In this document: positions 1-3,703 of the stretch, piece after piece
How positions within the stretch are numbered: position 1 is the stretch's first letter
How the letters are laid out: every line of letters begins with the position of its first letter
Notes under the pieces: model-generated
What the model was told of the DNA's origin: nothing
Database searches by the model: none
What the model saw: the letters and a program-made list of their open reading frames with translations, nothing else
Sequence record: X15639.1
Length of the DNA stretch: 3,703 nucleotides
DNA from: Escherichia phage P1
Reading direction: 5' to 3' (one strand)
Made by a program: the position numbers and the translations under genes

Positions 1-9
1 AATAAATTT
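1..9 (+). promoter_or_regulatory. Partial C1-type operator (Op51-like), truncated by the window edge
   Basis: The window opens with AATAAATTT, which equals the 3' nine bases of the 17-bp asymmetric P1 C1 operator consensus ATTGCTCTAATAAATTT (from memory). Its position upstream of the immI promoter fits, but a 9-mer AT-rich match could be chance. Confidence 0.3.
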
Positions 10-47
10 GTATTTTTAAGTCGCGAATGCTATCTTTTCGCATCATA

Positions 48-76
48 TTGACCTTTTAATCGTTCAGGCTTATAGT
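48..76 (+). promoter_or_regulatory. Sigma70-like promoter, candidate immI promoter driving c4-icd-ant
   Basis: TTGACC at 48-53 (5/6 to TTGACA), exact 17-bp spacer, TATAGT at 71-76 (5/6 to TATAAT), with an AT-rich stretch upstream. Predicted start near 83, ahead of the a1/b1 sites and c4. Confidence 0.45.
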
Positions 77-108
77 TCCACCGTCGTAGCAAATTCTGCG
101 ACCGGTTT

Positions 109-128
109 TGACAGCCTGAATGTTAGTG
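109..128 (+). promoter_or_regulatory. Upstream antisense target sites (a1/b1-like) for the c4 RNA
   Basis: TTGACAG at 109-115 and GTTAGTG at 122-128 are exact complements of CTGTCAA (246-252) and CACTAAC (233-239) in the c4 candidate. The same two motifs recur in the same order at 276-311. Confidence 0.45.
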
Positions 129-198
129 CGGACAACCGCAGATTTCCGATATTGCGGTATTTTTGTGTCCGTAAACCGCGTTACGCCCGAATTATGGT

Positions 199-270
199 GG
201 GGCGTGATGGGGAGGCTTCGGCCTGCTGGTTTCACTAACGCCAGTCTGTCAACCCTGTCACGTCCTGCCA
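199..270 (+). ncRNA. c4: c4-like antisense RNA (immI repressor RNA) with a tRNA-like acceptor end; boundaries approximate
   Basis: GGGGCGT at 199-205 can pair with ACGTCCT at 260-266 (7 bp including G-U pairs), followed by a single base and CCA at 268-270, resembling a tRNA acceptor stem, consistent with the RNase P processing reported for P1/P7 C4. Internal hairpins: AGGC-TTCG-GCCT at 213-224, and a stem 226-229/241-244 whose loop carries b' CACTAAC (233-239). a' CTGTCAA (246-252) follows. b' with flanks (228-240) is complementary over about 12-13 bp to 304-316, covering the icd Shine-Dalgarno. Confidence 0.5.
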
Positions 271-275
271 CCTGT

Positions 276-316
276 TTGACAGCGGGTAGCAGGTTGTTAA
301 ACCTGTTAGTGAGGCC
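276..316 (+). promoter_or_regulatory. Downstream antisense target sites (a2/b2-like) overlapping the icd ribosome-binding site
   Basis: TTGACAG at 276-282 (a2) and GTTAGTGAGGCC at 305-316 (b2). b2 contains the GAGG Shine-Dalgarno (311-314) located 8 nt before the ATG at 323, so c4 pairing would occlude ribosome binding. Confidence 0.5.
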
Positions 317-322
317 GTAACT

Positions 323-565
323 ATGGTTAATGCCAATCCTTGCACACGCCCAGAATTCATCTGGCGTTTCTATTCCTGTAAAAAACACCACTATCACTTC
401 GTTATCGCAGCAACTGAAGACGAAGCACGCTCTCAATTGCCTGATGGCCCTGCATTTTTACTGCCCGTTTTTCTACTAACTCGCGCAATTCACTTAGTTA
501 CTGGAACCTCCCCTTCTCTGCCGACGTTCAGGGGGGTTTATGAAAAAACCTCTCGTCACCCGTAA
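323..565 (+). CDS. icd: Icd-like small protein (80 aa), likely translationally coupled to ant
   Basis: ATG at 323 preceded by GAGG at 8-nt spacing. The ORF ends at 565, overlapping the ant start (540) by 26 nt in a different frame. Position between c4 and ant matches P1 immI order. No recognisable domain by eye; assignment is positional. Confidence 0.5.
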   Translation: MVNANPCTRPEFIWRFYSCKKHHYHFVIAATEDEARSQLPDGPAFLLPVFLLTRAIHLVTGTSPSLPTFRGVYEKTSRHP

Positions 566-1508
566 TGAAATAGCCGAAGCGATCGCTTTGCATACTGCCT
601 GTATGCCGACACGGGAGATCCCCGGCGCAATTGCTAACTATTTCATGATAACCAGGCGTTTTTATACCCGAACAGATAAGGCTGTGATCAACAGGCTACT
701 GATAGCCGAGATCAGGGATTATTTGATTGAACAAGGACGTCTACGTTACGCAACAGTGGCAGCAGAAATAAGAAAGGAGGCACATAGAATGACCGGTAAT
801 AATTTGAATGTTGAAAAAACAGCACCTGTTACGTCAGCTACGCCAGCACCAGCCGTGAATATCATCCCCAACACCGGAGACACAATCGACAGCCAAACAT
901 TGTTGAAGATGGTCAATGAGGCACGCAAGTTATGTGGAGAACCAGAGGTTAGAAACAATAAATTCATCGAAAAAATACTCGATGAACTTGAAGGTGAATT
1001 TTACACAAAAAGTGCAAAATCCCATGGCACAAGGGCTGGGCGCTCTTTTGAGGTCATCACCATGACCTACAAACAAGCCCTGCGAGTCGCCGCGCGCGAG
1101 TCAAAAGCGGTCCGCCGTTCGCTGATCGACAAACTGGAAGAATTGCAGCAGGCAAACTCCCCTGCCCCATCGATCCCCCAAACATTACCAGAAGCTCTAC
1201 GCCTGGCTGCCGAGTTGGCAGAACAGAAAATGCAGCTGGAACAACAGCTGGTGGCCGCAGCCCCTAAAGTAGATTTTGCCGACCGGGTATCAGTGGCTAA
1301 TGGAATCCTGATCGGGAACTTTGCAAAGGTCGTTGGACTTAAGCAAAACGCCCTTTTCTCATGGTTGCGCCAGAACGGCATTCTCATGGCTTTTGGTGCG
1401 CGCAAAAACGTACCGCGCCAACAGTACATCAACGCCGGGTATTTCACGGTGAAAGAAGTGGTGCTGGATGATGAAAATGGCTACCAGATACGGCTGACGC
1501 CCAATTAA
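540..1508 (+). CDS. ant: Antirepressor Ant1 (322 aa): N-terminal extension, Rha/AntA-like domain, ANT/KilAC C-terminal domain; C-terminus looks truncated by a frameshift
   Basis: ATG at 540 preceded by a G-run (531-536). Central region (around residues 115-200) resembles Rha/AntA-type phage regulatory domains. The C-terminal 111 aa (DNA 1173-1505) align at roughly 65% identity with the C-terminus of the downstream KilA-like protein. Pro/Ala/Thr-rich linkers separate the modules. Confidence 0.85.
   Translation: MKKPLVTRNEIAEAIALHTACMPTREIPGAIANYFMITRRFYTRTDKAVINRLLIAEIRDYLIEQGRLRYATVAAEIRKEAHRMTGNNLNVEKTAPVTSATPAPAVNIIPNTGDTIDSQTLLKMVNEARKLCGEPEVRNNKFIEKILDELEGEFYTKSAKSHGTRAGRSFEVITMTYKQALRVAARESKAVRRSLIDKLEELQQANSPAPSIPQTLPEALRLAAELAEQKMQLEQQLVAAAPKVDFADRVSVANGILIGNFAKVVGLKQNALFSWLRQNGILMAFGARKNVPRQQYINAGYFTVKEVVLDDENGYQIRLTPN
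789..1508 (+). CDS. ant: Ant2, in-frame internal initiation product of ant (239 aa as encoded)
   Basis: Perfect AAGGAGG at 774-780, 8 nt upstream of an in-frame ATG at 789. The product length (about 263 aa if the C-terminal frameshift is repaired) is close to the 266-aa KilA paralog. P1 ant is known to give nested Ant1/Ant2 products. Confidence 0.5.
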   Translation: MTGNNLNVEKTAPVTSATPAPAVNIIPNTGDTIDSQTLLKMVNEARKLCGEPEVRNNKFIEKILDELEGEFYTKSAKSHGTRAGRSFEVITMTYKQALRVAARESKAVRRSLIDKLEELQQANSPAPSIPQTLPEALRLAAELAEQKMQLEQQLVAAAPKVDFADRVSVANGILIGNFAKVVGLKQNALFSWLRQNGILMAFGARKNVPRQQYINAGYFTVKEVVLDDENGYQIRLTPN

Positions 1509-1594
1509 CGGGTAAAGGCCAGCAGTGGTTAACTCGCAAGCTACTTGATGCTGGTTTGTTAAAACCAGTAGCAATAGGTTAACAAAAGAAAAAA

Positions 1595-1620
1595 ACCTGC
1601 CAGCAAACTGGCAGGTTTCT
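1595..1620 (+). terminator. Rho-independent terminator downstream of ant
   Basis: Perfect 9-bp stem ACCTGCCAG (1595-1603) / CTGGCAGGT (1608-1616) with loop CAAA, followed by TTTCT. An A-run precedes the stem. Confidence 0.6.
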
Positions 1621-1660
1621 GAGCAGATCGTCCAACCCGATCTGGATCGGGTCAGAAAAA

Positions 1661-1677
1661 TTTGCTCTAATAAATTT
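1661..1677 (+). promoter_or_regulatory. C1 repressor operator-like site (Op53-like) upstream of kilA-repL
   Basis: TTTGCTCTAATAAATTT matches the C1 operator consensus ATTGCTCTAATAAATTT at 16 of 17 positions (consensus from memory), 70 bp upstream of the kilA ATG. TTGCTC within it could serve as the -35 of an overlapping promoter, but no convincing -10 was found. Confidence 0.55.
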
Positions 1678-1695
1678 CGTTTTCTAAGTGCAAAG

Positions 1696-1719
1696 AATCA
1701 CCATTTCGAGCTGGTGATT
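1696..1719. promoter_or_regulatory. Perfect 8-bp inverted repeat with 8-bp spacer in the kilA leader
   Basis: AATCACCA (1696-1703) and TGGTGATT (1712-1719), located between the Op53-like site and the kilA Shine-Dalgarno. Could be a protein-binding palindrome or a leader RNA hairpin. Confidence 0.3.
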
Positions 1720-1746
1720 GAAGGTTGATGCAAATTTGGAGAAAAA

Positions 1747-2547
1747 ATGCAACAAACATTCAATGCGGATATGAATATATCAAACCTTCATCAAAATGTC
1801 GATCCTTCAACCACTCTGCCCGTTATTTGTGGTGTTGAAATTACGACCGACCGCGCTGGCCGTTACAACCTTAATGCTCTACACAGAGCGAGCGGACTCG
1901 GTGCCCATAAAGCGCCAGCTCAATGGCTAAGAACGCTGTCAGCTAAACAGCTCATCGAAGAGCTTGAAAAAGAAACTATGCAGAATTGCATAGTTTCGTT
2001 CGAAGGCCGTGGCGGCGGCACTTTTGCCCATGAATTGCTCGCTGTGGAGTACGCAGGCTGGATTTCTCCCGCGTTTCGGCTGAAGGTAAACCAGACATTT
2101 ATCGACTATCGAACCGGAAGATTACAACCTGCTATTCCGCAGAGTCTCCCTGAAGCTCTCCGTTTGGCTGCCGACCTGGCAGAGCAAAAGCAACGGCTGG
2201 AGCAAAAAATGCTTATGGATGCACCTAAAGTCGAATTCGCTGAACGCGTTGCTACCGCCAGCGGGGTTCTAATCGGCAACTATGCCAAAGTGCTCGGCCT
2301 GGGCCAAAACTATCTCTTCACCTGGTTGCGTGATAACGGAATTCTGATCGCAACCGGTGAACGCAGGAACGTCCCCAAACAAGAATACATATCTCGTGGG
2401 TATTTCACCCTTAAAGAAACCGTGATCGATACAAGCAATGGAAGCAGGATTTCTTTCACGACTCGTATAACCGGCAAAGGTCAGCAGTGGCTGATGAAGC
2501 GATTGCTTGATGCTGGTGTGCTGGTACCTGTCGCGGCAACGCGCTAA
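1747..2547 (+). CDS. kilA: KilA-like protein (266 aa): KilA-N DNA-binding domain plus KilA-C/ANT C-terminal domain
   Basis: GGAG at 1738-1741, 5 nt before the ATG. Residues around 25-125 carry KilA-N hallmarks (YNLNALHRASG, PAQWLR, GRGGGTFAHELLAVEYAGWISPAFRLKV). The C-terminal 137 aa (DNA 2134-2544) is paralogous to the Ant C-terminus. Architecture matches phage P1 KilA. Confidence 0.88.
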   Translation: MQQTFNADMNISNLHQNVDPSTTLPVICGVEITTDRAGRYNLNALHRASGLGAHKAPAQWLRTLSAKQLIEELEKETMQNCIVSFEGRGGGTFAHELLAVEYAGWISPAFRLKVNQTFIDYRTGRLQPAIPQSLPEALRLAADLAEQKQRLEQKMLMDAPKVEFAERVATASGVLIGNYAKVLGLGQNYLFTWLRDNGILIATGERRNVPKQEYISRGYFTLKETVIDTSNGSRISFTTRITGKGQQWLMKRLLDAGVLVPVAATR

Positions 2548-2576
2548 CAGACGTAGTAAGAACCACCAGCATTGTA

Positions 2577-3422
2577 ATGCTGGCTAAAGTCACTTTCCTG
2601 AGCTGTATAACGATGAGCGATTTTACTTTTTCTGGCTATGAATTGGCCTGCTTTGTAACACACTCCGGTCTATCCCGTAGCGCCGGGCATATCCTGTCGC
2701 AATGTGCAAATCTCGCGGCAACAACCAGTGAATACTTCATTCACAAGCCTCACCGCCTGATCGCGGCAGAAACTGGTTATAGCCAATCAACCGTCGTTCG
2801 TGCATTCCGTGAAGCTGTAAACAAAGGAATTCTGTCTGTAGAGATTGTTATCGGCGATCACCGTGAACGTCGCGCTAACCTGTACCGGTTTACACCATCC
2901 TTTTTGGCCTTCGCACAACAAGCCAAAAATGCGCTGATAGAAAGCAAATTAAAGATCTCTTCAGCGGCAACCAAGGTTAAAGCTGTTCTCGCTAAGACAT
3001 TGGCTTTATTTAATTTTTTATCCACACCCCCATGTCAAAATGATACCCCCTCCCCCTGTCAGGATGACGTGGCAATAAAGAATAAGAAGTCACAAGTTAA
3101 AAAAACAAAAAGATCAGTTTCCGGCGGTGCCGGAACAACCAGCCTCAAAAAATTGACTTCATGGATCGCTAAGGCAAAAGCAAAGGCTGACAATCTGCGG
3201 TTATCCAAAAAACGCACTCAAAAACATGAGTTCAAGCAGAAAGTAGAGGCGGCTGCGCGGAAATATGCTTACCTGAAGAACAAGCGTTCGCCTGATATTG
3301 GCGGGATATCAAACTTCGATAACCTACCGCATTGCATGACGGTAAACGAAGCTCTTAATGCGGTTTTAGCCAAAAATAAAGATAACGAACAATGGGGTAT
3401 ACCGGCAGGATTCAGAGGGTAA
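2577..3422 (+). CDS. repL: RepL-like lytic replication protein (281 aa); alternative start at 2613 (269 aa)
   Basis: Long ORF directly after kilA, as in the P1 kilA-repL operon. Winged-helix-like segment (AAETGYSQSTVVRAFREAVNKGIL) and a Lys-rich basic C-terminal tail. No clear Shine-Dalgarno before either candidate ATG. Assignment rests on context and size, not on recognised sequence motifs. Confidence 0.7.
   Translation: MLAKVTFLSCITMSDFTFSGYELACFVTHSGLSRSAGHILSQCANLAATTSEYFIHKPHRLIAAETGYSQSTVVRAFREAVNKGILSVEIVIGDHRERRANLYRFTPSFLAFAQQAKNALIESKLKISSAATKVKAVLAKTLALFNFLSTPPCQNDTPSPCQDDVAIKNKKSQVKKTKRSVSGGAGTTSLKKLTSWIAKAKAKADNLRLSKKRTQKHEFKQKVEAAARKYAYLKNKRSPDIGGISNFDNLPHCMTVNEALNAVLAKNKDNEQWGIPAGFRG
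3001..3070. other. Candidate origin (oriL-like) inside repL: AT-rich tract, perfect DnaA box, imperfect direct repeats
   Basis: AT-rich stretch at 3004-3020. TTATCCACA at 3018-3026 is a perfect DnaA-box 9-mer. Imperfect direct repeats CCCCCATGTCAAAATGAT (3027-3044) and CCCCCTGTCAGGATGAC (3052-3068). The P1 lytic origin is reported to lie within repL (from memory). Confidence 0.35.
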
Positions 3423-3424
3423 TG

Positions 3425-3441
3425 AATTGCTCTAATTATAA
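3425..3441 (+). promoter_or_regulatory. Weak C1 operator-like site just after the repL stop
   Basis: ATTGCTCTAATTATAAC: the first 11 bases match the consensus left part ATTGCTCTAAT exactly, and the right part diverges (about 12 of 17 overall). Confidence 0.25.
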
Positions 3442-3464
3442 CCATGCATACTTTCAACACCTCT

Positions 3465-3509
3465 AGTTTGCCATGAGGCAAACTCATAGGTGTCCTGGTA
3501 AGAGGACAC
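3465..3509 (+). other. Two tandem perfect stem-loops downstream of repL, possible terminator or RNA processing structure
   Basis: AGTTTGCC (3465-3472) / GGCAAACT (3477-3484) with loop ATGA; GTGTCCT (3490-3496) / AGGACAC (3503-3509) with loop GGTAAG. No U-tract follows, so not a canonical intrinsic terminator. Confidence 0.3.
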
Positions 3510-3703
3510 TGTTGCCAAAACTGGACGCCCCATTATTGCAATTAATAAACAACTAACGGACAATTCTACCTAACAATAAGTGGAGTTAACATGTTGAACC
3601 GAAGAACATTTAATGTATTCTGCGATGAATCCTGTCACCTACTAAATAATTATATAATAAGGTCATGGTATTAAATACGCTTTAATATTCCGGTCTGACT
3701 CTT

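Follow-up and report, generated by a model that had tools for sequence, protein, structure and literature searches.

The window, by which we mean the whole stretch of 3,703 nucleotides analysed here, is with high confidence a piece of phage P1 (Punavirus P1, approximately positions 48148-51850), and its departures from the P1 reference most likely represent errors of an early Sanger-era deposit rather than biology. Both the immI operon (c4-icd-ant1/ant2) and the lytic replicon (P53/Op53-kilA-repL with oriL) are complete in it, and its right end reaches 113 bases into rlfA. The sequence-only reading had assigned this DNA to a phage or phage-plasmid of the P1 type, and this placement holds, the signals it named lying at, or no more than one base from, annotated P1 features. 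The features are listed below in window coordinates.

1-9, plus strand: 3' half of the C1 operator Op51 (Oc4), AATAAATTT; P1 Oc4 at 48140-48156 corresponds to window -7 to 9
7-36, plus strand: C1-controlled promoter P2c4 (formerly P51a), -35 at 7-13 and -10 at 31-36 (P1 annotation)
48-76, plus strand: promoter P1c4 (formerly P51b) (P1 annotation and consensus scan)
70-129, plus strand: leader with the upstream C4 targets a1 and b1 (P1 annotation, Rfam c4-a1b1)
196-272, plus strand: c4 antisense RNA, 77 nt (P1 misc_RNA c4, Rfam C4)
276-312, plus strand: downstream C4 targets a2 (276-282) and b2 (305-312) (P1 annotation)
323-543, plus strand: icd in its P1 form, 73 aa, cell-division inhibitor (P1 annotation, alignment)
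540-1582, plus strand: ant1, antirepressor, 347 aa in P1 (P1 annotation, alignment)
789-1582, plus strand: ant2, in-frame internal start within ant1, with AAGGAGG ahead of it (context AAATAAGAAAGGAGGCACATAGAATG; P1 annotation)
1591-1620, unstranded: terminator-like hairpin between ant and kilA (terminator scan)
1626-1648, unstranded: three GATC (Dam) sites of the kilA regulatory region, at 1626, 1639 and 1645 (P1 annotation)
1643-1677, plus strand: promoter P53 (PkilA, 1643-1671) overlapped by the C1 operator Op53/OrepL (1661-1677) (P1 annotation)
1747-2547, plus strand: kilA, 266 aa, with KilA-N and KilAC domains, identical to P1 kilA
1774-1802, minus strand: antisense promoter P53as (PaskilA) (P1 annotation and scan)
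2577-3422, plus strand: repL, lytic replication initiator, 281 aa, identical to P1 repL, with oriL inside the coding sequence
3018-3026, plus strand: perfect DnaA box TTATCCACA inside repL (sequence scan)
3074-3116, unstranded: the 43-nt tract with the highest A/T content in repL (79%), candidate 'AT2' element of oriL
3426-3442, plus strand: C1 operator Op55 (Orlf), ATTGCTCTAATTATAAC (P1 annotation)
3591-3703, plus strand: 5' end of rlfA (DUF3800 protein), garbled from 3648 (P1 annotation, alignment)

Relationship to P1, P7 and D6

Alignment of positions 1-3672 with positions 48148-51819 of the P1 reference NC_005856 gave 99.8% identity, and each of four P1 genome records reached this value over the same interval; the best non-P1 matches were plasmids (98.7%), E. 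coli genomes (98.5%) and P7 (95.8%). Once two Cs are restored, positions 1-3638 are base-for-base the same as P1 (NC_005856 / AF234172, 48148-51850; old deposits X15639, X17512 and X15638), and not a single substitution relative to NC_005856 is present in positions 1-3647. The promoters, operators, C4 RNA and targets annotated in P1 are found at the corresponding positions of the window, with kilA and repL matching P1 exactly without any correction. The P1 deposit X17512 has a G at window position 1055, where both the window and the reference have a C. We found no evidence against the P1 assignment.

P7 (NC_050152, 50861-54536) shares its gene order and all three C1 operators with the window, and the identity between them is 98.9% for kilA, 98.6% for repL, 93.8% for the leader and c4, and 91.8% for ant. 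A three-way alignment of the six C4 elements (a1, b1, b', a', a2 and b2) revealed the P1 allele in the window at all six, with P7 differing at each of them: the a element is TTAGCAG in P7 versus TTGACAG in P1 and the b element is GATTGTG versus GTTAGTG, with compensating changes in a' and b'. Heteroimmunity between P1 and P7 is known to rest on such compensating differences (Citron and Schuster 1990, cited in PMC8198154). The comparison thus settles on P1 itself what the sequence-only reading had left among P1, P7 and a diverged relative, both by identity (99.8% versus 95.8%) and by the P1 form of the C4 elements. In phage D6 (NC_050154), similarity to the window (88.9%) covers positions 63-434, namely c4, the 5' half of icd and, ahead of them, the leader carrying a1/b1, whereas the ant, kilA and repL part is without similarity at megablast sensitivity; the antisense-RNA/icd cassette is therefore common to D6 and the window, and the downstream content, as judged by megablast, is not shared.

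Considering that P1-like elements are very common (matches were found in 782 PLSDB plasmids and in 757 of 5426 complete E. coli genomes) and that P7 has an identical gene order, the source of the window might be P7, or else a diverged P1-like phage-plasmid of Enterobacteriaceae, instead of P1. However, the highest non-P1 identity is 98.7%, in contrast to 100% for P1 over positions 1-3638 after restoration of the Cs, and the a, b, a' and b' elements are of the P1 type, with ant and the leader plus c4 showing the lower P7 identities given above, which makes such an origin very improbable; the exact match of positions 1-3638 after the two-C repair, together with the P1-type specificity elements, refutes it. 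It is also conceivable that the window is a piece of a P1-derived cloning vector (of the PAC, pCYPAC or pAd10sacBII type) carrying the lytic replicon, as several vectors with the repL region are listed in the P1 record. According to the notes of that record, however, the vector segments start at or beyond 50195, inside kilA, and lack immI, whereas the window has the complete c4-icd-ant operon and an intact kilA in their native order, bears no adjoining vector sequence at either end, and has a tail that still aligns with rlfA. No vector record matching the window end to end, including positions 1-2047, was present among the phage, plasmid and E. coli collections, vector records being outside these collections. 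We regard a vector origin as extremely improbable, and P1 itself as the source.

The immI operon and its C4 RNA

Tandem promoters are located upstream of the immI operon, and P51a is overlapped by the half-present C1 operator Op51 (as judged from the annotation, and for P51b from the scan as well). The C1-operator-like site noticed at the window edge is genuine, corresponding to Op51/Oc4 (full site in P1, AATGCTCTAATAAATTT), but only a 9-nt fragment of it lies in the window. P1c4 (P51b), a constitutive promoter, was recovered independently by the consensus scan as TTGACC-17-TATAGT (10/12). From the tandem promoters, the leader, c4 RNA, icd and ant would be expressed as one transcription unit.

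A c4-type antisense RNA with duplicated target sites had been suspected, and this is borne out by matches to the Rfam models C4 (RF01695; positions 190-275, 68.8 bits, gathering score 45) and c4-a1b1 (RF03163; positions 70-122, 51.0 bits, gathering score 46.7) as well as by exact complementarity of a2 and b2. The 77-nt C4 RNA has a predicted fold of -42 kcal/mol (z = -4.55) in which both antisense elements are unpaired, b' (232-239, UCACUAAC) being located in the loop of a hairpin and a' (246-252, CUGUCAA) in a single-stranded segment. Both a1 (108-114) and a2 read TTGACAG and are complementary to a' (CTGTCAA) at 7/7 positions, while b' (TCACTAAC) is complementary to b2 at 8/8 and to b1 (122-129, GTTAGTGC) at 7/8. 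The b2 element (GTTAGTGA) overlaps the purine-rich, Shine-Dalgarno-like GTGAGG ahead of the icd start (context ACCTGTTAGTGAGGCCGTAACTATG).

RNase P is the enzyme that cuts out C4. The excision of C4 from the operon transcript is credited to Citron and Schuster (1990), and it is known for P1 that C4 represses icd/ant and that Ant inactivates C1 (PMC8198154). According to the P1 literature, pairing of C4 with a2 and b2 would block translation of icd. Because ant translation would be coupled to that of icd and, according to Biere, Citron and Schuster (1992), untranslated RNA would be prematurely terminated, no antirepressor would be made in the lysogen.

As written, the icd open reading frame spans positions 323-565 (80 aa), is in the wrong frame from residue 44 and overlaps ant by 26 nt, because one C is missing after position 447; in P1 the icd stop and the ant start share ATGA at 540-543 (a 4-nt overlap), which appears in the window only after restoration of the C. 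Of the icd-like frame overlapping ant that had been pointed out, icd with its start at 323 is thus retained, but the long overlap results from a one-base omission and stands in place of the native ATGA. The P1 Icd protein matches NCBIfam phage_ICD_like (52.6 bits). Icd binds FtsZ, and the core comprises residues 12-51 (PMC11897509); through this binding it would block division of the host.

The ant frame as written stops at 1508 (322 aa) because a second C is missing, after position 1499, and its true end is at 1582. The nested in-frame starts proposed earlier are those of ant1 (ATG at 540) and ant2 (ATG at 789), with 83 codons between them, and these starts together with the ANT/KilAC domain predict two antirepressor products, Ant1 and Ant2. 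Pfam ANT/KilAC was detected in the truncated Ant (85.1 bits) and in the P1 protein (106.5 bits; cut-off 25.3), and Ant was assigned to PHROG 63 (anti-repressor Ant). Once made, the Ant1/Ant2 complex would bind and inactivate C1. Downstream of ant, the hairpin at 1591-1620 is strong (13 pairs), is bordered by an A-run and, at its opposite end, by TTTCT, and gave a minus-strand match with a T-run in the scan, all of which suggests a putative terminator. The P1 record has no annotation for this hairpin.

The kilA-repL lytic replicon

C1 operators were scored with the consensus ATTGCTCTAATAAATTT. The sequence of Op53, TTTGCTCTAATAAATTT, agrees with it at 16 of 17 positions, and only 0.02 chance matches per window would be expected at three or fewer mismatches; the operator-like site seen at 1661-1677 can thus be identified as Op53/OrepL with a single mismatch. 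C1 bound at Op53 would shut P53, and removal of C1 would let P53 transcribe kilA and repL. This promoter would in addition be modulated by the three Dam sites and by the antisense promoter inside kilA, P53as, which the consensus scan recovered independently as TCGACA-17-TATATT with an extended TG and whose transcript is, according to the P1 annotation, antisense to the 5' end of kilA.

KilA contains both KilA-N (PF04383, 75.8 bits, cut-off 23.8) and ANT/KilAC (PF03374, 112.2 bits, cut-off 25.3) domains, and is followed on the same strand, after 29 nt, by repL, both genes being equal to those of P1 as written; the succession of a KilA-N/KilA-C gene and a repL-sized gene had been recognized correctly. 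In PMC9948254, expression of kilA is described as lethal and the gene itself as dispensable for replication, and kilA and repL are described as co-transcribed. RepL was assigned to PHROG 2418 (522 bits), and no relatives of it were found in Pfam, NCBIfam or PDB.

Besides the perfect DnaA box, repL contains a second one with one mismatch (3201-3209), and these boxes and the A/T-rich 43-mer of the predicted origin fit the description of oriL in PMC9948254. The tract at 3074-3116 is a candidate for the functionally required 'AT2' of oriL, with boundaries deduced from base composition, and this 43-bp tract would be required for oriL function. RepL, together with transcription through repL, would then drive theta replication from oriL within the gene (PMC9948254). 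Op55 and the start of rlfA, located beyond repL, are further features in addition to those named by the sequence-only reading.

Departures from the P1 sequence

Three differences separate the window from P1. Both missing Cs, in icd and in ant, change CCCC to CCC and shift the frame, and the last 56 bases (3648-3703) show about 20 differences from P1 plus indels, are G-to-A-rich and introduce a premature stop in rlfA. The shift in icd falls within the FtsZ-binding core and abolishes the ATGA coupling, and that in ant deletes the terminal portion of the KilAC domain, which is conserved in KilA. The CCCC form is present in 82 of 82 related loci at the icd site and in 66 of 82 at the ant site, and both Cs are also present in X17512, a P1 deposit made independently; by comparison, the CCC forms were found in none of the IMG/VR contigs and none of the 82 related loci. 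The tail aligns with rlfA and has no other match in the records and loci searched. The clustered G-to-A pattern in it is unusual and weakens the error reading; perhaps a gel was misread, which is a guess.

In the P1 record, exactly the interval 48148-51819 carries the remark '99 pct identical (5 gaps)' with respect to X15639, and from this coincidence of coordinates the window is probably this old deposit with its sequencing errors. We counted four gap characters over positions 1-3672, and the odd number in the record is at odds with the alignment because two stretches of equal length need an even number of gaps, which weakens the attribution. The note on ant1 in the same record, stating that the predicted product is 27 aa longer than in the earlier prediction, is consistent with a premature end of the ant frame in an earlier sequence.

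The missing Cs and the altered tail might instead be real, the window then deriving from a natural or laboratory icd-/ant- derivative of P1 with a mutated rlfA 5' end. Homopolymer runs are natural hot spots of frameshifting, and ant-defective and immI mutants of P1 were widely used in the laboratory; P1vir, moreover, has substitutions in immI (PMC8198154). However, the three P1vir substitutions are absent from the window, whose positions 1-3647 have none at all, and it would be improbable for 3.7 kb of DNA that is identical elsewhere to carry three independent lesions. Searches of the 82 related loci, of IMG/VR and of the collections of phages, plasmids and E. coli genomes turned up none of the three; the altered tail sits at the end of the record, where read quality drops; and the ant1 note agrees with a frame that ended early in the earlier sequence. 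Real mutations are thus very unlikely and, if present, would only add a mutant allele to an operon that is already thoroughly characterised. Deposit errors in P1 DNA are the reading we prefer.

Taken at face value, the old deposit gives an Icd of 80 aa (not 73) with an incorrect C-terminus, an Ant1 of 322 aa (not 347) and a false stop in rlfA, and automated pipelines ingesting it would propagate the wrong Icd, Ant1 and rlfA. The region belongs to already known biology, being among the best-studied regulatory regions of temperate phages, and nothing new about it emerges from the window. Anyhow, as this P1 region illustrates, a reading made from sequence alone recovers known architecture well.

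Identity of the phage and layout of the window

When the whole window was compared by megablast with 50,697 phage records, positions 1-3672 matched four bacteriophage P1 genome records at 99.8% identity (48148-51819 of the reference, NC_005856), whereas P7 reached 95.8% and other P1-like phages 95.5-97.6%; the top plasmid record and the top complete Escherichia coli genome stood at 98.7% and 98.5%, respectively. Other old P1 deposits (X15638, X17512, and M34382) were also among the megablast matches, but X15639, deposited alongside them, was absent. In a global alignment, window 1-3647 differs from the P1 reference at two places only, each one C short in a CCCC run, and after both Cs are restored, 1-3638 is exactly P1; kilA and repL are identical to P1 as written. 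A sequence-only reading had placed this DNA in a P1-like phage or phage-plasmid without deciding among P1, P7, and a diverged relative. The comparison with P1 and P7 supports that placement and resolves the window as P1 itself. Curated features of the P1 record were placed on the window through alignment to the reference.

Features of the window, from the P1 record (additional sources in brackets)
-7 to 9, C1 operator Op51/Oc4
7-36, promoter P51a
48-76, promoter P51b (also simple promoter scan)
108-114 and 122-129, C4 targets a1 and b1
196-272, c4 antisense RNA (also Rfam)
276-282 and 305-312, C4 targets a2 and b2
from 323, icd
from 540, ant1
from 789, ant2
1626-1648, three Dam sites
1643-1671, promoter P53
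1661-1677, C1 operator Op53
1747-2547, kilA
1802-1774, minus strand, antisense promoter P53as (also simple promoter scan)
2577-3422, repL with oriL
3426-3442, C1 operator Op55/Orlf
from 3591, rlfA

In the reference, simABC lies upstream and rlfA/rlfB downstream (P1 record). The elements on which the earlier placement had been based all have annotated counterparts in P1: the operator-like site at the window edge is Op51, of which only the last 9 bases lie within the window because it spans -7 to 9; the site at 1661-1677 is Op53, located to the base; and the c4-type RNA with duplicated targets, the icd-like frame at ant, the nested in-frame ant starts, and the KilA-N/KilA-C gene followed by repL are likewise found as described. 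Op53 has one mismatch to the C1-operator consensus used here (0.02 matches expected by chance) and covers the P53 -10 region. The P1 record annotates one more C1 operator, the third, Op55/Orlf (ATTGCTCTAATTATAAC, 3426-3442), which the sequence-only reading does not name; it lies directly 3' of the repL stop and keeps the left 11 consensus bases, while five of the six right bases differ.

Several other structures were observed. A 13-pair hairpin at 1591-1620, between ant and kilA, has an A-run upstream and TTTCT downstream and carries no annotation in the P1 record; it resembles a terminator, potentially a bidirectional one. Two neighboring hairpins, TTTGCC-ATGA-GGCAAA and GTGTCCT-GGTAAG-AGGACAC (3468-3511), both without a T-run, lie between Op55 and the predicted rlfA promoter. 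A minus-strand ORF at 56-436 (126 aa) and other long antisense ORFs were treated as spurious because they overlap c4/icd and annotated genes.

The immI operon and its specificity

In P1, C1 represses one of the two promoters of the immunity operon immI (c4-icd-ant), and C4 RNA, released from the operon's transcript by processing, pairs with a2/b2 and blocks icd translation, which in turn blocks ant expression via coupling and premature termination; Ant1/Ant2 bind C1 and thereby lift repression genome-wide (PMC8198154 and PMC9948254, which cite Citron and Schuster 1990 and Riedel et al. 1993 as the primary papers). The corresponding elements are recognizable in the window. The Rfam C4 model scores 68.8 bits at 190-275 (gathering score 45) and c4-a1b1 scores 51.0 bits at 70-122 (gathering score 46.7). 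The 77-nt C4 RNA has a predicted fold of -42 kcal/mol (z -4.55), that leaves two elements exposed, b' within a hairpin loop and a' in a segment without pairing; these are exact complements of sites that flank the ribosome-binding site of icd. With the missing icd C restored, the icd stop and ant start overlap as ATGA, and the ant2 start is nested in ant with its own AAGGAGG upstream. Biere, Citron and Schuster reportedly showed in 1992 that untranslated immI RNA is terminated prematurely. P1 Icd matches NCBIfam phage_ICD_like, and by Pfam Ant has an ANT/KilAC domain and KilA has KilA-N plus ANT/KilAC. Ant1 and KilA share 52% identity over the C-terminal 205 residues (E 4e-68), the final ~25 of which also align closely, and over these 205 residues the two proteins are paralogous. 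Around a1/b1 (83-164), the Rfam model of isrK, a Salmonella Gifsy-1 prophage sRNA, scores 35.1 bits and so stays under its gathering score (50), a sub-threshold match which hints that the Gifsy-1 isrK locus may be related to a c4-type leader.

Most of the divergence between P7 and P1 falls in immI, with 93.8% identity in the leader and c4 and 91.8% in ant, compared with 98.9% in kilA and 98.6% in repL. A three-way alignment revealed that every one of the six C4 recognition elements differs between P1 and P7, with compensating changes: a1 and a2 read TTGACAG in P1 versus TTAGCAG in P7, b1 and b2 GTTAGTG versus GATTGTG, b' in the RNA TCACTAAC versus TCACAATC, and a' CTGTCAA versus CTGCTAA. In the window all six are of the P1 type, so that it carries P1 immI specificity. 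Together with overall identity, these elements exclude P7 or a diverged P1-like element as the source. A P1-derived cloning vector was rejected: according to the P1 record, the segments present in such vectors start at reference position 50195 or later, inside kilA and without immI, whereas the window has immI and full-length kilA. Three immI substitutions have been reported for P1vir (PMC8198154); since the window shows no substitutions relative to the reference in 1-3647, none of them is present, and P1vir was rejected as well.

Three departures from P1

The window lacks one C after 447 (icd) and one after 1499 (ant), and its tail, 3648-3703, is altered. The first change shifts the icd frame past residue 43, giving a product of 80 aa where P1 has 73 aa, and abolishes the ATGA link between icd and ant; it falls inside the core (residues 12-51) with which Icd binds FtsZ and arrests cell division (PMC11897509). 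The second cuts Ant1 from 347 to 322 aa, removing the final ~25 residues that align closely with KilA, so that the KilAC domain loses its end, a part that KilA conserves (Pfam score 106.5 to 85.1 bits). The tail is colinear with the 5' region of P1 rlfA, with about 20 differences in 56 bases, mostly P1 G read as A, plus a few indels, and the rlfA frame stops after 27 codons in the window while P1 reads on. The possibility that foreign DNA begins at 3672 was rejected because the tail is still colinear with rlfA; a sensitive search with 3640-3703 gave weak matches only (E 0.5), including the colinear rlfA/rapA site of P1 and P7.

CCC was found at either site in none of 82 related loci, while CCCC was present in 82/82 at the icd site and 66/82 at the ant site. 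The window's CCC 30-mer at the icd site had no exact match in IMG/VR, compared with 79 for the CCCC form, the tail had none in the collection searched, and neither C is missing from X17512, an independent P1 deposit. X17512 disagrees with both the window and the P1 reference at window position 1055 (G versus C), probably another old-deposit discrepancy. The P1 record carries a feature at 48148-51819 noted as '99 pct identical (5 gaps)' to PP1REPLG, GenBank X15639, and its limits are those of the window's match on P1. Over this stretch we counted four gap characters versus five in the note; stretches of equal length need an even number, and the '5 gaps' stays at odds. The record also notes that the predicted ant1 product is 27 aa longer than the previous prediction. 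That a real icd- ant- mutant stock of P1 was sequenced seems very improbable, as three separate lesions, each seen in this sequence alone, would have to coincide in DNA that is otherwise unchanged, one of the three being a dense cluster right where the record ends. Most simply, the window is probably X15639, an old deposit in which compression at two homopolymers cost one base each and the terminal bases were badly read. The missing Cs at 447/448 and 1499/1500 are likely gel compression errors; for the G-to-A bias of the tail, a misread gel is conjecture.

The lytic replicon and the spread of the module

Once C1 is removed, P53 transcribes kilA and repL, and RepL triggers theta replication from oriL, an origin located in repL itself (PMC8198154, PMC9948254). 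The 43-mer of repL richest in A/T (79%) lies at 3074-3116, and a perfect DnaA box and a one-mismatch box were found at 3018-3026 and 3201-3209; we infer that the tract and both boxes may be the oriL elements described in PMC9948254, whose description they fit. Direct and inverted repeats in repL formed short families at chance level only, none iteron-like. RepL had no sequence match in Pfam, NCBIfam, or PDB, and its RefSeq homologues are named 'Replication protein repL', 'helix-turn-helix domain-containing protein', or 'MarR family transcriptional regulator'.

The P1 immI operon and lytic replicon of the window are already known biology and of low interest. The window is matched by 782 PLSDB plasmids (715 from Escherichia and 53 from Salmonella) and by 757 of 5426 complete E. 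coli genomes, nearly all on plasmids, a wide spread that fits the known abundance of P1-like phage-plasmids. Among the matching places in the complete E. coli genomes, 25/1181 are chromosomal (e.g., NZ_CM148631 at 4462163 and NZ_CP178203 at 3522177) and could reflect either integration of P1-like elements or faulty assembly. Phage D6 shares 63-434 (the a1/b1 leader, c4, and the first half of icd) with the window at 88.9% identity and shows no ant, kilA, or repL similarity to it at megablast sensitivity, suggesting that the antisense-RNA/icd cassette may move as a module between phage-plasmid lineages.

Follow-up and report, generated by a model that had tools for sequence, protein, structure and literature searches.

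The window analysed here, that is the whole stretch of 3703 bases, matches phage P1 (NC_005856, 48148–51819) over positions 1–3672 with 99.8% identity in a megablast search of phage records, in which phage P7 matches with 95.8% identity. About 780 plasmid records, mostly of E. coli P1-like phage-plasmids, also match the window. A note in the P1 genome record assigns the same span (48148–51819) to the entry X15639 and describes it as '99 pct identical, 5 gaps'. The window is therefore most probably this older entry and comprises the P1 immI region and the lytic replicon, with c4, icd, ant1/2, kilA, repL and the beginning of rlfA. In the P1 genome record, annotations for the operator, both promoters, a1, b1, the C4 RNA, a2, b2, icd, ant1 and ant2 stand at the corresponding positions, the role of a1/b1 being marked as 'putative'. 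Features of the window are listed in Table 1.

Table 1. Features of the 3703-base window, with the evidence used to place them.
Feature	Position	Strand	Evidence
3′ half of C1 operator Oc4 (former Op51), cut by the window start	1–9	+	P1 record: locus 593–609 = window −7 to 9
Promoter P2c4 (former P51a)	7–36	+	P1 annotation; sequence identical to P1
Promoter P1c4 (former P51b), TTGACC-17-TATAGT	48–76	+	P1 annotation, consensus scan
Two c4-a1b1 leader hairpins, a1 in the second loop	83–118	+	Rfam RF03163
a1 target site TTGACAG	108–114	+	Exact-string search, P1 annotation
b1 target site GTTAGTG	122–128 (P1 record: 122–129)	+	Exact-string search, P1 annotation
Terminator-like hairpin (135–158) with U-rich tail UAUUUUUGUGU, between b1 and c4	135–168	+	Fold
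Mature C4 antisense RNA, 77 nt	196–272	+	P1 misc_RNA (locus 796–872), Rfam C4, fold
b′ recognition sequence CACTAAC (RNA CACUAAC), within 9-nt hairpin loop 231–239	233–239	+	String search, fold
a′ recognition sequence CTGTCAA (RNA CUGUCAA), coinciding with the 7 unpaired nucleotides of the fold	246–252	+	String search, fold
a2 target site TTGACAG	276–282	+	Exact-string search, P1 annotation
b2 target site GTTAGTGA, overlapping the icd Shine-Dalgarno GAGG (311–314)	305–312	+	String search, P1 annotation
icd ORF as read in the window, 80 aa (true P1 icd 73 aa)	323–565	+	ORF, P1 comparison
ant1, 322 aa here (true P1 Ant1 347 aa, end 1582); ant2 start ATG 789	540–1508	+	ORF, P1 comparison
C1 operator TTTGCTCTAATAAATTT, before kilA (OrepL/Op53)	1661–1677		P1 annotation
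C1 operator ATTGCTCTAATTATAAC, after repL (Orlf/Op55)	3426–3442		P1 annotation

Base-by-base comparison with P1 reveals no difference in positions 1–446 of the window, and positions 1–345, which include all six recognition sites described below, are 100% identical to P1 in the alignment. Within the c4 element, the window does not differ from the P1 immI operon (NC_005856, 48148–48691). Differences between the two are located downstream, where the window is without one C in icd and one C in ant and its 3′ end is degraded, as fits the older entry X15639. At about positions 444–447, the window reads CCC where P1 has CCCC, which shifts the frame of icd. The same change at positions 1496–1499 truncates ant1, and the lost C-terminus continues in the next frame to position 1582. 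Both missing C's are the kind of compression error that is typical of old sequence entries. Positions 3648–3703 also depart from P1, mostly by an A in place of a P1 G and by small indels, and the last 31 bases lie outside the megablast match; this divergent 3′ end seems to result from low sequence quality at the end of the entry and not from biology.

The window starts with AATAAATTT, which is the end of the C1 operator consensus ATTGCTCTAATAAATTT. Coordinates of the promoter P2c4 were obtained by subtracting 600 from the P1 locus positions 607–636 (−35 signal 607–613, promoter feature 608–636), and P1c4 was recovered independently by a consensus scan with 10 of 12 matches. The leader that follows the promoters is a member of the Rfam family c4-a1b1 (RF03163), which it matches at positions 70–122 with 51 bits, above the gathering score of 46.7 (gathering scores of the C4 and isrK families are 45 and 50, respectively). 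As in the family model, b1 follows directly on the 3′ side of the two hairpins. The published seed alignment of c4-a1b1 itself contains P1 48217–48269, corresponding to positions 70–122 of the window. An intramolecular hairpin between a1 and b1 appears in the minimum free energy (MFE) fold of P1; inspection by eye indicates that the P7 sequences would not form it, and it was given no weight.

Six short recognition sites form the core of the element. Exact-string search finds motif a (TTGACAG) and motif b (GTTAGTG) twice each and in the same order, as an earlier sequence-only reading of this DNA had noticed; only its start for the first copy of a, 109, has to be moved by one nucleotide to 108. 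The second copy of GTTAGTG is located at 305–311. Exact reverse complements of both motifs lie between the two copies and in reverse order, again in agreement with that reading, so that the sites follow one another along the strand as a1-b1 ... b′-a′ ... a2 ... b2. All six 7-mers are absent from the rest of the 3703-base window.

Repeats and complements of seven nucleotides might have arisen by chance, or be the relic of a duplication without any RNA–RNA function. We therefore compared the region with 5000 dinucleotide-preserving shuffles of positions 70–330. A single 7-mer present twice with its reverse complement between the copies is common by this measure (41 of the 5000 shuffles), but two such non-overlapping sets occurred in none of them. 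The chance explanation is further contradicted by the covariation of all six sites in relatives and by the location of b2 at or next to the Shine-Dalgarno sequence even where distant homologues have recognition sequences of their own, both of which are described below, and we consider it extremely improbable.

The region between b1 and a2 matches the Rfam C4 model (RF01695) with 68.8 bits (E = 1.6e-12), well over the gathering score of that family, and the match covers the full-length model (1–87) at positions 190–275 of the window. The MFE of the C4 RNA is −42 kcal/mol compared to a mean of −27.6 kcal/mol for shuffled sequences (z −4.55), and the centroid structure is the same as the MFE structure. 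The fold consists of a 17-bp closing stem, a hairpin capped by a UUCG tetraloop, a 6-bp hairpin whose 9-nt loop carries b′, and the 7-nt unpaired a′ on the 3′ side, which is the architecture of the C4 family. Folding of the region, which the sequence-only reading had put forward as a check, thus places b′ in a hairpin loop and leaves a′ unpaired. Cells of the C4 stems are paired in 99.8–100% of cases among 36 sequences (P1, P7 and 34 other distinct relatives). The C4 stem opens with the pair G196–C269, which is followed by ACC, and these bases are invariant in the 36 relatives. Such a 3′ end fits the reported cleavage of the C4 precursor by RNase P, an enzyme that acts on hairpin-like substrates with 3′ ends of this kind (PMC5499578, citing Hartmann et al. 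1995).

The remaining hallmarks of the family are also present. Both a′ and b′ are complementary to the downstream sites a2 and b2, with b2 located at the ribosome-binding site of the next gene, and the RNA is positioned upstream of icd and the antirepressor gene in a C1-controlled operon, as seen from the ORFs and the P1 annotation. Comparison with the Rfam families C4 (RF01695) and c4-a1b1 (RF03163), which belong to clan CL00128, reveals no difference, P1 being a founding or seed sequence. The element is therefore almost certainly the P1 c4 antisense RNA together with its target sites upstream of icd/ant, which is long known and the type example of its family. The sequence-only reading had called it a c4-like antisense RNA; its assignment to c4 and its targets are borne out by Rfam and by the P1 annotation, whereas the qualifier 'c4-like' falls away, since positions 1–345 are P1 itself.

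Pairing of b′ with the translation start of icd is more extensive than the 7-mers themselves. A duplex of 12–13 bp between b′ with its flanks and positions 304–316, covering the GAGG of icd, had been proposed from the sequence, and this estimate is essentially right. Positions 227–240 can pair with 304–317 over 14 contiguous base pairs if G-U pairs are allowed (10 Watson-Crick and 4 G-U pairs), and the Watson-Crick core is formed by 232–239 with 305–312. The pairing spans GAGG at 311–314, which precedes the icd ATG at 323 by 8 nt. Base pairs of b′ beyond 231–239 would require opening of a stem, because positions 225–230 and 240–245 form the stem of the b′ hairpin in free C4.

Relatives of the element were collected by scanning IMG/VR with a 20-mer from the apical hairpin of C4, which yielded 120 loci. 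Together with the window, P1 and P7, the complete IMG/VR loci make up a set of 115 complete regions. These P1-like regions contain 12 combinations of recognition sequences, built from two a-types and seven b-types, and in every one of the 12 combinations a1 and a2 are both the reverse complement of a′ while b1 and b2 are both the reverse complement of b′. A third a-type, TTAGTCG, is present in locus L063, where a1 and a2 match the reverse complement of a′, and b2 matches b′ save for one bulged base (by eye). Phage D6 has the P1 a-type combined with b = ACTTACG and b′ = CGTAAGT.

In the formal count of covariation, which used the 36 distinct sequences, the b′–b2 pairing has 99.7% of its cells paired, with 6 of 8 pairs changed on both sides. 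The other three pairings (a′–a2, b1–b′ and a1–a′) all have 100% of their cells paired, with two-sided changes in 2 of 7, 6 of 7 and 2 of 7 pairs, respectively. When the partners were slid by 1–3 columns as a control, pairing drops to 32–53%. Predicted duplex energies follow the same division: for b′–b2, cognate partners have values of about −11 to −12 kcal/mol and non-cognate partners of about −2 to −7 kcal/mol, and for a′–a2 the corresponding values are about −9 kcal/mol and −4 to −7 kcal/mol. Loss of the complementarities in related elements had been named in advance as an observation that would speak against the antisense reading; what is found instead is their conservation throughout the 115 regions and in nearly every cell of the 36 sequences.

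Phage P7 provides the clearest single case. Its c4 (AF503408) has the same architecture and the same C4 fold as that of P1, and the region is about 96% identical overall. Two bases differ between P7 and P1 in a′ and two in b′, and these changes are mirrored at a1, a2, b1 and b2, giving a = TTAGCAG in P7 (TTGACAG in P1) and b = GATTGTG (GTTAGTG in P1). Duplexes across the two types are predicted to be 2–7 kcal/mol weaker, which corresponds to the classical heteroimmunity of P1 and P7. These differences agree with the expectation that P1 and P7 specificity resides in a few bases of a′/b′.

The same organization extends beyond close relatives. In 27 divergent C4 loci from viral contigs, matches of b of at least 7 nt are found in 74–85% compared to 4–7% in sense-strand controls, and the arrangement of the sites seen in P1 is kept in most of these loci. 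In homologues from Achromobacter and Undibacterium, the layout is kept and the recognition sequences are unrelated to those of P1, with b2 abutting the Shine-Dalgarno sequence.

The diversity of these types raises the question whether the window itself carries a new specificity, with a′/b′ unlike those of both P1 and P7. Variant types do occur among the relatives (at least three a-types and at least seven b-types). However, motif a reads TTGACAG and motif b reads GTTAGTG at all sites of the window, and a′ and b′ are their exact complements. This is the P1 type, which is common to 16 of the 115 regions, and positions 1–345 equal P1 at every base including the six sites. From this identity it follows that the immunity type is exactly that of P1. 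A new variant has practically no probability, and the earlier suggestion that the sequences may be a variant is to be dropped.

Three parts of the mechanism, namely RNase P processing, the trans-acting repression and the dependence of ant on icd, are taken here from the literature. Lysogeny requires ant to be off; the c4-icd-ant operon is under repression by C1, and C4 is needed in addition for this repression to be complete (PMC8198154). Synthesis of Ant is repressed in trans by C4 (PMC8546580). C4 is described as a substrate of RNase P in a paper that cites Hartmann et al. 1995 for it (PMC5499578), and processing to a 77-nt C4 RNA is named in the title of Citron & Schuster 1992, as given in a reference list. 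The scheme of a′/b′ with a1b1 and a2b2 is described in the supplement of Weinberg 2010, which cites Citron & Schuster 1990. The CI RNA of satellite phage P4 has been placed beside C4 among the hairpin-like substrates of RNase P (PMC5499578). According to that paper, CI resembles C4 in being a short immunity RNA that is cut from a longer precursor, although it belongs to a different element.

Taken with our observations on the window, these reports make the following mechanism almost certain, and nothing that we observed contradicts it. Transcription would start from P51a and P51b, both under the control of the C1 repressor, and the transcript would carry in this order the leader with a1 and b1, then c4, a2, b2, icd and ant1/ant2. 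The 77-nt C4 RNA would be excised from the transcript of its own operon, with its 5′ end generated by RNase P, and would act in trans by pairing of a′ with a2 and of b′ with b2. Because the b′–b2 duplex would cover the icd Shine-Dalgarno sequence, icd would stay untranslated; because expression of ant depends on translation of icd, Ant would not be made and the prophage would keep its C1 repression. A report of 1992 by Biere, Citron and Schuster is said to show that the block of icd translation also lowers ant transcription via polarity. The specificity behind P1/P7 heteroimmunity would then lie in a few bases of a′, b′ and their targets.

There is no novelty in this main finding, which concerns the reference phage and the reference specificity. 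Antisense RNAs of phage immunity have their founding example in the P1 element, which has been characterised since 1990 and is present in Rfam and in the P1 annotation. The value of the case is that of a positive control, in which a reading made from the letters alone recovered the correct element, its targets and its mechanism.

A less familiar feature is located in the leader, between b1 and c4. The hairpin at 135–158 (ACCGCAG...UUGCGGU), which is followed by a U-rich tail, has a predicted energy of −8.5 kcal/mol and a long, partly paired loop. The P1 record contains no such feature and the Weinberg 2010 supplement makes no mention of one. A standard terminator scan does not call this hairpin either, because its loop exceeds the 8-nt limit of the scan. 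With a looser custom scan, for which the opposite strand served as control, a comparable hairpin and T-run with differing, compensating stems was found in 29 of 34 distinct C4 loci and in 9 of 34 on the opposite strand.

The region also has a partial match to the Rfam family isrK (RF01394), the model of which includes a terminator. This match extends over positions 83–164 and so takes in the leader hairpin, but its 35.1 bits are below the gathering score, and the region is thus not a member of that family. IsrK of the Salmonella prophage Gifsy-1 likewise has two leader hairpins and a terminator hairpin and is located upstream of an antirepressor-like gene (PMC4825925). It is a terminated short RNA, and part of the transcripts read through the terminator (PMC4825925). 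In contrast to P1, IsrK and orf45 of Gifsy-1 are not separated by a c4 gene, and IsrK acts as an activator of translation that pairs with sequences of orf45 (PMC4825925). For this reason, we rejected the IsrK mechanism as such for P1.

These features allow a refinement of the antisense reading, in which a1/b1 would be more than spare copies. Transcription of the leader would stop at a conserved intrinsic terminator, and either the short, IsrK-like a1-b1 RNA released there would titrate C4 as a decoy, or binding of C4 at a1/b1 would tune read-through into c4-icd-ant. Such a role would agree with the covariation of a1/b1 with a′/b′, which is as strict as that of a2/b2, and with the hairpin and U-run that follow b1 in most C4 loci. 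The partial isrK match and the partial read-through known for IsrK in Gifsy-1 point in the same direction. Competition of a1/b1 with a2/b2 was moreover proposed by Citron & Schuster in 1990, as related in the supplement of Weinberg 2010. However, the P1 hairpin is modest and the standard scan is silent on it, the opposite-strand control gave hits as well, the isrK score stays under its threshold, and the mechanism in Gifsy-1 is not transferable as it stands. We consider a decoy or read-through role possible but rather unlikely.

Judged from the sequence, P1 may produce a short a1-b1 RNA; in the secondary literature on P1 that we searched, we found no description of it. If true, a released a1-b1 RNA or a tuned read-through would give a physical basis to the competition idea of 1990. 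It is somewhat less likely still that an IsrK-type a1-b1 decoy RNA or C4-tuned read-through at a conserved leader terminator, together with the near-free assortment of a- and b-types described below, are undescribed traits of the family. In E. coli and Salmonella, P1-like phage-plasmids commonly carry resistance genes. The observations on a/b-types and on the leader might be of modest use for work on superinfection immunity in these phage-plasmids.

In the predicted fold, the leader hairpin and its U-run are enclosed by an outer helix, GCGGACA/UGUCCGU, formed by positions 128–134 with 166–172. Similar outer helices of different sequence are seen by eye around the hairpin in L063, L105, L135 and L136.

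Among the IMG/VR loci, compared over the region corresponding to positions 95–326 of the window, five b-types are paired with both a-types in spite of the interleaved order of the sites (there are three a-types if L063 is counted). In the divergent C4 set, loop and bulge sequences are mixed in a similar way. Near-free assortment of a and b across interleaved sites would suggest either repeated co-conversion of several sites or selection for new immunity types. In one IMG/VR locus (L043, positions 4689–4920 on the minus strand), b1 (ACGAATG) and b′ (CATTCGT) are of one type, whereas b2 (GTTAGTG) is of another, so that its C4 fits b1 but does not fit b2 at the icd ribosome-binding sequence. The region is located at the end of a 4.9-kb contig, and an assembly chimera is a possible cause of the mismatch.

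A scan of genome contigs with the same apical 20-mer of C4 returned 23 stretches. Seventeen of these were discarded, as they have no C4-like context and are apparently coding (by eye). The C4-like stretches are L125, L131 and L145, which are P1-like, and L129, L135 and L136, which are distant. The contig of L131 (JAFAFU010000019.1, 2867 bp) comes from a metagenome-assembled genome labelled 'Bacillota' and contains a P1-like c4 region, which agrees with P1-like elements of enterobacteria along the part that was compared; its assignment to Bacillota is probably an artefact of binning or contamination. The three distant loci (L129 and L136 from Undibacterium, L135 from Achromobacter) have exactly the same 20-nt apical hairpin and stem sequence as P1 and entirely different a and b sequences, and they preserve the succession of a1/b1, terminator-like hairpin, c4 and b2 at the Shine-Dalgarno sequence.

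Follow-up and report, generated by a model that had tools for sequence, protein, structure and literature searches.

The c4 region of bacteriophage P1 raises the question of where its small antisense RNA begins and ends, and of which bases make up the end that resembles a tRNA. The initial annotation of this locus had proposed a 7-bp stem (199-205 with 260-266), a single unpaired base at 267 and a CCA trinucleotide at 268-270, the RNA extending from 199 to 270. The window, i.e. the whole stretch of DNA that was analysed, comprises 3703 bases. Positions 1-3672 match positions 48148-51819 of the P1 reference AF234172 at 99.8%, the same value being obtained for positions 1-600, and the segment 60-330 is identical base for base. 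The order c4-icd-ant1/2-kilA-repL corresponds to that of the P1 immI region, and the open reading frames of KilA (266 aa) and RepL (281 aa) are in place. Judged from its sequence, the window is the immunity-I / lytic-replicon region of P1.

The window differs from the P1 reference at a few places. One C is missing at about position 447, giving an icd reading frame of 80 instead of 73 aa, and another one at about position 1499, giving an ant1 frame of 322 instead of 347 aa. The last 55 nucleotides or so (3648-3703) diverge from the reference and include a cluster of G-to-A changes at 3673-3687. All of these look like errors of an old sequence record, since the start of the window coincides exactly with that of the old deposit X15639. 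None of the differences touches c4.

The candidate c4 RNA could be identified by sequence comparison as the genuine, experimentally studied c4 gene of P1, and an equivalent 77-nt c4 feature is annotated in GenBank for phage P7. The Rfam family C4 (RF01695) matched positions 190-275 over the full model (1-87) with 68.8 bits (gathering score 45) and an E-value of 1.6e-12. Membership in the family is further reflected in a closing helix around two hairpins, which is backed by covariation. With RNAfold, the segment 196-272 reached -42 kcal/mol (z-score -4.55). The z-scores of the segments 199-270, 195-270, 196-272 and 190-275 (-3.2, -4.4, -4.6 and -4.7, respectively) all indicate folding better than chance. 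Stable tetraloops, as found in the first hairpin of the P1 RNA, are often seen at this position according to the supplement of Weinberg et al. (2010). The coordinates of all features are collected in the table.

Table. Features of the P1 c4 region in window coordinates, and tandem C4 copies in locus coordinates.
Feature	Position	Strand	Description and source
Promoter P1c4 (former P51b)	48-76	+	-35 TTGACC 48-53, -10 TATAGT 71-76; consensus scan, GenBank annotation of AF234172
Precursor leader upstream of C4 (5'), cut off by RNase P	84-195	+	Holds a1 (108-114) and b1 (122-129); ends with A194 U195 (-2, -1); GenBank
Mature C4 antisense RNA, 77 nt	196-272	+	GenBank misc_RNA c4, AF234172 48343-48419
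Closing helix, 5' strand	196-212	+	Pairs with 253-269, 17 bp; G196 is +1; RNAfold, covariation
Acceptor-stem equivalent	196-202 with 263-269		First 7 bp of the closing helix
5' arm of the initial annotation	199-205	+	Inner helix segment +4 to +10, pairs with 260-266
First internal hairpin	213-224	+	AGGC, UUCG tetraloop, GCCU; RNAfold, Rfam alignment
Second internal hairpin	225-245	+	b' loop 232-239; RNAfold, direct reading, GenBank target annotation
Single-stranded junction CUGUCAA, element a'	246-252	+	Direct reading, GenBank
Closing helix, 3' strand	253-269	+	G267:U198, C268:G197, C269:G196
A73-C74-C75, conserved single-stranded 'RCC' 3' tail	270-272	+	Homologue counts, Weinberg alignment
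Downstream targets a2 (276-282) and b2 (305-312)	276-314	+	Overlap the icd Shine-Dalgarno; GenBank, direct reading
icd Shine-Dalgarno GAGG	311-314	+	icd ATG at 323
Tandem C4 copies, L108	1085-1186, 1428-1528, 1785-1885
Tandem C4 copies, L124	3328-3432, 3806-3907
Tandem C4 copies, L069	2859-2963, 3338-3438
Tandem C4 copies, L010	4373-4470, 4606-4702
Tandem C4 copies, L049
Tandem C4 copies, L090

The promoter P1c4 drives the c4-icd-ant precursor transcript, which starts at about position 84, and the Rfam model c4-a1b1 matched positions 70-122 with 51 bits. The leader also gave a match below threshold to IsrK, an Hfq-binding sRNA of Salmonella (83-164, 35.1 bits for a gathering score of 50), which overlaps the motif a1/b1. 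Part of this match is a hairpin (135-140 with 153-158) with UUUUU (160-164) behind it, a terminator-like element between b1 and c4; having a 12-nt loop, the hairpin was not flagged by a simple terminator scan.

A true tRNA or tRNA-like-structure gene was rejected as identity of this RNA: ARAGORN detected no tRNA gene in the window, and an Rfam scan at E-values up to 1 returned no tRNA, tmRNA or tRNA-like-structure family there. A T-arm with a T-loop (UUCRANY) is absent from C4, which has two internal loops: a UUCG tetraloop and, in b', the variable loop UUUCACUAA.

The seven pairs of the initial annotation do exist (G199-U266, G200-C265, G201-C264, G202-U263, C203-G262, G204-C261 and U205-A260, two of them being G-U), but its stem limits do not hold, as these pairs are the inner part of a longer helix, 196-212 with 253-269. 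Likewise, the letters read at 267 (G) and 268-270 (CCA) are right, but G267, C268 and C269 are helical with U198, G197 and G196. RNAfold predicted one unbroken helix (195-212 with 253-270) for the segments 190-275 and 195-270. For the mature RNA 196-272, the predicted helix was 196-212 with 253-269, leaving ACC free, and for the precursor 84-330 it again began at G196 (196-212 with 253-269), with U195 unpaired. The predicted precursor fold also contains a small hairpin between 270-276 and 281-287, which the centroid shortens to 271-276 and 281-286. This predicted hairpin takes in C271, C272 and most of target a2, and might mask both C271 and C272.

The register of the helix end was further addressed with homologues. 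A search for relatives of Icd gave only two loci, which is insufficient for covariation, and it was replaced by a scan of IMG/VR viral contigs with a DNA pattern taken from the conserved core, the ends being left out. About one quarter of the matches proved fortuitous, lying in coding DNA, and were removed by eye and with a covariance model. The covariance model built from 46 diverse matches yielded 101 C4 copies (77 distinct rows) from 94 sources, representing 57 distinct end types. The coordinates of locus L125 are those of the window across the c4 region. As helix lengths differ between homologues, both MAFFT and the covariance model lost the register of the ends: the MAFFT alignment (A2) had the outer helix out of register, some rows of the covariance-model alignment (A3) were still one base off at the ends, and both were set aside. 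Folding of homologues with long flanks by RNAfold was also discarded as noisy, the flanks pairing among themselves. An ends-anchored table was therefore built, for which the outer helix of each row was folded as a mini-hairpin and the rows were anchored at the helix end. The outermost U:A, U:G or A:U pair was stripped if the next inner pair was G:C, and seven rows were set by eye. This rule partly builds in the pair G+1:C72, while the covariation at +2 to +4 and the NCC tail are not presupposed. The opening portion of the curated C4 alignment of Weinberg et al. (2010), taken from their supplement and comprising 47 distinct rows from mostly non-enterobacterial taxa, served as an independent check.

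Covariance analysis across homologues, proposed by the initial annotation itself as a check, backs a different fold from the one it had drawn. Positions +1 and 72 (196:269) were G and C without variation in all 57 end types, and +2:71 (197:268) was paired in 56 of them. The pair +3:70, which is U198:G267 in P1, was formed in 57/57 by six pair types (C:G 21, G:C 18, U:G 10, U:A 6, A:U 1, G:U 1), and +4:69 was equally paired in every end type, also by six pair types. In alignment A4 (ungapped, 57 ends), 91.1% of the cells were paired against 65.0% in shuffles. The covariation score was 0.742, compared to 0.234 after shuffling; when the register was shifted by 1 to 3 columns, it did not exceed 0.153. 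For nine of the outer 10 helix pairs, some homologue has both bases replaced, and 92.5% of cells are paired. The rows consulted from the Weinberg alignment agreed: G+1 and C72 were present in 47/47, and +3:70 was C:G in 21, U:A in 17, U:G in 4 and G:C in 4. The helical state of the three outer pairs 196:269, 197:268 and 198:267 is thus supported by covariation and conservation across homologues.

Beyond the helix, position 73 was A in 36, G in 11, U in 10 and C in none of the 57 end types. Positions 74-75 were CC in 52 and part of a U-run in the other five; where CC was present, position 73 was A or G in 47 of 52. Upstream, -1 was U in 52/57 and -2 was A in 45/57. The consulted Weinberg rows had A 28, G 14, U 4 and C 1 at position 73 (the C belonging to a U-run variant), C74 in 43/47, C75 in 44/47 and U-1 in 42/47. 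Examined as a tRNA-like end, C4 displays a 7-bp stem, N73 and CC, all conserved. In the place of A76, P1 has U273, and across the family this base lacks conservation (C 29, U 16, A 12 of 57).

These data bear directly on the register 199/270, in which RNase P would cut between U198 and G199, G267 would be the discriminator, CCA at 268-270 would be free, and the RNA would measure 72 nt. The seven pairs and the trinucleotide are indeed in the sequence, the segment 199-270 folded alone leaves GCCA free, and CCA is the canonical end of a tRNA. Against this register, the GenBank c4 feature spans 196-272, the passage on C4 in PMC5320573 reports a size of 77 +/- 1 nt with the cleavage site at 'GGT', and the three pairs that would have to be open are conserved, +3:70 covarying without a single unpaired case. 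Moreover, the triplet 71-73 reads CCA in only 33/57 ends, because position 73 varies, whereas CC at 74-75 is found in 52/57. The register 199/270 is therefore regarded as extremely improbable. The ends at 199 and 270 had to be abandoned in favour of 196 and 272, with G196 as the first base of 'GGT'; they are refuted on the very grounds that the initial annotation had set, i.e. ends mapped elsewhere or covariation for a different fold. The initial annotation had missed the register by three bases, and the 3' motif reads ACC instead of CCA. The tRNA-like register in P1 is A194 U195 / G196...C269 followed by A270 C271 C272, with U273 in the place of A76; the stretch G196...C272 agrees with both the annotated 77-nt feature and the 'GGT' site.

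Whether the closing helix functionally extends by one more pair, U195:A270, was considered next to this register. In that case RNase P would have to open a duplex to reach its cleavage site, and the free tail would be reduced to C271 and C272. RNAfold formed this pair in short contexts, it is the outermost pair (u:a, model positions 6 and 82) of the RF01695 consensus, and -1:73 is pairable in 44/57 ends. However, no covariation was detected: 43 of the 52 NCC ends are pairable, with 44.2 expected under independence. U-1 is retained beside U73 in five cases, and C-1 stands beside A73 in four. The minimum-energy fold of 84-330 leaves U195 unpaired, and in ordinary E. coli precursor tRNAs U-1 is common (PMC11143913), as is A73. 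A true -1:73 pair was rejected on the lack of covariation in these 52 homologue ends, and a functional helix including it is judged unlikely. The outermost u:a of Rfam probably reflects U-1 and A73, two determinants of the RNase P site which are each conserved in their own right and happen to be able to pair.

The initial annotation was right in its concept that a tRNA-like acceptor end accounts for 5' processing of C4 by RNase P, which had been published in 1995 (Hartmann et al., as cited in PMC3858429, PMC5499578 and PMC5320573). The C4 precursor is mentioned as RNase P substrate, with reference to the same work, in passages of PMC3858429, PMC11143913, PMC3378863, PMC5499578 and PMC5320573, the last of which places the P1/P7 site at 'GGT' (G196 here) with a product of 77 +/- 1 nt. 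In PMC5499578, C4 is grouped with hairpin-like substrates without T-loop, and their recognition is attributed to pairing of the substrate 3' end with loop L15 and to a protein subunit that binds the 5' leader. PMC11143913 describes how E. coli RNase P RNA pairs G292 with C75, G293 with C74 and U294 with the discriminator, and how A248 stacks on G+1:C72 beside N-1. The same source gives U-1 as the commonest leader base and includes one cryo-EM structure of an A-2 U-1 precursor. The P1 RNA carries these determinants as A194 U195 / G196:C269, the purine A270, C271 and C272. Across C4 homologues, the features contacted by the enzyme (PMC11143913) are conserved and A76 is not. Such a pattern fits selection by RNase P recognition, and not selection by a function for which the CCA end must be complete. 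The conservation of A-2, U-1, G+1:C72, a purine at 73 and C74 C75 in a broad range of homologues also suggests that RNase P processing is a property of the whole C4 family.

The helix could alternatively be only a scaffold or stability element presenting a' and b', with CC playing a role apart from RNase P, such as a stop for 3' exonucleases or a part of the downstream mRNA. Any small RNA would gain stability from a 17-bp helix, and the NCC is not indispensable to the family, being replaced in 5/57 ends by a U-run right after the helix. The conserved set is nevertheless exactly what bacterial RNase P reads out (A-2, U-1, an invariant G+1:C72, a mostly purine position 73, C74 C75; PMC11143913), and cleavage of C4 has been reported experimentally, as cited in PMC3858429, PMC5320573 and PMC5499578. 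A scaffold role and an RNase P role are also not mutually exclusive. A helix that serves as scaffold only is thus held to be highly improbable.

In the five U-run variants (L016:3238-3338, L041:521-621, L113:623-719, L114:428-532 and L121:213-312), the helix is directly followed by 4-5 U in place of N-C-C, and an a2-like target is still located downstream. Their 3' end is probably produced by intrinsic termination and not by processing. Tandem C4 copies were also observed, two to three per locus, about 230-480 nt apart and with differing loop sequences. A contig of 2.9 kb that bears the label 'MAG: Bacillota bacterium' (L004, JAFAFU010000019.1) carries a P1/P7-type c4-icd segment (Icd 84% identical), which is probably mis-binned enterobacterial phage DNA.

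The best explanation, to which a probability of roughly 0.9 is given, is that 196-272 is P1 c4, an antisense RNA cut by RNase P and carrying the tRNA-like end G196...C269-ACC. Its identity, fold, register and the conservation of determinants come from the present analysis, while RNase P cleavage and the antisense mechanism are taken from the literature; the mapped ends 196 and 272 are taken from the GenBank annotation and from a secondary source, with a precision of +/- 1 nt for the 3' end. According to this explanation, the 77-nt RNA would be excised from the longer c4-icd-ant transcript begun at P1c4 (~84), and would fold into the 17-bp closing helix, which bears two small hairpins along with a single-stranded junction of 7 nt. 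The outer end of the helix would mimic the top of a tRNA with A-2, U-1, G+1:C72, at least seven stacked pairs, the unpaired A270 and C271 C272. E. coli RNase P would read this hairpin-like end by pairing GGU of its P15 loop with A73-C74-C75 and placing A248 on G+1:C72 next to U-1, and the cut between U195 and G196 would generate the mature 5' end. For the 3' terminus, C272 (+/- 1), cleavage within the U-rich stretch 273-277 is presumed, after which exonucleases would trim the RNA back as far as CC.

A further step is conceivable, although rather doubtful: C4-type RNAs could use the whole end-maturation pathway of tRNAs, with trimming to CC by tRNA 3' exonucleases and addition of an untemplated A by the host CCA-adding enzyme. 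The mature P1 RNA would then be 196-272 plus A, i.e. 78 nt (within the 77 +/- 1 nt reported), with a true tRNA-like ACCA end. RNase P dependence would in that case span the whole C4 family (hundreds of copies in Proteobacteria), and the U-run variants would form a separate, terminator-made subclass.

The inner part of C4 holds the antisense elements. The b' loop 232-239 (UCACUAAC) is complementary to b2 at 305-312 (GUUAGUGA) in 8/8 positions and to b1 at 122-129 (GUUAGUGC) in 7/8, the match covering GUUAGUG (122-128) with G129 opposite U232. Element a' is complementary in 7/7 positions to UUGACAG of both a2 and a1. In P7, L003 and L004, a' and a2 were found to have changed together. Once freed, C4 would pair via b' with b2 and via a' with a2 ahead of icd, covering the icd ribosome-binding site and thereby blocking antirepressor synthesis. 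This antisense mechanism is a published one, as stated in PMC5320573 and in the Weinberg et al. (2010) supplement. At least six different b' loops were observed on an otherwise P1-identical scaffold (window 231-239; L002, L022, L023, L078, L120 and L003), and the E. coli contig L003 has the b' loop of P1 together with the a' element of P7 and an a2 to match. The varied loops and this mixed type suggest many immunity specificities and recombinant types.

The tRNA-like end of C4 and its processing by RNase P are already known, the P1/P7 RNA having been a textbook non-tRNA substrate of the enzyme since 1995. The value of the present analysis is mainly corrective, with little weight as a discovery: the register is fixed, the conservation of RNase P determinants across homologues is documented, and the outermost u:a pair of the Rfam model is questioned.

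Compared with P1 c4, the locus is the same gene. It shows the same three-helix fold, the same a'/b' elements and a1/b1 and a2/b2 targets, and the same place upstream of icd-ant1/2, kilA and repL, without any difference within the c4 region. With the acceptor end of a tRNA, C4 shares U-1, G+1:C72, at least seven stacked pairs, an unpaired purine at 73 and C74 C75, which are the contacts with A248 and U294-G293-G292 of E. coli RNase P RNA. In contrast to a tRNA, it has no cloverleaf, T-loop or D-arm, its helix counts 17 bp instead of 7 + 5, the place of A76 is taken by the non-conserved U273, and its inner part harbours antisense elements instead of an anticodon. The tRNA-like domain of tmRNA resembles C4 in its 5' end made by RNase P and in an acceptor-like helix with a 3' tail. 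Unlike C4, it has a true T-arm, the alanine identity pair G3:U70 and a CCA end, and it is aminoacylated; P1 C4 has U:G at +3:70 and shows no sign of being charged. The precursor of 4.5S RNA, the M3 RNA of phage phi80 and the CI RNA of the phage-plasmid P4, the hairpin-like non-tRNA substrates of E. coli RNase P with which PMC5499578 groups C4, also combine a long helix with a 3' tail, are cut at the 5' base of the helix and have no T-loop equivalent, and P4 CI RNA is, like C4, a processed immunity RNA. These three belong to separate sequences and families, whereas C4 is excised from the 5' part of the very mRNA that it later represses.

Follow-up and report, generated by a model that had tools for sequence, protein, structure and literature searches.

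A single missing C in a legacy sequence record very probably explains the apparent frameshift in the phage P1 antirepressor gene ant

Introduction

Does the antirepressor gene ant of phage P1 really stop inside its conserved C-terminal domain, or has a base been lost from the sequence that says so? The question is raised by a stretch of 3,703 nucleotides from Escherichia phage P1 (record X15639.1; hereafter the window), in which ant runs into a stop codon while an adjacent frame continues to encode what looks like the remainder of the protein. In P1, the C1 repressor is antagonised by the Ant1/Ant2 complex, and the c4 antisense RNA in turn represses production of that complex (P1 annotation; PMC8546580). 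A first-pass annotation of the window, made from its letters and open reading frames, had offered either a real truncation of the antirepressor or a sequencing error. The second of these is borne out by a CCC allele that is private to the window, where both the old entry X17512 and the P1 genome read CCCC. We conclude that the apparent frameshift in ant is very probably an error of base calling or deposition in a legacy record and that the real ant1 and ant2 genes are intact.

Identity and layout of the locus

The window is the phage P1 immI operon (c4-icd-ant1/2) together with the lytic replicon. Its open reading frames and the P1 annotation give, in order, a1/b1, the C4 RNA, icd, ant1/ant2, kilA, repL and the first codons of rlfA (Table 1). 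Using megablast, we found 99.8% identity to the P1 genome (AF234172/NC_005856), with window positions 1–3672 corresponding to P1 48148–51819; two older entries, X15638 and the immI entry X17512, matched window positions 1578–3588 at 100% and 1–2238 at 99.9% identity, respectively. Both kilA and repL are 100% intact in the window, and their proteins match ones found on 1000 and 609 contigs, respectively. Before position 3648, the window differs from the P1 genome only by two single-C losses, at 448–450 and 1500–1502, and both fall in runs of four Cs preceded by a G (GGCCCC and CGCCCC, respectively).

In the annotation of the P1 genome, a misc_feature covering exactly 48148–51819 ties this span to X15639 and describes it as "99 pct identical, 5 gaps". 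Our alignment places 4 gap positions within window 1–3672, and the difference from the 5 counted by the annotators of the genome probably comes from the way in which the messy 3′ end was aligned. A note on the ant1 coding sequence in the same annotation states that the product is 27 aa longer than an earlier prediction, where the difference seen here is 25 aa; we tentatively attribute this mismatch to a different earlier prediction. The first-pass annotation caught the error in ant, and it missed both this existing record of the discrepancy and the matching error in icd.

Table 1. Features of the window, with positions counted from its first nucleotide
Feature	Position	Strand	Evidence
C4 antisense RNA targets a1/b1	70–122		Rfam
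c4 antisense RNA, locus anchor for the P1 immI operon	190..275	+	Rfam RF01695, 68.8 bits; P1 annotation
icd as read in the window, 80 aa, overrunning the ant start	323..565	+	ORF list, P1 annotation
Second missing C, which frameshifts icd	448..450	+	CCC (GGCCC) in the window, CCCC in P1, X17512 and P7
ant1 as read in the window, 322 aa, ending ...YQIRLTPN and a stop	540..1508	+	ORF list; TAA at 1506–1508; equals UniProt P19655/CAA33659.1
ant2, in-frame internal start of ant1, cut by the same lesion to 239 aa instead of 264	789..1508	+	P1 annotation; equals CAA33660.1
C-run with one base missing, the actual lesion	1500..1502	+	Pairwise alignment to AF234172 and X17512; register comparison with P1, X17512 and P7
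Displaced ant 3′ end, 24 codons plus TAA, last part of the KilAC domain	1508..1582	+	Translation
GC-rich hairpin in the ant–kilA gap, 12 nt past the true ant stop	1595..1617	.	Fold −18.9 kcal/mol, z = −3.35
kilA C-terminal tail, TGKGQQWLMKRLLDAGVLVPVAATR and a stop, the comparator of the first-pass annotation	2470..2547	+	ORF list
Error-laden 3′ end of the record	3648..3703	+	Compared with P1 and P7, many purine-for-purine and pyrimidine-for-pyrimidine differences plus an insertion of 2 nt

A single C is missing near the 3′ end of ant

The ORF list and the translation agree with the earlier observation that ant stops at 1506–1508 and that the next frame codes on from 1508. Translation of 1508–1582 yields TGKGQQWLTRKLLDAGLLKPVAIG followed by a stop. 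The frame that holds this displaced tail is −1 relative to ant, as a 1-nt deletion predicts; it is open only from 1475, and the two frames overlap by 34 nt (1475–1508). The missing base, which had been placed near 1500–1507, could be pinned to the C-run at 1500–1502, which has three Cs in the window (CCC) and four (CCCC) in P1 AF234172, in X17512 and in P7. At the lesion itself, the window has CGCCC-AATT versus CGCCCCAATT in the P1 genome and X17512.

Comparison with the kilA paralog was the basis on which the lesion had originally been proposed, with some 17 of 24 residues said to be shared with the KilA C-terminal tail and one base said to be missing from ant in the DNA alignment. Counting gave 17 identical residues of 24 between the displaced peptide and the KilA tail, and aligning the 3′ ends of ant and kilA with MAFFT required a single-base gap in ant, at ...CTGACG-CCC.... 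The similarity of the displaced segment lies far beyond chance: the repaired protein gains 21 bits on PF03374, and its coverage of that profile extends from position 92 to position 106 of 108.

Repair of the run completes the KilAC domain

Insertion of one C produced a 1044-nt gene with a 347-aa product that is identical to P1 Ant1 (AAQ14019) at 347 of 347 residues and ends in ...TPQLTGKGQQWLTRKLLDAGLLKPVAIG. The repaired protein is thus P1 Ant1 by sequence, as it is by its position in the order c4-icd-ant-kilA-repL. The same insertion gives an Ant2 of 264 aa, versus 239 aa as read. The calculated masses are 38.7 kDa for the repaired and 36.0 kDa for the truncated Ant1, and 29.0 versus 26.4 kDa for Ant2.

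The Pfam profile PF03374 (phage antirepressor KilAC domain, also ANT) has 108 positions and a gathering cut-off of 25.3 bits. Truncated Ant1 scored 85.1 bits on it and covered profile positions 1–92, whereas repaired Ant1, a member of the family, scored 106.5 bits and covered positions 1–106, a coverage equal to that of KilA. Because profile coverage ends at 92 in the truncated protein and at 106 in the repaired one, the stop at 1506 lies inside the conserved KilAC domain and the displaced frame codes for the remainder of it. A search of the PDB with the full-length Ant1 sequence returned no solved relative.

The hairpin that follows ant had been described as a terminator at 1595–1620 behind the repaired gene. 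The hairpin is real, as its z score indicates, and the terminator call goes to the other strand: a consensus scan called 1595–1617 an intrinsic terminator of the minus strand, since the plus strand has only UUUCU after the stem. Within window positions 1591–1620, an A-run lies upstream of the hairpin and UUUCU lies downstream of it (plus strand). The terminator is possibly bidirectional.

The CCC allele is private to one record

We surveyed genome and virus collections for both forms of the run. An exact 31-mer carrying CCC had 0 matches in IMG/VR and 0 in GTDB genome contigs, whereas an exact oligomer carrying CCCC matched 101 stretches in IMG/VR and 4 contigs in GTDB. The 61-mer of the window had no full-length 100% match among 5,426 complete E. 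coli genomes (best matches 98.4%, spanning 62 nt of the record) and none in plasmids or phages. The repaired 62-mer placed 454 E. coli records in the band of at least 99% identity and, among the matches listed, was 100% identical over its full length. For the 61-mer, one record fell in the band of at least 99% in these searches, and the ranking rule bars it from being a full-length perfect match; the reciprocal 62-mer query lists a comparable partial match (H92), whose coverage is confined to query positions downstream of the C-run. This negative result for CCC covers about 660 E. coli genomes, about 650 plasmids and 21 phage entries that carry the segment. Just one record has the allele, and two independent P1 sequences, X17512 and AF234172, disagree with it.

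All 102 of the IMG/VR copies that were fetched read through the region in one frame and stop approximately 25 codons later, so that homologs do not end at the equivalent of position 1508; the P1 genome, X17512 and P7 have the single-frame CCCC form, and the extra C is also present in all natural relatives that could be assessed by the exact-allele scans. The last residues vary among these copies (...VAIG in 86, ...VAAE in 6 + 3 and ...VASLS in 4). Since all 102 read through despite this variation, the frame is kept while the sequence diverges.

The same pattern was seen at the protein level. Ant1 of 347 aa is present on 397 contigs. The 322-aa product is exactly CAA33659.1/UniProt P19655 (ANT_BPP1) and occurs on 0 assembled contigs, and the 239-aa Ant2 is exactly CAA33660.1 and likewise occurs on 0. 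The consecutive accessions CAA33659.1 and CAA33660.1 point to one source record.

Two kinds of match in these searches stand apart from the question of the allele. An exact 32-mer of P1 ant was found in contigs assigned to Acinetobacter idrijaensis (JQCU01000132.1, 319 nt) and to a Bacillota metagenome-assembled genome (JAFAFU010000019.1, 2867 nt); on very short contigs of such unrelated taxa it probably stems from contaminating E. coli, P1 or vector DNA and reflects no real host range. Salmonella phage SJ1 (OQ595196.1) carries, at 1480–1614, only the last ~135 nt of ant, labelled 'KilA protein' and adjoining IS1-type transposase genes. This 24.5-kb record also includes a 'GST-loxP-cre recombinase fusion protein', so that SJ1 has the look of a P1 derivative that was rearranged or engineered. 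As its match is confined to the 3′ end of ant, an uninformative remnant beside IS1, we set SJ1 aside as a witness to the allele.

Other discrepancies in the same record and its contemporaries

An error-prone context recurs within the record, in the C loss in icd and in the degenerate stretch at 3648–3703. The true icd product is 73 aa long and its gene ends in an ATGA overlap with the ant1 start at 540; in the window, the icd frame is lost after codon 43. The window allele of icd had 0 IMG/VR matches versus 79 for the CCCC allele, and the 80-aa product was absent from a collection of 15 billion proteins.

At the 3′ end, the differences are mainly G-to-A and C-to-T, and the last ~10 nt cannot be aligned to P1 or P7. 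A 27-mer from this stretch had 0 matches in IMG/VR. The divergence cuts the rlfA open reading frame (start 3591) to 27 aa. The whole stretch has the appearance of a manual sequencing read that became unreliable towards its end.

X17512 has a discrepancy of its own. At its position 1113 (window 1055, inside ant) it has a G in place of the C shared by the window and the P1 genome; this G is either an error or a variant peculiar to X17512. Because X17512 differs at a site where the window and the genome agree, each of the legacy entries contains errors of its own, and the modern genome serves to decide between the two.

Origin of the apparent frameshift

The reading that we consider very likely, an error in the legacy record, can be set out as a short chain of events. 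One C of CGCCCC in ant would have gone unread in the sequence of ~1989 (X15639, PP1REPLG), turning CCCC into CCC at 1500–1502. This artificial 1-nt deletion would shift the last 25 codons of ant1 and ant2 into the −1 frame and bring in a spurious stop at 1506–1508. The real gene would then be 1044 nt long, encode an Ant1 of 347 aa and an Ant2 of 264 aa with a complete KilAC domain, and end 12 nt before the hairpin that separates ant from kilA. Four things were observed directly: the lesion, the absence of the CCC allele from all other sequences surveyed, the perfect repair and the completion of the domain. As to the cause, we infer a gel-reading error, namely band compression in a G+C-rich C-run, rather than a mutation of the clone. 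Loss of one C from a G-flanked run of four Cs is a typical result of band compression in manual gel sequencing.

A mutated clone would nevertheless yield the same letters. The C deletions in icd and ant could truly have been present in the sequenced clone as loss-of-function changes, picked up or selected during cloning if these genes were harmful on multicopy plasmids, and it is suggestive that the two frameshifts strike exactly icd and ant, the potentially toxic genes of the operon (icd is a cell-division inhibitor according to the P1 annotation), and leave kilA and repL intact. Yet kilA, also annotated as host-killing, has no lesion, and c4, the repressor of icd and ant, is intact in the fragment, so that selection against these two genes would be weak. 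Both losses, moreover, sit in a context known for compression misreads, and the 3′ end of the same record is obviously misread. We therefore regard a clone mutation as unlikely. Were it true, the record would be an accurate read of a double loss-of-function clone, which is still not wild-type P1; under a gel error and a clone mutation alike, the feature is an artefact relative to wild-type P1.

The other two explanations take the sequence at face value. Some P1 lineages might carry a 322-aa antirepressor that misses the end of the KilAC domain, for which one can cite the window alone and proteins of 326–333 aa in the Ant clusters, which may well end elsewhere. The survey speaks against such an allele, with CCC absent from IMG/VR and GTDB, no full-length perfect match to it among the E. 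coli, plasmid and phage carriers and the truncated proteins on 0 contigs, and so does the position of the stop within a conserved domain; a natural truncation is very improbable and effectively refuted by these populations. Alternatively, programmed −1 ribosomal frameshifting or transcriptional slippage might join the frames into a full-length Ant, a scheme to which the 34-nt overlap and a downstream frame coding for a conserved domain segment would lend themselves. The first-pass annotation had thought this improbable for lack of a slippery heptamer, and rightly so: the stretch 1460–1510 contains neither a strict X XXY YYZ heptamer, whatever the phase, nor a homopolymer of at least 5 nt. The two-frame layout is not conserved either, since it occurs in no relative: the IMG/VR copies (102/102) and all reference phages are single-frame. 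With that arrangement absent from every other genome examined, we consider programmed frameshifting refuted, and its probability close to nil.

Consequences for reference sequences and comparison with known systems

No new feature is involved: the gene is ant of P1 as already known, and the P1 genome annotation both records the discrepancy and implicitly corrects it. The discrepancy has little biological weight, as P1 Ant1 is a 347-aa protein with a complete KilAC domain, as in the 2004 genome annotation, and the window leaves the known relations of Ant1/Ant2, C1 and c4 unmodified. A full-text literature search found no relevant paper on X15639, P19655 or PP1REPLG. The frameshifted products nonetheless persist as UniProt P19655 (322 aa), CAA33659.1 and CAA33660.1. 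If these are taken as the Ant reference, whether for domain boundaries, structure prediction or constructs, the last 25 residues of the domain are lost, and icd and the beginning of rlfA are likewise misrepresented in this record. We propose the three entries as candidates for a curation fix.

Compared with known systems, the window agrees with P1 Ant1/Ant2 (AAQ14019/AAQ14020, AF234172) in the gene itself and in its operon context (C4 RNA, icd, kilA, repL). It differs from them by the absence of one C at 1500–1502, so that the product has 322 aa (Ant2, 239 aa) and a spurious end, ...TPN and a stop. From P19655, CAA33659.1 and CAA33660.1 the products of the window do not differ at all; these entries descend from this record and have inherited its frameshift error. 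P1 KilA (KILA_BPP1), encoded 240 nt downstream, has in common with Ant the C-terminal KilAC/Pfam ANT domain, which in both spans profile positions 1–106 of 108. KilA carries an N-terminal KilA-N domain (PF04383) that Ant does not have, whereas the N-terminal half of Ant is unlike that of KilA and is accompanied by the internal start for Ant2. The lesion itself resembles miscalls of early manual sequencing, in that a single base is lost from a G+C-rich C-run, the loss is private to one record and further errors lie near the end of the read.

What the first reader, a model, noticed from the sequence alone, without database searches (positions are those of the whole stretch)
1661..1677. C1-operator-like site places kilA-repL under prophage repressor control
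A 16-of-17 match to the C1 operator consensus sits just upstream of kilA. A partial match at 1-9 and a weaker one at 3425-3441 suggest several repressor sites in the window. If functional, C1 would silence the lethal KilA function and lytic replication in the lysogen. The 18-nt sequence here has an extra T relative to the consensus, which may alter affinity.
Basis: partly seen in the sequence, partly recalled or inferred. Interest (0 to 1): 0.45.

Follow-up and report, generated by a model that had tools for sequence, protein, structure and literature searches.

The report
Known P1 operator Op53 upstream of kilA
The flagged 17-base site is the already described C1 repressor operator Op53 of bacteriophage P1, which overlaps the promoter of the kilA-repL lytic replication operon and keeps it off in the lysogen, so the finding is correct but ordinary.

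Summary
The window is bacteriophage P1 DNA: 99.8% identical to AF234172 positions 48148-51819, and almost certainly the 1989 deposit X15639. It covers c4-icd-ant-kilA-repL and the start of rlfA.

The 17-mer TTTGCTCTAATAAATTT at 1661-1677 is real. It matches the C1 operator consensus ATTGCTCTAATAAATTT at 16 of 17 positions, where about 4e-5 such matches are expected by chance. It maps exactly onto the GenBank feature [quoted passage not shown].

The site contains the -10 hexamer (TCTAAT, 1666-1671) of promoter P53/PkilA. The most likely mechanism is therefore that bound C1 blocks RNA polymerase.

- 1-9 is the 3' end of Op51 (Oc4).
- The weak site is Op55 (Orlf).

The "extra T" is better described as an A-to-T substitution at operator position 1. 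That T is conserved in P7 and in all 80 related viral contigs examined.

C1 binding could not be tested here. It rests on the record annotation and on cited literature. C1 is also not the only control: a constitutive antisense promoter (P53as) and three GATC sites are annotated nearby.

Verdict: observation confirmed, interpretation supported, already known, low interest. One side observation: homology among P1-like elements breaks inside Op51 and Op55.

The parts
1661..1677 (+). C1 operator Op53 (OrepL), TTTGCTCTAATAAATTT; the finding itself
   Evidence: 16/17 to the consensus. Maps to AF234172 49810-49826, annotated as a C1-controlled operator controlling kilA and repL. Scores 21.4 bits in a weight matrix built from the 17 annotated operators outside the window. 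Identical in P7 and in 77 of 80 related loci; the other 3 carry G4A.
1643..1671 (+). sigma-70 promoter P53 (PkilA): -35 TGGATC 1643-1648, 17-nt spacer, -10 TCTAAT 1666-1671. The -10 lies inside the operator.
   Evidence: Annotated in AF234172 (49792-49820) and in X15638. Hexamers read. The generic promoter scan did not call it, because the -35 matches only 3/6.
1626..1648 (.). Three GATC (Dam) sites at 1626, 1639 and 1645; the last lies inside the -35 hexamer. Two of them sit in the inverted repeat ACCCGATC-TG-GATCGGGT at 1635-1652.
   Evidence: Annotated as Dam methylation sites 1-3 in the regulatory region of kilA. Positions. The hairpin appears in the fold of the antisense strand.
1747..2547 (+). 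kilA (266 aa; KilA-N plus KilAC domains), first gene of the repressed operon
   Evidence: ORF. Pfam KilA-N 2.8e-21 and ANT/KilAC 2e-32. Annotated as KilA, 'product can kill host'.
2577..3422 (+). repL (281 aa), lytic replication initiator; oriL lies within it
   Evidence: ORF. Annotated as RepL, with a rep_origin feature over the same span. No Pfam hit.
1774..1802 (-). Antisense promoter P53as (PaskilA): -35 TCGACA, -10 TATATT. Annotated start site at window 1766, reading leftwards across the operator and promoter.
   Evidence: Annotated in AF234172 (49923-49951; start site 49915). Found independently by the promoter scan at 10/12.
1591..1620 (.). 13-bp GC-rich hairpin with T-runs on both strands. 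It is the likely terminator of the ant transcript (+) and of the P53as antisense RNA (-).
   Evidence: Terminator scan. The fold of 1766->1581 on the minus strand gives -62.6 kcal/mol, z = -5.9, with this hairpin followed by a U-run at the 3' end. The terminator role is inferred.
1..9 (+). 3' nine bases of C1 operator Op51 (Oc4), cut by the window edge; controls the c4-icd-ant operon
   Evidence: AF234172 48140-48156 reads AATGCTCTAATAAATTT, and the window starts at 48148.
3426..3442 (+). C1 operator Op55 (Orlf), ATTGCTCTAATTATAAC; weak, 12/17, between repL and rlfA
   Evidence: AF234172 51575-51591. Scores 15.9 bits, no better than two unannotated P1 sites. Only the first 11 nt are conserved among relatives.
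190..275 (+). c4 antisense RNA gene (immI); context only
   Evidence: Rfam RF01695, 68.8 bits, E = 1.6e-12. Annotated as c4 in AF234172.
540..1508 (+). ant1/ant2 antirepressor gene; context only. In this window it is truncated by a 1-base difference from the complete genome at 1499/1500.
   Evidence: ORF. Pfam KilAC. The alignment shows CCCC->CCC at 1499/1500.

Best explanation
The site is operator Op53 (OrepL) of bacteriophage P1. It is a 17-bp asymmetric binding site for the phage's primary repressor C1, which is encoded about 44 kb away in immC.

The operator spans the -10 hexamer of the sigma-70 promoter P53 (PkilA) and the bases down to the probable transcription start. Bound C1, helped by the co-repressor Lxc, therefore excludes RNA polymerase. 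This keeps the kilA-repL operon silent in the plasmid prophage. No KilA toxicity arises, no RepL is made, and oriL is not activated by transcription.

When C1 is inactivated by Coi, by Ant1/Ant2, or by heat in c1.100, P53 fires and lytic replication starts.

What is shown here: the sequence identity, the match to the consensus, the overlap with the annotated promoter, and conservation in relatives.

What is taken from annotation and literature: C1 binding and repression.

What is inferred: the occlusion geometry.
For: - The window is 99.8% identical to P1 AF234172 48148-51819.
- Window 1661-1677 equals record 49810-49826, annotated as 'phage repressor C1 ... operator OrepL; former Op53; controls expression of kilA and repL'.
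- The same sequence has the same annotation in P7.
- In the whole P1 genome, all 10 sites within 2 mismatches of the consensus are annotated C1 operators. Op53 is one of six with 1 mismatch.
- The leave-out weight matrix gives 21.4 bits, rank 13 genome-wide, among the annotated operators.
- The -10 TCTAAT (1666-1671) is operator positions 6-11.
- The operator is present in all 80 related IMG/VR loci (77 identical, 3 with G4A). The surrounding 183 nt are at least 95% identical in 510 plasmids.
[quoted passage not shown] Op53, which overlaps the promoter'.
- PMC4713147: kilA is listed among the C1-controlled genes induced after thermal induction of P1Cm c1.100.
- PMC8546580 gives the 17-bp asymmetric consensus and states that C1 controls RepL expression.
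Against: - No binding or expression experiment can be run here. The primary papers (Eliason & Sternberg 1987; Velleman 1987; Hansen 1989; Heinrich 1995; Lobocka 2004) are not in the held library, so the experimental basis is second-hand.
- Position 1 is T, a base seen in none of the other 17 operators used for the matrix. Affinity may therefore differ from a consensus site.
- The relatives are too close (at least 95% identity) for conservation to prove selection on the operator.
- The generic promoter scan does not call P53.
Confidence: 0.96

Rival explanations
1. The match is a chance AT-rich sequence, or simply the -10 region of a promoter, with no repressor bound.
For: The consensus is AT-rich and itself contains -10-like and -35-like hexamers. 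A single 17-mer in 3.7 kb was at first judged from memory alone.
Against: About 4e-5 matches with up to 1 mismatch are expected. Only 4 of 200 shuffles gave any hit with up to 3 mismatches. The site is exactly the annotated Op53 of P1 and Op(rep) of P7. Genome-wide, every site with up to 2 mismatches is a known operator. The literature states that C1 represses here.
Confidence: 0.01
2. The operator works mainly as one anchor of C1-mediated DNA loops or cooperative complexes with Op51 (1.67 kb upstream) and Op55 (1.77 kb downstream), or as a roadblock to read-through from the ant operon. Simple occlusion of P53 would then be secondary.
For: Three operators in the same orientation bracket the immI-lytic replicon block. 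From my own knowledge, C1-mediated looping has been described for the c1 operators (Heinzel et al. 1994); I did not verify this here. The ant operon ends only about 80 nt upstream, and PMC8201110 reports that ant1 and kilA are jointly very highly expressed in P1vir.
Against: A strong hairpin terminator (1591-1620) separates ant from P53. The operator sits on the -10 hexamer, which is enough for occlusion. Op55 is weak, and only its first 11 nt are conserved. The records call all three operators 'monovalent'.
Confidence: 0.05
3. Silencing of kilA-repL in the lysogen depends mainly on the constitutive antisense RNA from P53as (and on the Dam methylation state of the -35 region), with C1 at Op53 playing a minor part.
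For: P53as and its start site are annotated, and the promoter scores 10/12. The antisense transcript covers the kilA 5' end, the operator and P53, and it folds strongly (z = -5.9). Three GATC sites lie in or next to the -35.
Against: The literature attributes repression to C1 at Op53. kilA is listed among the C1-controlled genes induced when thermosensitive C1 is inactivated. From my own recollection of the Heinrich et al. 1995 abstract, C1 strongly represses P53 while P53as is unaffected and only modulates; I did not verify this here.
Confidence: 0.03

Closest known systems
Bacteriophage P1 Op53.P53 (OrepL/PkilA) operator-promoter of the lytic replicon (GenBank AF234172 49792-49826; X15638)
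   Same: It is the same DNA. The operator, promoter, kilA, repL and the flanking operators map base for base.
   Different: Nothing in the operator region differs. Elsewhere the window differs from the complete genome only by two C-run length differences (447/448 and 1499/1500), a 2-base insertion, and a divergent 3' end. These are probably old sequencing errors.
Bacteriophage P7 Op(rep) upstream of kilA-repL (AF503408 52527-52543)
   Same: Identical 17-mer TTTGCTCTAATAAATTT, same flanks, same position relative to kilA, and the same annotation as a C1-controlled operator.
   Different: P7 is about 96% identical over the window. Its Op(c4) differs at positions 1-2 (TCT versus AAT), with an unrelated upstream flank.
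Other P1 C1 operators (e.g. Op72a at ban, Op99a-e at c1/coi, Op21 at ssb, Op94 at lpa)
   Same: Same 17-bp asymmetric consensus, and each overlaps or abuts a sigma-70 promoter.
   Different: Op53 has T at position 1, where the others have A or C. It overlaps the -10, whereas several others overlap the -35 (for example OpmgRa, Obana). It is monovalent, unlike the bivalent Op72ab and Op99ab.
Lambda CI at OR/OL (works-like comparison only)
   Same: A prophage repressor occludes an early lytic promoter, which keeps replication and host-killing functions off.
   Different: Lambda operators are two-fold symmetric, clustered and bound cooperatively by dimers. P1 C1 sites are asymmetric and scattered over about 20 places in a 94-kb genome. 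No family relationship is claimed.

Membership tests
P1 C1 repressor operator (specifically Op53/OrepL) | 17-bp asymmetric sequence matching ATTGCTCTAATAAATTT | tested here: met
   16/17. 21.4 bits in a matrix built from the 17 annotated operators outside the window, within the range of annotated operators (15.3-28.2 bits).
P1 C1 repressor operator (specifically Op53/OrepL) | Same genomic position as the described Op53 in P1 | tested here: met
   Window 1661-1677 equals AF234172 49810-49826, the annotated OrepL/Op53.
P1 C1 repressor operator (specifically Op53/OrepL) | Overlaps or abuts a sigma-70 promoter that it controls | tested here: met
   The -10 TCTAAT (1666-1671) of annotated P53/PkilA lies within the operator. 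The generic scan did not call P53 because of its weak -35.
P1 C1 repressor operator (specifically Op53/OrepL) | A c1 repressor gene is present in the same genome | tested here: met
   c1.100 lies at AF234172 93231-94082. It is outside the 3.7-kb window.
P1 C1 repressor operator (specifically Op53/OrepL) | C1 protein binds the site and represses transcription | not testable with these tools
   Known only second-hand: PMC9948254 citing Eliason & Sternberg 1987 and Velleman et al. 1987, and kilA listed among C1-controlled genes induced after thermal induction of P1Cm c1.100 in PMC4713147.
P1 lytic replicon (kilA-repL-oriL) | kilA (KilA-N + KilAC) followed by repL downstream of the operator-promoter | tested here: met
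   ORFs 1747-2547 and 2577-3422. Pfam domains for KilA. 100% protein identity to P1 RepL.
   12/17 and 15.9 bits. Two unannotated P1 sites score as high or higher (18.4 and 15.9 bits), and simulated windows reach 17.9 bits. It is annotated as an operator in P1 and P7, but only its first 11 nt are conserved in relatives.

The most novel reading that the evidence does not exclude
The operators that flank this block may double as recombination 'linker' sequences.

Among 80 P1-like viral contigs, the conserved c4-icd-ant-kilA-repL module is bounded by Op51 and Op55, and homology to alternative flanking modules breaks inside those operators. At Op51 it breaks after position 3. At Op55 it breaks after position 11.

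This would fit module exchange by recombination between the roughly 20 dispersed copies of the operator core.

Op53 itself shows nothing novel. Its conserved position-1 T could at most tune its affinity for C1.
Probability: 0.15. Interest if true: 0.35.

Novelty: already known. Interest (0 to 1): 0.05.

Why it matters
It matters only as a check on the first stage.

The site has practical relevance. The C1-controlled P1 lytic replicon (repL/oriL) is the inducible amplification module of P1/PAC cloning vectors and of recent RepL-based copy-number tools.

No open question is advanced. The only mildly new lead is the coincidence of mosaic breakpoints with operators Op51 and Op55 in P1-like plasmid prophages.

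Tried and rejected
- Primary papers. I tried to read Lobocka 2004 (PMC523184), Heinrich 1995 (PMC306884) and Yarmolinsky 1989 (PMC210280). None is held, so experimental claims rest on later open-access papers and on GenBank notes.
- Literature search. A whole-word search for Op53/P53as/Op55/Op51 returned only unrelated conference abstracts.
- Generic promoter scan. It did not call P53, whose -35 is 3/6. It did recover P53as and P51b. I did not count the miss as evidence against P53.
- Comparative footprinting. The 80 IMG/VR loci and 510 plasmids are at least 95% identical in the region. Conservation of the operator is consistent with function but not discriminating.
- Distant comparison. Phage D6 has a 27%-identical RepL but no P1-type operator upstream. 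It has a different palindrome there, so the arrangement could not be traced beyond the P1/P7 group.
- 'Extra T' as a real insertion. I set this aside as unnecessary. A position-1 substitution explains the sequence and agrees with both annotations. In Op51 of relatives, positions 1-3 vary freely while positions 4-17 are invariant, which suggests the 5' edge is weakly constrained.
- Rfam. No family covers the P53as antisense RNA; only C4 and its targets were found.

Full report
**1. What the window is**

A megablast of the whole window against phage records gives bacteriophage P1. AF234172, AF234173 and NC_005856 match at 99.8% over window 1-3672, and P7 and other P1-like phages match at 95-97%.

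A pairwise alignment places the window on AF234172 48148-51830. The differences are:
- two one-base differences in C runs (CCCC->CCC at window 447/448 and 1499/1500);
- a 2-base insertion near 3651;
- a cluster of mostly G->A mismatches from 3648;
- no alignment after 3683.

The P1 record itself notes that 48148..51819 is '99 pct identical (5 gaps)' to GenBank X15639 (locus PP1REPLG). The window is therefore almost certainly that 1989 deposit, with its sequencing errors.

Gene content is as follows:
- The 3' end of operator Op51.
- Promoters P51a and P51b.
- The c4 antisense RNA (Rfam RF01695, 68.8 bits) and its a1/b1 targets (RF03163).
- icd.
- ant1/ant2. The ORF at 540-1508 is truncated here by the 1499/1500 difference. 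It has a Pfam KilAC domain.
- kilA at 1747-2547, with KilA-N and KilAC domains.
- repL at 2577-3422, 100% identical to P1 RepL.
- The start of rlfA at 3591.

**2. The observation**

Window 1661-1677 reads TTTGCTCTAATAAATTT. Against ATTGCTCTAATAAATTT this is 16/17, and it is the only hit with up to 3 mismatches on either strand. The tool expects 0.02 such hits, and 4 of 200 shuffles gave any. From base composition I compute 4.3e-5 expected matches with up to 1 mismatch.

[quoted passage not shown] It is also the majority base at each position of the 20 operators annotated in AF234172.

All 10 sites with up to 2 mismatches are annotated C1 operators, and Op53 is one of six with a single mismatch.

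A weight matrix built from the 17 operators outside the window scores the site at 21.4 bits. That is rank 13 in the genome, inside the block of annotated operators. The best score in 200 simulated windows averaged 6.7 bits (sd 3.3) and never exceeded 17.9 bits.

**3. Identity of the three sites**

| Window position | Record position (AF234172) | Annotation | Sequence |
|---|---|---|---|
| 1661-1677 | 49810-49826 | 'monovalent C1-controlled operator OrepL; corresponds to former Op53; controls expression of kilA and repL' | TTTGCTCTAATAAATTT |
| 1-9 | last 9 nt of 48140-48156 | Oc4 / Op51 | AATGCTCTAATAAATTT (full site) |
| 3426-3442 | 51575-51591 | Orlf / Op55 | ATTGCTCTAATTATAAC |

P7 carries the same three annotated operators. 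Its Op(rep) is identical to the window's site, flanks included.

**4. Anatomy and mechanism**

The annotated promoter P53/PkilA spans window 1643-1671. Its -35 is TGGATC (1643-1648), the spacer is 17 nt, and its -10 is TCTAAT (1666-1671).

The -10 hexamer is operator positions 6-11, and the operator runs on to about the expected start site. I infer that start from the -10 position at about 1678; it was not measured. The straightforward mechanism is therefore steric exclusion of RNA polymerase by bound C1. kilA starts 69 nt downstream of the operator, behind a GGAG ribosome-binding site.

The literature supports this:
- PMC4713147 lists kilA among the C1-controlled genes induced after thermal induction of P1Cm c1.100.
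- PMC8546580 says that C1 controls RepL expression.

C1 itself is encoded far outside the window, at record 93231-94082, and acts in trans. Binding was not testable here.

**5. Other control elements around the site**

- Antisense promoter. P53as/PaskilA lies on the minus strand at 1802-1774 (TCGACA, 17 nt, TATATT), with an annotated start at window 1766. The generic scan found it independently at 10/12.
- Antisense transcript. It runs back across the kilA 5' end, the operator and P53 to a 13-bp hairpin at 1620-1591 followed by a T-run. Folded as RNA, 1766->1581 gives -62.6 kcal/mol against -38.6 +/- 4.1 for shuffles, z = -5.9.
- Terminator. The same hairpin, read on the + strand, probably terminates the ant transcript about 40 nt before P53. 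This is inferred.
- Dam sites. Three GATC sites (1626, 1639, 1645) are annotated as Dam sites in the kilA regulatory region. The last is inside the -35 hexamer. Two of them form the perfect inverted repeat ACCCGATC-TG-GATCGGGT at 1635-1652.

C1 at Op53 is thus the principal switch but not the only layer of control. From my own memory, not verified here, Heinrich et al. 1995 (NAR 23:1468) reported that C1 strongly represses P53, and that P53as is constitutive and dampens P53.

**6. The 'extra T'**

The 18-mer 1660-1677, ATTTGCTCTAATAAATTT, can be written as the consensus plus one T. The simpler description is a 17-mer with A1->T, and both GenBank annotations use it.

T at position 1 occurs in none of the other 17 operators (A in 15, C in 2). 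It is nevertheless fixed in this site: P7 has it, and so do all 80 related loci. The only variant among those loci is G4->A, in 3 of them.

In Op51 of the same loci, positions 1-3 vary freely (AAT, TCT, CCT, ACT, TTC, GTT) while positions 4-17 are invariant. This suggests that the 5' edge contributes little. I therefore expect at most a modest effect on affinity. That is an inference and would need a binding measurement.

**7. Comparative reach**

The 183 nt around the operator are at least 95% identical in 510 PLSDB plasmids, mostly from E. coli, with some from Salmonella and Klebsiella. The 80 IMG/VR loci found with KilA are all at least 99% identical in protein. Conservation is therefore consistent with function but not informative.

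The more distant phage D6 has a 27%-identical RepL next to icd. It has no P1-type operator upstream. Instead it has a different palindrome and, curiously, also three GATC sites.

**8. Side observations**

Mosaic breakpoints. Homology among P1-like elements breaks inside the flanking operators.
- Left of Op51, three unrelated flank types join at ...|GCTCTAATAAATTT.
- Right of Op55, 64 of 76 loci switch to unrelated DNA immediately after ATTGCTCTAAT. That DNA carries different genes.
- This could mean recombination within the dispersed operator copies. It could equally mean only that the operator is a conserved island.
- It is the most novel reading I cannot exclude. I give it a low probability, and it does not concern Op53 itself.

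Op55 strength. On sequence alone Op55 is no better than two unannotated P1 sites, at record 1485 (18.4 bits) and record 17166 (15.9 bits).

3' extension. Many operators, including Op51 and Op53, are followed by a T-rich stretch of the form nnaTTTTTAAg.

**9. Verdict**

The feature is the long-known Op53.P53 operator-promoter of the P1 lytic replicon. Novelty: already known. Interest: low.

Noticed in passing
window 1-9 and 3426-3442; loci L005-L084: Homology among P1-like elements breaks inside the two flanking C1 operators. Three unrelated left-flank types abut Op51 at ...|GCTCTAATAAATTT, with positions 1-3 variable. In 64 of 76 loci the DNA switches to an unrelated module right after the first 11 nt of Op55 (ATTGCTCTAAT|). 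These may be recombination junctions at operator cores, or merely conserved islands.
   Followed up: partly
window 447/448, 1499/1500, 3648-3703: The window differs from the complete P1 genome by CCCC->CCC in icd and in ant1. The ant1 difference truncates the ORF to 322 aa, against 347 aa in the genome. There is also a 2-base insertion and a run of mostly G->A differences at the 3' end, with no alignment after 3683. This looks like 1989-era sequencing error in deposit X15639.
   Followed up: partly
window 1635-1652: A perfect 8-bp inverted repeat, ACCCGATC-TG-GATCGGGT, lies over the -35 of P53 and carries two of the three Dam sites. Most relatives have G1650A, which breaks it, so it is probably not a conserved protein site.
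   Followed up: partly
window 1766->1581, minus strand: The region of the annotated P53as antisense transcript folds unusually stably (-62.6 kcal/mol, z = -5.9) and ends in a hairpin plus U-run at 1620-1581. No Rfam family covers it.
   Followed up: partly
window 1-21 and 1669-1689; P1 operators genome-wide (L001, L003, L004): Similarity between Op51 and Op53 extends 12 nt beyond the 17-mer (GTATTTTTAAGT versus CGTTTTCTAAGT). Across the 20 annotated operators, a T-rich 3' extension carries 0.5-1.0 bit per column. It may be an extended contact, a bending element or a promoter element.
   Followed up: partly
AF234172 record 1485-1501 and 17166-17182 (L003): Two unannotated sites, ATTGCTATAATTATTTG (18.4 bits, just upstream of c8) and ATTGCCCTAATGTATTT (15.9 bits, inside darB), score as high as or higher than annotated Op55 and Op99c in the operator weight matrix.
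   Followed up: no
L085 (phage D6) 2720-2925: Upstream of D6's distant repL homologue (27% aa identity) there is no P1-type C1 operator. There is a palindrome, ATAGTGTATTTATATACACTGT, and three GATC sites, which echoes the GATC cluster at P1 P53.
   Followed up: no
window 1437-1572 versus 2398-2534: The 3' ends of ant and kilA are diverged direct repeats at the DNA level (76-87% over short blocks, spacing about 961 nt). This reflects the shared KilAC domain of Ant1/2 and KilA.
   Followed up: no

Follow-up and report, generated by a model that had tools for sequence, protein, structure and literature searches.

The DNA analysed here is a 3,703-nt window of phage P1 (sequence record X15639.1), of which positions 1-3672 align with positions 48148-51819 of AF234172 at 99.8% nucleotide identity and positions 1578-3588 are 100% identical to X15638 ('Phage P1 DNA for lytic replicon'). 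The window carries the c4 RNA, icd, ant1, the promoter P53 with the C1 operator Op53, kilA (1747-2547), repL (2577-3422, plus strand) and the start of rlfA. The promoter P53 (PkilA), transferred from AF234172 and X15638 with an offset of 48149, lies at 1643-1677 on the plus strand, drives kilA-repL and includes Op53 at 1661-1677. The open reading frame of repL encodes RepL, the lytic replication initiator of 281 amino acids, which is 100% identical to the P1 RepL of X15638 and AF234172, and it contains the lytic origin oriL. No P-like helicase loader gene was found beside repL in the window.

The location of oriL within repL is already known. In AF234172 the whole repL coding sequence is annotated as rep_origin ('region containing origin of lytic replication oriL'), with the remark on RepL that the 'product acts to initiate replication at oriL that is internal to repL', and exactly this region of repL was examined by Huan, Brown and Wang in Front Microbiol (Huan et al., 2023; PMC9948254). 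According to the same study, which cites the P1 genome paper for this, there is a sharp switch of GC skew towards the 3' end of repL, beside the two DnaA sites and an IHF motif (PMC9948254). A first-pass annotation of the window, which had proposed a candidate lytic origin at 3001-3070 embedded in its initiator gene, was therefore right in its general outline.

Published dissection of oriL

The elements defined by Huan et al. were converted to window coordinates by means of their Supplementary Figure 1 and primer table. The fragments T2 (2883-3151), T4 (2991-3151) and T5 (3046-3133) were active in trans, at the level of full-length non-coding repL, and the fragments T1 (about 2613-2882) and T3 (3154-3422) were inactive, with about 22-fold lower values (PMC9948254). 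The smallest active fragment ('T5 nc-repL'; its primers were mapped to the window, and the text of the paper gives '88 bp') shows that RepL can amplify in trans a target reduced to the element AT2 with about 30 bp to its left and 17 bp to its right. AT2 is a 43-bp A-rich tract at 3074-3116 (plus strand; positions 498-540 of their ORF) and likely the DNA unwinding element. Eleven synonymous changes in AT2 lowered RepL-driven amplification 6.8-10.7 fold, and synonymous mutants of AT1, of DnaA 1 (repL-D1) and of DnaA 2 did not change it significantly (PMC9948254).

The authors concluded that plasmid replication by RepL may not require IHF and DnaA, and cautioned that the sites for these two proteins could still have a role in the phage itself; the assay reads the over-replication of plasmids that already have a pSC101 or RK2 origin, not phage replication (PMC9948254). 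Purification of RepL failed in their hands, and the C/G-rich sequence before AT2 was outside the scope of the published mutants (PMC9948254).

The 88-bp fragment contains repeat 2, AT2 and the GC-rich hairpin described below, and is devoid of the AT tract, the DnaA box and repeat 1. It shares 25 bp (3046-3070) with the interval of the first-pass annotation, which thus overlaps the active fragment but leaves the required AT2 outside. A similar division applies to the elements from which that annotation had assembled the origin: the AT tract and the DnaA box are dispensable in the plasmid assay, as seen from the AT1 and DnaA 1 mutants and from the 88-bp fragment, whereas the direct repeats, which it had named last, are conserved as DNA across the RepL family.

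Palindromic repeats beside an A-rich tract

From left to right, the origin region comprises an AT-rich flank with a DnaA box, two dyad repeats, AT2 with a GATC site and a GC-rich hairpin. Repeat 1 (3027-3045, plus strand; CCCCCATGTCAAAATGAT at 3027-3044) has a C run at 3027-3031 and, from 3033 to 3045, the dyad TGTCA-AAA-TGATA. Repeat 2 (3046-3069, plus strand; CCCCCTGTCAGGATGAC at 3052-3068) starts with two C runs (3046-3050 and 3052-3056) and ends in the dyad TGTCA-GGA-TGACG (3057-3069). Two imperfect direct repeats about 24 bp apart had been reported by the first-pass annotation, and they are indeed found at 3027-3044 and 3052-3068, with a core-to-core spacing of 24 bp. An automated repeat search overlooked the two copies because they differ by one indel, and a pattern search was used instead. 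The core TGTCARRATGA occurs in the window only at 3033 and 3057 (0.27 occurrences expected) and only there in 53 kb of P1.

We compared four RepL lineages, reaching down to 24-30% protein identity with P1 RepL. These are the P1-like lineage (at least 82% amino acid identity), a group of Enterobacter and metagenome sequences (L003, L004 and L006-L009; 46-50%), the phage D6 group (L011 and L095; 27-30%) and the L094 group, which consists of L094, Rosenbergiella P0021 and the viral contigs L097 and L098 (about 24-28%). The dyads of P1 have the general form TGTCA-N3-TGAYR and are imperfect, each with four standard pairs and one G-T. In the copy 2 of the other lineages the dyad reads TGTCA-AAA-TGACA (Enterobacter group), TGTTCA-AAA-TGAACA (D6, with the spacer AAT in copy 1), TGCCA-AAA-TGGCA (L094) and TACGCCA-AAA-TGGCGTA (L097). 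Both copies carry the same lineage variant (TGTC, TGTTC, TGCC or CGCC), the better palindrome is in every lineage the copy adjoining the A-rich tract, and the copies are 24-25 bp apart across the four lineages, with a single copy in L008.

In the aligned sequences, each repeat forms a palindrome, and its two half-sites change in concert from lineage to lineage. Of the cells given by 19 sites and six half-site pairs, 83% were complementary as compared with 66% in shuffles (none of 500 reached the observed value) and 21-44% in slid controls, and double-sided half-site changes numbered 19 against 7.3 expected, values whose significance is inflated by the relatedness of the sequences and by a register chosen after inspection.

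The A-rich tract AT2 begins 5 bp past repeat 2. It is 79% A/T, only one other 43-mer of the window is less stable (z = 2.6), and it includes a Dam site GATC (3112-3115) and, on the minus strand, the 13-mer-like GATCTTTTTGTTT (3103-3115). An A-rich tract is present in every RepL lineage. All 19 arginine codons in the 60 nt after repeat 2 of eight genes are AGA, compared with 16 of 158 elsewhere, a bias of the kind that selection for A-richness itself would be expected to produce. The right edge of the minimal fragment is formed by a GC-rich hairpin or palindrome, TTCCGGC-GGT-GCCGGAA (3119-3135). Its stem TTCCGG/CCGGAA is kept with different loops in L004, L006/L009 and L007, and is absent in L003 and L008.

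Instead of serving as duplex sites for RepL, the palindromes might form functional hairpins or cruciforms, be it in single-stranded DNA or in the repL mRNA, for instance as a priming or helicase-loading signal after the melting of AT2 or as an RNA structure. The compensatory changes of the half-sites are explained equally well by base pairing and by a site for a dimeric protein, the imperfect position of both P1 dyads is a G-T and hence wobble-compatible on the plus strand, and a separate 7-bp GC hairpin follows AT2. We nevertheless consider this explanation unlikely: in most lineages the stems have only 4-6 bp around a 3-nt loop, the folding of 3020-3145 is not clearly better than that of shuffles on either strand (z -1.8 and -1.2), its minimum-energy fold does not contain the individual dyads, and RepL has a predicted MarR-like winged-helix domain. 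The hairpin and RepL-binding readings of the dyads are mutually compatible and do not exclude each other.

The AT-rich left flank and the DnaA boxes

The repeats are flanked on their left by 17 consecutive A/T bases (TTTATTTAATTTTTTAT, 3005-3021), an AT-rich tract that the first-pass annotation had described correctly. Among all 20-mer duplexes of the window, 3004-3023 ranks third from the bottom in stability (z = 2.8), and inside the coding regions no 20-mer is less stable. The tract lies partly in AT1 of Huan et al. (2991-3014, about 70% A/T; positions 415-438 of their ORF) and reaches on to 3021. AT1 is said to overlap a predicted IHF site (PMC9948254); our search for the IHF consensus with at most one mismatch gave no match at AT1 or at the AT tract. 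Two other explanations of the tract were considered: an internal promoter, which was dropped since no sigma-70-like promoter was found inside repL, and an insertion confined to P1, which was rejected since the D6 and L094 lineages also have AT-rich left flanks (0.70 and 0.77, respectively, and only 0.53 in the Enterobacter group).

The DnaA box 1 (TTATCCACA, 3018-3026, plus strand; DnaA 1 of Huan et al.), for which a perfect 9-mer had likewise been claimed, matches the consensus exactly and is the single exact copy both in the window and in P1 coordinates 1-53319. The DnaA box 2 (TTATCCAAA, 3201-3209, plus strand; DnaA 2 of Huan et al.) has one mismatch. Three boxes with at most one mismatch occur in the window, where 0.77 are expected (7 of 200 shuffles reach three). 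The one exact and the one 1-mismatch box of repL are 183 bp apart and do not form a box cluster. Taken together, the features that the first-pass annotation had called an unusual combination are real and jointly unlikely by chance, which does not in itself make them functional.

Outside the P1 lineage the picture is different. No DnaA box with at most one mismatch was found in or near the repL origin region of the Enterobacter-group, D6 and L094 lineages, and outside the P1 lineage a match, with one mismatch, turned up only at the extreme 3' end of L095. When the genes are aligned by codons, the Enterobacter group lacks the TTATCC of the DnaA box, and the sequence of the D6 group at this place is unrelated. 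In L010, an E. coli variant, TTATCCCCA stands in place of the box. As far as these lineages show, the DnaA box near the origin is specific to the P1 lineage.

These data bear on the proposal that the core of the origin consists of the 17-nt AT tract and the perfect DnaA box, with the tract being opened by DnaA and RepL together in the manner of oriC or P1 oriR. A perfect 9-mer that is unique in 53 kb of P1 is unlikely by chance, the 20-mer of lowest stability in repL lies directly beside it, almost all of 63 distinct P1-like alleles retain it, a second near-consensus box follows at 3201-3209, and a role in the phage context was left open by the authors (PMC9948254). However, amplification was not reduced in the AT1, box 1 and box 2 mutants, and the box-free 88-bp fragment was fully active (PMC9948254); together with the origin regions of the other lineages, which have no box, this makes a DnaA-dependent core quite unlikely. 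The left AT tract and the DnaA box would be at most accessory in the P1 lineage.

Conservation of the origin region as DNA

Conservation at the DNA rather than the protein level, which the first-pass annotation had suggested as a check, holds across lineages for the two repeats, the A-rich tract and usually the GATC site, but for the DnaA box in the P1 lineage only. Between P1 and the homologues of 46-50% identity, the identity at third codon positions has a mean of about 0.37 and climbs to 0.6-0.8 in the stretch of about 3027-3128. When the repL genes of P1 and of the D6 clade are aligned locally as nucleotides, the best alignment covers 3014/3026-3116 with a score of 38-50, above the maximum of 34-36 obtained in 200 codon shuffles, and outside this segment the two genes show no significant similarity as DNA.

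The repeat motif is read in different codon phases. Both P1 copies are in phase 0 and encode PPCQND and SPCQDD, the copies of D6 and L095 are in phases 1 and 2 and encode PLFKLN and PHVQNE, and the copies of L094 are in different phases from each other (PPMPNV vs PPPCQNG). Selection at the protein level is thereby ruled out as the cause of the repeat. The raised identity at synonymous sites, the phase-independent motif, the P1-D6 alignment above shuffles and the AGA bias together indicate that a cis element is selected here as DNA, beyond what the protein requires. A polymorphism profile of the 63 distinct P1-like alleles, which are near-identical loci from a scan of viral contigs, gave zero variable sites over 3057-3086, in a set whose low overall divergence leaves little power.

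The number of repeats is not fixed. L008 has a single repeat and a protein shorter by 8 residues. Repeat 1, which is naturally missing in this variant, is also dispensable in the trans assay, as the 88-bp fragment demonstrates (PMC9948254); the single copy of L008 parallels the activity of T5, so that one repeat appears to be enough in nature too.

It is very unlikely that the repeats merely reflect a peptide repeat (TPPCQND / TPSPCQDD) in a low-complexity linker, with AT2 alone as the origin, an explanation to which the in-frame copies and the conserved peptide PPCQN-x-PSPCQ of the P1 and Enterobacter lineages, the dispensability of repeat 1 in trans and the lack of a published mutation of repeat 2 could lend some weight, but which conflicts with the unrelated peptides encoded by the motif in two other codon phases in the D6 clade, with the differing phases in L094, with the conserved synonymous sites, with the sole significant P1-D6 nucleotide similarity falling on the repeat and A-rich segment, and with the covariation of palindromic half-sites, which a peptide repeat does not predict.

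The RepL protein and its linker

RepL carries the precomputed family label PF26868 (Phage_P1_RepL). Our own searches with RepL gave no match in Pfam-A at E up to 0.01, nothing above cutoff in NCBIfam and no match among PDB sequences. In an AlphaFold model built from 16 homologues, residues 12-145 are predicted with confidence to form a folded domain (pLDDT 80-90), for which the best Foldseek matches are MarR-type winged-helix regulators (E about 1e-3, probability about 1.0); these fold matches are weak, with a TM of 0.2-0.4 over the whole RepL model. MarR-type regulators generally bind dyads of the kind found in the repeats as dimers.

Residues 148-188, which are encoded by 3018-3140, are disordered in the model (pLDDT below 50) and sit between the winged-helix-like domain (12-145) and a long helix (190-236). 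The low-complexity segment noticed in the first-pass annotation (STPPCQNDTPSPCQDD) corresponds to RepL residues 149-164. Since this linker is encoded by the origin region, the cis element sits where the protein tolerates almost any sequence.

Proposed design of oriL and its significance

Taking the published dissection and the comparison of lineages together, we think it probable that 3001-3070 is the left portion of oriL, and that RepL binds the dyads and opens the A-rich tract. After expression of kilA-repL from the C1-repressed promoter P53, RepL dimers would bind the dyad repeats through the predicted MarR-like winged-helix N-terminal domain. Binding of RepL may then destabilise the adjoining A-rich tract AT2, and the host replicative helicase would be loaded for theta replication, as expected from general knowledge of theta origins.

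A more specific version of this model, which we derive from the sequences and to which we give about an even chance, takes the two C-run plus TGTCA-N3-TGACA dyads as candidate RepL recognition sites. It would extend to a single design of the RepL family, with one to two palindromes, an A-rich tract and often a GATC site placed in linker codons, and with a site specificity that co-evolves by lineage. The proposed half-sites of the lineages are TGTCA/TGACA, TGTTCA/TGAACA, TGCCA/TGGCA and ACGCCA/TGGCGT.

The P1 oriL/RepL system is widely used in P1 and PAC vectors, in phagemids and in inducible copy-number amplifiers, and RepL also serves for the typing of P1-like phage-plasmids with resistance genes. 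Our analysis adds a sharper map, in which the dyads, the A-rich tract and the GATC site are conserved as DNA whereas the DnaA box belongs to the P1 lineage only. It also offers a concrete hypothesis for a putative RepL binding site and suggests that P1, D6, the Enterobacter group and the L094 group may provide natural orthogonal origin-initiator pairs.

Comparison with known systems

The sequence analysed here is identical to that of the P1 oriL/RepL lytic replicon dissected by Huan et al., whose paper does not describe the two dyad repeats (PMC9948254). The family-wide conservation of the dyad repeats and the covariation of their half-sites are added by the present comparison, as what appears to be a modest new lead.

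With oriC, the P1 origin shares one perfect DnaA box, an AT-rich tract, the 13-mer-like GATCTnTTnnTTT and a GATC site. Unlike oriC, P1 oriL has no DnaA-box cluster, mutation of its boxes was without effect in the plasmid assay (PMC9948254) and its initiator is the phage-encoded RepL.

The iteron-containing theta origins (P1 oriR/RepA, pSC101, R6K and F) resemble P1 oriL in their direct repeats, AT-rich unwinding element and nearby DnaA box, and also in an initiator with a winged-helix DNA-binding domain, which in the case of RepL is predicted from the structure model. In contrast to these origins, P1 oriL has two palindromic repeats of which one is enough, its DnaA box is dispensable and unconserved, and the origin lies inside the initiator gene and not beside it. 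RepL stands outside the Rep_3 / RepA-type (WH1-WH2) family and has one winged-helix-like domain in the structure model.

The architecture of ori-lambda offers a further parallel. The iterons of lambda are themselves dyad-symmetric, and a palindrome follows its AT-rich tract. The origin of lambda lies in the middle of gene O, with iterons beside the AT-rich tract, of which the two adjoining the tract suffice, and the number of iterons alters the length of the protein (PMC7466680). Similarly, P1 oriL lies in the middle of its initiator gene, with two repeats beside an A-rich tract in a segment that codes for a linker, and the protein of the one-repeat variant L008 is shorter by 8 residues. The two systems differ in that lambda has four to six iterons and P1 has two, and in that the repeats of P1 are putative binding sites of their initiator. 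RepL has no detectable homology to lambda O, with no match in Pfam or among PDB sequences, and the likeness is one of architecture only. If the dyads are indeed the sites of RepL, the RepL replicons would represent an independent parallel to ori-lambda and could provide orthogonal RepL-origin pairs for copy-number engineering.

Codon usage and synonymous-site conservation in repL

The choice of arginine codons in the A-rich tract AT2 (3074-3116) points to a constraint acting on the DNA. Over positions 3074-3133 and the equivalent 60 nt of seven other repL genes, arginine was encoded by AGA in all 19 cases; in the remainder of these genes AGA accounts for 16 of 158 arginine codons. E. coli seldom uses this codon, and its invariable use here suggests that codon choice in the tract is set by the DNA element. 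A second island of synonymous-site conservation was found at 2877-2906, where P1 and the Enterobacter-group locus L003 are identical at 0.9 of third positions in the codons for ANLYRFTP (CTGTACCGGTTTACACC). This island falls outside T4 (2991-3151) and T5 (3046-3133), the published fragments active in trans amplification by RepL (PMC9948254), and is therefore dispensable for that activity.

Sequences to the right of AT2

Immediately after AT2, a GC hairpin with a 7-bp stem (TTCCGGC-GGT-GCCGGAA) is located at 3119-3135. Read on the minus strand and combined with the T-run that complements AT2, this hairpin has the score of an intrinsic-terminator-like site. In the comparison of repL genes, the stem TTCCGG/CCGGAA is preserved in the Enterobacter-group loci L004, L006/L009 and L007, with differing loops and encoded peptides; L003 and L008 lack it. 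Just right of the hairpin, the minus strand carries an IHF-consensus-like site with one mismatch (AGTCAATTTTTTG, 3146-3158). The whole window holds no more matches of this kind than chance predicts (5 seen vs 4.5 expected), and none of the five lies in the AT tract (3005-3021), for which the literature reports an IHF site.

The immI region and quality of the record

As expected for the immI locus, Rfam matches to the C4 antisense RNA (RF01695, 68.8 bits) and to its a1/b1 target element (RF03163, 51 bits) were obtained in this region, the two lying at 70-122 and 190-275. Comparison with the P1 genome AF234172 revealed that the window has one C fewer in the C run GACG-CCCAAT (1495-1510), so that the Ant1 reading frame (540-1508) stops early at 1508 instead of at the equivalent of about 1585. 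Since the extent 1-3672 of the window matches that of the old GenBank record X15639, the missing C looks like an old sequencing error and not biology. The megablast match to AF234172 ends at 3672, and the final ~55 bases (3650-3703) depart from that genome mainly by G-to-A and C-to-T differences, also by indels; the source record is probably of poor quality at this end.

Natural variants of the origin

The repL variant of E. coli GCA_012363615.1 (L010:1501-2328; RepL 84% identical) has an AT2 shorter by 12 nt, the missing bases including the GATC site as well as the 13-mer-like motif, carries TTATCCCCA as its DnaA box and shows a shortened C run in repeat 1 (3027-3045 in P1); its origin may be decaying or altered. 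In the Enterobacter-group repL L008:1501-2328, a clean 24-nt deletion leaves a single dyad repeat, which is a perfect 6-bp palindrome. This arrangement parallels the published 88-bp fragment, which has repeat 2 (3046-3069) only.
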